From: an uncultured Verrucomicrobiae bacterium
GTDB taxonomy: Bacteria; Chlamydiota; Chlamydiia; Chlamydiales; Rhabdochlamydiaceae
DNA: 64,000 bases
Assembly: GCA_963718565.1 (NCBI GenBank)
Contig: OY970364.1
Location: 1,920,001 to 1,984,000 of the forward strand
Direction of reading: 5' to 3'
Part shown: piece after piece, positions 1 to 64,000 of the stretch
Position numbering within the stretch: position 1 is the first letter of the stretch
Layout of the letters: every line of letters starts with the position of its first letter
Notes under the pieces: generated by a model
The model's input: the letters and a program-made list of their open reading frames with translations, nothing else
What the model was told of the DNA's origin: nothing
The model's database searches: none
Made by a program: the position numbers and the translations under genes

Positions 1-2
1 AA

Positions 3-743
3 ATGCAAAAAGGAGGAGCAGGGCGCCTTTTTATCGTCTTTTTGGATGCGACCCATCATGACTATAGCTGGCCGAGTGAAATGTCCCAGTTTTTTCCTTT
101 TGAGGAGAAAATCAATTATATTAGCGCAGCGATGAGTAAGAAAGGATTGGAAAAAATCAAAAATCGTTATCGAAATGCCCTGTATTTTATCGACGATCAA
201 TTCGGGAAATTCCTCAAGGCGTTGGAAAGCACGCCGGGGGGAAAAGATGCCGTTGTCGTCATTACGGGAGATCATGGGGAAGAATTTTATGAACATGGAA
301 ATTTGTTTCATGCATCTTCTCTGAGCGAACCTCAGATGCATGTTCCTCTCTACTATCGGTTTGGACAGAATGAGGCATTGCATACAAACTGCAAGATGAC
401 TTGCCATATGGATATTTTCCCCACGCTTTTTCATTATTTGATTGGCGAAGATCTTATGGGCGATGTGTTTCAAGGAGAATCGATTTTTAAAACAAATCGT
501 TGGCCTTATACCATTGTTGCACGTTTCAATGCAATTAGCAGTCCTCATGAATTTTGTATTCACAATGGAAAGAACAAGCTGCTGGCAACCTTTAGCGATG
601 AAAGAAATATCTTTAATTCAAGGGGGCTAAAGATTATCTCGACGAAAAATTGCCAGGATGAAACAATTGTAAAAGAACTCAATGCTATCCATGATGAATT
701 CGGCCCTGCCCTTGAGCGGATTTTTCCTACGAATCTTAAGTAA
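3..743 (+). CDS. Sulfatase/alkaline-phosphatase superfamily protein, C-terminal part (5' truncated by window)
   Basis: THHDY, YRNALYFIDDQFG, VVITGDHGEEF, HVPL and HMDIFPT motifs. Confidence 0.8.
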   Translation: MQKGGAGRLFIVFLDATHHDYSWPSEMSQFFPFEEKINYISAAMSKKGLEKIKNRYRNALYFIDDQFGKFLKALESTPGGKDAVVVITGDHGEEFYEHGNLFHASSLSEPQMHVPLYYRFGQNEALHTNCKMTCHMDIFPTLFHYLIGEDLMGDVFQGESIFKTNRWPYTIVARFNAISSPHEFCIHNGKNKLLATFSDERNIFNSRGLKIISTKNCQDETIVKELNAIHDEFGPALERIFPTNLK

Positions 744-1827
744 ACTTCTCCTGTCTTTGGTTTTTTGCGCGGGCCATATCTCGCTTGCCTTTGCTGACGA
801 TGGCGATGGGTGCCCTCTGCCATCCCTGTACGACCGTCCTCAGACCTGGAAGGACCGTGTGCGCATCAACACGCTTAAAAATTTTGATCAATTTTTAAAT
901 TGGAGCTTTAGTGAAAAATATAAAACATATGTGCTGACAATTCCTATTGAGGAAAAGAAAATCGAAATGGACGTTCTGGAAATGCGAACGTTCGTCGAGA
1001 ATTATGGCTATTTTGCCTGGAAACATCCCATGATCGCCAAAGTCACCACGGCAAAAGAAGATCTAGAAATCGTCAACTGTCTTTTATGCACTCTGTATGA
1101 GAAAGGAAAGAATCCGGATTATTTGCAAATCGCTGTTGCTGAAGTGCTCACAAAAGCATTAGCTTACCACGATCTAAACATTGGCCAAATGGTCACGATT
1201 CCTATTGAAGTGAAGGGTAAACTTAGCCTTGAACGATTTATCGTCGAGCGAATTTTTAATCTTTGGAAAGGCATGCCCGCTTTCGGTCTTGTCCCGGAAC
1301 GCAATGATGTTGACTCTATCCTTCTTTACCGAGGCACTGACTTTTCTCTAGATTCTCAGCGCGGATGGGCATCTCTGATGAGTGATCTCGATATCGCTGG
1401 CCCGGGATTTTCAGCCTTTCAACATTCCCAGAAAAAAATTAGCTATTGGTTAAAGTCGATGAGGTCTCAAGGCAAACCTGCTCGAATTATGGGATTCAGT
1501 TTAGGAGGAGCTCTGGCAGCCTATACCTTTATTTATGAAAATCAATGGCTGTCCGATCGCGGATCGATTTCGATTTGTGCTCCGGGTGTTAGAGAGAAAG
1601 TGATTGCAGAATGGGAGATGATGGCGCCGAAAAGACGCGCCGGATTAATGAGCTTTATCAATAGTGGCGATGTCATTTCAAAAGTAGGAAAATTGTTTGG
1701 AAATGTTTACGTTCTTTCGACAGATGAGACTTATACGCCCTTGACGGCTCACACGATATTGATGAGCAGCGAACCTTTTTTTAACAAAGCAAAGGTCGAT
1801 GTGGAACAAGAAAACGAAAGCAGGTAA
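682..1827 (+). CDS. Secreted alpha/beta hydrolase, lipase class 3-like
   Basis: Signal-like N-terminus; YRGT, GFSLGG nucleophile elbow, GDVISK, late His. Confidence 0.7.
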   Translation: MLSMMNSALPLSGFFLRILSKLLLSLVFCAGHISLAFADDGDGCPLPSLYDRPQTWKDRVRINTLKNFDQFLNWSFSEKYKTYVLTIPIEEKKIEMDVLEMRTFVENYGYFAWKHPMIAKVTTAKEDLEIVNCLLCTLYEKGKNPDYLQIAVAEVLTKALAYHDLNIGQMVTIPIEVKGKLSLERFIVERIFNLWKGMPAFGLVPERNDVDSILLYRGTDFSLDSQRGWASLMSDLDIAGPGFSAFQHSQKKISYWLKSMRSQGKPARIMGFSLGGALAAYTFIYENQWLSDRGSISICAPGVREKVIAEWEMMAPKRRAGLMSFINSGDVISKVGKLFGNVYVLSTDETYTPLTAHTILMSSEPFFNKAKVDVEQENESR

Positions 1828-1836
1828 TAATCCAAG

Positions 1837-1898
1837 TTGCTAATCGATCACCCTTGAAATTCGCTTGGGGGCGAATTTCAAGGGTGATCGATTAGCAA
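1837..1898. repeat. Perfect inverted repeat, 28-bp arms, 6-nt loop
   Basis: ttgctaatcgatcacccttgaaattcgc-ttgggg-gcgaatttcaagggtgatcgattagcaa. Confidence 0.95.
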
Positions 1899-2088
1899 AT
1901 GTAGCGGATGACCTGTGAAAATCCAACTTTTCTTATCCGATACAAATTCCTTGATTAACCTGCTTTTTCCAACTCTTCTTCTCCCTCGTCCAGCATTTAT
2001 CTGATGCAATCTCAAGGTTTTTTAGACGGGCTCTGTGAGTCGACGCGAAAAGGGACCCGCCAATCGAGACGAGGTCCGGGAGGGAGTG

Positions 2089-2167
2089 ATAACAGGGTTA
2101 TAGAATGGGCAGGGTGTGAAGAATTTTTTTCACTATTTTTATCCTGTTCATCCTATAATCCTGTTAT
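2089..2167 (+). repeat. Imperfect inverted repeat with G-U wobbles
   Basis: ataacagggttatagaatgggcagggt pairs with atcctgttcatcctataatcctgttat. Confidence 0.7.
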
Positions 2168-2224
2168 TTTTCTTTCCTCTTTCTTTTCGCATACGCAGAG
2201 GTACTCATTCGTCGGATGAACCCA

Positions 2225-3532
<1,308 letters not shown>

Positions 3533-3542
3533 TCAGGTTAAC

Positions 3543-4673
3543 CTATCTTTGACGATGTTCTTCTGAGAGAGAAGCCATTAAAGCGCAATAAGATCCAAAG
3601 CGCAAGGGGGAAATTTTACCTTCCTCTAGAGCTTTCTTCACTGCGCAATCAAGTTCATTGAGGTGGGCGCAATCCGGAAATTTGCATTCAGCTCCTAAAG
3701 CAAAGATTTCGGAAAAGTAGGCAGCGATTTCATCGACTTTTAGATCCCAAATTCCGAAACTTTTTATTCCTGGTGTATCAATGCAAAATCCGCCGCCTTC
3801 AAGGGGGATTAAATGCGTCGTTGTTGTCGTATGCGAACCTTTTCTTGTTTTTTGGACGATATCCCCTATAGCAAGACTCGACCCTGCGATGAGATTGATT
3901 AAAGAGGACTTTCCAACTCCTGATTGGCCGGAAAACACCGATGTTTTGCCGTGCATGGCTTCCTTGAGGGTTTGGATTCCTTCCAAGGTTTCCGCACTCA
4001 CGGGAATCACTTTGAAATTCAAAGCACGATAAACACGTAAAAACTCCTCATATAAAGCTGTTTCTTCGGCAAGATCGACGGTGACTTCTTTGAGGGGATT
4101 GTTCAAGAGATCCATTTTATTGACGACGATGATAGGTTCCATATTGCCCTTTTGAGCTGCAATGATATAACGGTCGATCAAAAAAGGTTTTAAAGAGGGG
4201 ACAACAACAGATGTTGTGATAAGGACTTGATCGATATTGACAGCGATCAATTGTTCTTTAGTTCGAGAAAGATTGTCTGCTCTTGACAAAATCGAGTGGC
4301 GATCTTCGACTTTGAAAATGGTGCCTTCTTTGTCTCCTTTTTCCTCAAAGCGGACAAAGTCGCCCACAGCGACAAGATTTTTGATCCGCGTCCTGTCCTG
4401 TTTGAGAGCCCCTTTTAAATGGCACAAGAACTCTTCTTGATTGCTGGAGACCAGAATGCCTTCAGGGAGAACTGCAAGGACACGGCCTCTTTTGAAATGA
4501 TCGTTCATTTCGGGCTCTGTGAACTCATTGCGTTTTTTGAGTTGGTCTTGATCGCTCTTTTTAAACTTAGAACGGTCCTTGCTTGAAGCGATCTTGCGTT
4601 CTTTGCGAGAAGCTTTTCGATCGTTAGAATAGAATTCCTCTTCCAAACGCCAAAATTCTTCTTCTTTGCTCAT
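3543..4673 (-). CDS. rsgA: Small ribosomal subunit biogenesis GTPase RsgA
   Basis: NKMD, GQSGVGKSS, HTTT, DTPG, C-x4-C-x-H-x5-C Zn site. Confidence 0.97.
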   Translation of the reverse strand: MSKEEEFWRLEEEFYSNDRKASRKERKIASSKDRSKFKKSDQDQLKKRNEFTEPEMNDHFKRGRVLAVLPEGILVSSNQEEFLCHLKGALKQDRTRIKNLVAVGDFVRFEEKGDKEGTIFKVEDRHSILSRADNLSRTKEQLIAVNIDQVLITTSVVVPSLKPFLIDRYIIAAQKGNMEPIIVVNKMDLLNNPLKEVTVDLAEETALYEEFLRVYRALNFKVIPVSAETLEGIQTLKEAMHGKTSVFSGQSGVGKSSLINLIAGSSLAIGDIVQKTRKGSHTTTTTHLIPLEGGGFCIDTPGIKSFGIWDLKVDEIAAYFSEIFALGAECKFPDCAHLNELDCAVKKALEEGKISPLRFGSYCALMASLSEEHRQR

Positions 4674-4688
4674 GAGCTTATGCCAATC

Positions 4689-5438
4689 CTAAGGTTTTTT
4701 CAATGCATACATCATAATAGCTCCTGCAGAGGCCACATTTAGAGATTCCATCTGCCCTTTCATAGGAATCGCAATCCATTCCGCCTGTTTTTTCAATTCC
4801 GAGTTGAGTCCGTGAGCTTCGTTTCCTAAAGCGAGTGCAAGCGGCGGCGTAAAGTGAACAGTGGAAAAATCTGTTCCTTTTGCATCGGCAGCAAAAAGCT
4901 TTATGCCCTTATTTTTAATCAGCGCATTCAACTCTTCAAAGGTCCCACTCTTCCAAGGCAGTGTAAAGGTTGCTCCTTTAGCGGCGCGGAGAGCTTTGTC
5001 ATTGAAAGGATCCGTGCTGCCTGGAGTTAAAAATACCCCATCCCATCCTAAACCTCGAGCTGATCGCAGTAAAGTTCCCAAATTACCTGGATCCGAGATT
5101 CTATCGAGGATTAAAAGAAAGTTTGCAGAAGAGATGTCCTGGGGTTTTGGCATCTGGATTTCAGCGATGATGGGTTCAGGTTGCTCAAGGCCAGAGATTT
5201 TTTTTATGATTTGTGAAGTCACAGAGTAAAGATGTTCACTTGCAAATGCAACATTTGTCCCTTCTTCCAAGATAAGAGAACGAAAGTGAAATTGCCGGGC
5301 AAGTTCGCGGATGAGCTTAAGTCCACAGACGACAACACTCTGTGAATGGTAGCGATAATCCCGATTTTCTCTTAGCTTGACCAAATGCTTGATGTAGGGG
5401 TGTTGTAAGCTTGTAATTTTGTGAGCTGGCATCCGCAT
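4689..5438 (-). CDS. TrmH/SpoU family RNA methyltransferase
   Basis: DPGNLGTLLRS, LGNEAHGL, ESLNVASA SPOUT motifs. Confidence 0.93.
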   Translation of the reverse strand: MRMPAHKITSLQHPYIKHLVKLRENRDYRYHSQSVVVCGLKLIRELARQFHFRSLILEEGTNVAFASEHLYSVTSQIIKKISGLEQPEPIIAEIQMPKPQDISSANFLLILDRISDPGNLGTLLRSARGLGWDGVFLTPGSTDPFNDKALRAAKGATFTLPWKSGTFEELNALIKNKGIKLFAADAKGTDFSTVHFTPPLALALGNEAHGLNSELKKQAEWIAIPMKGQMESLNVASAGAIMMYALKKP

Positions 5439-5567
5439 GCACTAGTAGATTAGGGACAAATCATAGCATAAATGAGGATTCCTCAGTAAGTTCATCTCTC
5501 AAACTGGACTGACCATTTCCAGTGATTAAATAGTTGAATATTGCTCTCATGTTGTGCTAAAACATCT

Positions 5568-5625
5568 TTTCAAACCTGAGTTTTGGGTTCATTTTATAAA
5601 ATGAACCCAAAACTCAGGTTTGAAA
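5568..5625. repeat. 58-bp perfect palindrome (family P)
   Basis: tttcaaacctgagttttgggttcatttta|taaaatgaacccaaaactcaggtttgaaa. Confidence 0.95.
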
Positions 5626-5645
5626 TACCTCAATTGTCAACCAGG

Positions 5646-6032
5646 ATGATTATGAAACGCTTTTTTTTATCGTTGCTCACTACAGTGTCGTTACTCGCTA
5701 CGGCGTATGCGACTGCAAACTGCTGCCCTTGTGTAGAAAATAGCAAGCCTGAAACGGAAAAAACGACTCTTTTACGAGAAAAAAGATACATCAAACCTGA
5801 GCAAATTATACTTCTCACAGATAAAATCCTTGTCCAAGTGGATGATGATCTTATGATTGAAGCGCGGGCCATCTATAGAGATTGCCAAGGATTTTATTTC
5901 GACGATGATGATGAGTGTGATCAAAGCACTGGCTATCGTTGGGAATGTCTCATTTGCCGCTATTGCAATCCATTTTGGCAAAAATGTTGCATAAGATGTG
6001 ATAGAGATCGAAAAGGGGATAGGTGCAAATAA
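5646..6032 (+). CDS. Secreted Cys-rich protein with C-terminal RanBP2-type zinc finger
   Basis: Signal peptide MKRFFLSLLTTVSLLATAYA; W-x-C-x2-C-x3-N-x6-C-x2-C; start moved from 5583 because that part lies in the palindrome. Confidence 0.7.
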   Translation: MIMKRFFLSLLTTVSLLATAYATANCCPCVENSKPETEKTTLLREKRYIKPEQIILLTDKILVQVDDDLMIEARAIYRDCQGFYFDDDDECDQSTGYRWECLICRYCNPFWQKCCIRCDRDRKGDRCK

Positions 6033-6982
6033 GAATCAATTTTATTTTTTTGATCTTATTAATCTCAGGCCCATTTTTATTGATGGGGATTGGGTTATTT
6101 ATTTGCTGTAATGTTTCAAAATTTGACATTGGAAAGATTACTTCTTGTTTTATTTACAGTGAAGAATCGGAAATCAAGCCGTTGCCGGACATTGAAAAAA
6201 AATACATTGCGGAAAAGATTTTTTCTCAAAAATTTTATTTTCTCGGTTCAGGCCGCCAATATTACACTTTTCTCAGTGAGGATGAACAGTATGTCTTAAA
6301 ATTTTTTAAAATGAGTCTGCTTCATCGAAAAGGAATATTTAATGATGAATTTCGCTCTTTTATTCGGAATCTCGGGCTTAGGTATGTCATGAGAAATCAG
6401 CTTCTGGCTGAAAAGATTCTTAATAATTACAGGTATGTGTACGATTTATTTCGCGAAGAAATAGCAGTTATCTATTTACACTTAGATAAAACGTTTGAGT
6501 TTCCGGTGACAGTGACTCTTATCGATGATAAAGGCAAAAAATATTTTTTAGATTTAAATTCTATAGAATTTATCGTGCAGAAACGGGCTCGGAAAATCTA
6601 CGATCATCTGAATGCGCTGGTCAAAGAGGCAAAATATGAAGATTTAGCAGCTTCTTTACGTTCTTTTTTTCAGCTGATCTCCATTCGATGTAAAAAGGGA
6701 TTCGTCGATCAAAACTTAGATCCCCATCACAGCTTTGGATTTATCGATAATACCGCTGTCCAATTTGATTGTGCCACCCTTTCTTACGACCCTTCGATTA
6801 AATATCCATCCAATTACAGAAATGAGGTATTGGAGATCGCTGAACGCTTGCAGGAATGGGCCCGAGAACATTGTCCGGAAGCTGCCCTTTTCATTCAAGA
6901 AGAAGCCCAAAAAATTGTCAATCACTCTTTGGACTGGACTTCTTTAAGACAGTTTTCAAAATGTTCAGAAAGGACGGGATAA
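6023..6982 (+). CDS. Membrane-anchored protein-kinase-like fold protein (probable pseudokinase)
   Basis: N-terminal TM; LGSGRQYYTF, YVLKFFK, DQNLDPHHSFG, QFDCA; paralog of 6922-7836 and 57828-58817. Confidence 0.65.
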   Translation: MQIRINFIFLILLISGPFLLMGIGLFICCNVSKFDIGKITSCFIYSEESEIKPLPDIEKKYIAEKIFSQKFYFLGSGRQYYTFLSEDEQYVLKFFKMSLLHRKGIFNDEFRSFIRNLGLRYVMRNQLLAEKILNNYRYVYDLFREEIAVIYLHLDKTFEFPVTVTLIDDKGKKYFLDLNSIEFIVQKRARKIYDHLNALVKEAKYEDLAASLRSFFQLISIRCKKGFVDQNLDPHHSFGFIDNTAVQFDCATLSYDPSIKYPSNYRNEVLEIAERLQEWAREHCPEAALFIQEEAQKIVNHSLDWTSLRQFSKCSERTG

Positions 6983-7836
6983 TTCTTTTCTACCCATGTT
7001 TTGAAACTATGGGTAATGCTCCCCACTTCTTGTTTATAGGCTAGAGTTTTCTGCCGAACGGGATCGATGCGGAGTTTTCCAATGTCAATTTGAACGGCGA
7101 TGTCGTCGATGAGGCCAAAGTTTTTACGAAGAATGGGATCGTTGTCAAAAACTCCCTTTTTCCCAAGAAAATCGATTAAAGAAAAAACGGAGGAGACAAT
7201 TCTTCTAGCGCCTTCAATGTCATTGCCATGCATAAGTTCAGAAATGCGCGAATAGATGAGCTGTGCGCGCTTTTGCACATAGAAACATGTCTTGTCGATA
7301 TCGACAATATGCTGTCCGCCATTCTTGTCTAAAATCGTTATTTTTTTATTGAGGTCGCGTGCATGATTGAGGTGGACATAAATTAATCCGGATTCCTTTT
7401 TTAACTCCTCAAAAGCTGTTTTGCAGGCAGAAAAAGTTGCCCGGCATTTCTCCTTTTTAAAAAGATATTCCCGATGATAAGGATTGAAGGAGAGAGGGAT
7501 ATAGGCAAGCCAAGATTTCGGACGGAGTTTTTCTTGTTTGAGGAACTTGAGGATAAATTTTTTATCTTCCGAAATGAAAACGTAGGATTGCGAGCCTTTA
7601 TTGTAATACGTAAATTTCTGATTTAAAATCTGTTCGAGTTTTTTTTGCTCTTCAAGAGAAAGTTTGGCAATTTCCCATTCTGGAGAAGATCCCTGCGATG
7701 AGAGGATTTTACTCAAAGTGAAACGAGAAGATTCATGATGGACAAATCGATCTATCCCCAAAAAAAGGGAGACCAGGGAAAAAAATAGGGCAAGCCAGAT
7801 GAAATTTTTTTTTAACATAGGGCTTAAGTATTCCAC
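6922..7836 (-). CDS. Membrane-anchored protein-kinase-like fold protein
   Basis: N-terminal TM; NKGSQSYVF, FILKFLK, DNDPILRKNFG, QIDIG. Confidence 0.7.
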   Translation of the reverse strand: MEYLSPMLKKNFIWLALFFSLVSLFLGIDRFVHHESSRFTLSKILSSQGSSPEWEIAKLSLEEQKKLEQILNQKFTYYNKGSQSYVFISEDKKFILKFLKQEKLRPKSWLAYIPLSFNPYHREYLFKKEKCRATFSACKTAFEELKKESGLIYVHLNHARDLNKKITILDKNGGQHIVDIDKTCFYVQKRAQLIYSRISELMHGNDIEGARRIVSSVFSLIDFLGKKGVFDNDPILRKNFGLIDDIAVQIDIGKLRIDPVRQKTLAYKQEVGSITHSFKTWVEKNYPVLSEHFENCLKEVQSKE

Positions 7837-9065
7837 AGACTAGATTTTTTGAGGAGATCAATTATCGTTTCGCTCTTATCGATCCCTTCATTCACACTGA
7901 TCCTTTCCGCTTCTTTAAGCAGCATCCCCATTTTTTTGCCGGGAGAAATTCCTTCTCTCATTAAATGGTCTGCGCGAACAATGGGAGCCTGAGAGCGAAT
8001 GCGCTGGATGGCAATTTCTAGAGATTGTCTACGAGACTCGTGCTCTTTTAAAAAGTTTTCCCGAACTCCCAAAGGGAGATGGGCCGCAAAAATTTCTAAG
8101 CAGGTCTTTGCATAGGGATCAGCATAGAATTGAGCCCATTCGATCTTTTCAAGTTTTGTCAGCCACTCTTGCGGCATGTTGAGCATCTGTTTTGCATGGT
8201 AGAGGAATCGCACAATTTCTCGTTCGGAACGTGACAATTTTAAATAATCGCAAAGCTCAAATAGCTGCTCAAGAGAATGGTTAGGAAAAAGCTCCAGCAA
8301 TTCTGTAATTGTCGGTGCATCTTTTGGGAAAAAAGTTAAAGGTTTAAGGCGCTTGTGGATTTCTTCAAGAGGAATTCCTTTTAATTGGGGAAAGATTGTC
8401 TGGAGAAGGTTTAATTGATGCAATGAGGCAAGACCCCGGTCGAAATGTGCAAATAAGGACATTTTTTTAAATTCTTGCCAGACGCGTTCCATCGCAACAG
8501 CGGGAAGAAGAGAAGGTGCATGGCTCAAAATAGCCTGTAGCGTTCCAGTTTCAATAGGAAAATTAAATCGAGTGGAATAGCGGACAGCCCGCATCATTCG
8601 CAAACGGTCTTCCAAGAACCGTTCGTGCGGGTCTCCGATCGCCCGTATTATCCCTTGAGCTAAATCTTTTTGTCCGCCAACATAATCGTGCAATTGATTT
8701 TTTAGAGGGTTCCAAAACATCCCATTGATAGTAAAATCTCTTCGTTGAGCATCTTCTTGGGGAGAAGCGGGTTCAATGCTTGTCGGTCGTCTACCATCGA
8801 GATAGCCTTGTTCTTTGCGGAATGTTGCGACTTCAAAATGGTGTCCTTCTTCAACGACGATGACAATTCCAAAAGCCACGCCGACGGGGATCGTTTTCGG
8901 AAAAAGCGCTTGAATTTCCTGAACGGATGCTGAAGTCGCAATATCGACATCATCTGAAGGGTGTTGCATCAGATAATCACGGACCCACCCTCCTGCAAAA
9001 TAAGCGGTATATCCTGCTTCGGTAAGTCTTTTAACGATTGTTGTGGCGTAAGGGACCTCTAGCAT
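7824..9065 (-). CDS. CCA tRNA nucleotidyltransferase / poly(A) polymerase family
   Basis: AGGWVRD, DVDIAT, EVATFR, RRDFTIN, FLEDRLRMMRAVR. Confidence 0.95.
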   Translation of the reverse strand: MLEVPYATTIVKRLTEAGYTAYFAGGWVRDYLMQHPSDDVDIATSASVQEIQALFPKTIPVGVAFGIVIVVEEGHHFEVATFRKEQGYLDGRRPTSIEPASPQEDAQRRDFTINGMFWNPLKNQLHDYVGGQKDLAQGIIRAIGDPHERFLEDRLRMMRAVRYSTRFNFPIETGTLQAILSHAPSLLPAVAMERVWQEFKKMSLFAHFDRGLASLHQLNLLQTIFPQLKGIPLEEIHKRLKPLTFFPKDAPTITELLELFPNHSLEQLFELCDYLKLSRSEREIVRFLYHAKQMLNMPQEWLTKLEKIEWAQFYADPYAKTCLEIFAAHLPLGVRENFLKEHESRRQSLEIAIQRIRSQAPIVRADHLMREGISPGKKMGMLLKEAERISVNEGIDKSETIIDLLKKSSLWNT

Positions 9066-9111
9066 GGAGTCTTATAATCAGCTCTTTGGTTTTTTCTGTT
9101 CTTAGAGTATC

Positions 9112-11025
9112 ATGAATATGGGTTTCACAAAAGGAAAGCTCTCATTGGCCAGCAGAATTCACGTCCTCTCAGACCAGACGATCAATCAGATTGCCGCAGG
9201 AGAAGTGATCGAGAATCCTGCTTCAGTAATTAAGGAATTAGTTGAAAATGCGATCGATGCTGGCGCCTCACAAATATCTATCGAAGTTTTCTCTGGAGGA
9301 TTTCAAGGAATCAAAATCAGCGATAATGGTTCTGGGATGTCGCCCGATGACGCTGTCCTCAGTTTGCAGAGACACGCCACTTCAAAAATTACCGATGCTG
9401 ATGATCTTTTTGCCTTGCTGACGATGGGTTTTCGAGGAGAAGCTCTTGCTTCGATAGCGGCCATTTCCAAAATGACACTGCTCACTGCCTTAGAAAATGC
9501 ACCCGCCGTTCTTTTAGAAATTGAAGGAGGAAAGATCAGCCATGTGACTCCAGGCGCTAGGACTCGAGGGACAACGATTGAAGTGCGCTCTTTGTTTTAC
9601 AATGTTCCAGCACGAAAAAAATTTCAAAAAAGTGCTGCTGCAAGCAGTGCCGAGATCACAAGAGTAGTGACGCAGCTTGCACTGGCCCATCCAGAAGTTG
9701 GGTTCGAGCTCATTCAACAAAGGCACTCTCAATTTTCTTTACCTTATTCGAGTGAGGAACCTTTTCCGCTCTTATTGAAAAGGCGTGCGGCGGTTTTGCT
9801 TGGAGAAGAGTTTTTAAGTTCGACGCATTTGCTCGAAATGAATGAAGAGAATTGCAAGGGAAATGGATGGATCGGCGACCCCTTATTTTCCCGTCGCAAT
9901 CGTTCGGGGCAATATCTTTTTGTCAACCGCAGGCCTGTATTTTGCCCTTCCATATCTTTTGCTGTCCGCGATGCCTATGGAACGCGTTTGAGTACCGAGC
10001 GACATCCCATTTATCTGCTTCATCTTTCTATTCCTTCTGAACTTCTCGATGTCAATGTTCATCCTCAAAAAAGAGAAATCCGTTTGCGCGAAAAAGATAG
10101 GATCAAATATGCACTTCATTCTGCAGTAAACCAAGCCCTCTTCTTCGAGGAACGGCATGACCGAGTGCAACCCTTAGCGGAGGAAGGATCTCCTTTTTCC
10201 CAAGCAGGAGTTTTCGAATCTCCAATAAAAAAGAGTTTTGTCCCATTTATCGAGACAAAAGAAGATTCTTTTCCCTGGATCTCTAGTCCTCTACCGGACT
10301 TTTCTATACCGCTCGTCTTTAAAGAAGAAATGCATGAAGTTCCCCATCAGGAATTTCCACTGGAAATGGGAATCCATGTCATTGGCCTATATCGCCATTA
10401 TTGTCTTGTAGAAGCGATCAGTTTGCCTCGTCCTTTTTCCTTTGATGCACCCGGCGTCGTCTGGATCGACCTTCTCGCTGTGGAGAGCAGACTTCAGTTC
10501 GAGGCGATGACGCGCAATTCGAAAACTTCTACTCCCTTAAGTCAGGGCCTTTTGATCCCGTTAACTTTGAGCTATTCGAGAGCAGAAGCGCAGTTGCTCA
10601 GCGGACATCTCGAGCCCATTCAAAAACTTGGAATGCAAATCCGCACAATCGGACAAACAGCGTTTTTAATCGAAGCAATTCCTCCGTTTTTGGAAGAGGA
10701 AGAAGTTGCGCACGTCCTTGAAGAGATGATTGCTGAGCTTCAGGAAATGGAACGTGAAAAATCGCTGACGGAAGATAAAAATCGCCGTTTGGCAGCCTGC
10801 ATTTGCAGAAAAATTCGCAGTCGTAAAAAAAGCTATACTGTAATGGAAGCCATGCATTTGATCAAAGAACTGCACCAAGCGAGTGATCCATTCCATTGTC
10901 CGCAGGGGAGAAAGATATTATTTTATGTCGGGGAGGAGGAGCTTGAAAGCTATTTCACGAGAAAAACAGCATCATCGCGTGCGATTGAAGCATTTGCAGA
11001 ATGCTTTGAAAGAGGAAAAACTTGA
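9112..11025 (+). CDS. mutL: DNA mismatch repair protein MutL
   Basis: IAAGEVIENPASVIKELVENAIDAGA, GFRGEAL, DVNVHPQK, CPQGR. Confidence 0.98.
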   Translation: MNMGFTKGKLSLASRIHVLSDQTINQIAAGEVIENPASVIKELVENAIDAGASQISIEVFSGGFQGIKISDNGSGMSPDDAVLSLQRHATSKITDADDLFALLTMGFRGEALASIAAISKMTLLTALENAPAVLLEIEGGKISHVTPGARTRGTTIEVRSLFYNVPARKKFQKSAAASSAEITRVVTQLALAHPEVGFELIQQRHSQFSLPYSSEEPFPLLLKRRAAVLLGEEFLSSTHLLEMNEENCKGNGWIGDPLFSRRNRSGQYLFVNRRPVFCPSISFAVRDAYGTRLSTERHPIYLLHLSIPSELLDVNVHPQKREIRLREKDRIKYALHSAVNQALFFEERHDRVQPLAEEGSPFSQAGVFESPIKKSFVPFIETKEDSFPWISSPLPDFSIPLVFKEEMHEVPHQEFPLEMGIHVIGLYRHYCLVEAISLPRPFSFDAPGVVWIDLLAVESRLQFEAMTRNSKTSTPLSQGLLIPLTLSYSRAEAQLLSGHLEPIQKLGMQIRTIGQTAFLIEAIPPFLEEEEVAHVLEEMIAELQEMEREKSLTEDKNRRLAACICRKIRSRKKSYTVMEAMHLIKELHQASDPFHCPQGRKILFYVGEEELESYFTRKTASSRAIEAFAECFERGKT

Positions 11026-12040
11026 TGCTTGTTTGATCGAGCAACCTCTTGAGCTATTTTATTTTACAGGGTTAAAATTATCTGCGGGACGGCTGCTTGT
11101 CCATTCCACAGATGCGCTCCTTCTTGTGGATGGGAGGTATTTGCAAGCGGCTGAAGAAAAATCCCTCTACACAACATCACTAGATAGTCCAGAAACATTT
11201 CTGTTTTTCTGCAAGTCTCATCGGATTCAAAGTTTAGGTTTTGATGGCGGGCATACCTCCTACGACCATTTTTTACGCTTGCAACATTGGCAGAAAAAAG
11301 AGGGCACAAAGATCAAATTCGTCCCTTCGACATCTTTTTTTAAACATGCCCGAGCAGTCAAGGATAAAGATGAGATCCGAAAATTGCAAAAAAGCGCAGC
11401 CCTTCTCTGGAAGGGTTTTCAATGTATCTGTGCCTCGCTAAAAAAAGGAATCAAGGAAAGGGAGCTTTCAAAGCAGTTTGAAATCTTCTGCCTGGAGCAC
11501 GGCGCGGATCGACTTTCGTTTGAACCAATCATCGCTTTTGGGCCTAATTCTGCTATGCCCCATTATCGCTCTCAAGAAACTCGGCTTAAAGAAGGAGATG
11601 TTGTTCTCATTGACATCGGCATCTCGGTTGACAACTATCATTCCGACATGACTCGTGTGTTATTTTATAAAAAAGAAAATTCCTATCTTCGGCGCCTCTA
11701 TGAAATTGCAAAGCGCGCCCAACAGAGTGCACTGAAGCTGTGTCGCCCTGGAGTTAAAATCAAACAGCTCGACATGGCTGCTCGCCAAGTGATGAGCGAA
11801 GAGAATGTCGAAGATTTATTTGTCCATAGCCTTGGCCACGGCATCGGCCTTGAGGTCCATGAGTTTCCTCGGATCAGATTTGACGGCGAGGACAAAGATG
11901 TGGTCTTGGAAAGCGGCATGGTTTTCACCATCGAACCTGGACTATACGTCCCTGGCATCGGAGGAGTGCGTTACGAAGACACGATTCTTATCACCCCCAC
12001 CGGCCACAAAAACTTTTACCCTCAGGGCACATGCAATTAA
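10883..12040 (+). CDS. pepP: Xaa-Pro aminopeptidase (M24); true start probably ~10925
   Basis: YHSDMTR, HSLGHGIGLEVHE, FTIEPGLY, GVRYED; follows mutL as in chlamydiae. Confidence 0.92.
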   Translation: MIHSIVRRGERYYFMSGRRSLKAISREKQHHRVRLKHLQNALKEEKLDACLIEQPLELFYFTGLKLSAGRLLVHSTDALLLVDGRYLQAAEEKSLYTTSLDSPETFLFFCKSHRIQSLGFDGGHTSYDHFLRLQHWQKKEGTKIKFVPSTSFFKHARAVKDKDEIRKLQKSAALLWKGFQCICASLKKGIKERELSKQFEIFCLEHGADRLSFEPIIAFGPNSAMPHYRSQETRLKEGDVVLIDIGISVDNYHSDMTRVLFYKKENSYLRRLYEIAKRAQQSALKLCRPGVKIKQLDMAARQVMSEENVEDLFVHSLGHGIGLEVHEFPRIRFDGEDKDVVLESGMVFTIEPGLYVPGIGGVRYEDTILITPTGHKNFYPQGTCN

Positions 12041-12171
12041 GTACGTCCTCAAAAACCTATGGCAAGCACTGAATGTCATTTGGATCCATGCCAGGCTTTG
12101 CATTTATCGATCTCAATTAGGCATGGATCCAAATGACATTCAGTGCTTGCCACAGGTCTCCGAGGAAGTAT
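12041..12171. mobile_element. Palindromic MITE-like repeat, family A (full copy)
   Basis: Arms ggcaagcactgaatgtcatttggatccatgcc / ggcatggatccaaatgacattcagtgcttgcc; other copies at 23205 and 49274. Confidence 0.85.
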
Positions 12172-12230
12172 GAATTGAGCGGCTTGTAAAGTCAGAACAA
12201 AACGCCCAGACCCATTAATAAAACTTTCGC

Positions 12231-12259
12231 TTGATAACAGAGCGCCCTATATTTAGACT
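12231..12259 (+). promoter_or_regulatory. Sigma70/sigma66-type promoter of cyclase-kinase operon
   Basis: TTGATA-N17-TAGACT about 60 bp upstream of ATG 12318; cagagc/gctctg inverted repeat overlaps it. Confidence 0.6.
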
Positions 12260-12317
12260 GCTCTGGCATGAACTCAAACAGAGGAAAAAGGTACTTTCTG
12301 ACTAGTGGGCTTATTTT

Positions 12318-14798
12318 ATGAGTTTGCGCTATCGCTTGTTTTTAGTGGTGAGTGGGATCTTTATCTTCGTCGCTGTATGTTCGGCGATTATAGAAAACTA
12401 TGTCACCCATCACGAATTAGCAAAGGCACAGAAAGTTGTCCGGGAAAGAATTCTTGACTTGAGCGAGAAGCAGCGCGTTGATTTGCAAAGCTACTTTGCC
12501 GCATCGATTGCTGAAAATGAAGTCAGGATTGGTGCGATTCTCAACAACATTTCCACTTTCTCCCCGCAGATCATGCGTTTTGGCCCCACGGCAAATAATA
12601 TCCACAAAGGAACATGGGGAGATGCGGCAGATCTTCTTCTCGAATATAAATGGATCGATTTTCTGCAAAATACCAATGAAGGGCAATCGACTGCGACCAT
12701 CGTCCCACAACCCTCATTAATGGGCTCAACGTATCGGATCGATATCGATAAAGATCTCTGTTGGATTTACACCGGAGATCTCCAGGAGCATCCGAGCCCA
12801 TACATTGGCATTCGAGTGCCCTATTCGCTTTCGGCACACTCTGTTCATGCTATGGATGGCGGTGAGATTATCGAACAGGGTCACAGTGGTGTGCCTTCAG
12901 CGTTTTTGTTATTTGAAGTCGCGGATATGTTGTCGATGCCACTCGATAACGCACCTATTTTCCAAACGATAGAAAAGGCTTGGCCGCCTATTCCTGTGAA
13001 CTGGGCGGAAGGATATGTTTTAGAAGTCGATCCTTTTGTGAAGGCTTTTCAGAAAGCGAGACAATTATTGCAAAGTCACACAATAAGGCCGCCCAAATAT
13101 AGCCCACAAGAGATCTTAGAAAAAATGGATGGAATTGCAGAGGCTCAAGGGGGACTGCTCAACGCAATTCCTGGAGAGCCTTTATTCTCTTCAGTTTCTT
13201 CAGAAAAAATCATGAAGGAAAAGTTCGAACAGATCGCCTTGCGCTATACGCAAATTAATATGATCTGGGGCATGATTGCTCTCTATAATACGGGGATATT
13301 CGGAAATCAACTATTCGCTTATCCAGCGCCTAATGGTTCGGCTCTTTTTTCTTTAGATAACAGTGTTGGCTTTGGAGTAAAAACTAAAGAAGTGATGTTT
13401 TCGGCACAGCTGTTCGATGATTGCCACTATTTCTCCAAAAACTTGCCCAAGTCACCAAACTCTGAGATCGCCTCTTCGATCGCGATTATTCCCTCTCCTA
13501 TTTCTGACCATGTGTTCTTAGGGAACACAGCAAAATTTGCCGTCAAAACAGCTGATAAAGAAAGAACGGGGTTTTTGACGATCGGAAGCGATGCAGACAT
13601 CCTTCTACAAAGACTCGTCATAGCAATCCATGAGGCCGCCGTGCTCTATTTTGGAACACCACTCAGCGCTTATGATAGCAATGGGAAGAAAATCGCTGCT
13701 TCTAAAGAATTGCCCCTTCCTTTTTCCCAGATGATCCAGAATAAATCGGGGATCGTTTCTTGGAATGGGGAAAATTATTTTTTTTTAAATATCAAGCCTT
13801 TTCCAGAGATGGATTTGCACGTTTTTTTTCTCAATCCCGAAGAAAAAGAATTTGCTCTTTTGCATGACCTCGAGACGGGAGGTCAAAAAGTTGCAAGATC
13901 CATTCTTGTGAACATTCACATCGCAGGACTTGTCGGCTTGGTTCTAGCAGTTTTGCTGCTGCATCATACTTCTAGAAGAATCACTAGGCCGATTGCGCAG
14001 TTAGCTAAGGCAACCGATGATGTCGTTGAGGGACGCTTAGATCAAGTGAAGCTGACATTGCCGCCCTTAAAACATCACGATGAGATCGCTGTTCTTTGCC
14101 ATTCTTTTGAAGAAATGGTGAAGGGCTTGCAGGAAAAAGAGAAAGTCAAAGGCGTACTCAACAAAGTTGTCTCGCGCGAAATTGCCCAAGAGATTTTAAA
14201 AGGAACAGTTCATTTAGGGGGAGAGGAAAAAATTGTCACCGTCCTATTCGCAGATATTCGCGACTTTACTCAGCTGACTCAAGACATGAAACCAAAAGAT
14301 GTCATCGACTTGCTGAATACCTGCATGACGAAAGTTTCCCAAATTGTCGATAAAAATGGCGGGGTGATCGACAAGTATGTCGGCGATGAAGTGATGGCAT
14401 TATTTGGCGCTCCCATCGCTTGCAATGATGCTGCCTTGAAGGCGATCCGAAGCGCAATCGAGATGGTCGATTCCTTAAAACAATGGAATCGTGAGCGAGC
14501 CTCTCAAGGCCAGCCCGCAATCGATATTGGAGTGGGAATACATACAGGGACAATGCTGGCAGGAAACATGGGCGCAGAAAATCGTCTCAATTATACGGTG
14601 ATCGGTTCCAACGTCAATTTGGCCGCGCGCCTGTGCAGTGCTGCAAAAAGGATGGAAATACTGATCTCAAAAGATACACTGAATGAACCCTTTGTAAAAG
14701 ACTCGATCCAGTATGATGAAATTTCATTGAATGCGTTTAAAGGATTCGACAAACCCATTACAGTTTTTCGAATTTTGAAATACACTCTTAGAGATTAA
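12318..14798 (+). CDS. Membrane-bound class III adenylate cyclase (2 TM, periplasmic sensor, HAMP)
   Basis: VLFADIRDFT, IDKYVGDEVMA, YTVIGSNVNLAARL; HAMP ITRPIAQLAKAT...DEIAVL. Confidence 0.93.
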   Translation: MSLRYRLFLVVSGIFIFVAVCSAIIENYVTHHELAKAQKVVRERILDLSEKQRVDLQSYFAASIAENEVRIGAILNNISTFSPQIMRFGPTANNIHKGTWGDAADLLLEYKWIDFLQNTNEGQSTATIVPQPSLMGSTYRIDIDKDLCWIYTGDLQEHPSPYIGIRVPYSLSAHSVHAMDGGEIIEQGHSGVPSAFLLFEVADMLSMPLDNAPIFQTIEKAWPPIPVNWAEGYVLEVDPFVKAFQKARQLLQSHTIRPPKYSPQEILEKMDGIAEAQGGLLNAIPGEPLFSSVSSEKIMKEKFEQIALRYTQINMIWGMIALYNTGIFGNQLFAYPAPNGSALFSLDNSVGFGVKTKEVMFSAQLFDDCHYFSKNLPKSPNSEIASSIAIIPSPISDHVFLGNTAKFAVKTADKERTGFLTIGSDADILLQRLVIAIHEAAVLYFGTPLSAYDSNGKKIAASKELPLPFSQMIQNKSGIVSWNGENYFFLNIKPFPEMDLHVFFLNPEEKEFALLHDLETGGQKVARSILVNIHIAGLVGLVLAVLLLHHTSRRITRPIAQLAKATDDVVEGRLDQVKLTLPPLKHHDEIAVLCHSFEEMVKGLQEKEKVKGVLNKVVSREIAQEILKGTVHLGGEEKIVTVLFADIRDFTQLTQDMKPKDVIDLLNTCMTKVSQIVDKNGGVIDKYVGDEVMALFGAPIACNDAALKAIRSAIEMVDSLKQWNRERASQGQPAIDIGVGIHTGTMLAGNMGAENRLNYTVIGSNVNLAARLCSAAKRMEILISKDTLNEPFVKDSIQYDEISLNAFKGFDKPITVFRILKYTLRD

Positions 14799-14799
14799 A

Positions 14800-16593
14800 A
14801 TGAGAAAAGGTCTTAATTTCAGACAAAAAATCATCTTAAGCCATATTCTCCTTTTTCTTGTATTTGCTCTTTTCGCATTTCCGTTCATTGAAAAGACCGC
14901 AAGCAGAATTGTCTTTAACAATGTAGAACTCAACAGCCTTGCCCTTCTTCATAGAATTGAAAAAGCAAAAGATGTGCAGCAAATGATCAACCTGCTGAAA
15001 CAATCAGAAGGATATTTCTTTTTGCGTGTTTCCTTATACGATGAGCAAGGAGAGCTGTTATATGATTCGGCAAGAGACACGCTCGGCAAGGAACAAGAGG
15101 GCATGAATGTTCCTTTACCGCAATCGGAGGTCACTGAAGTTATCCGAAAAAAAATTGTTTCTTCCACAGAGGAGTCTGTCATTTTTCGAGAAAAGCTTGC
15201 TTATGTGAAGATCGCCTTTGAATTGAGCGGGAAGACTTATATCTTAAGAACAGCAATTCCATTTTCTCACGTTGAAGAATTCACAGAAGAATTTAAGGTT
15301 TGGTTTTTCTCTTTCTGTGCATTAGCGCTTCTTTTTTTCGGGTCAGTGACTTGGCTCATTTTTCATCGAATTAATTATCCCATCCGCCAGATTGTCAAAG
15401 CGATAAAGCCGTATCAAAGCGGACAGGAAGAAGTAATCCCCCATCTTGAGCTCAGTAAATCGATTGATGAGGAAGACGATTTTTATAAGTTGGCGCAGAC
15501 GCTGAATTCTCTTTCGGATCGCCTCCGACTGCAAATTAGAAATATCACCGATGAACGGAACGAGAAAGAAGCAATTCTCGAATCTTTGGGAGAAGGGGTT
15601 GTTGCCGTCGACGCAGAGATGAATATGCGGTACATTAATTTCATTGGCACTAAAATGATCGGCGTTCCCCGACGTCAGCTTTTAGGCAGGCCGTTTCCAG
15701 AAGTCCAAGATACACTCTACTCACAGCTTTTAGATAAATGCCGGTTTTTATTGGAATCGTGTCAAGAAAAGCGCAGTGTCCTGACAGATTCGATTTTCTT
15801 GGGCGATGGAAAGAAAGTTTATCTCGATCTGATCGCAGCTCCTAAGGCGCAACGCAACGGCGCCATCTTGGTTCTGCAAGACAAGTCGAGCCATTATAAA
15901 GTGCTCGAAATGGGCAAAGATTTTGTCGCCAATGCTTCGCATGAATTACGCACGCCAATCACCATTATCAAGGGGTTTGCTGAAACACTGCAGGATCTGC
16001 CTGAATTACCGCGCGATATGGTCGTTGATATCACAGAGAAAATTGTCCGCAATTGTCAAAGGATGGACACTTTAGTTAAAAACTTGTTGACGTTAGCGGA
16101 CTTGGAAAATCTTCCTGATTCTCGTTTTCAAGAATGTGATCTCGTCGTGCTTGCTGAAACTTGCAGGCAAGTCGTCCTCGCTGTCTATGAGACAGCGCAG
16201 ATTAACATTGAAAAAAACAGTGAATCGATCACTGTGGCCGCAGATCCTGACATTTTAGAACTTGCGATCATCAATCTTTTGGACAATGCTGCAAAATACT
16301 CAAATCCTCCTGCAAAAATCAGCATCAAAATCGAACAAGAGGGCGACGAAGCGTGTATTTTCATCTCCGACGAAGGGATCGGGATTCCTCCCGCTGATCT
16401 TGAACATATCTTTGAGCGTTTTTATACGGTGGACAAAGCCCGTTCCCGTCGGTTAGGTGGAGCAGGACTCGGACTATCGATTGTCAGGACGATTGTCGAA
16501 AAACATCACGGGACAATTTCCGTGACATCGGTAGCCGGAGCTGGAACGACGTTTTCACTCCGTTTGCCAATCCATCGACAATTTGAAGAATAG
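14800..16593 (+). CDS. PhoR-like sensor histidine kinase (HAMP-PAS-HisKA-HATPase)
   Basis: FVANASHELRTPIT, NLLDNAAKY, DEGIGI, GAGLGLSIV. Confidence 0.93.
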   Translation: MRKGLNFRQKIILSHILLFLVFALFAFPFIEKTASRIVFNNVELNSLALLHRIEKAKDVQQMINLLKQSEGYFFLRVSLYDEQGELLYDSARDTLGKEQEGMNVPLPQSEVTEVIRKKIVSSTEESVIFREKLAYVKIAFELSGKTYILRTAIPFSHVEEFTEEFKVWFFSFCALALLFFGSVTWLIFHRINYPIRQIVKAIKPYQSGQEEVIPHLELSKSIDEEDDFYKLAQTLNSLSDRLRLQIRNITDERNEKEAILESLGEGVVAVDAEMNMRYINFIGTKMIGVPRRQLLGRPFPEVQDTLYSQLLDKCRFLLESCQEKRSVLTDSIFLGDGKKVYLDLIAAPKAQRNGAILVLQDKSSHYKVLEMGKDFVANASHELRTPITIIKGFAETLQDLPELPRDMVVDITEKIVRNCQRMDTLVKNLLTLADLENLPDSRFQECDLVVLAETCRQVVLAVYETAQINIEKNSESITVAADPDILELAIINLLDNAAKYSNPPAKISIKIEQEGDEACIFISDEGIGIPPADLEHIFERFYTVDKARSRRLGGAGLGLSIVRTIVEKHHGTISVTSVAGAGTTFSLRLPIHRQFEE

Positions 16594-16612
16594 ACCTCTT
16601 GCAATTCCCTCC

Positions 16613-17503
16613 CTAGACTGGCTTTTTAATGGATAGTCCTGTGTTACGGTCGATCCCTCCAATTTCGTTCCTTGCCTTCATCTCTTTAGAATAATCAAGA
16701 TAGGACTCAAGAGATGTATGCTTCGCAGACAAGGAAGGGTTTTTCATCAACAATGGCTGTAAATCTTCTTTAGTAAAATAATAGTATTGATTTGATTCCT
16801 CCCATTTTTTGCGCTCCTCTGCGAGGATATGTTCAGCGATCTCCTGATTGAAAAGAGCTTCTAAAAGCACAGGGGCGGCAAAACTGAAAAAAATTGCTGC
16901 TGGTTCTTTCTTCAAAGCGACAAAATCTCCTAAGGGTGGAATTCCCTCTTTTTTGCTGTGCTGATTTGTTCCCTTAATCAGTTTGTAATAAAGGCTGTGG
17001 AGGGCAGGGTCATCTGGGCAAAGTTCTACCAGATCTTTAGCCTCAGGCGTCTTTCTGGCTTTAGCAAGGATGGCTTCTAACAGCGAGTATTCAATGTTTT
17101 TTGAATAGTGCTCTGCATCAAACAAGGGTTTTTTATAAAGCAAACGCAGCGTTTCAGCCAACAGCTCAAACAGAGGGTGAAGCTTAAATTCTCCTTCGTA
17201 TTTGATCAGTGCCCCCATGTTGAATTTAGAACTTTCAAAAGGAGGGAAGAAGCTGCGCCTAGAAAGGTAAGTGGATGTTTTTGTTGTCGTTTTTTTTTCG
17301 CTGCTTTCTTTTTTGTTGATCGATTCGGTTTTGATTTTTCGATAGCTTTTGCGAACAATTGTGTTATTGATTTGCGTTTCAGTTCGATAAAAGCTGTTAA
17401 ATACTGTTTCCAAGAGGGAAAAACTTTTGACCTCTTTTAGAAAAGTGAAAGTCAGGCATGCGAAGATGATCATAAATGTGAAAATGAGTGGTAGAATATT
17501 CAT
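16613..17503 (-). CDS. Hypothetical membrane-anchored protein, possibly GspK-like minor pseudopilin
   Basis: N-terminal hydrophobic helix; overlaps the stop of the upstream prepilin-like gene. Confidence 0.55.
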   Translation of the reverse strand: MNILPLIFTFMIIFACLTFTFLKEVKSFSLLETVFNSFYRTETQINNTIVRKSYRKIKTESINKKESSEKKTTTKTSTYLSRRSFFPPFESSKFNMGALIKYEGEFKLHPLFELLAETLRLLYKKPLFDAEHYSKNIEYSLLEAILAKARKTPEAKDLVELCPDDPALHSLYYKLIKGTNQHSKKEGIPPLGDFVALKKEPAAIFFSFAAPVLLEALFNQEIAEHILAEERKKWEESNQYYYFTKEDLQPLLMKNPSLSAKHTSLESYLDYSKEMKARNEIGGIDRNTGLSIKKPV

Positions 17504-18114
17504 GGCGACGCAGCATAAGTAATTTTTTGATCCGATTTCGGAAGAAAAAATATAAAAGGCATTTCTTTACCTTCCCATTTAAGATCGATAGCGATCATCA
17601 CAGGATCCTCTTCGTTTTTTGCCGACCAGGTTTCTGCCCATTCCGCTGTTTTTGGATCAAAGAGACGGCATTTAAACAGATCAATTTTATCGAGTAGCAC
17701 CTCGCTTCTTGCTTTTCCCTTTTCCGACCAACTGGTCATACATAGCTCTTTGTTTTTATTGAGAAAAATCATGCCTTCAAGGGTTCCACACATATCGAAC
17801 TCGGGGTCGATGCGCTGTTGATACGAGAAAATTAAAGCCAGGCCATACGCATCCGGATGCTTTTTTAAGGATAGGCCGGCTTCTCCATCTAAATGTGAAA
17901 AAAGATTCTTAAGCCGTTGTTGAAACAATTCCAGGTGAAGGATTTTTTGCTTTAATTCTTTCGCTGTAATATTTTTTTTTAGTCCTTGATAAAAGCAGTT
18001 AAACAGCCCTGTCAGCAACAAACCAAGAAGTGCGATGGCGATGACCACCTCAAGAAGGGTTAAGGAACGTTTCTTTTTCACAAATGGCCTATCTGGAAAT
18101 TCGCAAAAAAGCAT
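17500..18114 (-). CDS. Prepilin-type (type II secretion pseudopilin-like) protein
   Basis: KKKRS-LTLLEVVIAIALLGLLL type III signal with E5; start 18114 or 18081, since the ORF upstream overlaps the OPT gene. Confidence 0.7.
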   Translation of the reverse strand: MLFCEFPDRPFVKKKRSLTLLEVVIAIALLGLLLTGLFNCFYQGLKKNITAKELKQKILHLELFQQRLKNLFSHLDGEAGLSLKKHPDAYGLALIFSYQQRIDPEFDMCGTLEGMIFLNKNKELCMTSWSEKGKARSEVLLDKIDLFKCRLFDPKTAEWAETWSAKNEEDPVMIAIDLKWEGKEMPFIFFLPKSDQKITYAASP

Positions 18115-18149
18115 GGAGGAATTGCCTTTTTTTTCCAAGCGATTCAGAG

Positions 18150-20009
18150 CTATTTGCGGAAATGGGTGGGAGGTTTTAAGGCAAACCAGCCTAGAGCGAC
18201 AGCTAAGAGGGCGTAAATCACGAGACTTACCCCATCGGGCAGCAGAGCGTTTGTTGCATTTGGGACCAGTCCGCCAACCATAAGCAGCGCAATGATGACC
18301 CCAGTACAAGCATCTCCAGCGACAAATCCTGATGCTGCTAGGATGCCGCGATCTGTAGCGCTTGTTGTCCTTTCATGCTTTTTAACAAAAGCGGATACAA
18401 TGCCTCCGACCATCATTCCTGTGGACAAGGAAAGAGGGAGGTAAAGCCCAATAGCAAAAGGAAGGATAGGTATTTTCAGCACTTCTAATAATAATCCTAT
18501 GACTACGCCTACAATGACAAGTGTTGTGGGGATATCGCCTTGAATGACTCCTTTGGCAATAAGCGCCATCATTGTCCCTTGAGGCGCTGGCATTTGAGCA
18601 GAACCAAAACCATAGGCTTGATTGAGCAAATATAAGGTCCCTCCGATTGCAAGCGCTGGGAAAATGACGCCAATGATTTCGCCGATTTGCTGCAATCTTG
18701 GAGTAGCCCCAAGAAGATAACCCGTTTTCAAATCCTGAGATGTTGTGCATGCTAGCGCAATAGCAACGTTGGCAACAACACTCATCGTCAAGGCTGCGAT
18801 AAGATAGATTCTTTCCGTCCAACCCAACATGACGAACACAAGACAGGTAACGAGCAAAATTGTAATCGTCATCCCAGAAACTGGATTAGAGGTGCTGCCA
18901 ACTATTCCCACAGTGAAAGATGTGACAGCGGCAAAGAAAAATCCGAGAAGGACAAGCAGTACGATTGTTAGGAAGTTCATGGGAAGGCCTGGAAACAGCC
19001 AAAGGGCCAAAATAATGGCTACCACGCCCAAAAGAAGCCATCGCAACGAAATGTCACGGTCTGTACGCATCGGGTTTTGCTTGAGATTAAGGCCTTGAAA
19101 TAATTCGTCAAAACCTACTTTGAGAGTCTTTCCAATCAGTGGAGCAATTTTAAATAAGCTCAATAGACCGCCGACTGCAATGGCGCCGGCACCAATATAA
19201 CGAACATAATCGGACCAAATATCCTCGGATGACATTTGTACGATGGAGGTATTCGCAGGGAAAATAGCGACGTCGCCGGTTCCGAACATCCGAATCAGTG
19301 GAATCAGAATCCACCATCCCAGAGCACCGCCAGCAAATAATAACGCTGCAATACGCGGACCCACAATAAACCCCACGCCCAATAGCGCAGGGGTACAGTC
19401 CATGCTAAAAATAGTTTTTTGGAATTTCGCGATTGTCCAAGAAGGAGCCTCTTTGAATAAGTAAAAAGCGCTGGAACAAATTTTATGAGCAGATCCAACA
19501 ATAATTCCAAGAAAGGCCATCAAAGCTTTGGAGCGCGAAGCCTCTCCTGATTTTAGAATTTCCGCACAGGCTGTTCCTTCGGGGAATGGGAGTTTCCCAT
19601 GTTCTTGAACAATGATATATCGACGCATGGGGATCATAAATAGAACACCCAAGACCCCCCCAAGTGCTGACAATAAAAACATTCGTGAGGCCGAAGGGGG
19701 TTCCCCCAATAAAAAAAGTGCGGGTACAGTGAAGATGACGCCTGCAGCTAAGGCTTCACCCACAGAGGCGATCGTTTGAACGAGATTATTTTCGAGGATG
19801 GAAACGCGTTTAAAAAATGTCCGTAAAATTGCCATCGAAAGCACTGCTGCAGGAATCGAAGCAGATACCGTCGTCCCTACTTTTAGCCCAAGATAGGCAT
19901 TGCCCACTCCAAAAATGAGACCTAAAATGATTCCTAGGATGATTGCTCGCAAAGTGAATTCGGGTGTTTTGACATCCTTTGCAGATATAAATGGCTGATG
20001 AACAGACAT
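18150..20009 (-). CDS. OPT family oligopeptide transporter
   Basis: NAYLGLKVG, ENNLVQT, LPFPEGTACA, SNPVSG, QDLKTG, APQG. Confidence 0.95.
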   Translation of the reverse strand: MSVHQPFISAKDVKTPEFTLRAIILGIILGLIFGVGNAYLGLKVGTTVSASIPAAVLSMAILRTFFKRVSILENNLVQTIASVGEALAAGVIFTVPALFLLGEPPSASRMFLLSALGGVLGVLFMIPMRRYIIVQEHGKLPFPEGTACAEILKSGEASRSKALMAFLGIIVGSAHKICSSAFYLFKEAPSWTIAKFQKTIFSMDCTPALLGVGFIVGPRIAALLFAGGALGWWILIPLIRMFGTGDVAIFPANTSIVQMSSEDIWSDYVRYIGAGAIAVGGLLSLFKIAPLIGKTLKVGFDELFQGLNLKQNPMRTDRDISLRWLLLGVVAIILALWLFPGLPMNFLTIVLLVLLGFFFAAVTSFTVGIVGSTSNPVSGMTITILLVTCLVFVMLGWTERIYLIAALTMSVVANVAIALACTTSQDLKTGYLLGATPRLQQIGEIIGVIFPALAIGGTLYLLNQAYGFGSAQMPAPQGTMMALIAKGVIQGDIPTTLVIVGVVIGLLLEVLKIPILPFAIGLYLPLSLSTGMMVGGIVSAFVKKHERTTSATDRGILAASGFVAGDACTGVIIALLMVGGLVPNATNALLPDGVSLVIYALLAVALGWFALKPPTHFRK

Positions 20010-20310
20010 AATAGACCTTGTTGTTCTTAGAAACCTCAAAATGCATGAAGTTTATTTTTTAATCTAGCTTAGAGTCTGTCTCGCAGGGCCAAAAGCATAA
20101 AAAACAATTTTAAAAAATATGGCCTGGTTATCTTTAATAAATAACTCAATACTAGAAGATTATGAATACCTGCGGAGAACAGATACTACAATTAGCATAA
20201 AAGATTGCAAATTATAGATAATTTAATCTAATTTTTATTTATAATATAATTGTCTTTAAAAAACAGTAGTTTATAAAACTAATATAAAAATTTAATTATA
20301 GGTTTAAATT

Positions 20311-21870
20311 ATGATCCCATCTATAGATTGCTCAAAAAGTGATTCAAACTCTGCCCTTTTGATACCGCAGGACCTTCCAGTTTCAGAGGCATCCTCAGAT
20401 CCAGTCTCAAAGATACCCTCAGAGATGTTCCATCAAATTTTTAACGACTTCTCTATACGAGAATTTCTACCGTGTCAATTGGTCTGTAAACAGTGGAACC
20501 TGATGCTAAACGACAATTGTCTTTGGTGCGTATTGTTTAAAAGGGATTTTCCGAGTGTAAATCCAAGCACTATTAAAGATTTTCGGAAAGCTTACGAGAC
20601 TCTTTACTCAAATCTTATAAACGGAGTGTATGCTTTGCACATGCTTCAAGGGCGCAGAGATATGACCTGCCTTGTTGTTTCTAACGGGAAACTTTTGTTG
20701 GGCTATGAGGATGGAACCATCGAGATTTGGGATGCACAGACAGGTGGATGCATTGCCACTCTTCCAGGGCACGAAGACATAATTTCCTGCCTTGTTGTTT
20801 TTGACGGGAAGCTTTTTTCGGGCTCTTGGGATGGCACCATCAAGATTTGGGATGCACAGACAGGCAGATTCATCACCGCTCTTCAAGAGCATGGAAGCGA
20901 AGTTTACTGTCTTGCTGCTTCTAACGGGAAACTTTTTTCGAGTTCTCGGGATGGTACCATCAAGATTTGGGATATACAGACAGGTGGATGCATTGCCACT
21001 CTTCGAGGGCACAAAGACACGGTTTTCTGCCTTGTTGTTTCTAACGGAAAACTTTTTTCGAGCTCTCGGGATGGCACCATCAAGATTTGGGATGCACAGA
21101 CAGGTGGATTCATCACCGCTCTTCAAGGGCACAGAGACAGGGTTGCCTGCCTTGTTTTTTCTGACGGGAAACTTTTTTCGGGCTATCAGGATGGCACCAT
21201 CGAGATTTGGGATGCACAGACAGGTGGATGCATTGCCACTCTTCAAGGGCACAAAAACACAGTCTCCCACTTTGTTTTTTCTGACGGGAACCTTTTTTCG
21301 AGCTCTTGGGATGGCACCATCAAGATCTGGGATGTACAGACAGGTGGATGCATCACTACCCTTCAAGCGTGCGTGGCTCTCCCCCACTTTGCTGTTGCCG
21401 ATGGGAAGTTCTTTTTGAGTCCTTACGGCAGCACCATCATTGAGATCTGGGACTTTAGAGCAAGTCAGGGTGCGATTTTTCAAGGGATCACGAATTTGTT
21501 AGAAAAAGGAACCCCAGAAGCCACTCAGAGAGCTCTTATGGAATTTTCAAAGATGCCACCAGTAGTAAAAAATGCAATCTACAGAAAGTTTGATGAGATT
21601 TGCAAACCTCTCGCTAAGGACTATGGGGGAAATAGAGAGTTGAATGTATCAAATGCAATCGCAAGAAAGTTGTATGAGATTTGCAAACTTTTCACTAATA
21701 ATTATTGGGGAGGTACCCCGAATGATTATTCGAATTGCGTAGAGGATGCTTTTCACAATCGAAATGGACAAAGTTCTACGTCTGCGCAAAAAGCCCAGGC
21801 GATCAGAGATTATTTGGATGATCAGGCCTCTATAAGTACACTTGCTGAATCACCTTGGAATCAAAACTGA
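20311..21870 (+). CDS. F-box/WD40-repeat protein (eukaryote-like effector)
   Basis: F-box IPSEMFHQIF...LVCKQWNLMLNDNCLW; seven WD40 repeats. Confidence 0.93.
   Translation: MIPSIDCSKSDSNSALLIPQDLPVSEASSDPVSKIPSEMFHQIFNDFSIREFLPCQLVCKQWNLMLNDNCLWCVLFKRDFPSVNPSTIKDFRKAYETLYSNLINGVYALHMLQGRRDMTCLVVSNGKLLLGYEDGTIEIWDAQTGGCIATLPGHEDIISCLVVFDGKLFSGSWDGTIKIWDAQTGRFITALQEHGSEVYCLAASNGKLFSSSRDGTIKIWDIQTGGCIATLRGHKDTVFCLVVSNGKLFSSSRDGTIKIWDAQTGGFITALQGHRDRVACLVFSDGKLFSGYQDGTIEIWDAQTGGCIATLQGHKNTVSHFVFSDGNLFSSSWDGTIKIWDVQTGGCITTLQACVALPHFAVADGKFFLSPYGSTIIEIWDFRASQGAIFQGITNLLEKGTPEATQRALMEFSKMPPVVKNAIYRKFDEICKPLAKDYGGNRELNVSNAIARKLYEICKLFTNNYWGGTPNDYSNCVEDAFHNRNGQSSTSAQKAQAIRDYLDDQASISTLAESPWNQN
20641..21453 (+). 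repeat. Intragenic tandem repeat, 120-bp period (WD40 units)
   Basis: atgg(a/c/t)accatc(g/a)agat(t/c)tggga recurs at 20711, 20831, 20951, 21071, 21191, 21311. Confidence 0.95.
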
Positions 21871-21881
21871 GAAAGACTATG

Positions 21882-21936
21882 GAGGGAATTGCAAAACTCT
21901 TTGCCAGCAGAAAGTCGATGATTTTGCAATTCCATC
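21882..21936. mobile_element. Internally deleted copy of MITE family C
   Basis: gagggaattgcaaaactctttgccagcagaaagtcgatgattttg matches the reverse complement of the right end of 29552-29733. Confidence 0.75.
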
Positions 21937-21991
21937 TTTAGTAAATAACCCAGTATCAGAATGTTATAAATCTACGCTTTTGGTGATGCTA

Positions 21992-23111
21992 TACTATTCA
22001 TGATTGGATTCTGTAAAATTTTAAATTTCCCTAAAAAATATTTCAGCGATAGTGGATAATGCTTCTATGCAAAAGTTGTCCAATGAGCAGCGTTTATATT
22101 TAGAACAGCTTGTAAAAAAAACAAGAGATGTCAACGAACGGAACCGTGTATGCGTCATTTTAGGTAGGGATGATTGCCACAGTCCAGGGGAAATAGCGGC
22201 GATTTTAAGAATTAGCGAGTCGTCCGTTTATGATTATCAAAGAGAATACGATGCCAAGCAAAAAACTATCAATGATCCACATTTGGGAAAGGCCTCCAAG
22301 TTAACCCTAGACCAAGAAGATGCGCTGAGGAGACATTTGAGTCAAATAACGTATCTCAAAATGAGCAAAATTTGTCTCTACGTTCTAGACGCATATCAAG
22401 TGAAATACACTGTGGCTGGTATGACAAATTGGTTGAAGAGGCATGGATTTGTTTATAAACATCCAATCAAAGTACCAGGAAAGCTCGATCCCGAAAAACA
22501 AGCTGCGTTCCTTAAAAAATACAATGAATTGAAAGCCGGTCTCCAAGAAGGCGAGAAAATTTTCTTTGGAGATGCTGTACACCCTGAGTATCAGAGCCAG
22601 TCTGTGGCTGGGTGGATCCTAAAAAACGAAATAAAGACATTAGGAACAACCGCTAAGCAAGAGCGATTGCATTTTATTGGTGCCATTGAATTGACTGCAA
22701 TGCAAGTCGTGACGAAGGAATATAGCACTGTGGATGCTGCAAGTGCGGTCGATTTTCTCCAAACGTTAGCGGCTAATACAGATGCAAAAAAAATCCACTT
22801 AATCTTAGACAACGGCAGATCAAACAAGAATAAGGAAGTGCAAAAATATTTGGATAGCCAAACCAAAATTCAAATACACTACTTACCTCCGTATTCCCCA
22901 AATTTGAATGCTATTGAGCGTTTATGGAAAGTTATGAGAGAGTGTGTTACTTATAATACACTGTATTCAAAATTCAATGAATTTACTGAGAAAATTAGAG
23001 ATTTTTTCAACACTGGCGTTATTAATTTAAAAGACATGCTGAAAAAGCGAATTAACGACAATTTCCAAACAATTGAACTCAATCCTCTCCAGACTTCAAT
23101 TTTCTAGAGTA
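21992..23111 (+). mobile_element. IS630-family insertion sequence, copy 1 (1120 bp, TA duplication)
   Basis: TA|TACTATTC...CTAGAGTA|TA; same ends and length as 50257-51376. Confidence 0.93.
22052..23107 (+). CDS. IS630 DDE transposase
   Basis: FGDAVHP, ILDNGRSNK, LPPYSPNLNAIERLW. Confidence 0.96.
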   Translation: MDNASMQKLSNEQRLYLEQLVKKTRDVNERNRVCVILGRDDCHSPGEIAAILRISESSVYDYQREYDAKQKTINDPHLGKASKLTLDQEDALRRHLSQITYLKMSKICLYVLDAYQVKYTVAGMTNWLKRHGFVYKHPIKVPGKLDPEKQAAFLKKYNELKAGLQEGEKIFFGDAVHPEYQSQSVAGWILKNEIKTLGTTAKQERLHFIGAIELTAMQVVTKEYSTVDAASAVDFLQTLAANTDAKKIHLILDNGRSNKNKEVQKYLDSQTKIQIHYLPPYSPNLNAIERLWKVMRECVTYNTLYSKFNEFTEKIRDFFNTGVINLKDMLKKRINDNFQTIELNPLQTSIF

Positions 23112-23204
23112 TATATGAATGCTTCATTGATCGCATAACCCTCTTTACCTTGGAGTAAAATTCTCAGGAAGTTTTTCCGTGATTTGCTGGAGGCTGTTGT
23201 GTAA

Positions 23205-23297
23205 TTGGATCCATGCCTGATTGAGATCGATAAATGCAAAGCCTGGCATGGATCCAAATGACATTCAGTGCTTGCCATAGGTTTTTGAGGACGTACC
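23205..23297. mobile_element. MITE family A, partial copy in inverted orientation
   Basis: Near-identical to the reverse complement of 12041-12132. Confidence 0.85.
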
Positions 23298-23326
23298 GAG
23301 ATGAATCGCACCACGACAGAAGTTAA

Positions 23327-23704
23327 TTAATTTGGTAGTAGGTTTAGTACTCGACACCTATCTGCACGTAGCTGCTGAATGATTGGCATGCCGCTAATTT
23401 GGTCTAGAATATTTTGCTTTAATCTCACAATCCGCGGATCTTGGATTTGCAATAGATCGACTTGAGCCGGATTGAGTTGCAATTCTCCGACAGTGTACAC
23501 GGTTGCTGTACCAACCATATTAATATTCAGTTTCTCTACAAGATTCTTTGTCGAAGGGTCTCGAGGATTCTGGAATGCTTCGGGGAAAGGAGGCTGTGTG
23601 GTTCTAAATACCAAATGTGGTAACCTGCTTTCATCTCCCGGAAACATTCTTTGTAGCAAACGCTGAGAAGCTTCGAGATTAGCTTGGTGCACGATTAACG
23701 ACAT
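23327..23704 (-). CDS. Hypothetical protein, tandem paralog 1
   Basis: MSLIVHQ...QDPRIVRLKQNIL shared with the next ORF; gagg SD. Confidence 0.75.
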   Translation of the reverse strand: MSLIVHQANLEASQRLLQRMFPGDESRLPHLVFRTTQPPFPEAFQNPRDPSTKNLVEKLNINMVGTATVYTVGELQLNPAQVDLLQIQDPRIVRLKQNILDQISGMPIIQQLRADRCRVLNLLPN

Positions 23705-23801
23705 AAAAACTCCTCATTTTTAATTAAGTGTGTCTGAAGAACGTCAAAAAATCAGCATAAATCCATGCAGCTATTGTGCGGTTAAGCAAAATTTTTTGCA
23801 T

Positions 23802-24233
23802 TCAATTTTTTGGTCCACGAGGGATGTTACTTGGTATTGTCGCATTATTTATTTGGGTTAATCTTTGATGGCTCTTTACTCGAAGTCTTTCTGCACGTAG
23901 ATCCTGAATGATTGGCATATTGCTAATTTGATTTAGAATATTTTGTTTTAATCTCACAATCCGCGGATCTTGGACTTGCAATTGATCGACTTGATCCGGA
24001 TCGAGGTGCAATTCTCCGACAGTGTATATGGTTGCTATAGCAACCGTATCAATCTTCAGCATACTTACAAGACACTTTGTTAAAGGATGTTGGGGATCCT
24101 GGAGTGTTAGGAGGCGAGGCGGTTCTGTGGTCCCAAATACCAAATTTTGTAACTTACTTTCATCTTCCGGAAACATTCTTTGTAGCAAACGCCGAGAAGC
24201 ATCGAGACTATCTTGGTGCACGATTAATGACAT
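23802..24233 (-). CDS. Hypothetical protein, tandem paralog 2
   Basis: Homologous to 23327-23704 including upstream DNA. Confidence 0.75.
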   Translation of the reverse strand: MSLIVHQDSLDASRRLLQRMFPEDESKLQNLVFGTTEPPRLLTLQDPQHPLTKCLVSMLKIDTVAIATIYTVGELHLDPDQVDQLQVQDPRIVRLKQNILNQISNMPIIQDLRAERLRVKSHQRLTQINNATIPSNIPRGPKN

Positions 24234-24443
24234 AAAAAATCCTTATTTTAATTAAGCGTGTTTGAAGAACGTCAAAAAAATTAGCATAGGTCCAGCAATT
24301 AAGAAAAGAAGAAAGAAGTTAAGAGCCAGGGTATAGGAAATTAAGAAGAATTTTTTAAACTTAGTAAGGGTTTTTAAAGTGTCTCTTTTTCACATGTCGG
24401 GGACAAAGCACTGCGTGTCCTTTATCTCCTGCTGGCCCCCTTG

Positions 24444-24559
24444 GGACTCATCTCGCTTTGCCAAATCGCGTGCTCGTCGGGGGGCCGTGCAAAGCACTGA
24501 TCCCCCCACGCGCTGACCGCGCTCTCCTGCGCTGCGATTTTGCTTTGCGATCTGAGTCC
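24444..24559. repeat. GC-rich nested hairpin element related to the interior of MITE family D
   Basis: ggactca/tgagtcc, aaatcgc/gcgattt and gggggg/cccccc stems; ctttgccaaatcg...cgattttgctt shared with 46179-46350. Confidence 0.65.
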
Positions 24560-24607
24560 ATCGGCTGCTCATGCGCTCACTTCCCGCCCTGGCTTCGCCC
24601 TTTCGTG

Positions 24608-24675
24608 GTGCGCCCGGTATGGGCAATTACTAGTCGGTGAAAATCCGATCATAACCCTAAAAGGAGGGAATACGT
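24608..24675 (+). mobile_element. Probable 5' remnant of a group IIC intron
   Basis: GTGCGCCCGGTATGGG...TCGGTGAAAATCCGA resembles the IIC 5' end; no RT ORF or domain V follows. Confidence 0.6.
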
Positions 24676-24842
24676 CTTTCTCCTTTTAGTTTTTCAGCCT
24701 TTCATCGGGCATTGTCTCGATGACGAGTTTGAATCTTTCTAGGTCTCCAAGGTTCTGAAGCTGTTCTTTGTATCTGAGGTGAATTTTATATATTTTTCAT
24801 TTTACGAGGCTGTTTTCCAAGAGAGAGTTTGGGGTAATTTAC

Positions 24843-24887
24843 TTTCCCGATGAAAATTTTCTGCTAGGAAAATTCTTCATCGAGAAA
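24843..24887 (-). terminator. Hairpin downstream of cyoE
   Basis: tttcccgatgaaaattttc / gaaaattcttcatcgagaaa. Confidence 0.5.
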
Positions 24888-24894
24888 TGCTCAA

Positions 24895-25773
24895 TTAAAG
24901 AGCAGATGGGCTCAAGGGGATGATGAAGCATAGCGTTGTGACAGTGACCAAGGAAAAAAGAAACATTTTGCGGGCCCAGATGTGATCATTTTTACAATTA
25001 AAGCCTTTAATGCAAAGCCAAAGCCAGGAGATTCCAAGAAGGGCAGTGGCGATCAGATAGATACGGCCAGTATAATTAAAAGCCGTCAGCATGAAGGAGG
25101 TAAGAATAAAGGCAATGAGATAGAGCAACATCTGGATTTTTGTAGTGTAAATCCCCCTTTTTATTGGCAAAACGGGGATGGCTGCTTTGGCATAATCTTC
25201 AAGGCGATAGATCGCAATCGCAAAAAAGTGCGGCATCTGCCACATCGCAATCATTAAAAATAATAAAAACGCTCCGAAATCAATGTGGTGACTGACGGAA
25301 CAATATCCCACAACCGGGGGGATTGCTCCTGCTATACTGCCGATGAGAGTTCCATGAACTGTGTGGTATTTTGAAAAACTATATAAAACGACATAGACAA
25401 AAAACCCAAAAAGCGCAATCGCCGTTGCTAATAAGCTTGAGAAGACAGCCAAAAAAAATGTCCCCAATAGTCCGAGAATGATAGAGAATTTAATGGCGTG
25501 TTGCCGTGTCATCGCACCCGTAACAAGCGCTCGATGTTTCGTCCTCGCCATCTTTTCATCGCTGTTGCGATCGATAAAATTATTCAGGACACAAGCTGAG
25601 GCGATGATCAAAGAGAGACCTACAAGCACAGCTAAAAAGAGACAAAGGTCAAATTGTTTTCTCGATGCAAGAGCAAAACCTCCAGCTGCTGTGATCGCAT
25701 TCCCCAAGATGATGCCGGGCTTGGTGAGCAGAAAATGAGTTTTTGTCGTTTTAAAAGCTGTAGATAAGTCCAT
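24895..25773 (-). CDS. cyoE: Heme O synthase (protoheme IX farnesyltransferase)
   Basis: LTKPGI, DRNSDEKMARTKHR, GAIPPVVG, WQMPHF. Confidence 0.96.
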   Translation of the reverse strand: MDLSTAFKTTKTHFLLTKPGIILGNAITAAGGFALASRKQFDLCLFLAVLVGLSLIIASACVLNNFIDRNSDEKMARTKHRALVTGAMTRQHAIKFSIILGLLGTFFLAVFSSLLATAIALFGFFVYVVLYSFSKYHTVHGTLIGSIAGAIPPVVGYCSVSHHIDFGAFLLFLMIAMWQMPHFFAIAIYRLEDYAKAAIPVLPIKRGIYTTKIQMLLYLIAFILTSFMLTAFNYTGRIYLIATALLGISWLWLCIKGFNCKNDHIWARKMFLFSLVTVTTLCFIIPLSPSAL

Positions 25774-26103
25774 CTAATGTTCCATTGCTGGCATGAGATT
25801 GTAATTGATATTGTTCATAATCCATAGGGAGCCGCCGATAATCAGAATAATGACCAATATCGTGAAAAGAAAAGTGATCGTATTCCAACGCGGCTTAGAC
25901 TCCAAACCCACATGCATGAAAAACAGCAATTGGACGATCGCTTGAGAAAATGCGGAGCAGATAATCGTCGCATGCAAGAGGCCATCGGTCAAATGATGGT
26001 GGGTGATAATGCGGTAACACGAAATCAACAAAACAAAGGAGATGACGAATCCGATAAATTGCGGTTTTAAACTCGCATTCCAGCCATGATGCGGATCGAT
26101 CAT
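25774..26103 (-). CDS. cyoD: Cytochrome bo3 oxidase subunit IV
   Basis: QLLFFMH, GGSLWIMNN; ATGA overlap with the cyoC stop. Confidence 0.9.
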   Translation of the reverse strand: MIDPHHGWNASLKPQFIGFVISFVLLISCYRIITHHHLTDGLLHATIICSAFSQAIVQLLFFMHVGLESKPRWNTITFLFTILVIILIIGGSLWIMNNINYNLMPAMEH

Positions 26104-26705
26104 ACTACCCCCAGCAAATAGACAAATGAGAATATAAAGACCCAGATAATGTTTAAGAATTGCCAGAACATTTTTAAACAGATCAATCTTCTCAAGTGAA
26201 CAGCGGTAATCCCTTCCAGACAAACAGGAAGAATCAGCACAATCACCCAAACCAAGGCGAATATCATGTGGAGGGCATGTGTTCCAATAAGTGTGAAATA
26301 CGCCGAGAGAAACGCGCTTCTCTGCCATCCATTTCCGCCATGTACAAGGCGCGTCATATCGGACAGCTCCATTACAACGAAAATGATTCCCAATAAGAAG
26401 GTCGCTCCAAATAAGACGATCGTCCACTTTTTGTCTTTGCGGTGTGCCATTGCCGCTCCTAGTCCGATGGTCAAGCTGCTGATAAGCAAAATGAGAGCTG
26501 GAGACAAAGTATAAGGAACTTCAAACAACTCCTTCACAGAAGGGCCGCCAAATGTGCTGTGGCGCAGGACTGCATAAGTGGCAAAAAAGGTTCCAAACAG
26601 GACGAAATCTGTCAAAAGATAGAGCCAAAAACCAAAGGTCGTCCTCGAATAAAGATTGTGATGGGGATCGGGAAAATGCTCATGGGGAATCGTTTCGGGA
26701 TTCAT
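26100..26705 (-). CDS. cyoC: Cytochrome bo3 oxidase subunit III
   Basis: [27 protein letters not shown]. Confidence 0.95.
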
Positions 26706-28660
26706 CGTGGGTGTAAAGACCTAGTTTCTAATTTTTCTACCTCTTCAGGCGTGAGATGATAGCCGGGATGTTTTTCATAGAGACGAGCGATCACGCATGC
26801 AATGATGCCTATGAACCCGATTGCAGCCAGCCAGAACATATACCAGATCAGTCCAAAGCCAAGGAGAAAGCTGAAGGCTCCGATATACAAACCGATTGCG
26901 GAATTTTTCGGCATATGGATCTCTTCATATTTTGGCTTAAGGCGGGCTTGTTTCTGATGTTTCATCACCCAAAAAGCATCGCGTGAATGGACTTCGGGTT
27001 CTACTGCAAAGTTGTAAAATGGCGGAGGAGAGGTCGTCGACCATTCTAAATTCCTGCCATTCCAGGGATCGCCAGTAATGTCCCTGTTTTCTTCGCGTCG
27101 TTTGACGCTGACAAGGATTTGCAGGACTTGGAAACAGACACCCAAAATAATGAGCAAAGCCCCAAGGCCAGCCATGAGGAACAGAGGCTGCCATTCATCC
27201 ACTTCATAATAGTTGAGTCGTCTTGTCGCTCCCATAAACCCAAGGAGGTATAATGGGGAAAAGGCGATGAGAAAGCCTAATAGCCAGCACCAAAAAGCGT
27301 ATTTCCCTAACTTTTCATCGAGTTTAAACCCGATAAACTTGGGGAACCAATAGGAATAGGCTGCAAAAAAACCAAAGACAACACCGCCAATGATCACAAA
27401 ATGAAAATGCGCAATCAAAAATAAGCTGTTGTGCACTTGAAAATCAGCGGCGGGCACCGACATGAGGACTCCAGCCAGACCGCCCAGTATAAAGATCACG
27501 ATAAACCCTAAAAACCAATACATGGGAGTCTTAAATTGGATACGCCCCCGGAACATCGTAAAGAGCCAATTGAAAATTTTTACGCCCGTGGGAATGGCGA
27601 TAATCATCGTCATGATGCCGAAGAACGCATTGACATTGGCTCCCGCACCCATGGTAAAGAAGTGATGCAACCAAACGATAAAGGCCAGAAAAGTGATCGC
27701 ACCGAGGGCCCACACCATCGAGGTATATCCAAAGAGTTTTTTTTGCGAAAAGACAGGGACGACCTCCGAAAAGACTCCAAAAGCTGGTAAAACGAGAATA
27801 TAAACCTCTGGATGTCCCCAAGCCCAGAATAGATTGATATACATCATGGGGTTGCCGCCAAATTCTGCAGTAAAAATCCGCGTATCGAGGAGTCTATCCG
27901 TTGTGAGCATAGCTGCGGTTGCTGTCAAAATGGGGAACGCAAAGACAACTAGAATCATCGTCACCAGGCTTGCCCAAACAAAAATAGGCATCCTCATCAA
28001 TGTCATTCCAGGGCAACGCATTTTTAAAATCGTGACAAGGAAGTTGATTCCCGAGAGCAAACTTCCGGCGCCGGATATTTGGACGCTCCATAGCCAATAA
28101 TCTACTCCGACACCCGGGTTATATTTGATGCCTGACAGAGGAGGGTATGCAGACCATCCTGTTCCGGCGTAGACACCGATTACGAGCGAGACGAGAACGA
28201 ACATTGCTCCTGATGTAAATAACCAGAAACTGATGTTATTAAGAAGGGGAAAAGCCACGTCGCGGGCGCCAATTTGCAAAGGAACCACAAGGTTCATGAT
28301 TCCGAACACGAGCCCCATCCCAACAAAGAAAATCATAGTCACGCCATGGGCAGTCACGAGTTGCTGAAAGTGAGGAGCGGTCAAATAGCCCATCGAATCG
28401 CCAACAGCAAAAGCCTGTTGTCCACGGATCATAAGAGCGTCAATAAGGCCTTTGAATAACATCACGAAGGAGACGATGATGTACATCAGTCCGATTTTTT
28501 TATGATCGACGGAAGTGATCCATTCGTCCCAAAGCCACTTCCAACGTCGATGGTAGGTAAGCAGGGTTATGAAAAAAAGAGCGCCTATGAGCATCGAAGC
28601 TCCGGCAAGGTATTCAATCCAGTCGTGTTTAAAGGCTTCTAAAGTTAATCGTCCAAACAT
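26702..28660 (-). CDS. cyoB: Cytochrome bo3 oxidase subunit I
   Basis: [31 protein letters not shown]. Confidence 0.98.
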
Positions 28661-28676
28661 CTCTTTTCCTTGGAAG

Positions 28677-29534
28677 TCATGGCTGCATGTATTTCATAAG
28701 AATGCGATCAAACAAATCTCCTTGAGTGAGCACATAGCAGGTCACGGGATCGTATTCGCTAGCTTTAAGTAAATGTTGATATTCATCGAGATTAAGATTC
28801 TTTGGAGACTGCCTTATTGTTTGCACCCACTGATTAAAATCTTCTTCAGAGCTCGACTTTGCAGTGAATTTCATTCCTGCAAAGCCAGCTCCACTAATGT
28901 TGGCTGAACAACCGCGAAAGCTTCCTGGTTCATTAGCGATCAGATGGAGCCTTGATCGCATTGCTGGCATTGCATAAATTTGGCCGCCGAGCTGCGGAAT
29001 CCAAAATGAGTTCATGGGGGCATCTGATGTAATCTCAAAGCTAATCGGCGTTTTTTCAGGAAACTGAACAAAATTAATGACTGCAATCCCTTGCTCTGGA
29101 TAGATGAACAGCCATTTCCATTGCAAGGCAATAGCTTGGATCGTCAGCGGCTTTTTGTCTGTCACAATCGGTTTAAAGGGGTTGAGCTCGTGGCTTGATT
29201 TCCAGGTGAGGACAGCTAGAATGGCAATGATGAAGATCGGAACTCCCCACCAGCAGTATTCAGCGATGTAGTTGTGTTCCCAATCAGGATGATGTTTTGC
29301 CTTGACGTTGCCTTCTCTATATATCCAGGCAAAAGCCCATGTCAAGATAAAGACAGGAATGACGACGATCAACATCAACAGTGAGGAGGTGATAATGAGG
29401 TCGCGCTCTTTTTCTCCAATCATTCCCTTGGGATCTAGAACGGGAATGTTGTGGTTGCTCATGTACATTACAGTTAAAGCACATGCCGCAAGAAAAAATA
29501 AAAGGATCAGAGCGAATTTGAATGACTTTTTCAT
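28677..29534 (-). CDS. cyoA: Cytochrome bo3 oxidase subunit II
   Basis: [33 protein letters not shown]; no CuA ligand set. Confidence 0.96.
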
Positions 29535-29551
29535 TTTGTGAACTGTCTAAC

Positions 29552-29733
29552 GAGGGAATTGTAAAATTCTTCGCCGCATAAAATCGCGCTTTTGCCACCT
29601 GTCGCCTTAGCGGCGGCTCTTCTACTTATCCAAGTATGCTTTCGCCGCCGCCAACCGAACCCGCTGTGCGGGTTCTGGCAACAGGCGCCAAAATCATCGA
29701 TTTTCTGCTGGCGAGGAGTTTTGCAATTCCCTC
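29552..29733. mobile_element. MITE family C, full copy with TAAC target duplication, in the cyoA leader
   Basis: TAAC|gagggaattgtaaaattcttcgcc...ggcgaggagttttgcaattccctc|TAAC. Confidence 0.85.
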
Positions 29734-29786
29734 TAACACCAAGCTGTTTTTCAATCTCATAATGAAAGCAGACCTAATTGTCTAGC

Positions 29787-30503
29787 CTATTGTTTGATTG
29801 TTTGTTCAGCGGGGCTTGATTTGTTCACTAGGGCTTGATAGGTAAAAGTGTGCGAGGAAATTTTCTTGCCCTTTTTGTTAGTGAAAAGTTTGTAATTTTT
29901 TTCTTGTGGTGTGAATTTGACTTTGAAAGTGATGAGGCGCCATTCCTCTCCGTTTTGAGTTTTCTTGCCGACAGAATGCAACGCTCCTTTGCGATGGAAC
30001 TTGCGCGATCCCATGGGTTCAAAGCCAATGACGATGGTGTCATCACAAAGAATTGTGGGATCATTCGATGGACTGGAAAGTTGTTTCCAAGAGATTTCTT
30101 GTCGATAAAGTTTTTCTTTTGCTTGTGCGAAAGCAAGGTCAGCGAAATGATGCATTTGCATGCGATAGGCGCTTTCAATCTCTTTCTTTAGCGCCTTCAT
30201 TGGCAATTGGGCAAGCGGAAGCGTGCATAGGCTGACCAAATAAAGGCCGAGCATGAGTTCAAGCAGGAGAAAATGCCTTTTATTGACGGGATATCTTCCT
30301 CGAGTTAAGCTTTCCCTTACAAAATGTTCTTGGTCGTCAGGATGTATGCAACTTAAAGGTAAGGCCCTCTTTAACCTTTTGAGGATCAATTGGCAAGAAG
30401 ATCGCAAAAGCGAAATAAAAGAATGGCAAATGGAAGACTTGCGGGAATTAGACATTGGGGAATTGTTTTCCCGTTTAAAAAAACTCGGTCTCATTTTAGA
30501 CAA
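29787..30503 (-). CDS. Prepilin-like (pseudopilin) protein; true start uncertain, likely near 30300-30390
   Basis: KRH-FLLLELMLGLYLVSL type III signal-like motif. Confidence 0.55.
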   Translation of the reverse strand: MSKMRPSFFKRENNSPMSNSRKSSICHSFISLLRSSCQLILKRLKRALPLSCIHPDDQEHFVRESLTRGRYPVNKRHFLLLELMLGLYLVSLCTLPLAQLPMKALKKEIESAYRMQMHHFADLAFAQAKEKLYRQEISWKQLSSPSNDPTILCDDTIVIGFEPMGSRKFHRKGALHSVGKKTQNGEEWRLITFKVKFTPQEKNYKLFTNKKGKKISSHTFTYQALVNKSSPAEQTIKQ

Positions 30504-31362
30504 TGAGGGCTTTTACCTCTACGCTGAAAACTGTTCTAGTCCAGAAGAGCTTGTCGATTTTGTATGGATTGAGTCGGAAGATCTTGAAGGGCATGATCAA
30601 GTTTATCTTTTACTTTTTGAGCTCTGGAGAAGGTTGCTTCCTGAGAGATTTTGCCTCTCTATTTTCTGCGATGAGCTGGATTGTCTGATTGACTTATACG
30701 ATAAGGGAGAACTAGAAGATGAAGAGCCTTTACAAAATGCTCTTTCCATTCTCGAAGACATCTTAGATGATGCCTACGATGAGGGTAAAAATGTCGCTAA
30801 AAAAGTTTTTGAAGAAGTTGCTTCTTATTGCGCGCATGACTTAGAACGATTTATTTTTGATTACATTTCCGATCAAATCATCGAAAAAAATGAGACTTAT
30901 GCTTCCGAGCTTATCGATGCTTTTTATGATTATATCCGTGATCGCAGACGTTTTGACTTGTTAAGGGCACAGCTTTTAGCGCTCTTCGATCTCGAAGAAT
31001 CCCATATTATTTACGGCCGAATTTTTGAGGAGCTTAGAGAAGATCCTAATCTTGAGTTAACTTTGCTCGCCGCTGAAAGCTTGATTCATCATGGAGATGT
31101 CCGTCTTTTTATGCGTGCGATCAAACAAGCTCTTCCTTTGCTTAAGAATGAAGAAGAGTTTCAGAATCTTTTAACAATGGTTGCCGAATATTACCGTTGC
31201 CTCGATCGCGATGAGGAAGAAAAAATGATCAAAGGCTTGTTGGATGCCCGCTCATCTCTTCCCTTGAATGCTCTTGTCGACTCTTCCGACCAAGCAGTGG
31301 AGCGGATATCCCACCTGATTTCTATCTATTTTCCTGAATCAGGTTATACACAAGAAACCTGA
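30346..31362 (+). CDS. Acidic hypothetical protein
   Basis: Long ORF starting MQLKGKALFNLLR; helical, D/E-rich. Confidence 0.7.
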   Translation: MQLKGKALFNLLRINWQEDRKSEIKEWQMEDLRELDIGELFSRLKKLGLILDNEGFYLYAENCSSPEELVDFVWIESEDLEGHDQVYLLLFELWRRLLPERFCLSIFCDELDCLIDLYDKGELEDEEPLQNALSILEDILDDAYDEGKNVAKKVFEEVASYCAHDLERFIFDYISDQIIEKNETYASELIDAFYDYIRDRRRFDLLRAQLLALFDLEESHIIYGRIFEELREDPNLELTLLAAESLIHHGDVRLFMRAIKQALPLLKNEEEFQNLLTMVAEYYRCLDRDEEEKMIKGLLDARSSLPLNALVDSSDQAVERISHLISIYFPESGYTQET

Positions 31363-31422
31363 AGAATTGAGAAAAACTTGTCCAAGTAAGTCCGCTTAGG
31401 CTTTGCGAATGAAGAATATTTT

Positions 31423-31447
31423 ACCACCCGCTTGCGGAGCGGGTGGT
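31423..31447. terminator. GC-rich hairpin between convergent genes
   Basis: accacccgct-tgcgg-agcgggtggt. Confidence 0.5.
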
Positions 31448-31512
31448 TAGTAAATTCATCTAAGCTCCAATAGGTCGAAAACGATTTTTCGCAGACAGGC
31501 TCTGAGATAGCA

Positions 31513-31860
31513 TTACTTTTTGGACTGACTAAAAAATGCGCAGAGTTCTTCCTGGAATTCCATGCAGCCTTGCTTTTTCTCCATTTTGTTTCTCCAGCGA
31601 TGGCCATTTCCTTCTGCAATGAGTTTAGCGAGTTTGGTCATTCGATCATTTTGGGTTTTTAAGATATGGTCTTTAATCTTGTCTTTAAGCACTTCTTCCC
31701 ATGCTTCGTCAGCAATTTCGAGAAAATAATTCGCCTTCGACGATTCGCCATGATCTCCGCCGTGCGAGCACTCCCCATGTGTGTGGCAAGGACAGCAGCA
31801 TTGGTTTTGTTGAGAGTGGCATGAACAATTACAGTTTTTTTCATTGGAACAGCATCCCAT
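31513..31860 (-). CDS. Small protein with Cys/His-rich (metallothionein-like) N-terminus
   Basis: MGCCSNEKNCNCSCH...CCCPCHTHGECSH; gaggagg SD. Confidence 0.8.
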   Translation of the reverse strand: MGCCSNEKNCNCSCHSQQNQCCCPCHTHGECSHGGDHGESSKANYFLEIADEAWEEVLKDKIKDHILKTQNDRMTKLAKLIAEGNGHRWRNKMEKKQGCMEFQEELCAFFSQSKK

Positions 31861-31987
31861 ATTTTCCTCCTCTTAAGCTTTTTCAAAAAATAGAATATGT
31901 TGGACACAGTACATATTTATAAGAAATTTCAATGTTTTTTGCGATCTTTAATGGCGCCATGGGTGTAAATAAAAGTGTTGAGGCTAG

Positions 31988-34054
31988 CCCAAGTTCGCCC
32001 GAGAGAGCTGACCTAAGTCCCTCATAATCAACAACATTAAAATCAACCTTTGCTTTCGTAAGTCCTTTATTTTTAGTGCTTTGCTGTTTTTGCGAATTTG
32101 TAGTGACTGAAAATTTGTAAAATAATTATTTCATGTTTAAATAAATTCGATCCATCGGTAAGATCTGAGGGCATGTATATAAGAAAAACCCTCAAGACAG
32201 ACCGTAAGAGCGGAAAAACCTACTCTGCTTTTCACTTGGTTGAATCCGTGAGGACTGATAGAGGCCCGCGCCAACGCGCGCTTCTATACATGGGAGCCGA
32301 AATCAACCTCCCAGAAGAACAGCATGCACTTCTCGCTCAATGCATTGAAGATATTCTTACAAGTGCGCAATCGTTATTCGCTTATCCAGAAGAGATTCAA
32401 AAGCTAGCCCAATCTTACACCTCGCAGATTGTGCGTCGTTTGTCCGACCCAGGAGACAACGCGGAACAACTAAAACAAGATCTACTACCTGAATTTGTCA
32501 ATATCGACGTTCATTCAATTGAACAGACTGAACCACGGTCTGTTGGTGCGGAACATCTCTTACTTCAGATGGGAAATCAACTCAAACTGCCGGAACAGCT
32601 GCAAAAACTAGGCCTTTCAAAAACAGATGCCGCAATTGCCTTGGGATCGATCGTTGCCAGGGCTGTACACCCAAGCAGCGAAAGGGAAGCTTATCGGTGG
32701 CTATGCACTAGCAGTGGTCTTGGCGAATTACTTGATTTCGACTTTACAAAAACTACTTTGCACAAGCTCTATAAAATCAGCGATACGTTGCTGTCTCATA
32801 AAGACGGGTTGGAAACAGCTTTAGAAACCATCGAACAGCAATTTCATGGATACAAAAGTACAATAGCTCTCTACGATTTAACCAATACCTATACAGAAGG
32901 GCGGGCTGAGGCAAATCCAAAAGCTGCCTATGGTCTTTCGAAAGAAAAACGAAATGATTGCCCTCTCATTACTATAGGGCTAGTCATGAATGAGCACGGA
33001 TTTCTCATCAAAACCTCATTACTTGCAGGAAATGCTTCAGAGCCCCAAACCCTACAAACAATGATCGCGAGCCTAAGTATTCACTCGTCTCTAATCAAGC
33101 CAACTATTGTATTGGATGCAGGGATTGCTACCGAAGAGAATCTGACCTGGTTACGCAAGAATAGATATACGTATGTTGTCTCAGCAAGACAAGATCCTCC
33201 CGTTGTTGAATTTGAAGGACAATTAGTCTCAGTAGGTGATCAGCATGACCTAGTAAAAGCTGCCTTGATCAGTCAGGATGGTAATGAGGAAAATTGGCTC
33301 TATTGCGAATCTGAAGCAAAAGCAGCGGTCGCCTCAGGGATGAAGAAAAAATTCAGAAAACGATTTGAAGATGATCTACAAAAACTTGCGAATGGTCTTT
33401 CCAAACCTAAAGGGCGCAAGAAGCATAACAAAGTGCTTGAACGGGTAGGTCGGCTCAAGGAAAAGCATAAGAGAATTTCAGGATGCTATGAAGTCAATGC
33501 AATTCCTTCAGAAGATGGGCTCACCACAATTGCTGTGGAATGGAAGGTGATCGAAGAAAAAATGCAAGAAAAGCTCACTGGCTCCTATTTTCTGAGAACA
33601 AATCGAACCGATTTGGAAGCAAAAGAGTTATGGCAATTGTATAATGTTCTCAAAAGCGTTGAGGATGCGTTTCGATTTATGAAATCCTCATTAGGATTGC
33701 GTCCAGTCTATCACCAGAAGGAACATCGAGTGGACGGGCATTTATGGATCACCATACTTGCCTACCATCTAATCCAACACTGCAGGCACCAATTAATTCG
33801 AAAAGGGATAAACTATTTGTGGCAGACAATACGTAATATCATGATTACTCGAGTCCGAGTAACTGTGCGGGCCAAGACAACAGAAGGCAGGGTGCTCTAC
33901 CACCGCAGCACTACAAAGGCAGAAGGCGAGCAAATAGAGATTTACAGGGCGCTGGGATTATCGTCTTCAATTCTCAGAGGTCATAAAACACTCGTTTAAT
34001 TCAAGATGTAGTGACGAATTTGCATAGCTCCTCTGGGAAAGCCGCGAACTTGGG
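31988..34054 (+). mobile_element. IS1634-family insertion sequence with CTAG target duplication
   Basis: CTAG|cccaagttcgc...gcgaacttggg|CTAG; subterminal tgtagtgac at both ends. Confidence 0.9.
32173..33999 (+). CDS. IS1634 DDE transposase
   Basis: LVESVR..GPRQR, LYDLTNTY, GLSKEKRND, VLDAGI, VEDAFRFMKSSLGLRPVYH. Confidence 0.95.
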   Translation: MYIRKTLKTDRKSGKTYSAFHLVESVRTDRGPRQRALLYMGAEINLPEEQHALLAQCIEDILTSAQSLFAYPEEIQKLAQSYTSQIVRRLSDPGDNAEQLKQDLLPEFVNIDVHSIEQTEPRSVGAEHLLLQMGNQLKLPEQLQKLGLSKTDAAIALGSIVARAVHPSSEREAYRWLCTSSGLGELLDFDFTKTTLHKLYKISDTLLSHKDGLETALETIEQQFHGYKSTIALYDLTNTYTEGRAEANPKAAYGLSKEKRNDCPLITIGLVMNEHGFLIKTSLLAGNASEPQTLQTMIASLSIHSSLIKPTIVLDAGIATEENLTWLRKNRYTYVVSARQDPPVVEFEGQLVSVGDQHDLVKAALISQDGNEENWLYCESEAKAAVASGMKKKFRKRFEDDLQKLANGLSKPKGRKKHNKVLERVGRLKEKHKRISGCYEVNAIPSEDGLTTIAVEWKVIEEKMQEKLTGSYFLRTNRTDLEAKELWQLYNVLKSVEDAFRFMKSSLGLRPVYHQKEHRVDGHLWITILAYHLIQHCRHQLIRKGINYLWQTIRNIMITRVRVTVRAKTTEGRVLYHRSTTKAEGEQIEIYRALGLSSSILRGHKTLV

Positions 34055-34118
34055 CTAGGCATTACTTCAATGCCTAGCCTCAACACTTTTATTTACACCC
34101 TGGCGCCATTGAAAACAG

Positions 34119-34874
34119 TCAAAGGATCTTTTCGGGAATGAAATTCAGGTAATCGCAAGAAGTGAAATGATAGTTGACACCGTGGGCTTCTCCGAAAGGA
34201 AGGGCTCCTTTGCGAACGTTGTGTAGATGTCCAAACACACAATGTCTAATCTGGTAGAACTCTAAAATTTGGGAGGCGCGGGATGGTTGGAGATTGGCAT
34301 CGATCGGGGGGTAGTGCGTCATCGCAATCCTCACTTGACTTTCCTTAGGCAGCTGGGAGAGGCTTAATTTTAATCGCTCGAGTTCGCGAATAAAAATGCG
34401 CTCTCCTTCTTCTTTTTCTTGGGCGAGTTGCTCGAGTGTTTTGATGCGTGCTCGGGGATTTTCCTGAAATTCGATATACGGGTTAAAACTATACTCGGGC
34501 GTGTCCCACAATCTCGCCCCGCCAATGGCGATCTCATTCCAGATAAAATGGTTGTTGTGAATAAAATGGATGGATGGGGGCATGACTTTAGAAAGTTTCG
34601 ATGAGGAGCTCCACCAGTAGTCATGATTGCCGCGAATGATCACTTTTGTCCCTGGAAGAGCATCGATCCATTCCAGGTCGATCAGAGCTTGTTCTAGATG
34701 CATCGCCCAAGAAATATCCCCTGGAATGAGAACAAGATCTGCCGAGGAGATCATTTTTTTCCAATTCGCCTCAATTTTCTCGCTATAGTTTTTCCAGGAA
34801 GGCCCAAAGGTTTCCATGGTTTTTTCAGGAACACTAAAAGCGAGATGCAGGTCGGACAGGGCCCAGATAGACAT
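34119..34874 (-). CDS. Calcineurin-like metallophosphoesterase
   Basis: SDLH, PGDISWA, GNHD, THYPP, GHLH. Confidence 0.93.
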   Translation of the reverse strand: MSIWALSDLHLAFSVPEKTMETFGPSWKNYSEKIEANWKKMISSADLVLIPGDISWAMHLEQALIDLEWIDALPGTKVIIRGNHDYWWSSSSKLSKVMPPSIHFIHNNHFIWNEIAIGGARLWDTPEYSFNPYIEFQENPRARIKTLEQLAQEKEEGERIFIRELERLKLSLSQLPKESQVRIAMTHYPPIDANLQPSRASQILEFYQIRHCVFGHLHNVRKGALPFGEAHGVNYHFTSCDYLNFIPEKIL

Positions 34875-34892
34875 AGATAACTAGTTTGAGAG

Positions 34893-36218
34893 TTAAAGAA
34901 CAAAGCCATTGGGAATTTTTGTTCCCGATGTCACAACGATAATTCCATCCCGAATATAAATACCATCGCCATCAAATTGCTGAAGATTTTTTTTGTTGAG
35001 GAGCTGAACATGATTTCCGACGGAAGTGTGTTCGTCGAGGATGGCTTTTTCGATGTGGCAGTTTTCGCCGATGGAAGTTTCTTCGGGGATCGTCATTCCA
35101 GAGAGCTGGGGTTCATTGAACAATGTTCCCAGGACAATGGAATTGCGGATAACGGATCCTTTTTTGATTTTGATGCGAATCCCGATGACGCTATGAGAGA
35201 TTTCCTGTGCCTCAATGACAGCGCCTTGGCTGATGATGGATCGGTTGATCAGGGTATCTTTGATCAAGGGGCTGGGAAGATTATGCGGATGAGTAAAGAT
35301 CGGATTATGCTCATCATAAGTATTTAAACAATGTTCTTGATGGGTTAGAGCTAAATTGGCCCGATAATAGGATGCGATTGTCCCAATATCTTCCCAATAT
35401 CCTTTATACACGTAAGCTGAAGTCTTACCTTTTTTGAACTGAATCGGAATCAGGTCCCTACCAAAGTCATCCCCTTGTTCTTTCAAAAGATTAAAAAGAG
35501 CTTTGCGCTTAAAGATATAGATGCCCATGGAGCCTAAGTAATGGGTCACGCCGGGGTGCAAAATTTTATGCCCATTTAAAAATTCTGCAGGGACTTCAAA
35601 CTTTTTCAAAATATCTGGATCGGAGGGTTTTTCGAAGAATTCCAGAGCGCGGCATGTGGAATCAATTTTGAGCAGCCCCATTCTTCGAGCTTCTGTCTCT
35701 TCGACAGGGATGGAAGCGATGACCATATCCGCATCTTCTTTTTTAGCAAATTGCAGCATCTCAGTAAAGTTCATATTATAGAGCTGATCCCCGGAAAGAA
35801 TCAAAAAGTACTCAGCTTGAGTCGCTTCTAAATGTTCAAGGTTTTGTCTGACGGCATCGGCTGTTCCTTTGAACCACACCTTTCGCTGAGGGGTCTCTTC
35901 AGGGCAAAGCATTTGAATCTTAGATTGGCGAAAGTAATCCAGTTGGTAAGTCTCAAGGATATGTTGATGTAGAGAAGATGCGAAATATTGCGAAATGATA
36001 AAGATGCGATGAATATGGGCATTGAGCGAATTAGAGATCGGAATATCGATGAGGCGGTACCGGCCTCCGAAGCAAACTGCTGGCTTACAACGAGTTTGGG
36101 TTAATGGATACAGGCGCGTCCCTTGTCCGCCAGCTAAAATGACGCTGGCGACTTTGCTCATGATTTCTTTATGCTTCATTTTGTCCGGGGACACGAGAAC
36201 CCTCTCATCGGCCTTCAA
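34893..36218 (-). CDS. glgC: Glucose-1-phosphate adenylyltransferase
   Basis: ILAGGQGTRLYPLT..RCKPAV, GTADAVRQ, FFEKP, YWEDIGTI. Confidence 0.97.
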   Translation of the reverse strand: MKADERVLVSPDKMKHKEIMSKVASVILAGGQGTRLYPLTQTRCKPAVCFGGRYRLIDIPISNSLNAHIHRIFIISQYFASSLHQHILETYQLDYFRQSKIQMLCPEETPQRKVWFKGTADAVRQNLEHLEATQAEYFLILSGDQLYNMNFTEMLQFAKKEDADMVIASIPVEETEARRMGLLKIDSTCRALEFFEKPSDPDILKKFEVPAEFLNGHKILHPGVTHYLGSMGIYIFKRKALFNLLKEQGDDFGRDLIPIQFKKGKTSAYVYKGYWEDIGTIASYYRANLALTHQEHCLNTYDEHNPIFTHPHNLPSPLIKDTLINRSIISQGAVIEAQEISHSVIGIRIKIKKGSVIRNSIVLGTLFNEPQLSGMTIPEETSIGENCHIEKAILDEHTSVGNHVQLLNKKNLQQFDGDGIYIRDGIIVVTSGTKIPNGFVL

Positions 36219-36531
36219 AAATTTTTTATATCATTTTTTTTAATTAATAATCAATTTATTTTTAATTATGTTTGTTATGTTTTTGGGGTGATAATAGCGA
36301 GTTTTTTCGATTTTTGTTAGAGTCAGTCCGCAAATCCATTACTTTGATTTTTGATGAAATGGATGGATCAAAGTCAGGGATAAGTTCAGACCTGTCGGGG
36401 CGCCAATGACAAATTAGCTTCTTGTGACATATGTTTTTCGTACAGGCGTTACAGGGGGCTAAAAAAACCAATTTTTGAAGTTTCTTCAGTATATACTGCG
36501 CCTAGTCTAAAAATGTGAATTTATGGGGCCA

Positions 36532-37497
36532 TTATAACAGCCCAGCTAGATTTTTGACTTCGTGGGCATTATAGCTGGAGCGGACAAATGGGCCGCAGTA
36601 CATCTGTTTAACGCCAATCGAATAACCGTATTCCTCATAGTGTTTGAATTGGGTGGGTGTCACGAATTCTTTAACGAGGAGTTTTTTAGACCCCGGCTGT
36701 AAATATTGCCCGATCGTGATGATATTGCAACCTGCCTGATAAAGATCGGAGATCGTCTGTTCCACTTGGCTAGGAGTTTCACCCAGCCCTACCATCAATC
36801 CGGACTTGACGTGGGCAGTAAGCCTCGAATTGCGCGCGTAACTCAATACAGAAAGAGTGCGATCATAAGTGGCCTTATGCCTCACGCGAGGCGTTAGTTC
36901 GCGCACGGTTTCGATGTTGTGATTAAACACATCCGGGGCTTCTTTAAGGACAATATCCAATGAAGAGTGTTGGCCGGAAAAGTCTGAAGTGAGGACTTCT
37001 ATAGACACACCCGCACATTCTTTTCTGATCGTTCGGATAATTGCAGCAATATGTTCGGCTCCACCGTCTGGGAGATCGTCGCGTGCGACCATTGTGATGA
37101 CAACGTGCTGCAATCCCAATTCTTTTACGGATCCAGCGATCCTTAGCGGTTCATCTTCTTCAGGGGTTCTCGGTGTCTTTGTAAAATCGATATCGCAAAA
37201 TCCACAGTTGCGGGTGCATGCTTTGCCGAGTGCTAAAAAAGTTGCCGTTTTATTGGAATAACACTCGAAGCGGTTGGGACATTTGGCTTCTTCGCACACT
37301 GTATTCAAACGATACTTGGATAAAATCGCATTCGTTTTGAAAAGATTGGCTCCTTTGGGCAGGTTGCGATGCAACCAAGAAGGAAACCTTCCTCGAGAAG
37401 AAGTTGCTGTTGGATATGATTCTGGATTAATGGGCAATTTATTCAATTTTGGCTGGGAAGAAAGCTGCTGAACTTGCGCATCGCGTTCTTCTGTCAT
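36532..37497 (-). CDS. lipA: Lipoyl synthase
   Basis: VCEEAKCPN..EC, CTRNCGFC, VRSSY. Confidence 0.98.
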   Translation of the reverse strand: MTEERDAQVQQLSSQPKLNKLPINPESYPTATSSRGRFPSWLHRNLPKGANLFKTNAILSKYRLNTVCEEAKCPNRFECYSNKTATFLALGKACTRNCGFCDIDFTKTPRTPEEDEPLRIAGSVKELGLQHVVITMVARDDLPDGGAEHIAAIIRTIRKECAGVSIEVLTSDFSGQHSSLDIVLKEAPDVFNHNIETVRELTPRVRHKATYDRTLSVLSYARNSRLTAHVKSGLMVGLGETPSQVEQTISDLYQAGCNIITIGQYLQPGSKKLLVKEFVTPTQFKHYEEYGYSIGVKQMYCGPFVRSSYNAHEVKNLAGLL

Positions 37498-38894
37498 TTC
37501 TTTACTTTGGGCGGAAAGTGGATGGGGGTGTCATTGGCAAGCAACGCTGCTTCTAGCCAAGCTTCGGCGACTGTCGGGTGTGCATGAATGGTGCCTGCTA
37601 TGCACTCGACGGTGAGTTCATTCGCAATGGCGAGCCCCATCTCAGCAATCAATGTCGAAGCTTCGTGTCCGACGACCTGGGCGCCAAGGAGCTGACCTGT
37701 TTTACGGTCGATGATCACTTGAGCAAATCCTTCTGTTTCTATGGCTGCGACCGATTTGCCCAGAGCTTGAAAAGGAAACTTTCCGACGGCAGCTTGGTAA
37801 CCTGCTTCGTGGGCCTGCTCGAATGTCATTCCCACCGTGGCTATTTCCGGATTAGTGAAGATAACGGCGGGAACAGAATTGTAGTGCATTTTTAGGGATT
37901 GCCCACTGGCATTTGATGCGGCAATGACCCCCTGGTGGGAAGCGACATGGGCGAGCATATATTTGCCGGTCACATCGCCAATGGCATAAATTCCAGGGAC
38001 GTTGGTCTCCATTTTGTCATTCACGGGAATGATGCCTTTGTCGCTAACTATGACACCGGCTTTTTCAATGCCAAGCCCTGAAGAAATGATTTTTCTTCCA
38101 ACCGAGACAAGAGCGATGTCACAAGCCACAGCTGGTTTGTCTTTTAATCGTATGCTCAAGCCATTTGAATTCTGGTCGATCCCCTCGACCATGACGCCCG
38201 TGCGGATTTCAATGCCTTTTTTTGTAAAAGCACGGGTCAAATTCTCAGCGACGCTTTTACCTTGTAACATGACGATCGAGGAAAGGGCTTCCAAAATGAT
38301 CACTTTGACGCCTAAGTCGGAGAATAGAGAGGCAAATTCGCAACCGATATAGCCCCCCCCGACCACTGCCAAGGTCTTTGGAAGAGCAGTCAATTCGAGA
38401 ATCGAGGTGGAGTTGAAGACGCGCTTGTGGTCGCAAGGAAATGCCGAGATGTCCAAAGGTTCTGATCCTGTTGCAATGATCGTTTTTTCCGCATGAACGA
38501 TGAGATTATTTTGCCCTTTGATCTTGATCTCACGTGGAGAGAGAAACTCGGCTTGACCGCGCAAAACCGTAATGCCATTAGATTGGATTAATCCTTCTAA
38601 GCTCTTGCGAATCTTGTCGATGACGTCGTCTTTGCGCTTCTTCATCTTTGCATAATCGAAAGTCACTGAACCGGTCACGATTCCATATTCCGCTGCATGA
38701 AGGATCTTTTGCATGACTGCAGCATTGGCAAGCAAAGTTTTCGTCGGGATGCAGCCAACATTGAGACAGCAGCCACCTATGAGGCCCTTTTCGATCAGAC
38801 AGACGCGCATTCCCACTTGCGCAGCTTTGATGGCAGCGACATAACCTCCTGGTCCCGATCCAATCACAGCCAGATCAAAGTTTTGCCTTTCCAT
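37494..38894 (-). CDS. lpdA: Dihydrolipoyl dehydrogenase
   Basis: GSGPGGY, CLNVGCIPTK, GGGYIG, HAHPTVAE. Confidence 0.98.
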   Translation of the reverse strand: MERQNFDLAVIGSGPGGYVAAIKAAQVGMRVCLIEKGLIGGCCLNVGCIPTKTLLANAAVMQKILHAAEYGIVTGSVTFDYAKMKKRKDDVIDKIRKSLEGLIQSNGITVLRGQAEFLSPREIKIKGQNNLIVHAEKTIIATGSEPLDISAFPCDHKRVFNSTSILELTALPKTLAVVGGGYIGCEFASLFSDLGVKVIILEALSSIVMLQGKSVAENLTRAFTKKGIEIRTGVMVEGIDQNSNGLSIRLKDKPAVACDIALVSVGRKIISSGLGIEKAGVIVSDKGIIPVNDKMETNVPGIYAIGDVTGKYMLAHVASHQGVIAASNASGQSLKMHYNSVPAVIFTNPEIATVGMTFEQAHEAGYQAAVGKFPFQALGKSVAAIETEGFAQVIIDRKTGQLLGAQVVGHEASTLIAEMGLAIANELTVECIAGTIHAHPTVAEAWLEAALLANDTPIHFPPKVKK

Positions 38895-39042
38895 GGTAAG
38901 AAAACTCCTCTTTCGTCAGAGATATATTGAGTATAACTCACAAGCCTTTTGCAGCATACATCATTGATTTAATTATTAAAAAAGATAGAAAACTTTGAAT
39001 TCTTGTGCGAAGATTAAGCTCATCAACCTTTATGAATTTTCT

Positions 39043-39600
39043 ATGCTCCCTAAAGATCGTCAAAAAATGTGTACGAGTTGCGACGGGCGAATTCCTGTGG
39101 ATGCCGAGGTTTGCCCTTATTGCGCAGCGGATACGAAGCCTGCCCGAGCGCCTACCAGTGGTGCTAAAGAGCTTCATCATCAATCTCTTCAAGAGAGTTT
39201 GACCTCGCTTTACACTCCTCTCTATGGAAAAAATTCCCCTGTTTTTAGCCAGGGGGCTGAAAAAAGAGAAATGCCTTCTTTTAATAAAGCTGAACCCTTA
39301 AAGGAACCTATGGTGGAAAAAAGATTTATACCACACTCTGCATCCCCTTCTTTGGGGGCTCCAACGATTCCTGCCTCGTCTGTTGCAGATCCAAGCGCTG
39401 ACCAAGAGAAAAATGGTTTTTGGCCAATTTTGTTGCTATCCATTGGAACAAACCTGCTCACATTAGGTCTCCTTCAACTGTTTTTCTCAGATAATGGTTT
39501 TTTACGTCTCGAGTGGGACAGCAGCTACTGGTTCATCTATTGTTTGGCTGCCCTCCCGCTTTTTTTCCTTGGCTTTAAAAAAGCCAATCTTCTCAAATGA
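39043..39600 (+). CDS. Zinc-ribbon membrane protein
   Basis: CTSC...CPYC at N-terminus, two C-terminal TMs; divergent from lpdA. Confidence 0.75.
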   Translation: MLPKDRQKMCTSCDGRIPVDAEVCPYCAADTKPARAPTSGAKELHHQSLQESLTSLYTPLYGKNSPVFSQGAEKREMPSFNKAEPLKEPMVEKRFIPHSASPSLGAPTIPASSVADPSADQEKNGFWPILLLSIGTNLLTLGLLQLFFSDNGFLRLEWDSSYWFIYCLAALPLFFLGFKKANLLK

Positions 39601-39630
39601 GTAAAAACCTTACCCTAAGGACTGCATTCC

Positions 39631-40491
39631 ATGTCATTCGGTATATCTCTTCTTAAATTTCGAAAATTGCCTCTCACAATTTTCTTGCTGTTTTTCGCAA
39701 TCTTTGTCGTTTCTTCCTCATTTGGAGAAAAAAAAACCGCTTATCCATTAACCGCTGATGAAAAAGTTTGGATGGAGCCCTTTTTTAGAGGTGTTATGTT
39801 GCAACATCAGGCCATTTATACTCTTTGCGGAAGTAAGCCGATGACAATGATTTCTCTAGAAGATGAAGCTCGTTCAAATGACGATCATAAGCTTAAGAAA
39901 AATCGTATTGTCATGGAAGATTACCATTTGTTGCAAAATTGGGAAAATTGGGAACAAGTAAAATCTAAGTTTCAATTCAGCCGGTATGCTTTTTTCAAGA
40001 AAGAAGATTCTGCAGATACAAAAAGCACTACGATTTATTTTGCAGATCTGACAAAGGTGGCCCTTATTCTTCAGGAAAATTACAACACGTTTAAGCGTGA
40101 AACGGGCCTGGATTTTGATCCATTGAAAGAATCACTTAAGATCCAGAATGGTTCTGAATTTTGGGACAAGACCTTTGGCAATCCCGCTCTTCTGGGGATT
40201 CTATTAGGATATGGCATTAAAAACTCTTTCTGTTTTCAATGGAAATATGGCGATCTGCCTGAGGGGCATCAACAACTCGCCGAAACTCTTGTATTTCAAT
40301 TTAGCGATAAGCCACAAGGGGGAAAGGCCACTTTTGATAAATTATCTTTGCCTATCTTTGCTTCTTTTTCTCAAGGCGAAGATGAAGTCATTGAGAAATA
40401 TAAAAGAGAGCGTGAAGTCATCCAGGCGAGTTATGAAGACAAGGATTTTCTGAATCTTACTCTCCAAAAGCTGACACAGATCGATCAATAA
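39631..40491 (+). CDS. Hypothetical exported/membrane-anchored protein
   Basis: N-terminal hydrophobic segment, 286-aa ORF. Confidence 0.7.
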   Translation: MSFGISLLKFRKLPLTIFLLFFAIFVVSSSFGEKKTAYPLTADEKVWMEPFFRGVMLQHQAIYTLCGSKPMTMISLEDEARSNDDHKLKKNRIVMEDYHLLQNWENWEQVKSKFQFSRYAFFKKEDSADTKSTTIYFADLTKVALILQENYNTFKRETGLDFDPLKESLKIQNGSEFWDKTFGNPALLGILLGYGIKNSFCFQWKYGDLPEGHQQLAETLVFQFSDKPQGGKATFDKLSLPIFASFSQGEDEVIEKYKREREVIQASYEDKDFLNLTLQKLTQIDQ

Positions 40492-40752
40492 TTAGACTCG
40501 CTCAGTAGCCAAATCGAAGTTTGAGGTGGGGAACTTTACCTATGTCTTGTCTAGAGGCAAGCTTCTCTTCGCAATCACTCATATCTCTGATCTCTTGATA
40601 ATTTCTATTGTCCAAAAGACGAGTTTCTGGGTTCACAGTAACTCGAATGATTTTGCTCTCTTCTTCCAGTTGAGTTGACTTTTGAAATTTATGACCAGAA
40701 AAACTATCTGGATAGGTCAAGAGTACACAGTCCCCTTTTTGAATGTGATTCA

Positions 40753-41379
40753 TTATGGTGTCGAATTATACGCTTGTGTAAATGTACCGATAGGATCTAC
40801 GAGATGTCTAAAGCACCATCTCGAAACGATTAAATCGACCTTGTTCTCCAATTGCAGTCCTCGCGCTTGGAATTCGTCCATGAGTGTTTCTATTTGAAAT
40901 TCACCGAACTCATACAGCTTGCATTGTCCTAGCTCTGTCACGGCTTCATTCCAGTTTGCTTCTCCCCGAATTCCGATGATATGTATTGTGACGTCTTTGG
41001 GAATGTCTTTTTTTGCGTTTAGGTATTTAGCAAGCTCCCGACCCCATTGATAATTTCCAGCTCCGATATCTAAGGCGTAAAAATCCTTAATCTCTGGCGG
41101 CGCCTCTCGGATCATTTTTTTCATAAGTTTATGTTCTTTGATTCCACCGATATCATATCTATTACCCCCATTATAAAAGCCCCAGCTGCTTTTGGTTTTG
41201 CCGACTATCGCTTGAAATGCTCTAGAGATGGAATGGTTAATTTCTGAGGTCCTTTCCTTCCAGAGGAGATAAATAGATCCATTAGATAACCCTCTTTCCA
41301 CTTCAGGTATTATGAAATTCATTGGAGACCTCGTCGGAGTATATGAAATGAGAGCCGTACTCACTGAACTTACAGACAT
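40753..41379 (-). pseudogene. Truncated class I SAM-methyltransferase-like effector candidate
   Basis: ALDIGAGN motif I and VDLIVSRWCFRHL; stops where a LkPGG-like motif would follow; S/T-rich N-terminus; AT-rich upstream. Confidence 0.55.
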
Positions 41380-41584
41380 GTAAAATACCTTATTTTTTGC
41401 TTTTATATAGAATAGATTTATTAAATATAATATATTACATTTAATTAAAAAGCAACTTCACTTAACAATAAGTGTATTAAAGCCCATTTAACAGTTAAGT
41501 ATATTAAAATATTTAATTGTTTGAGTTCAGCATTCACAAAACCTGACGGAGCGTGGTATAAAAAAATTGGCGCGATTCAGCTCT

Positions 41585-44546
41585 TCAGAATCCTCTTTCT
41601 TGGGTTGAGCCAGGAGTTTCTAATTCCGGCATCAAAGAAAGATGGATAGCAGGGCGGCGGCGCGGCTGGGAGCGCGGCGGTTGTGGTTTGGGAGGGGCTT
41701 CTGGAAGGATCATCTCGAATTTGAACAGGGCATGGGCAATCTCTTGTTTGATCCGCGTGGTCAGAGAATCAAAGAGTGCAAACGCTTCATGTTTGAATTC
41801 GAGGAGAGGATCTTTTTGTCCTACGGCGCGCAGGTGAACCTCTGTGCGCAAATGATCGATATTGAGCAGATGTTCTTGCCAGATACGGTCGATATTGCGA
41901 ATGAGCAAGTTGCGAACAACTTCGCATAAGACTTCCTCAGGGCTCATCTTGGATTGTGACGGGTCTATAACCATGTTTTGTGCTTGGATGATTTTCTCTG
42001 CTTCATGCGTGAGCTTATGATTGAAAGCCGTTAAGACTTTGCTCGAAGCAAGCTGCTCGATGTCTTCGAGTTTAAGATAATCGTCATCGAGTTCTTTGGC
42101 ATCAAAAGTGAGTGGGAAATGAGTGAGAAGCCATTGACGGTATCCTTCCGGATTCCAACCGCCTTCGACACTGCGCGAAGTAAAAAATTGATGGCACATG
42201 CGGACGCAAATCCCTTCTAAAACTTCGCGGGCAAGAGAAAGTGTGTCTTCAATATGCAAGACTTCATTGCGGAAAGAATAGATCTCTTCTCGCTGTTTGT
42301 TCATCACATCGTCGTATTCGAGAGTATGTTTGCGGATGGTGTAGTTGCGTTGTTCGACGCGTTTTTGAGCAGTTTCAATCGACTTATTCAAGACTTTTGC
42401 AGAGATTGCCTTCGCCTTCGGGAGGGCGGAAGCGTTGAAGGAAAGAAGTGATGCGAGGAGAGGTAAACAAGCGCATCAACGAATCTTCAAAAGAGACATA
42501 GAATTTTGAAGTTCCGGGATCGCCTTGGCGGGCACAACGGCCGCGAAGCTGTCTGTCGATGCGGCGAGATTGGTGGCGCGTTGTTCCGATGACATGAAGT
42601 CCGCCGAGTCCTGCGATGCCAGACTTGAGCTTAATATCCGTTCCGCGGCCTGCCATGTTCGTTGCGACGGTGATCGCACCAGGGGCGCCTGCTTGAGCGA
42701 TGATTTCAGCTTCATGGGCGTGGTTTTTCGCGTTGAGGACAGTGTGTTCCAGTTTATTTTGCTTTAAAATGCGCGAGAGCTTTTCAGAGACTTCAACGGA
42801 TTCCGTTCCGATGAGGATCGGCCGGCCTTTCGCGTGAATCTGCTGAATATCTTTGAGGATGGCGTTATATTTTTCCCGCTCTGTCATGTAGATTTCGTCA
42901 TCGTCATCTTTGCGCTGTCCTTTGCGATGTGTGGGGATGGCGAGGACCTCGAGTTTGTAGATCTCTTTAAATTCATTCGCTTCAGTCATCGCTGTTCCCG
43001 TCATCCCGGCCAGCTTAGCGTACATGCGGAAATAATTTTGCAGAGTGATCGTCGCGTATGTCTGCGTTTCGCCTTGAATCGGGACTCCTTCTTTGGCTTC
43101 AATCGCTTGATGCAGTCCGTCGGAGAACCGGCGGCCAGGTTGCGGACGGCCAGTATTTTCATCGATGATGACAATTTTTCCTTCGGAGATGATGTAATCG
43201 ACATCTTTTTCCATCATGAGGTGGGCGCGGAGCAGCTGTCTTAAATTGTGCGCACGCTCTTTGCGCCGAGCATCTTCTTCGCGTAAGACGACTTTTTGCT
43301 GGAGCTTTTCTTGTTCAGAGAGTTCTGGATTTTGATCGATCTTAGCGTATTCAAAGCCTAAATCGAGCATGACAAAGTCATCAGAGGAGGCTTTTGTCTG
43401 AGTGTCTTCAATCCATTGATGGATTCCTTTATCAGTCAATTCGAACTCGTTGGCGCGCTCATCGACAATAATAAAAAGTTCAGAAAGAGCCTTCGCGCGC
43501 TCTTCTTTATTAGGCTCGCCATAAAAGTAGATGTCCCATTTTTCGATCTGAGCCCTTAAGGTAGGATTTTCGCGGATACGCTTTAAGACCTTGTTCTGTG
43601 GGGTGCCTTTGCTGACAAGCCACAGTTTGCGAAGAGCCTCTTTTTCTTCATTCTCTTGTTCTTTATTCAAACTTCTTTGCTCGGGTGTTTCTTCGAGGCT
43701 TCCCAACTTTTCTAGGATCTTGCGTCCGTCCGTTGCGAGTTTATTGCACAGATCGCGCTGATGGCGGACGAGGTGACCGGCATCTTCTTTTAATTCATCG
43801 TACATCTGACGTGAAGCGCCAGAAGGTCCGGAGATAATTAAAGGTGTGCGTGCTTCATCGATCAAGGTCGAGTCGATTTCATCGACGATAGCAAAATAAT
43901 GGCCGCGCTGGCACTGGTCTTCTTTACTTTGTGCCATAGAATTATCGCGAAGATAATCAAAGCCAAACTCGGATGCAGTTCCATACAAAATATCCGCCTC
44001 GTAAACAGATTGACGTATCTGGTGAGGTGTCGAACTCGTCAAAGCATTGACGGTGAGTCCCAGCATGCGGAAAATGGCACCGATCCATTCACAGTCGCGC
44101 TGGACCAAATAGTCGTTGACTGTCACAAGGTGGACGGGTTTTTTTGTCAGGGCGTTAAGATAAAGAGGCATGGATGCAGTGAGCGTTTTACCTTCACCGG
44201 TTTGCATTTCAGAGATCGCTCCGTAGTGCATGGCGATGCCGCCCAGGATTTGGACGTCATAAGGCACCATATCCCATTTTTGATCATAGCCTGAAACATG
44301 AACTTCGGTCCCACACAAGCGCCGGCAAGCACTTTTGACGACTGCGTAAGCTTCTGGGAGCAGGCGATCTAAGGATTCTCCATTTTCAAGGCGTCTCTGA
44401 AATTCACTGGTTTTGTTGCGAAGTTCTTCTTCGGAAAGCGCTTGAAATTTTTCTTCCCAACGGTTGACTTCAGCGACAATTTTACCGTATTTTTTGAGCA
44501 AGCGGCCTTGAGCAGTTCCAAAGATTATTTTAAAGAATCCAAACAT
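41585..44546 (-). pseudogene. secA: Preprotein translocase SecA, split by a 1-nt frameshift near 42410 (possibly a sequencing error)
   Basis: MQTGEGKT, VDEIDS, TNMAGRGTDI and QLRGRCARQGDPG in 42384-44546; AQKRVEQRN and GQKDPLLEFK in 41585-42391. Confidence 0.93.
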
Positions 44547-44693
44547 GGTGGTTCCTGGGGATATGACACTAGTAAGAGTTTGATTATATTACCTTAAAAT
44601 CCCAATAAGTTAAATCAAAGAAAAATCTACCCCTATGCGACAAAATAAATTTATAATTACAAATTTTTTGAGCATTTGCTAGTTTTAAGAATA

Positions 44694-44711
44694 TATACGG
44701 CGCGCCGTATA
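44694..44711. repeat. 18-bp perfect palindrome matching the fused termini of MITE family D
   Basis: tatacggcgcgccgtata. Confidence 0.8.
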
Positions 44712-44722
44712 GAGGAGGTAGT

Positions 44723-44827
44723 ATGTCTCTTAGCCTGATTCTTATTTTAATCAAGAAATCGCTCGCTGAGAAAAAACCCTTCGATCCTAAACAGAAAAAA
44801 ACAACTGTATCGACTTCCGTAAAATAA
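44723..44827 (+). CDS. Putative 34-aa small protein
   Basis: AGAGGAGGT SD then MSLSLILILIKKSLAEKKPFDPKQKKTTVSTSVK*. Confidence 0.5.
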   Translation: MSLSLILILIKKSLAEKKPFDPKQKKTTVSTSVK

Positions 44828-44868
44828 GTAAGTCCGCTTAAATATTTAAGCGTGGTATCACTACTTCT

Positions 44869-45276
44869 ATGAAAAAAAAATTAAGCGTTTTTCTGTTAGC
44901 CATCTTCTGGACAACGATGGGCAGCACCGATAACCCAACCCTTCTCATTCCACAATCTTCTCTGATTGAAACAGCACTTCCTTTAGCGGAAAATGACGAG
45001 GTCAAGGTCATTGACCAGTTAATCACAGCAACTTCCAGGCAGCTGGAAACGCAAAAACAGATGAAGGAGTTGATGCTGCAGTTTAAAAAGCAACGGGAAG
45101 AATTTATTCAGGGAAACCAAACGAAGTCACACGCGGGTAGAATGGTGCGTACAGCCCGCCAAATTTATGAGATGATCTCTTCCAATCATCTCGAACATCT
45201 CTTTGCAAAAGATTATCTTGATGAGTTAACATTCTTTTCTTCCATTGCGGGCAAAACAGCTCTCACTAGGCCATGA
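44869..45276 (+). CDS. Exported hypothetical protein
   Basis: Signal peptide; ATGA overlap with psd. Confidence 0.75.
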   Translation: MKKKLSVFLLAIFWTTMGSTDNPTLLIPQSSLIETALPLAENDEVKVIDQLITATSRQLETQKQMKELMLQFKKQREEFIQGNQTKSHAGRMVRTARQIYEMISSNHLEHLFAKDYLDELTFFSSIAGKTALTRP

Positions 45277-46196
45277 AAGAAATTACTTTTTTAGATCGCA
45301 ATACGCAAAGAGAAGAAAAGGAAAAAGTCTACGGACGTTTCTTTCTCGAGATGTTGTACGGTGAAGGTTTTTTGTTGCGTTTATGTTCTTTTTTTCTATT
45401 GCCTCTATTCTCTCGTATCCCTTGTTTATCCAAACTCTACGGATTTTTTCAAAAAAGCGCGATAAGTCGGTTCAAAATCAAACCTTTCATCCGCGCTTAT
45501 CATATCGATGCATCGGAATTTTTAGATCCCGTAGATGCCTTTGCTTCTTTCAACGATTTTTTCATTCGCCATTTAAAATCGGAATGCCGGCCTATTGCAA
45601 ATGATCATAATGTGGCTATTTTTCCTGCGGATGCGCGTTACCTGGTTTTTCAAAATATCGAGAAGGCAGAAGGGTTTTGGGTGAAAGGAAAAAAGTTTTC
45701 CCTTAAGGACCTATTACAGGATGAGGAGTTGGCCGCCCAATACACCCAAGGGGCGATGATGATCGCCCGATTATGTCCTGTCGACTACCATCGTTTTCAT
45801 TTTCCCTGTCAATGCACTCCAGGCAAAGCGCGTTTAATTCATGGTCCATTATTTTCTGTGAATCCCATCGCTCTCATGCGCAACATCAAGATCTTGAGTG
45901 AAAATAAGCGCATGATCACCTCTCTTGAAACTCAGAATTTTGGGAAAGTTCAGTACATTGAGGTAGGTGCAACCTATGTGGGAAGCATTTATCAGACGCA
46001 TGTCCCAGGAAAATCTTACGCCAAGGGTGAAGAGAAGGGTTATTTTTCCTTCGGAGGATCCTGTCTTATTTTGTTGTTCGAACCCGGAAAGATTGCTTTT
46101 GATCGCGATTTGATCGATAGCTCGATGAAAAAAATGGAAGTCCGAGGGTTATTAGGTCAGTCTTTGGGCAGAGCTTTGTATACGGCGCGCGGTTAG
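45273..46196 (+). CDS. psd: Phosphatidylserine decarboxylase
   Basis: SFNDFFIR, RLCPVDYHRFHFP, GYFSFGGS cleavage motif. Confidence 0.95.
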   Translation: MKEITFLDRNTQREEKEKVYGRFFLEMLYGEGFLLRLCSFFLLPLFSRIPCLSKLYGFFQKSAISRFKIKPFIRAYHIDASEFLDPVDAFASFNDFFIRHLKSECRPIANDHNVAIFPADARYLVFQNIEKAEGFWVKGKKFSLKDLLQDEELAAQYTQGAMMIARLCPVDYHRFHFPCQCTPGKARLIHGPLFSVNPIALMRNIKILSENKRMITSLETQNFGKVQYIEVGATYVGSIYQTHVPGKSYAKGEEKGYFSFGGSCLILLFEPGKIAFDRDLIDSSMKKMEVRGLLGQSLGRALYTARG

Positions 46197-46350
46197 GTTT
46201 GGCGAATTTTGACAGGCTGCGACTTTGCCAAATCGATCCTTCTCGCTCGCCTTGCTATTCAGCAATGGTCTCGCTCGTTCGGCCGCTTCGCTTCGATTTT
46301 GCTTCGTCTCGGAGAGTCAAAATTCTCCAAACCTAACCGCGCGCCGTATA
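46179..46350. mobile_element. MITE family D with 35-bp terminal inverted repeats, overlapping the psd stop
   Basis: tatacggcgcgcggttaggtttggcgaattttgac / gtcaaaattctccaaacctaaccgcgcgccgtata. Confidence 0.85.
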
Positions 46351-46430
46351 ACTGTATTGAACTTACGGAAGTGATTGAAGAACTCCTCCTTAGATGAGGA
46401 AGAGTTCTCTGACTCACTTCCAGTATGGGT

Positions 46431-46946
46431 TCATAATTGACTAATATTTTTATTTCGATCTGCTTTTTTTTCTTTCTCGATGGCTTCGGTCCCAAGCAAC
46501 GAGGTGGTGTAAACAAGGCCTCCCAGAATTTTGTAGTTTAGTTTAACTTTTTTGTCATCTGTACCATCAGCTTTTTTGGCATCTGTACCATCATCATTAA
46601 TCACTCTACTTTTAGACATACGCTGACAGATTTCAGATAAATGTCGCTTGAAAAGATTTGACCAAAAGATACGCTTGGTAACACCACATAATGACCTACA
46701 AAGACTAAGGAACTTCATGGCTTCTCGAGGTGTCTCTGTCTGTGGAATAATATGATGCGCCCAGATGTCGGGTGTTGTGAGGGGAGTAGGTAGTTGCGCC
46801 CAGCGGTCGATTAGCCTGTCCATCTTAGTGTTAAAAAGAGAATCCACATGGCTTCTAAGGCTGTCAGGAATATTAAGGTTATTAAAGATGTCAAGAATAT
46901 TAAAGTTATCAAAAATTTTGTTAAATGAATTTACATTTGAAGTCAT
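46431..46946 (-). CDS. Hypothetical effector-like protein
   Basis: aggag SD; TTGAAT-N17-TAAAAT upstream; N/S-rich N-terminus; internal 24-bp duplication. Confidence 0.65.
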   Translation of the reverse strand: MTSNVNSFNKIFDNFNILDIFNNLNIPDSLRSHVDSLFNTKMDRLIDRWAQLPTPLTTPDIWAHHIIPQTETPREAMKFLSLCRSLCGVTKRIFWSNLFKRHLSEICQRMSKSRVINDDGTDAKKADGTDDKKVKLNYKILGGLVYTTSLLGTEAIEKEKKADRNKNISQL

Positions 46947-47184
46947 AATTGTCTCCTAAATAGATTATTGTTTATATTAACAGTCTTAATTTTAAAAAAT
47001 TTACTAATATTATTCAATTTATTTTTTTTAAAATTTTTAAAATAGAGCAAAATAAACTATAAAAGATTGATTTCCAGCAGGTTATGATAACCATAGTTTG
47101 GGGTTCTGCGATGGCGGCGACTGCCTGTTGGGGCTTGTAACAGAATCCCTTGAACTTATTCAAACCTGATTATATATTATCAGA

Positions 47185-47607
47185 ATGAACAAGTTTTTAA
47201 GCATTCAGGAAGCAGCAAAATGTTTGGGAGTTTCTCCACAAACACTCCGCCGATGGGAAAGACAAAAGAAAATCGTTCCCTGTCATCGCATACAGGGCGG
47301 CCAACGCCGCTATAGTCTCACTCAGTTACAGCCATTTAATTGCGGAGATAAAACCTCTGATCGTCTAACTGTTGCCTACGCAAGAGTTTCGAGTCATGAT
47401 CAAAAAGAAGATTTACAACGACAAGTCCATATGTTAGAAATTTACTGCTCTGCAAAAGGATGGGTGTTTTCAGTAACCAAAGACCTCGGTTCCGGGATGA
47501 ACTATAATAAACGTGGGCTAAAACAACTGCTTGAGCAAAATGGTTCAAGAAGCCATAAGAACAAACAGCTTTTGGCCAACCTTCAAAATGCGGTCGCCAA
47601 TGTCTAA
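47185..47607 (+). pseudogene. tnpA: IS607 serine recombinase TnpA with apparent in-frame internal deletion
   Basis: MerR-like HTH, YARVSS, DLGSGMN; jumps LLEQ to NGSRS, lacking the usual KDRL...ELxxD segment. Confidence 0.85.
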
Positions 47608-49066
47608 AGAGAATCTGGTTCTTAAGCTGAGAATTGAAGCAGACCCTCAAACAATTTCTGAGCTCGATGGGCAATCGCGGATCTGTAATTGGCTTTATAA
47701 TCATCTGCTAGAAAAAAGCCTGGAACTCAAGCGGGAATTTATCCATTCCGGCAACCCGGAGGCATCAAAGACCCTCTATACAGAAAGAGGACTCAGAAAT
47801 GAACTTCCAAAACTCAAGGAAGAGCACCCCTTTCTAAAAGTCGTCCACTCTTCTCCATTAAAAAATACCGCTTTGAGACTTAGTGAAGCAATCCGGGTTC
47901 ATCAAAAATCAAAAAAAGGAAAACGGAAAGGCAAACAGATGGGTTGGCCCAAATTTCGGGCCTGGAAACGGGACTGGTTTTCTCTTTTTTACGATGAACC
48001 AGAAAAAGGTTTCAAGATTCACGGCAAAGCCTTGTTCCTCTCCCTTGGAATGGGCCAGGACCGCAAGCGCCGCTTCCTCACTCTCGAATTACCCGAAGCA
48101 CATCTCCTCAAAGACAAAACCCCACGCAACTTGCGCATTATCTCCGAACTGGGAACCTACTATGCCATTTTTACCATTCAGAAAGAACTCCCCATCCGAA
48201 AACCCATTTCTAAAATCCTCGCACTCGATCCCAATCACAAAAATCTCGCCTATGGTGTCGACACAAGTGGAACAGCCATTGAGATTGCATCTCCTTACTG
48301 GCTCAAAACTTACGATAAACGCCTGGACGAACTAAAAAGTAAAAGAGACCGCTGTGATAAAAAATCTAAAAAATTCCATGTTCTGGATGAAAAAAGCAAT
48401 CCCACAAGAAAAGAATTCCATCTTCCTTCCAGGCAATGGAGAAAATACGATCATGCCCTAAAAAGCGCACTGCGTAAACGCCGAGAACAGACCAAGACGT
48501 TTATGTTTACAAGCGCACATCGCCTTTTCCGAAATTACGACTGCATTGGAATCGGAGACTATACACCAAATGGCGAAGGCATTACTAAACCAATGCGGCG
48601 AGCGATGAATAACCGATCCTTGATTGGACGTTGGAAAAACACCCTCTCCTGGGTAGCTCGAAAATCGGGAAAAACCTTTATTGAATTCGACGAGAAAGGG
48701 ACAACCCGGACCTGTAGCCACTGCCTGCGGATTGAAGAGCGGGGAATCCCTGTCTCATTGAGACAATGGCAATGTCCACAGTGCAAGACCGTTCACATTC
48801 GCGACGAGAATGCCGCAATTAACGGCTTGAGAAAGATCTTGCGAGATCTTTCAGCAAAAAATGAAGGAGGATATCCTTCAATAGTGTCTGGCTCAGACCT
48901 CGCTTTTATCCAAAAGCGATGGGCCTGGTGTGTTTTGCCTAATGGTGTACATGTGACACCGTGGGGGCAAGACAGCAAAGCAATTTGCAGCACCAGGAAA
49001 TTAAACCGAGGGCATGATAGCCCTCGATCAAAAGTTGATAATTTGGTTATATATGATCAGGTTTGA
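47600..49066 (+). CDS. tnpB: TnpB RNA-guided endonuclease with rearranged RuvC-II
   Basis: GWPKFR, ALDPN (RuvC-I), IGIGDY, DEKGTTRTC, CSHC/CPQC Zn finger, RDENAAIN (RuvC-III). Confidence 0.93.
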   Translation: MSKENLVLKLRIEADPQTISELDGQSRICNWLYNHLLEKSLELKREFIHSGNPEASKTLYTERGLRNELPKLKEEHPFLKVVHSSPLKNTALRLSEAIRVHQKSKKGKRKGKQMGWPKFRAWKRDWFSLFYDEPEKGFKIHGKALFLSLGMGQDRKRRFLTLELPEAHLLKDKTPRNLRIISELGTYYAIFTIQKELPIRKPISKILALDPNHKNLAYGVDTSGTAIEIASPYWLKTYDKRLDELKSKRDRCDKKSKKFHVLDEKSNPTRKEFHLPSRQWRKYDHALKSALRKRREQTKTFMFTSAHRLFRNYDCIGIGDYTPNGEGITKPMRRAMNNRSLIGRWKNTLSWVARKSGKTFIEFDEKGTTRTCSHCLRIEERGIPVSLRQWQCPQCKTVHIRDENAAINGLRKILRDLSAKNEGGYPSIVSGSDLAFIQKRWAWCVLPNGVHVTPWGQDSKAICSTRKLNRGHDSPRSKVDNLVIYDQV

Positions 49067-49104
49067 TCAAGTTTTGAAGAGCGGCATGTTTTCCCAAGGA
49101 CTAT
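48880..49104 (+). ncRNA. Putative omegaRNA scaffold plus 3' guide
   Basis: Hairpins tcgctttt/aaaagcga, cctggtg/caccagg, ggtgt/acacc, cgagggc/gccctcg overlapping the tnpB 3' end and right end. Confidence 0.6.
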
Positions 49105-49273
49105 CGGAAACGCGGAACCCATCCTCTTCACAAGCAGCATTGGGAAAAAGCTACTCTTTTTCAAAAATCTAAGGCGATCATGGGTTATGTGAGTGATCGA
49201 GAGAAAGCTATAAAAGATTGATTTCCAGTTGGTTGTGATAACAATAGTTTGGGTTCTCAGAGGGTCAAAATAT

Positions 49274-49441
49274 GGTACGTCCTCAAAAACCTATGACATT
49301 CAGTGCTTGCCATAGGTCTCCGAGGAAGTATGAATTGAGCGGCTTGTAAAGTCGGAACAAAACGCCCAGACCCATTAATAAAACTTTCGCTTGATAACAG
49401 AGCACCCTATATTTAGACTGCTCTGGCATGAACTCGAACAA
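49274..49441 (+). repeat. Duplicate of 12041-12281: deleted family-A MITE plus cyclase promoter
   Basis: Near-identical sequence including TTGATA-N17-TAGACT at 49391-49419. Confidence 0.9.
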
Positions 49442-49459
49442 ATGCCTTTCTAAGATCCC

Positions 49460-50034
49460 TTCAGAACTGCACGCTGTTCCTTGGTTTTAGAGAGATGATT
49501 GGCTCAACCGGCTTGAAGAACATATGGGGAAAAAGTACCGAAAAAAGAAGGGGCTTAACCAACTGCTGAATAGCTTAAGGGTTGAAGGCAAACAGCTGCG
49601 ACAGCAATGCATTGAAGCGGGATTGGTTGGTTTTATCAGCTTGGAAGCATGTTGGTAAGGCAGAGGTGCATGAACTATATGACCAACTGGTTGCAATGAA
49701 AAGCACAAGCCCAGGGATTAATGAAGTCATTGCTTCATTTTCCAAATACCGCGAAGAAATGCTAAAAGCGCTTGATCATCCCGGCCTTCCCCTGCACAAT
49801 AATGACAGTGAGCAAGATATCCGAGGTGTGGCTAAACGAAGAAATATCTCTGGCACTACCAAAAGCGTAGAGGGCAGACAATTTCGAGACGGCCTATTGA
49901 CGCTCAAGCAGACATGCGCCAGACTTGGCGTGAGCTTTTGGGAGTATTTGAGTCGGTGGTTTCGAGGGGATCCGATCGATTTAGCACAATTTGTTCATGA
50001 GCGTTATCAAACAGCCTCTCTGGCCACACCTTGA
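49460..50034 (+). pseudogene. IS66-family transposase remnant
   Basis: LPLHNNDSEQDIR...RNISG...TLKQTCARLGVSFWEYL. Confidence 0.8.
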
Positions 50035-50051
50035 CTGGTAGCACGTACATT

Positions 50052-50181
50052 AACTTCCTTGAAGACTCTGGCAAAAGTTGAAGACCATTTCGATCCGTGC
50101 CCAATCAAGATCGATAAGTGGTAAGTTTGGCATGGATCAAAATGGTCTTCAACTTTTGCCATGAGTTTTTAAGGGCGTACC
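50052..50181. mobile_element. Palindromic MITE family B (sister of family A)
   Basis: tggcaaaagttgaagaccatttcgatcc / ggatcaaaatggtcttcaacttttgcca. Confidence 0.85.
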
Positions 50182-50256
50182 CTTTTTCATAGGTTGTGGA
50201 TTTGTACTCGACACCTATAATGGTCCCCAAAATTTAGACCACTGTCTAAGCTAATA

Positions 50257-51376
50257 TACTCTAGAAAATTGAAGTCTGGAGAGGATTGAGTTCAATTGTT
50301 TGGAAATTGTCGTTAATTCGCTTTTTCAGCATGTCTTTTAAATTAATAACGCCAGTGTTGAAAAAATCTCTAATTTTCTCAGTAAATTCATTGAATTTTG
50401 AATACAGTGTATTATAAGTAACACACTCTCTCATAACTTTCCATAAACGCTCAATAGCATTCAAATTTGGGGAATACGGAGGTAAGTAGTGTATTTGAAT
50501 TTTGGTTTGGCTATCCAAATATTTTTGCACTTCCTTATTCTTGTTTGATCTGCCGTTGTCTAAGATTAAGTGGATTTTTTTTGCATCTGTATTAGCCGCT
50601 AACGTTTGGAGAAAATCGACCGCACTTGCAGCATCCACAGTGCTATATTCCTTCGTCACGACTTGCATTGCAGTCAATTCAATGGCACCAATAAAATGCA
50701 ATCGCTCTTGCTTAGCGGTTGTTCCTAATGTCTTTATTTCGTTTTTTAGGATCCACCCAGCCACAGACTGGCTCTGATACTCAGGGTGTACAGCATCTCC
50801 AAAGAAAATTTTCTCGCCTTCTTGGAGACCGGCTTTCAATTCATTGTATTTTTTAAGGAACGCAGCTTGTTTTTCGGGATCGAGCTTTCCTGGTACTTTG
50901 ATTGGATGTTTATAAACAAATCCATGCCTCTTCAACCAATTTGTCATACCAGCCACAGTGTATTTCACTTGATATGCGTCTAGAACGTAGAGACAAATTT
51001 TGCTCATTTTGAGATACGTTATTTGACTCAAATGTCTCCTCAGCGCATCTTCTTGGTCTAGGGTTAACTTGGAGGCCTTTCCCAAATGTGGATCATTGAT
51101 AGTTTTTTGCTTGGCATCGTATTCTCTTTGATAATCATAAACGGACGACTCGCTAATTCTTAAAATCGCCGCTATTTCCCCTGGACTGTGGCAATCATCC
51201 CTACCTAAAATGACGCATACACGGTTCCGTTCGTTGACATCTCTTGTTTTTTTTACAAGCTGTTCTAAATATAAACGCTGCTCATTGGACAACTTTTGCA
51301 TAGAAGCATTATCCACTATCGCTGAAATATTTTTTAGGGAAATTTAAAATTTTACAGAATCCAATCATGAATAGTA
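50257..51376 (-). mobile_element. IS630-family insertion sequence, copy 2
   Basis: Reverse complement of 21992-23111; TA on both sides. Confidence 0.93.
50261..51316 (-). CDS. IS630 transposase, identical protein to 22052-23107
   Basis: Identical translation. Confidence 0.96.
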   Translation of the reverse strand: MDNASMQKLSNEQRLYLEQLVKKTRDVNERNRVCVILGRDDCHSPGEIAAILRISESSVYDYQREYDAKQKTINDPHLGKASKLTLDQEDALRRHLSQITYLKMSKICLYVLDAYQVKYTVAGMTNWLKRHGFVYKHPIKVPGKLDPEKQAAFLKKYNELKAGLQEGEKIFFGDAVHPEYQSQSVAGWILKNEIKTLGTTAKQERLHFIGAIELTAMQVVTKEYSTVDAASAVDFLQTLAANTDAKKIHLILDNGRSNKNKEVQKYLDSQTKIQIHYLPPYSPNLNAIERLWKVMRECVTYNTLYSKFNEFTEKIRDFFNTGVINLKDMLKKRINDNFQTIELNPLQTSIF

Positions 51377-51402
51377 TATCCTCCCAATGCGAGGAGGCCA
51401 AA

Positions 51403-52514
51403 ATGGCCAAAACAAAAAAACAATATTCACCGGAGTTCAAGCTCAAAGTAGTACTAGAAGTGCTCAAGGGTGAGAAGACAGCAACCCAACTCGCTGGCGA
51501 GTTGGGGGTACATCCCGTAGTTCTGTCGGAATGGAAAAAACAATTTATTGAGGCAGGACCTCAGATTTTTGTAAAGACCAGGAGGTCTAGGGATACAGCA
51601 GAGGGCAAAGAAAAGGCCGAACTGTTCGAACAGATTGGAAGACTCAAGATGGAGAACGAGTGGCTTAAAAAAAAATTGGGGGCTTTGACCTGAATGAAAA
51701 ACGGGCACTCATTGAACCTCACGATATCAAATTTTCCCAAAGAGCACAGTGTAAGCTCCTCGGAGTATGTCGATCTGGATTGTACTACGAGCCACAGCAG
51801 CCTGGTGAAGAAGACTTGCGACTCATGTGCGCAATCGACAAACAGTACCTCGAAACCCCCTATTATGGGAGGCGTCGAATGACAGTGGCAATGAGAAAAC
51901 TAGGATTTGTCGTGGGACAGAAAAAAGTGCGAACAGCGATGCAGGTGATGGGGATAGAGGCGATCTATCCAAAGCCGAACCTGAGCGCTGGGAATAAACA
52001 GCATAAAAAGTTCCCGTATTTACTGAGGGGCCTAATTGTTGATCGTTCCGATCAAGCTTGGGCAGCTGACATCACTTACATTCCATTAACAAAAGGATTC
52101 GGATATCTGTTTGCAATCATAGACTGGTATAGTCGGTACGTGATTGAGTGGGAGCTCTCAAATCTGCTTGATACAGAATTTTGCATGGAGGCATTGCAAA
52201 GGAGTCTTTGGCAAAAAAGACCTGAGATATTTAATACTGATCAAGGTGTGCAGTTTACGAGTAGTCAATTCACCGGGAAACTTGAAGAGAATGGGATTAA
52301 AATCAGTATGGACGGGAAGGGTCGAGCTCTTGATAACGTGTTTATTGAGAGGCTGTGGAGAAGCGTGAAGTATGAAGAAATTTACCCGAAAGGATACGAG
52401 AGCATGAAAGAGGTTCGATCGGGGCTGAAAAAGTACTTTGAGTTTTACAACAACAAGCGACCCCATCAGGGTCTCGATTATCGAACCCCAGCAGAGGTGT
52501 ATTATGGGACATAA
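51403..52514 (+). CDS. IS3 transposase orfA (51403-51693) / orfB with probable programmed -1 frameshift
   Basis: YSPEFKLKVV HTH; A9 run at 51667-51675; WAADITY, NTDQGVQF, DNVFIERLWRSVKYE. Confidence 0.92.
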
Positions 52515-53076
52515 GAAAAAGAAAGGGGCTTTGCCCCTTGAACCCCAGCAAAGGGCTGACTGCCCTTTGCAAACCCGTGGGCTTTTGTATAGGGCCCTGG
52601 GAGTTAGATTAAACAACAGAGGAGATTAGCTTAGATTTCTCGATTTTTGGTCTAGACAAAAGGAACCACTTTATTTGATGTGGACATAGGAAAGCCTCCT
52701 TAAGGTTTAGTCTCCTAAGGTTCTTTTCCTGTGTCCGCTCTTTTTTTTCAAAAAAATACTTTACATTCTGCTTCTTCCTGCACAATCGCTATAGTTTAAT
52801 TTTTCAACTCGTTAAACCTGTTCTCTATGGGAAGGTCCTCATTCGTCGGATGAACCAAAATATTTCTAATTAATATTGCCATATAATTAATATGTTAATT
52901 GTCAAATAGTTATAAGCATATTAACTTTTTTAAAGTATTGCGAAGTAATAATTATCATAATAATTGTATTTATAAAAACAAGCTAAACAAAGTAATAATT
53001 ATCATAGATATAATTACATTATTTACCTTATAATTGTGTTTATAAAACAAACTAAACAATCAATTAAGGTGGTTTT

Positions 53077-53679
53077 ATGACAGTATTTACAGGTGATCTT
53101 TCCCCTAGTTTTGGGAAAACTACAAGCCCTAATGTTTCCCCTGATGACAATGCGCAAAAAAAATATTGTGTTCTCATTGCCGAAGATGCCGAGATGTTTT
53201 TAAAACTCATCAGAAAAAACATCATTGAAAAACAATCGGAACGCAACTATGAAATCGATCTTGTAAATGATGGGGAACAAGCTATTGATAAAGTAAAAAG
53301 CAAGAAATACGACCTCGTCATTCTAGATAATCAAATGCCAAAAAAGACTGGACTCCAAGCTTTAGAAGAAATTCGCAAAAACGACCCAACAGTGGCTATT
53401 GTCTTTCAAAGCAGCGACGATGTGGAAACGTTAAAAAGAGAAAGTGAACCGTACACTGTCCACCATTTTATGCCGAAATTAACGAAGCTCGAGCAACTGG
53501 ATGAAGCAATTAAGAAAGTAAAGGGAGGAGTTGTCAGTAGTGAACAAAACCAATCTTCTCATAGTCCTGTCGTTAACAAAACTGAGTACAAAACTATCTG
53601 CCCAAGAATTTCTCTTATTGCAGCAGTAGTACTCGTCGCAGCAGTAACTGTGACAGCAGCGACAGCGGCATATGTATAA
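53077..53679 (+). CDS. Orphan receiver-domain protein with C-terminal hydrophobic tail
   Basis: LIAEDA, ILDNQMP..TG, FQSS, FMPK; tail ISLIAAVVLVAAVTVTAATAAYV. Confidence 0.85.
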   Translation: MTVFTGDLSPSFGKTTSPNVSPDDNAQKKYCVLIAEDAEMFLKLIRKNIIEKQSERNYEIDLVNDGEQAIDKVKSKKYDLVILDNQMPKKTGLQALEEIRKNDPTVAIVFQSSDDVETLKRESEPYTVHHFMPKLTKLEQLDEAIKKVKGGVVSSEQNQSSHSPVVNKTEYKTICPRISLIAAVVLVAAVTVTAATAAYV

Positions 53680-53685
53680 TTTCGA

Positions 53686-53713
53686 TTGGGTTTCTTTTAT
53701 AAAAGAAACCCAA
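53686..53713. repeat. 28-bp perfect palindrome (family P core), possible bidirectional terminator
   Basis: ttgggtttctttta|taaaagaaacccaa. Confidence 0.85.
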
Positions 53714-53852
53714 AATCAGTGGATTGAAGGTTAAAAAGGCTCAAGTTCCCTTTTGCTCTTGAGTTCGGTAATGATGTTGACGATAGGAAGAACTGCCGTC
53801 AGTGTCATAAAAACCAATCCCATTTTTCTGATATTTTGCAGTGATTGACTCA

Positions 53853-54491
53853 TTAAATTAAACTGTTTTTTTGCAATTTTAAGAGACTGCAAATGGGACA
53901 TTGTTCTTGTTTGTGTCCACGTGCGGGACAATATTTTCTTCCGAAATAGATCATCTGCAGATGCAATTTATTCCATGTCTTCTTGGGAAAAAGTTCTTTT
54001 AAATCTTTTTCTGTCTGCTTGACGTTTTTTCCCGAACTCAAGCCCCAACGTTTTGCCAAGCGGTGGATGTGTGTGTCAATGGGGAATGCCGGTTTATGAA
54101 ATGCCTGAATCATGACGACAGAAGCTGTTTTATGCCCGACCCCAGGGAGCGCCTCTAATTCTGAGAATGAAGCGGGAACTTCGCTGTGATGTTTCTCAAG
54201 CAAGATCCTCGAAAGGTTCCAAATTGTTTTGGCTTTGGTGTTGCTAAGTCCGCAAGGTTTGATGATTGCAGCAATTTCCTCGATGGAAAGAGAGATCATC
54301 TTTTCGGGTGTAGATGCTTTAGCAAAAAGATGAGGAGTCACTTGGTTCACACGGACATCTGTGCTTTGCGCTGAAAGAAGAACAGCGATCAATAACGTGT
54401 AGGGATCCTTGTGGGAAAGAGGAATAGCGGGATTAGGAAAGAGTTTCTTGAGGATGCGCTGAATCTGTTTGGCCTTTTCTTTTTTGGTCAT
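53853..54491 (-). CDS. nth: Endonuclease III
   Basis: LSAQSTD, LPGVGHKTA, IDTHIHR, C-x6-C-x2-C. Confidence 0.96.
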   Translation of the reverse strand: MTKKEKAKQIQRILKKLFPNPAIPLSHKDPYTLLIAVLLSAQSTDVRVNQVTPHLFAKASTPEKMISLSIEEIAAIIKPCGLSNTKAKTIWNLSRILLEKHHSEVPASFSELEALPGVGHKTASVVMIQAFHKPAFPIDTHIHRLAKRWGLSSGKNVKQTEKDLKELFPKKTWNKLHLQMIYFGRKYCPARGHKQEQCPICSLLKLQKNSLI

Positions 54492-55867
54492 TATTTTCCT
54501 ATGCAAAATTTGGAAAAGATCGCTGAAAGAATGTCTTCAGTGATATTTGTCCCAATAATCGTCCCCAATTCAGTAAGCACTTTGCGCATGTCCGCAGAAA
54601 TGAATTCAGGAGAGATATTCGATTGTAATCCTTCAATGAGGATTTGCAAGGCTAAAATGGCATGTGCCAAAGCTTGATGGTGTCGCAGGCTAGTGATGAC
54701 CACTTCTCCCTTTGCAGGAGGTTTTTTTTGCCAGATCAAATGATCGATGTGTTGGTGCAAGAGATCAAGCCCCGTGCCTTCCTTAGCTGAAATACACACA
54801 ACATGTGCAAAATCGAGCGGAACCGGAGCGGCATTGGGCAGATCAATCTTATTCCAGATGAGGAGTGTTTTTTCCTTGGGAGTATGGGAGACTAAATTCT
54901 GAGACTCCGGACAAATCCCACGCGCAGCATCGAGAACGAGTAAGATCAAATCCGCCTGTTTCATCGCCTCTTTGGAACGACGAATACCCTCTTGTTCGAT
55001 CCTCTCTTGCGTCTCGCGAATGCCTGCAGTATCGATCAAATGAAAATGAAGATCTCCTAACTTCAGGCTCTCTTCAATGAGATCACGCGTAGTTCCGGGA
55101 ATATCTGTGACTATGGCGCGCTCTTTTCCGAGAAGAGCGTTCATCAATGAAGATTTCCCCACATTTGGCGGTCCTGCCAAACAGAGCGAAATGCCATGGC
55201 TGACGATTTTTCCATTATGGAATGTCGCGGCCAGTTTTTGCATCCGTTGCAACAGTTCGTGTAAAGCGCCAATGACCTCGTCCATTGTGGCAAATTCGAG
55301 GTCCTCTTCAGGAAAATCAACCCAGGCTTCCAAAATAGCAGCGATATCGACGAGTTTTGTTTGAAAAGAACGGACTAACTTGGAGAGTTTTCCTTGCAGT
55401 TGTTGTTCTGCTGCTTGCAATGCAAGATCATTTTTCGCACCGATGAGCTCTTGGACGGCTTCTGCTTGAGTGAGATCGAGCTTACCATTGATGAAAGCTT
55501 TAAAAGTGAATTCCCCGGGCTGGGCAGCTCTTGCGCCTGCGTTTAAAATTGTCTCCAGAACACGCCGGCTGATCAAAGTTCCTCCGTGGCAATGAATTTC
55601 GATCGTGTCTTCGCCTGTATAAGACTTTGGGGTGAGCATCACAAGTGCAAGGACTTCATCGACGACATTTCCCTCTGAATCGATCACTTTACCAAAATGA
55701 GCCGTATGCGTTTTGTAAGAGCGTATAGGACCGGAGAAGATTTTTTCCGCAACCGCGACGGCATCATTTCCAGAAATCCGAATAATCGCAACCCCGCCTT
55801 CTCCGGGGGGAGTGGCGATGGCTGCAATCGTATCTCCAAGCTGATAAGGGCGGTGGACAAATTCCAT
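54491..55867 (-). CDS. mnmE: tRNA modification GTPase MnmE
   Basis: DTIAAIATPPG, GPPNVGKSS, GTTRD, DTAGIR, FCIGK. Confidence 0.98.
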   Translation of the reverse strand: MEFVHRPYQLGDTIAAIATPPGEGGVAIIRISGNDAVAVAEKIFSGPIRSYKTHTAHFGKVIDSEGNVVDEVLALVMLTPKSYTGEDTIEIHCHGGTLISRRVLETILNAGARAAQPGEFTFKAFINGKLDLTQAEAVQELIGAKNDLALQAAEQQLQGKLSKLVRSFQTKLVDIAAILEAWVDFPEEDLEFATMDEVIGALHELLQRMQKLAATFHNGKIVSHGISLCLAGPPNVGKSSLMNALLGKERAIVTDIPGTTRDLIEESLKLGDLHFHLIDTAGIRETQERIEQEGIRRSKEAMKQADLILLVLDAARGICPESQNLVSHTPKEKTLLIWNKIDLPNAAPVPLDFAHVVCISAKEGTGLDLLHQHIDHLIWQKKPPAKGEVVITSLRHHQALAHAILALQILIEGLQSNISPEFISADMRKVLTELGTIIGTNITEDILSAIFSKFCIGK

Positions 55868-55958
55868 AATTTTTTTGATTAAATTCTGAAGAGATCATAA
55901 CCGATTTTCATTCTCATGACAAGAACATGAAACAAAGATTATATAGAAATAATGCATC

Positions 55959-56012
55959 GGTACGTCCTTAAAAACTCATGGCAAAAGTTGAAGACCATTT
56001 TGATCCATCCAA
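55959..56012. mobile_element. MITE family B, single arm
   Basis: ggtacgtccttaaaaactcatggcaaaagttgaagaccattttgatcc. Confidence 0.8.
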
Positions 56013-56035
56013 TGGATATGGCCGCATCCTTATTT

Positions 56036-56638
56036 TTAGATGCAACGCAGCGCTGCCGTGATCAATTTAGCAAGCTCGGGTTCTCCCTCAATCTTGCTCA
56101 ATGCTGTTTTGATCGCTTTTTGGGCTTGCGAACTATTATAGCCAAGATGGATCAGCGCGGAGAGGGCATCTGCAACCGGGCCTATTTTTTCGTCTGTATT
56201 TTGCGGCTGTGGCTCGGCTGCTGATCTGTCCATATTTTTTTTCATTTTATCGCGCATTTCGACGATCAAACGTTCGGCGGTTTTTTTGCCAATGCCAGGG
56301 ATTTTGCAGATGAGATGAATGTCCCCTTGTCCAATAGCTGCTTGCAGATCGCGGGTTTCCATATGGCCGATAAGGCCGAGCGAAGTTTTAGGCCCGATCC
56401 CAGAAACTTCGAGCAGGTTTTCGAAGAGGTCGCGTTGATGCCGTGTTAAAAACCCATATAACTTTTGAGAATCTTCGCGAACGATAAATGAGACGTAAAA
56501 AATCATCATGGATCCCAAAGGAGGCAATTTGGAGAAATTGTTAAAGGGGATCAGCAAACTGTAAGCTAAGCCTTGCACTTCGAGGACTACTTTTGAAATG
56601 GAAGATTCAATCAGCGTGCCTTTGACGTATTCGTACAT
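56036..56638 (-). CDS. ruvA: Holliday junction branch migration protein RuvA
   Basis: VREDSQKLYGF, VSGIGPK, IPGIGKKTAER, ALIHLGY. Confidence 0.97.
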   Translation of the reverse strand: MYEYVKGTLIESSISKVVLEVQGLAYSLLIPFNNFSKLPPLGSMMIFYVSFIVREDSQKLYGFLTRHQRDLFENLLEVSGIGPKTSLGLIGHMETRDLQAAIGQGDIHLICKIPGIGKKTAERLIVEMRDKMKKNMDRSAAEPQPQNTDEKIGPVADALSALIHLGYNSSQAQKAIKTALSKIEGEPELAKLITAALRCI

Positions 56639-57153
56639 ATTTGCATCCGATGTTGAAAGCTTAAGGTGTTCGCGTGGCATACCGCTAGTGCGAGCGCATC
56701 TGCAGCATCTTCAGGTTCTGGAAGGACAGGGAGCTTCAATAGAAGCTGGATCATCTTTTGCACTTGTTCTTTGCTTGCACTGCCGTTGCCGACGACAGCG
56801 AGTTTAGCTTTTTTGGGTGCATATTCGTAAATCGGGATGTTGCGTTTTGCTGCAGCAAGAAGCACGACGCCGCGTGCCATTCCCAATTTCATTGCGCTTT
56901 GCACATTTTTATAAACGAATTGGGTTTCGACAGCAACGGCATTCGGCGTGTATTTTTCAAGAAGCAATTCCAAGCCATTAAAAAGAGCAAGATAGCGGGC
57001 AGGAGGGTTGAGATGGACTGGAGGACGGATACAGCCGAAATCAATAGGCTCAAGCTGAAGGTTGCTCCCCACTTTAAGAATCCCATATCCGGTAATACGA
57101 GTCCCTGGATCAACGCCGAGAATGATCTGAGCATCATCATCAGATAAAGTCAT
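56611..57153 (-). CDS. ruvC: Holliday junction resolvase RuvC
   Basis: ILGVDPG, AVETQF, GNGSASKEQV, DAADALA. Confidence 0.97.
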   Translation of the reverse strand: MTLSDDDAQIILGVDPGTRITGYGILKVGSNLQLEPIDFGCIRPPVHLNPPARYLALFNGLELLLEKYTPNAVAVETQFVYKNVQSAMKLGMARGVVLLAAAKRNIPIYEYAPKKAKLAVVGNGSASKEQVQKMIQLLLKLPVLPEPEDAADALALAVCHANTLSFQHRMQICTNTSKAR

Positions 57154-57815
57154 CGTTCGGCCATAGAGATTTTGGAAAGTTTTTCTAAAACGTAAAGTGG
57201 AGATGTTCGCGGATGGATAAGAGCAGAAGAAGGGACGATGAAAGTTTGTTCTAAAGCATATTGTCCAGCGATTGCTGCATGAGAGACTTGATCGCTAAAT
57301 ACAGCCCAGCAGGAATTTGGAGGAAATTCCCACTGGTTTTTAGTGCACGTTTGTTGAAATTCTTCATTTTCTTTTAAAAAATCATGCAGATTCAACATGA
57401 ATGTATCATAGGGAGAGCGTAAGCTGATTGGCAGGCCCAATTTTTTGACTCCTTTTATCAGGGAACGAAACAGCGTCTTGCGAGGGAAAGGCACTTCTTT
57501 GCCTCCGAATCTCTTAGCGAGTACTTCAAAGGGATCTGATGTGAGCCACTTTCGTTTCGATTGCTGCTCAGATAAACTCACTGCATTGCTGATCGTATCT
57601 GTTTTGGGCTTATAAGCGATATTCTTATGATTTTTACCTGCCGTTTGCCCCTGGGCAAGCAGAAATTGAAGGTCATCATTCGGAAATGCAAAGGGAATAT
57701 GGGGGATAAATAAAATATTTCCTGCCTCGAGCTCTTTACAGTAACGATCTCTATTGCCCTTAGAAGAGAGAACATCGGAAAGAGCGTCTTTTTCAATCGT
57801 GATTAGTTTGGTCAT
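57150..57815 (-). pseudogene. Kdo hydroxylase (KdoO) family protein with apparent internal in-frame deletion
   Basis: LEAGNIL, KNIAY, RSPYDTFMLNLHD, FSDQVSHAAIAGQYALEQTF; central HxD segment missing. Confidence 0.7.
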
Positions 57816-57827
57816 GCAAACATCTCC

Positions 57828-58817
57828 TTACAAACTGTTTATTTTTTCAGAAAAGTACTTTGCCAGTCCTTCATGATGTCTTTCAAGCCATTTTTTAAAC
57901 TTTTCTGTTTGTTTGATAAGCTCTTCTTTGGAGGGCTGGAAATCTTTTAGAGAAGGGTTATCGTGGTAAGAACCAATATCAATTTCGATGACTTGGTTTT
58001 CAATCAGCCCAAAATTTGTTCGAACATTAAAATCGCGGTCCGCAATGCCCTGGCGACATTGTTCTCTCATTAAATCTAGCATCGAATCGATGTACTGTCT
58101 GCACAGCTCTAAATTGTTTTGCTTAATGAGTTTTTTAAATGTTTTGCGGACGGGTGCTGCTTTTTTTTGAATCACAAAGTCTGTATGGCTAAGTTCGATG
58201 GTATGCGCAATCCCCAATTTATCGTAGATGACCAAGGGTTGTTGAATCAAGGGATTGCTTGAGAATTGCACGTAGACCAGTCCAGTCTGTTCTTTGAATT
58301 TCTCATAGGCGGTTTTGCAGCTTTGAAATAGATAAGGGTAGGTTTGATGTCGATGTTTTTCCAGAAGCTTTACACGGAAAAAATCCAGGGAAAAAGGGAA
58401 AGAAACCCTACTTAGCCAATTCCAAAAACGCATGTGGTGCTGTTTGAAAAATTTAATAATTGTTTTTCCATCGGCGCCGATAAAAATAAAACATTGGCCC
58501 CCTTTTGCATAAAAATAAAAGGGCTGATCGAGGAGATGAGCGGCTTGTAAAAGTTCCTCATCCGGAATTTGAGCAAGCCTTTCTTTTTCAAGCCTGGGCT
58601 TGGAGATAATTTTTGAAATGGTAAATCCTGCAGTCATTTTATGGCAAAATTGTGCAATGCAGGCAAAAGCGCCAATGAAAAGGACGATCTTTAAAATTAT
58701 TGTATGGATTTTAAAGCGGCTTCGGAGACTCGAAAAAATGGTGCGGAATGCCGAGATCACTAAAAACCTGAGTTTTGAGTTTATTTTATAGTAGATCGGT
58801 ATACTTAGAGTGTACAA
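57828..58817 (-). CDS. Membrane-anchored protein-kinase-like fold protein (start uncertain)
   Basis: AKGGQCFIF, IIKFFK, DRDFNVRTNFG, EIDIG. Confidence 0.7.
   Translation of the reverse strand: MYTLSIPIYYKINSKLRFLVISAFRTIFSSLRSRFKIHTIILKIVLFIGAFACIAQFCHKMTAGFTISKIISKPRLEKERLAQIPDEELLQAAHLLDQPFYFYAKGGQCFIFIGADGKTIIKFFKQHHMRFWNWLSRVSFPFSLDFFRVKLLEKHRHQTYPYLFQSCKTAYEKFKEQTGLVYVQFSSNPLIQQPLVIYDKLGIAHTIELSHTDFVIQKKAAPVRKTFKKLIKQNNLELCRQYIDSMLDLMREQCRQGIADRDFNVRTNFGLIENQVIEIDIGSYHDNPSLKDFQPSKEELIKQTEKFKKWLERHHEGLAKYFSEKINSL
58764..58790. repeat. Half copy of palindrome family P
   Basis: aaacctgagttttgagtttattttata vs aaacctgagttttgggttcattttata at 5572. Confidence 0.7.
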
Positions 58818-59065
58818 AATTCCCCATCCCTTGGTATTTTTTTAGTCTATACCGAAATGAATTCAAGATTTGGGAATTTGGCAAGGCTGCGGATACTTTG
58901 AAAATGTCCAGTGGATATTTTCAAAGAGGAGCAGGTCCCTCAGTAGGCTCCTCTATGTTTTTATAGGTAGCGATTGTGTTAATGGTTGACTTTACTTTCG
59001 ATGAACGCTACTTTGAGAGAGGCTGAGAAAGTGTTAAAAATATTTTATGGATTTAATCATCGTCA

Positions 59066-60133
59066 ATGGAATCTCTTCGTAGCTTAACGCCGCGGAATAT
59101 CATTGTGCGTATGCCAAACTGGATCGGTGATCTTGTCATGGCCACGCCAATTCTCTCCGATTTAAGAAAGGTGTATCCAGAGGCCCATATCACTGCGATG
59201 TGCCGCTCTCCCATATGTGAACTTTTAAAAGAAGATCCCGAGATTAATGAATTATTTTGTTTTAGCAAGGCAAGTGGGTTTGGGCGAAGAATGGATAGAC
59301 GCAATATCATCGAAAAATTGAAAAAAGGTCATTACGATCTGGGGATTTTGCTGACGCATTCTTTCTCTTCCGCATGGTGGTTCTGGCTCGGCAAAGTGGG
59401 TATTCGCCTAGGTTATGAATGCAACGGTCGCAAGCCTCTTCTAACCCACAGTTTTCCTTTCCCTAAAAACATTCAAAATCAGCATCTTGTCGTTACTTAC
59501 AAGATGTTGCTCGAACCCCTCGGTATTCCCATCTCTGATACTCCGCCTCGTCTTTATCTCTCTCCTAAAGAACTCCATGATGCTCGCACTCTTCTACGTC
59601 AACATGGAGTGCCCGACGCCGCTTTGATTGTGGGCATTAATCCAGGGGCCACCTATGGGTCTGCCAAATGCTGGTTGCCTGAACGTTTCCGCGAAGTCAC
59701 TGAACGATTGCTTCGAGATAAAGATATTTACATCGTCTATTTTGGGGATCAGGCAACAGTGTCTTTGGTCAAAGAAATTTGCACGGATCTGCCATCACGA
59801 GTGGTCAACTTGGCAGGCCAGACCTCTTTGCGCGAGCTCTCTAGTTTAATCAGCCATTGCGATGTGATCCTTACTAATGACAGTGGACCGATGCATATCG
59901 CGGATGCGCTAGGCACGTCCATCGTTGCCCTTTTTGGATCGACAAGCGAAATTATTACAGGCCCTTACCGTTCGGGGACTCTCATCCATAAACATGTCGA
60001 GTGTTCTCCGTGTTATCAGCGCACTTGTCCCATCGATTTTCGCTGCATGAAAAGAATTGAGGCTGATGAAGTTTATGAAGCTATCCATAAAATCTTGGGT
60101 GCCAAGCGTTCTAAATTGCGTGTGATTGCTTAG
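59066..60133 (+). CDS. waaF: LPS heptosyltransferase II (GT9)
   Basis: PNWIGDLVMA, NPGATYGSAKCW, NDSGPMHIA. Confidence 0.9.
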   Translation: MESLRSLTPRNIIVRMPNWIGDLVMATPILSDLRKVYPEAHITAMCRSPICELLKEDPEINELFCFSKASGFGRRMDRRNIIEKLKKGHYDLGILLTHSFSSAWWFWLGKVGIRLGYECNGRKPLLTHSFPFPKNIQNQHLVVTYKMLLEPLGIPISDTPPRLYLSPKELHDARTLLRQHGVPDAALIVGINPGATYGSAKCWLPERFREVTERLLRDKDIYIVYFGDQATVSLVKEICTDLPSRVVNLAGQTSLRELSSLISHCDVILTNDSGPMHIADALGTSIVALFGSTSEIITGPYRSGTLIHKHVECSPCYQRTCPIDFRCMKRIEADEVYEAIHKILGAKRSKLRVIA

Positions 60134-60136
60134 TAT

Positions 60137-61051
60137 ATGATAAAAAATCTCTGGAGAAAATACGGGATCAATCCCTTCGATACACTTTTAAAAAATGCAC
60201 AGAGAGTCCAGCATCGGCGTTTCCTCATTTGCTGGAACCGCGGTTTAGGAGATATTCCTCTTGGGCTCTATGCGCTCGTTCATCGCATCCGTCAGTTCAT
60301 TCCTGATGCTGAAGTGACTTTTGCTACGCGGAGCGACCTTGCCGATGGGTTCAAAATGCTAGAGGGGGTTTCGATTCTTGTCGATCCCGATTGGAAACGA
60401 GCCTTCCCTTTTGATGTGAAGAACACACTGAGTAAATCAGGCCGTGCACTTTCTGATTTTGATCTGGTGTTAGAGAGTCCTGATCCTACGCGATGGCTGA
60501 TGTGGCAGCTTGGTAAATTGACGCCGAAATTATCCTGGAAATCAGAGTGGGATGTTCTTCATCAACGTTTTGATCTTCATCCGACGAGGCCTAAAATTGG
60601 CGTTCATGTGCAAACGGAGACAAATTACACTTATGAAAAAAATTGGCCCATCAATTCCTGGAAAGAGTTTTTTCAAAGAGCGATGGATGAAAAGGGCGCT
60701 GAAGTCCTCCTCTTTGGGTTTGCGCAAAAGCCTACCTTTGAAGGGGAAGGAATTATCGATTTGCGCGGAAAAACTTCTCTATTTGAAATGTTGTCGATCA
60801 TCAAAAATCGCTGTCGTTATCTCCTTGTTCCTGATTCAGGAGTGCTATCCATGACTTATTACATGGGTGCCTCTTTTCCTATCGATATTGTTTCACTCTG
60901 GTCCGATCCAAAGCAAGGAGTCCTCAAACAAAAAGTAGCCTCTCCCAACCCTCTTTTACGCCATACTCCGCTCATTGCAAAAGATCAAGATCTCCGCAAT
61001 GTGAGTGTCGAGTTGGTCATGGACTCTCTTTTCTCCGAGGCCATATGTTAG
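60137..61051 (+). CDS. GT9-family glycosyltransferase
   Basis: RGLGDI, KNWP, DLRGKTSL, PDSG. Confidence 0.8.
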   Translation: MIKNLWRKYGINPFDTLLKNAQRVQHRRFLICWNRGLGDIPLGLYALVHRIRQFIPDAEVTFATRSDLADGFKMLEGVSILVDPDWKRAFPFDVKNTLSKSGRALSDFDLVLESPDPTRWLMWQLGKLTPKLSWKSEWDVLHQRFDLHPTRPKIGVHVQTETNYTYEKNWPINSWKEFFQRAMDEKGAEVLLFGFAQKPTFEGEGIIDLRGKTSLFEMLSIIKNRCRYLLVPDSGVLSMTYYMGASFPIDIVSLWSDPKQGVLKQKVASPNPLLRHTPLIAKDQDLRNVSVELVMDSLFSEAIC

Positions 61052-62385
61052 AATCTTTTATCCGCGAGCTCTTATTTAAACTTGGCCAGCAACAGCTGCT
61101 GATTGGCATAGAAGCCCTCCCTACTTTAGAGCTCCAAAAGTTTGCGCAAAAACTGCAAAAATATACGCCTGCACTTGCAGTCAGACAAAAAGAGGCGATG
61201 TTTCCATCGAAAACATTTTCTTGCTCAGAGCTCTGTCCTTATCTCAACTATGAAAGCAGTGGCAATCTTGAAAACAGCACGCGCGGCGAAGCACTGATCC
61301 GCCAGGGCAAGGTCGGCTGTTTGATCTTGGCAGGCGGTCAAGGAACGCGTTTGGGATTTGATGGCCCCAAAGGAAGTTTTCCCGTGAGCCCTATTAAAGG
61401 AAAAAGCTTGTTTCAGCTTTTTTGTGAAAGGACAAAAGCGGCGAGTGCCTGGTCAGGACATCCTTTGCCTTTATGCATCATGACCTCAGCTTCAAATCAT
61501 GTGCAAACGATTGAATTTTTACAAAAGCATGATTATTTTGGTCTTCCTTCCTCTCAGCTTTTTTTCATGGAACAAGAGGTGCTGCCTTTGCTCGACGACC
61601 GAGGGCATTGGTTATTGGAAAGCCCCGGGAAAATTGCCGAAGGGCCCGACGGTAACGGCCATGCGCTGCGCCTCTTTTTTGAACTGGGCATCTGGGAAAA
61701 GTGGAAGGCTTCGGGGATCGAATTCCTCAATCTTATTTTTGTCGACAACGCATTAGCGGATCCCTTCGATCCAGAATTTATCGGCTTCTCCGAGCGTACA
61801 GGGGCCGATGCCGCCTTGAAAGCCGTAGAGCGTCTTTCTCCTGATGAAAGCATGGGCATTCTTGCAAAGTGCGACGGCAAGCTTAAAGTCATCGAATATT
61901 CAGAAATGCCGTCTCGTGTTTCGCAGTTTCCACTCTCAAGTACGGGGATGTTTTGTATTTCCATGGAATTCATCCGCTACCTTTATCAAGATCTCAATGT
62001 GGAATTTCCTTTGCATATGGCCCGTAAGAAAGCCACCGTGCTCCTCGGCACAGCAAAAGGACTTGTCAAAGAAATGGCGCAGATCTGGAAATGCGAAAGA
62101 TTTATTTTTGACCTTTTGGACTATGCGCGAACGAGCGCAGTTCTTGTCTGCCCAAGAGATAAAATCTATGCTCCTTTGAAAAATGCGGTTGGAGAGAAAA
62201 GTGTCGAGACAGTGAAACGGGCGCTACTGTTGCATGACCGTGAAGTTTATCGCGCCTTGACCGGTCTTTTACCAAAAACATCGACTTTTGAGTTGGACCC
62301 CGCATTTTATTATCCGACCGAAGAACTCAAGCAGAAGTTGAGTCGGCAGCAAATCTCAGATCAAGATTACATCTCATCAATTTGA
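61045..62385 (+). CDS. Eukaryote-type UDP-N-acetylglucosamine/UDP-sugar pyrophosphorylase
   Basis: LAGGQGTRLGFDGPKG, PDGNG, VDN, IEYSE, KCERFIFD, PLKN. Confidence 0.92.
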   Translation: MLESFIRELLFKLGQQQLLIGIEALPTLELQKFAQKLQKYTPALAVRQKEAMFPSKTFSCSELCPYLNYESSGNLENSTRGEALIRQGKVGCLILAGGQGTRLGFDGPKGSFPVSPIKGKSLFQLFCERTKAASAWSGHPLPLCIMTSASNHVQTIEFLQKHDYFGLPSSQLFFMEQEVLPLLDDRGHWLLESPGKIAEGPDGNGHALRLFFELGIWEKWKASGIEFLNLIFVDNALADPFDPEFIGFSERTGADAALKAVERLSPDESMGILAKCDGKLKVIEYSEMPSRVSQFPLSSTGMFCISMEFIRYLYQDLNVEFPLHMARKKATVLLGTAKGLVKEMAQIWKCERFIFDLLDYARTSAVLVCPRDKIYAPLKNAVGEKSVETVKRALLLHDREVYRALTGLLPKTSTFELDPAFYYPTEELKQKLSRQQISDQDYISSI

Positions 62386-62448
62386 TCCAGAGTTGTAATT
62401 CTGAAGCTTTTTTGTTAACCTTTTCTAAAGGAATGGGAGTTGCGTAAG

Positions 62449-63447
62449 ATGAAAATTGCTTACTTAGGCGCTGGTACATGGGGGTTTTGTCTCGCATCTC
62501 TACTCGCATCAAAAGACAATCAAGTTGTCCTTTGGACAGCAAACTCTGAATTTGCCAAAATTTTAAGCAAAAAAAGAGAGCATCCCAAACTTCTCAAGGT
62601 CAAAGCGGATGATCGCGTTGAATTTACTTCAGATTTAAAATATGCGCTCGAGGGCGCAGAATTTTTGGTCGAATCAGTCACTTCGAAAGGCATTCGTCCT
62701 GTTTTTGAACAAGTTCTTGCTTTTGGCGGAGTCAACTGTCCTATTGTGATTACTTCGAAAGGCATTGAGCAAAATAGCGGCCTGCTTTTGCCGGAGGTCA
62801 TTGTGCAAGTTCTCGGAGAATCGATGCGCAAAAACATCTGCTGTCTCAGCGGTCCCAGTCATGCTGAGGAAGTGATTCAAAAACTTCCGACATCCGTTGT
62901 CGTCGCTTCCTATGATCCACATTTAATGCGGCAAATCGTCGAAATCTTTGCTACGCCCTTTTTCCGCGTGTATCCGAATGCCGATATCAACGGTGTCGCT
63001 TTTGGCGGCGCCATGAAAAATATTATTGCTATCGCCTGCGGGATTTCCGATGGGTTAGGATTTGGCGACAATACCAAAGCGGCATTGATGACACGCGGCC
63101 TCCATGAAATCCGTAAGCTTTCGGTCACTAAGGGCAGTAAACAAGAGACATTGAATGGTCTCTCTGGAATGGGGGACTTATGCGTCACCTGTCTTTCTAA
63201 ACTGAGCCGTAACTATATGTTTGGGCGGCTCATCGCTGAAGGGCTCGATCCACAAGTTGCTCAAGAAAAAATCGGAATGGTTGTCGAAGGTGCGTACACG
63301 TGTGTTTCCGCTCTCCAGCTCGCTCAAAAAAATCAGATCGATGTTCCCATCACTCAAGCGATTTATTCGATTCTCTACGAAGAGCTAAATCCTCGAGACG
63401 CTGTCAAATCGCTGCTACAGCGCGCGATTAAAGAAGAGCACTTGTAA
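62449..63447 (+). CDS. gpsA: NAD(P)H-dependent glycerol-3-phosphate dehydrogenase
   Basis: GAGTWG, SKGIE, SGPSHA, KNIIAIACG, GDLCVTC..SRN. Confidence 0.97.
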   Translation: MKIAYLGAGTWGFCLASLLASKDNQVVLWTANSEFAKILSKKREHPKLLKVKADDRVEFTSDLKYALEGAEFLVESVTSKGIRPVFEQVLAFGGVNCPIVITSKGIEQNSGLLLPEVIVQVLGESMRKNICCLSGPSHAEEVIQKLPTSVVVASYDPHLMRQIVEIFATPFFRVYPNADINGVAFGGAMKNIIAIACGISDGLGFGDNTKAALMTRGLHEIRKLSVTKGSKQETLNGLSGMGDLCVTCLSKLSRNYMFGRLIAEGLDPQVAQEKIGMVVEGAYTCVSALQLAQKNQIDVPITQAIYSILYEELNPRDAVKSLLQRAIKEEHL

Positions 63448-63503
63448 TACATTGTTTTTGAAAATATCCGGCCTTTAAGAGCCGGGTTTCCGCTGGAGAA
63501 CGG

Positions 63504-64000
63504 ATGAATAACATTCCATTAGAAGGTTTGAAAATCGTGACTGCGCATGAGATGGCGCGGATCGAAGGCATGGCTTATGCAGAGGGTGCTTCCGAGCAAG
63601 CATTTATGGAAAATGCAGGGGAAGCTATTGCCAAGGCAACAGAAGATTATATTCATCGCCATCATCTTTTTAAAACAGTGACCCTTCTTGTCGGGAAAGG
63701 AAATAATGGTGGAGACGCCTATGCTGCGGGAGCCAGGCTGCTCGATAGCGGCTTCAAAGTGACGGCATTGCACATCTATTCTCTGGATCAATGCGGACCC
63801 CTTTGCAGAACGATGTGCGAAAAATTTCGATCCCGCGGAGGGTCTGTCTATCATGCTCGCGATGAGCAATCTTTTCGTTTTGAACCTGAAGGAGTCATTC
63901 TCGACGGACTCTTCGGGACCGGCTTTCACGGCAAAGCAGAAGATCTCCTCGCTCTTGCTATCGAATGCGCTAATCGCTCCAAAGTGCCTATCCTTGCGAT
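63504..64000 (+). CDS. nnr: NAD(P)H-hydrate epimerase/dehydratase (YjeF), N-terminal part; not in the ORF track because it runs off the window
   Basis: Read from sequence: MNNIPLEGLKIVTAHEMARIE...FMENAG...GKGNNGGD...ILDGLFGTG. Confidence 0.9.
   Translation, partial: MNNIPLEGLKIVTAHEMARIEGMAYAEGASEQAFMENAGEAIAKATEDYIHRHHLFKTVTLLVGKGNNGGDAYAAGARLLDSGFKVTALHIYSLDQCGPLCRTMCEKFRSRGGSVYHARDEQSFRFEPEGVILDGLFGTGFHGKAEDLLALAIECANRSKVPILA

Follow-up and report, generated by a model that had tools for sequence, protein, structure and literature searches.

A probable non-autonomous IS607-family element with an alternative-glutamate TnpB and its putative omegaRNA in a chlamydial genome

Introduction

The 64,000-nucleotide stretch of chlamydial DNA analysed here (the window) includes a tnpB gene whose product has a glycine at the position where the RuvC-II glutamate is usually found. 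This locus leads us to ask if the gene belongs to a functional RNA-guided nuclease system of a known type, to a dead or decaying derivative, or to a lineage that connects bacterial TnpB proteins with Fanzors. We consider it likely, with a probability of about 0.85, that nucleotides 47130 to 49084 are a non-autonomous copy of an IS607-family element that includes a TnpB of the alternative-glutamate type (known as Ealt, TnpB2 or RIIr) and its omegaRNA. The features of the element are listed in Table 1.

Table 1. Features of the IS607-family element and its right flank (coordinates of the window)
Feature	Coordinates	Strand	Remarks
IS607-family element, 1955 bp	47130..49084	+	left end GGGGCTTGTAAC..., right end ...TTTTGAAGAGCGG
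GGGG at left junction	47130..47133	+	holds the GG crossover dinucleotide
Subterminal inverted repeat, left arm	47153..47182	+	30-nt arms, 83% complementary to 49044-49073
tnpA remnant, 140 aa	47185..47607	+	MerR-type HTH and first part of serine-recombinase domain
tnpB, 488 aa	47600..49066	+	ATG at 47600, 8-nt overlap with tnpA stop
RuvC-I Asp210 (DPN)	48227..48229	+	GAT in ILALDPNHKN; invariant in 61 sequences
Gly319 at canonical RuvC-II Glu position	48554..48556	+	GGA in CIGIGDY
Alternative, predicted catalytic Glu365	48692..48694	+	GAG in FDEKGTTRTCSHC; invariant in 61 sequences
Zinc finger C372-x2-C375...C392-x2-C395 (CSHC...CPQC)	48713..48784	+	4/4 Cys invariant
RuvC-III Asp402 (RDENAA)	48803..48805	+	invariant in 61 sequences
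Variable candidate 5' hairpin	48862..48880	+	upstream of conserved RNA core
Predicted omegaRNA (reRNA) scaffold, ~190 nt	48891..49084	+	eight helices, ends GAGC-GG
Predicted 20-nt guide catgttttcccaaggactat	49085..49104	+	flank-derived, differs from copy to copy; length assumed

Results

Limits and copies of the element

The exact limits of the element are common to seven full-length copies found in the same genome, which are 99.4-100% identical. The genome also includes one interrupted copy, deletion derivatives and many truncated fragments, and two of its copies are cut by other insertions. The left junction reads N|GGGG in all 11 junctions of this genome and in 14 of 15 in other genomes, and the right end GAGCGG is retained in every element with an aligned end. 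These starts and finishes are joined to unrelated flanks in the 11 own copies and in the other genomes. The element thus has GG at either junction and lacks a long duplication of its target, which is a hallmark of the IS607 family. Homology between species ends at 49084 or at most 2 bases from it in the 16 loci with a match reaching the end. The element end GAGC-GG placed at 49084 by the initial annotation is therefore confirmed by the matches between own-genome copies, which run from 47130 to 49084, and by the point at which cross-species homology stops. Contigs from metagenomes also break at both positions.

An occupied and an unoccupied site could be compared in one case: in seven intact copies of a repeat, the site that is occupied in copy C1:1713918 reads cctgGGGGagatt. 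The first GG of the left-junction GGGG may be derived from the target and be TAM-like. The flanking DNA of copy L003 had no match in a search for empty sites in 20 related genomes, in which the element alone was matched, in one genome (G001), with 75-77% identity. Twenty sequencing runs were available, all as contigs, and those of runs X1, X5, X6 and X20 were compared with the element; no flank-to-flank (empty-site) joint or circle junction was found among them. A single odd internal joint, in which 47254 is linked to 48576 through 16 other letters, was seen in run X1. The metatranscriptome contigs (X20) represent a 90-95% relative with a full tnpA and are not a readout of transcription. The subterminal inverted repeat is probably the TnpA binding region.

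The transposase gene

The element has the IS607 organization: upstream of tnpB it encodes a TnpA of the serine-recombinase type that begins with a MerR-type HTH. In Pfam the tnpA remnant matches MerR and Resolvase positions 2-58 of 145. With the NCBIfam profile transpos_IS607 it scores 112.7 bits and covers only positions 2-114 of 187 because it is internally deleted, whereas a full 206-amino-acid TnpA scores 214 bits and covers 2-187 of 187. The deletion, which went unnoticed in the first reading of this DNA, consists of 66 codons lost in frame at 47539/47540, and the HKDRLLRFG segment is gone. Since the same deletion is present in all seven full-length copies, these are non-autonomous, and the multiplication of the tnpA-deleted form must postdate the deletion. 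An intact 206-amino-acid TnpA is encoded by two other copies in the genome, both devoid of tnpB; one of them still holds the omegaRNA. Almost all of the best 120 TnpA homologues listed have 204-212 amino acids, 206 being the norm, and no viral or eukaryotic names were found among these 120.

TnpB and its catalytic site

The tnpB gene is uninterrupted in all seven full-length copies, which have no internal stops and differ by 0-5 amino acids. Its product matches the NCBIfam family guided_TnpB (NF040570) over profile positions 2-389 of 389 with 137.4 bits (cut-off, 100), and is also above the cut-off of Pfam PF07282 (Cas12f1-like_TNB). The positions given in the initial annotation for the RuvC-I aspartate (48227), the glycine at the RuvC-II position (48554), the alternative glutamate (48692), the zinc finger and the RDENAA motif were all confirmed. 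Glu365 is located 46 codons past G319, and six residues separate it from C372.

Its reading as an IS607-linked TnpB in which glycine occupies the canonical RuvC-II position, with an alternative glutamate ahead of the zinc finger, agrees with our alignments. When PDB chains were searched with phmmer, G319 was aligned to the glutamate of ISDra2 TnpB (IGTEHL), and E365 and D402 to residues 467 and 501 of 9b0l_P, which are Glu467 and Asp501 of the triad reported for ApmFz2 (PMC11832414). In an alignment of 61 sequences reaching down to 25% identity nine positions are invariant, namely D210, G319, E365, the four zinc-finger cysteines, R401 and D402. Among 73 near-full-length relatives, 70 have glycine at the canonical RuvC-II site and 69 the alternative glutamate. 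At the sequence level the hallmark of TnpB, a RuvC D-E-D triad with a CxxC...CxxC zinc finger, is thus present with the glutamate at the alternative position. In the AF2 model of the protein (pLDDT 85.5, pTM 0.78), D210 ends the strand formed by residues 206-211 and E365 comes after the strand 359-363. The proposed location of E365 near the two aspartates rests on homology and on these strand positions in the model, and from the conserved residues we infer a nuclease activity with D210, E365 and D402 as the triad.

The RuvC-I motif is variable among the 73 relatives: DPN is found in 48, DQN in 7, DLN in 4 and DPG in 3, and DFN and DMN also occur. In most of the nearest relatives the second residue after the RuvC-I aspartate is Asn and not Gly. 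Searches with the patterns DPG and D{P}G, as published, would miss the Asn-type RuvC-I through this motif. The Protein Atlas returned generic TnpB clusters only, from Bacillota, Cyanobacteriota and Actinomycetota.

The omegaRNA and the guide

Almost all of the predicted omegaRNA scaffold falls inside the 3' end of tnpB. Folding of nucleotides 48840-49084 gave -98.8 kcal/mol (z = -7.5), a value that none of 200 shuffles equalled. Compensatory changes are found in 30 of 61 pairs, and 95.5% of the cells are paired, compared with 35-48% when the partners were slid; none of 500 shuffles matched the observed values. Covariation thus points to a structured RNA that extends from the 3' end of the gene to the right end of the transposon, another hallmark of TnpB systems, and indicates that the scaffold is under structural selection. 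The stacked hairpins noticed earlier at 48880-49030 are supported by both the folding energy and the covariation. Three independent deletion derivatives all retain the region from about 48867-48881 through 49084.

Of 17 aligned elements, most keep the stem of the candidate 5' hairpin with altered sequence and one lacks it. A candidate long-range helix, GCUC/GAGC, which would form a pseudoknot, shows no variation among the aligned elements. No Rfam match with E <= 1 was found over nucleotides 46900-49500. The last 30 codons of tnpB, which code for the C-terminal tail and overlap the RNA, have no third-position excess (0.72/0.61/0.66); codons 431-458 have a weak third-position excess that is confined to unpaired columns (n = 8-11).

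Homology within and between genomes ends at 49084, and the predicted guide is for this reason placed immediately after it, at the location proposed before. The conserved right-end boundary sets this location, in agreement with ISXfa1, whose scaffold includes the terminal GG. A search with 13 flank guides (16 nt, at most 2 mismatches) produced only off-target matches that were at chance level or repeat-borne. Two of the off-target matches sit behind GGG.

TAM and proposed mechanism

A TAM of the form TTGGG or TGGG had been suggested. The run of G residues is plausible, while the T residues belong to the flank of this particular copy: the base that precedes the G-run is not constant among the left junctions compared, 11 in this genome and 15 in others, and is G itself in 2 of the 11. 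By analogy a G-run TAM is plausible, with GG certain and GGG or GGGG likely. The known systems behind this analogy, ISXfa1 and ApmFz2, both have GGG, and the single empty-site comparison adds to them. If the target contributed only GG and the TAM were strictly GGG, most copies would be unguarded.

According to the mechanism that we propose, a transcript running through tnpB would be processed to an RNA of about 190-220 nt, composed of the scaffold (48891-49084) and a 3' extension, from 49085 onward, that would act as the guide. TnpB (D210/E365/D402) would then cut DNA in which a G-rich TAM is followed by the flank sequence, and its target would be the empty site that remains after loss of the element. 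Cutting of the empty site would help to retain the element. Ahead of the guide the occupied site reads C-GG, which in ISXfa1 is not a TAM. Mobility would depend on a serine transposase acting in trans, for which the sister copies with the 206-amino-acid TnpA are source candidates.

Discussion

The glycine that takes the place of the canonical glutamate could mean that this TnpB is catalytically dead or has been repurposed, for example as a regulator, and inactivated TnpB derivatives are described in PMC10691335. We regard this as very improbable, as the alternative glutamate and both aspartates are invariant in the 61 aligned sequences, some with as little as 25% identity, structural selection acts on the guide-RNA scaffold and the element has recently become multi-copy. 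ApmFz2, which has the same arrangement, cleaves DNA, and its E467A mutant does not; a TnpB2 is also reported among the proteins tested (PMC10530073). The elements of this genome could instead be decaying relics that have no current mobility or function, given that tnpA is deleted in every full-length copy, truncated fragments are numerous and other insertions interrupt two of the copies. There is little room for this explanation, however, when the near-identity of the copies, the intact tnpB in all seven, the persistence of two intact 206-amino-acid tnpA genes and the multiplication that the deleted form must have undergone are considered.

The initial annotation went further and called the site Fanzor-like, with this chlamydia as a plausible conduit between bacterial TnpB proteins and Fanzors. 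The glycine and the alternative glutamate are shared with Fanzors and with the bacterial Ealt/TnpB2 clades, but RuvC-I is DPN and not DPG. The fingerprint given for pro-Fanzors and Fanzors by Yoon et al. 2023 (PMC10711439) combines DPG at RuvC-I with Ealt, and the window TnpB has only the latter. That the chlamydial lineage was an evolutionary bridge, its IS607 TnpB being direct kin to or donor of the Fanzor2 of giant viruses and eukaryotes, would be consistent with the common IS607 context, the Pro after the RuvC-I aspartate, the Gly that replaces the canonical Glu and the presence of the alternative one. The host genome also has genes for 4-5 TLC nucleotide transporters, a trait of obligate intracellular bacteria for which none of 14 control genomes gave a match, and an amoebal "melting pot" origin of Fanzor2 has been proposed (PMC10530073).

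The comparisons nevertheless make such a bridge a most doubtful proposition. DPN is found in 48 of the 73 relatives and the DPG of the Fanzor fingerprint in 3; Foldseek ranks ISDra2 TnpB 1st, ApmFz2 18th and SpuFz1 50th; and the family profile gives 7e-33 for ISDra2 and 1.3e-27 for ApmFz2. Giant-virus homologues in BFVD are at 14-16% identity, the closest relatives outside the chlamydiae carry the labels of Anaerolineae, Bacillaceae and other bacteria, and a published tree sets cyanobacterial DPG proteins beside Fanzor2. One scan of viral_contigs with the family alignment yielded three loci; the two examined, L056 and L058, encode the same patatin-like ORF, and the matches were therefore considered false. 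The near relatives of DPG type, P0134 and P0135, did not match ApmFz2 when compared to PDB at E <= 0.01, and since their named kin are Ktedonobacteraceae and Thermus they offer no route to Fanzors. Profile scores, fold ranks and giant-virus identity do not favour placing the protein in a clade with Fanzor2. The conduit idea gained nothing: the nearest kin are bacterial, ISDra2 TnpB is the closest match in fold and the giant-virus homologues have 14-16% identity. It also seems to us highly improbable, if marginally less so, that the Asn-type RuvC-I defines a third class of alternative-glutamate TnpBs and that its chlamydial IS607 branch, with a patchy spread among obligate intracellular symbionts, is a protist-hosted reservoir exchanging Fanzor2-type elements with giant viruses.

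The element is a well-preserved, multi-copy example of a described TnpB type and not a new kind of system, and it does not alter how the origins of TnpB or of Fanzors are understood at present. It does provide an IS607 alternative-glutamate TnpB system with defined ends, a covariation-backed guide RNA and a predicted guide, in a phylum described as TnpB-poor in PMC10691335. With 488 amino acids and a defined scaffold it is directly testable as a compact nuclease. The DPN(HKN) motif dominates a large bacterial radiation and would be missed by motif searches with an obligatory Gly at +2. The population of copies is split into seven with intact tnpB and deleted tnpA and two with intact tnpA that lack tnpB, and is a natural setting for transposase-nuclease cooperation in trans.

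Comparison with known systems

The best fold match of the window TnpB is ISDra2 TnpB (PDB 8H1J, 8EXA), with a target-normalised TM of 0.84 and 20% identity (Foldseek). The two share the domain order and the omegaRNA logic, but ISDra2 TnpB has the canonical glutamate, is linked to a Y1 TnpA (IS200/605) and has 408 amino acids; its TAM is TTGAT, as cited in PMC11832414. ApmFz2, the Fanzor2 of Acanthamoeba polyphaga mimivirus (PDB 9B0L), is alike in the positions of the alternative glutamate and the RuvC-III aspartate, and an IS607-type transposon context, a G-rich TAM (GGG) and DNA cleavage that is lost in the E467A mutant are reported for it (PMC11832414, PMC10530073). It differs in that identity is 16% and TM 0.55-0.57. 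The window TnpB has no N-terminal extension or NLS, and its model opens with a strand at residue 3. Fanzors are reported to have almost always DPG at RuvC-I.

ISXfa1, the IS607 element of Xylella fastidiosa, is similar in its IS607 context, in the GG at the right junction and in an RNA of about 150-200 nt with several stem-loops that extends past the right end. In this system the terminal GG is part of the RNA scaffold, the TAM is GGG and CGG is uncut (PMC10711439); for the window element the GGG TAM and a scaffold function of GG are adopted by analogy and not by sequence comparison.

The rearranged site was published as Ealt (Yoon et al. 2023, NAR, PMC10711439), and the same class is described as TnpB2 (Jiang et al. 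2023, Sci Adv, PMC10530073), one member of which was likewise assayed for DNA cleavage, and as the RIIr branches, e.g. RIIr-5 (Altae-Tran et al. 2023, PNAS, PMC10691335), to which the window TnpB is assigned by description only. As in these proteins, the RuvC-II Glu is replaced by Gly, a conserved Glu is located six residues before the first CxxC, and the zinc finger is followed by RuvC-III RD(E/x)N, so that both hallmarks of the class, a non-acidic RuvC-II position and Glu-x6-CxxC, are present. In contrast, its RuvC-I is D-P-N and not D-Phi-G or D-P-G, and since both published regular expressions need Gly at +2 it would find no match through the DPN motif. A member of the family, with MSKENIVLKL..., ALDPNHKN and FDEKGTTRTC, is nonetheless already included in row 811 of Table S1 of Yoon et al. 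(PMC10711439).

Organization and copies of the element

The window includes an intact and well-delimited IS607-family system, which encodes a TnpB with an alternative glutamate and an omegaRNA supported by covariation. A search of the 2.28-Mb genome to which the window belongs defined a mobile unit with GGGGCTTGTAAC at the left end and TTTTGAAGAGCGG at the right end. It occurs in seven full-length copies (99.4-100% identity), in an eighth that an insertion of about 1.1 kb interrupts, and in roughly ten derivatives that are truncated or carry internal deletions. At 11 junction pairs in this genome the flanks are unrelated to one another, and contigs from four public runs likewise break at 47130 and 49084. 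The initial annotation had placed the end of the element at 49084, and this is where, or within two bases of where, homology stopped at the 16 loci of other genomes whose BLAST match reaches the end. The start of tnpB overlaps the stop of tnpA by 8 nt, and the score of the 488-aa ORF against guided_TnpB is 137 bits (cut-off 100).

Features of the element and its surroundings. Coordinates are those of the window, or of its genome where preceded by C1; the three derivatives keep the element from its position 1738, 1750 or 1752.
Feature	Coordinates	Strand	Remarks
Mobile unit	47130-49084	+	1955 bp
tnpA ORF, 140 aa	47185-47607	+	MerR-type HTH and first part of resolvase domain (Pfam)
tnpB ORF, 488 aa	47600 (ATG)-49066	+	Pfam Cas12f1-like_TNB; NCBIfam guided_TnpB
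Variable hairpin	48862-48880		additional to the consensus structure
omegaRNA consensus structure	48891-49082		61 pairs, eight helices
49-nt direct repeat	47054-47102		28 nt before left end
49-nt direct repeat	49205-49253		120 nt after right end; 90% identical
IS630-like transposase gene, 351 aa	50261-51316	-	1.2 kb downstream of the element
Interrupted copy	C1:189202-192278		eighth, otherwise full-length
Derivative	C1:1529877-1530768	-	omegaRNA and right end kept
Derivative	C1:1190630-1191481	-	omegaRNA and right end kept
Derivative	C1:888343-888560		omegaRNA and right end kept

In the interrupted copy the insertion lies inside the omegaRNA, about 35 nt before the right end, and six element bases are duplicated at the joint. 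The direct repeat on either side of the window element is not part of the insertion sequence, since other copies are found without it; it may represent a small repeat or a promoter that was duplicated. The IS630-like gene is identical to one at positions 362-1417 (minus strand) of another locus, L011, and further transposase fragments are found within 49500-51700.

The predicted catalytic site of TnpB

The motifs read in the initial annotation were located correctly: D210 of RuvC-I (GAT, 48227), G319 at the canonical RuvC-II position (GGA, 48554), the alternative E365 (GAG, 48692), the CSHC/CPQC finger, and D402 within RDENAA. E365 lies six residues before C372. When the protein was aligned to PDB chains using phmmer, G319 paired with the glutamate of ISDra2 TnpB (IGTEHL), and E365 and D402 paired with residues 467 and 501 of the mimivirus Fanzor2, ApmFz2 (9b0l_P). 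A cryo-EM report gives the triad of this Fanzor as Asp324/Glu467/Asp501 (PMC11832414), and another report describes loss of cleavage in the E467A mutant (PMC10530073). Residues D210, G319, E365, R401, D402 and the four cysteines are invariant in a 61-sequence alignment that reaches down to 25% identity. A set of 73 relatives was composed of 67 proteins of 340-620 aa, taken from the best 150 cluster representatives of 1.84 billion proteins, six close homologues and the window protein; the canonical site is glycine in 70 of them and the alternative glutamate is present in 69.

AlphaFold2 modelled the protein with confidence (pLDDT 85.5, pTM 0.78). In the model, strand 206-211 ends at D210, strand 315-319 ends at G319, and E365 immediately follows strand 359-363, a predicted placement that matches the relocated glutamate on beta-5, rather than beta-4, of the RNase H fold as described in PMC10691335. 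Within the C-terminal tail, residues 439-454 are confidently modelled as a beta-hairpin, and the nucleotides that encode them (48914-48961) are precisely those of an omegaRNA hairpin. The variability of third codon positions provides little evidence that this stretch is selected as protein, so the hairpin in the model may be no more than a reflection of the RNA covariation contained in the alignment.

The omegaRNA, the predicted guide and the probable TAM

The omegaRNA proposed from the sequence was borne out by folding and by covariation. Folding of the final 245 nt of the element is much more stable than that of shuffled sequences (z = -7.5), and an alignment of 17 elements showed compensatory changes in 30 of the 61 consensus pairs. 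Under this consensus 95.5% of the cells are paired, versus 35-48% after the pairing partners have been shifted 1-3 columns, and none of 500 column shuffles reached any of the five observed measures. An Rfam search of the element region found no family match. The outer four-pair helix, GCUC/GAGC, is invariant across the aligned elements; in ISXfa1 its counterpart may be the pseudoknot or closing element reported there. In three independent deletion derivatives nothing is lost between about 48867-48881 and the right end, which agrees with a unit under selection having its 5' edge there; the clustering of their breakpoints could reflect selection for the RNA and right end, or a deletion hotspot at the 5' edge of the unit. 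In L034 and L036, two loci of MAGs labelled Anaerolineae whose TnpB is only 47-48% identical, the element end just after the tnpB match still reads ...GGGAGAGCGG. The terminal GAGAGCGG of the right end, and hence of the 3' scaffold of the RNA, is kept well beyond the chlamydial clade.

The right end reads C-GG in every case among the window element and its aligned relatives. Since in ISXfa1 the GG that follows the right end is part of the RNA scaffold (PMC10711439), the guide would begin at 49085, in agreement with the start assigned initially. The TAM had been read as TTGGG or TGGG, of which the G-run stands and the T's do not: flank had been mixed with element, and the base preceding the G-run varies (t,c,a,a,a,a,g,g,t,c,t at the 11 junctions of this genome, and equally at 15 junctions in other genomes). 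GGGG comes next at 11/11 and 14/15 of these junctions, respectively. For ISXfa1 the TAM is GGG, CGG is uncut, and TnpA inserts at SGG (PMC10711439); GGG is likewise given for ApmFz2 (PMC11832414). One copy, at C1:1713918, is inserted at the central GGGG of a ~115-nt repeat, and seven intact copies of the repeat read cctgGGGGagatt at that site. This repeat is palindromic and MITE-like, with more than 20 copies in the genome (e.g. C1:2062191-2062307, 1244323-1244438 and 320391-320507). The arrangement at C1:1713918 is most simply explained by a target that held GGGG beforehand and a crossover at its last GG, which would leave a GGG(G) TAM before the guide. The case is single and imperfect because the right flank also departs from the repeat consensus, so that a guide there would not match other repeat copies. 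GG is therefore certain, GGG or GGGG is likely, and the T's are unsupported.

A deletion in tnpA and probable mobilization in trans

Two other copies have 198 extra bases at the point matching 47539/47540, and in both the tnpA is intact: its product has 206 aa, as is usual among the best 120 homologues, and matches the transpos_IS607 model over its whole length. In the window copy, and likewise in all seven full-length copies, these bases are lost in frame, and with them the segment HKDRLLRFG, which probably contains conserved catalytic arginines of serine recombinases. Both tnpA-intact copies are without tnpB: in one (C1:47850-49047) the gene is cut by the same IS630-like element found downstream of the window copy, and in the other an internal deletion fuses tnpA to the omegaRNA region and right end. 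From this, the copies bearing tnpB most likely multiplied after the deletion, with the transposase supplied in trans.

Relatives and comparison with known systems

A FastTree phylogeny was built with 104 sequences, rooted on one distant match; fragments under 330-400 aa were excluded, and every fourth match was taken from the search for kin of DPG-type relatives. The window TnpB groups tightly with proteins from MAGs that mostly bear the label Chlamydiae; a few bins in the group have the label Verrucomicrobiae, Acidobacteriota, Oligoflexia or Peregrinibacteria. Around this clade lies a broad radiation of DPN proteins, in which sequences labelled Anaerolineae come next and within which a small DPG subclade is nested. 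Seven loci in MAGs with these non-chlamydial labels (L015, L016, L017, L023, L024, L025 and L030) carry elements 77-93% identical, which suggests either that these are chlamydial contigs with a wrong label or bin, or that the element recently crossed between phyla. Its distribution inside the phylum is patchy: at E <= 1e-40 it turned up in 12 of the 301 genomes searched and in 10 of 165 genera. Together with an identity of up to 78-87% between families, this suggests transfer among chlamydiae. The host encodes 4-5 TLC nucleotide transporters, matched in 0 of 14 control genomes, and on this basis is plausibly intracellular; the idea of amoebae as a melting pot has already been published (PMC10530073).

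As indirect measures, neither fold rank, profile score nor identity to giant-virus proteins singles out the chlamydial lineage as Fanzor kin: Foldseek with the TnpB model ranked ISDra2 TnpB first (TM 0.84 by target, 20% identity), ApmFz2 18th (16% identity) and SpuFz1, another Fanzor, 50th; the family profile gave E-values of 7e-33 for ISDra2 and 1.3e-27 for ApmFz2; and giant-virus homologues in BFVD are 14-16% identical.

We infer the activity of TnpB, its TAM and the mobilization of the element in trans. The arrangement of the site is already known, having been named Ealt by Yoon et al. (PMC10711439) and TnpB2 by Jiang et al. (PMC10530073); Altae-Tran et al. describe RIIr branches, the largest of which, RIIr-5, has the Glu to Gly change and a compensating Glu (PMC10691335). 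A member of the chlamydial element's own TnpB family is row 811 of Table S1 of Yoon et al., labelled unknown bacteria (PMC10711439). The fingerprint of Fanzors and pro-Fanzors is DPG together with Ealt (PMC10711439), and both published regular expressions for RuvC-I demand glycine at +2, whereas the window TnpB has DPN, as do 48 of the 73 relatives. The system of the window is a further example of a described class.
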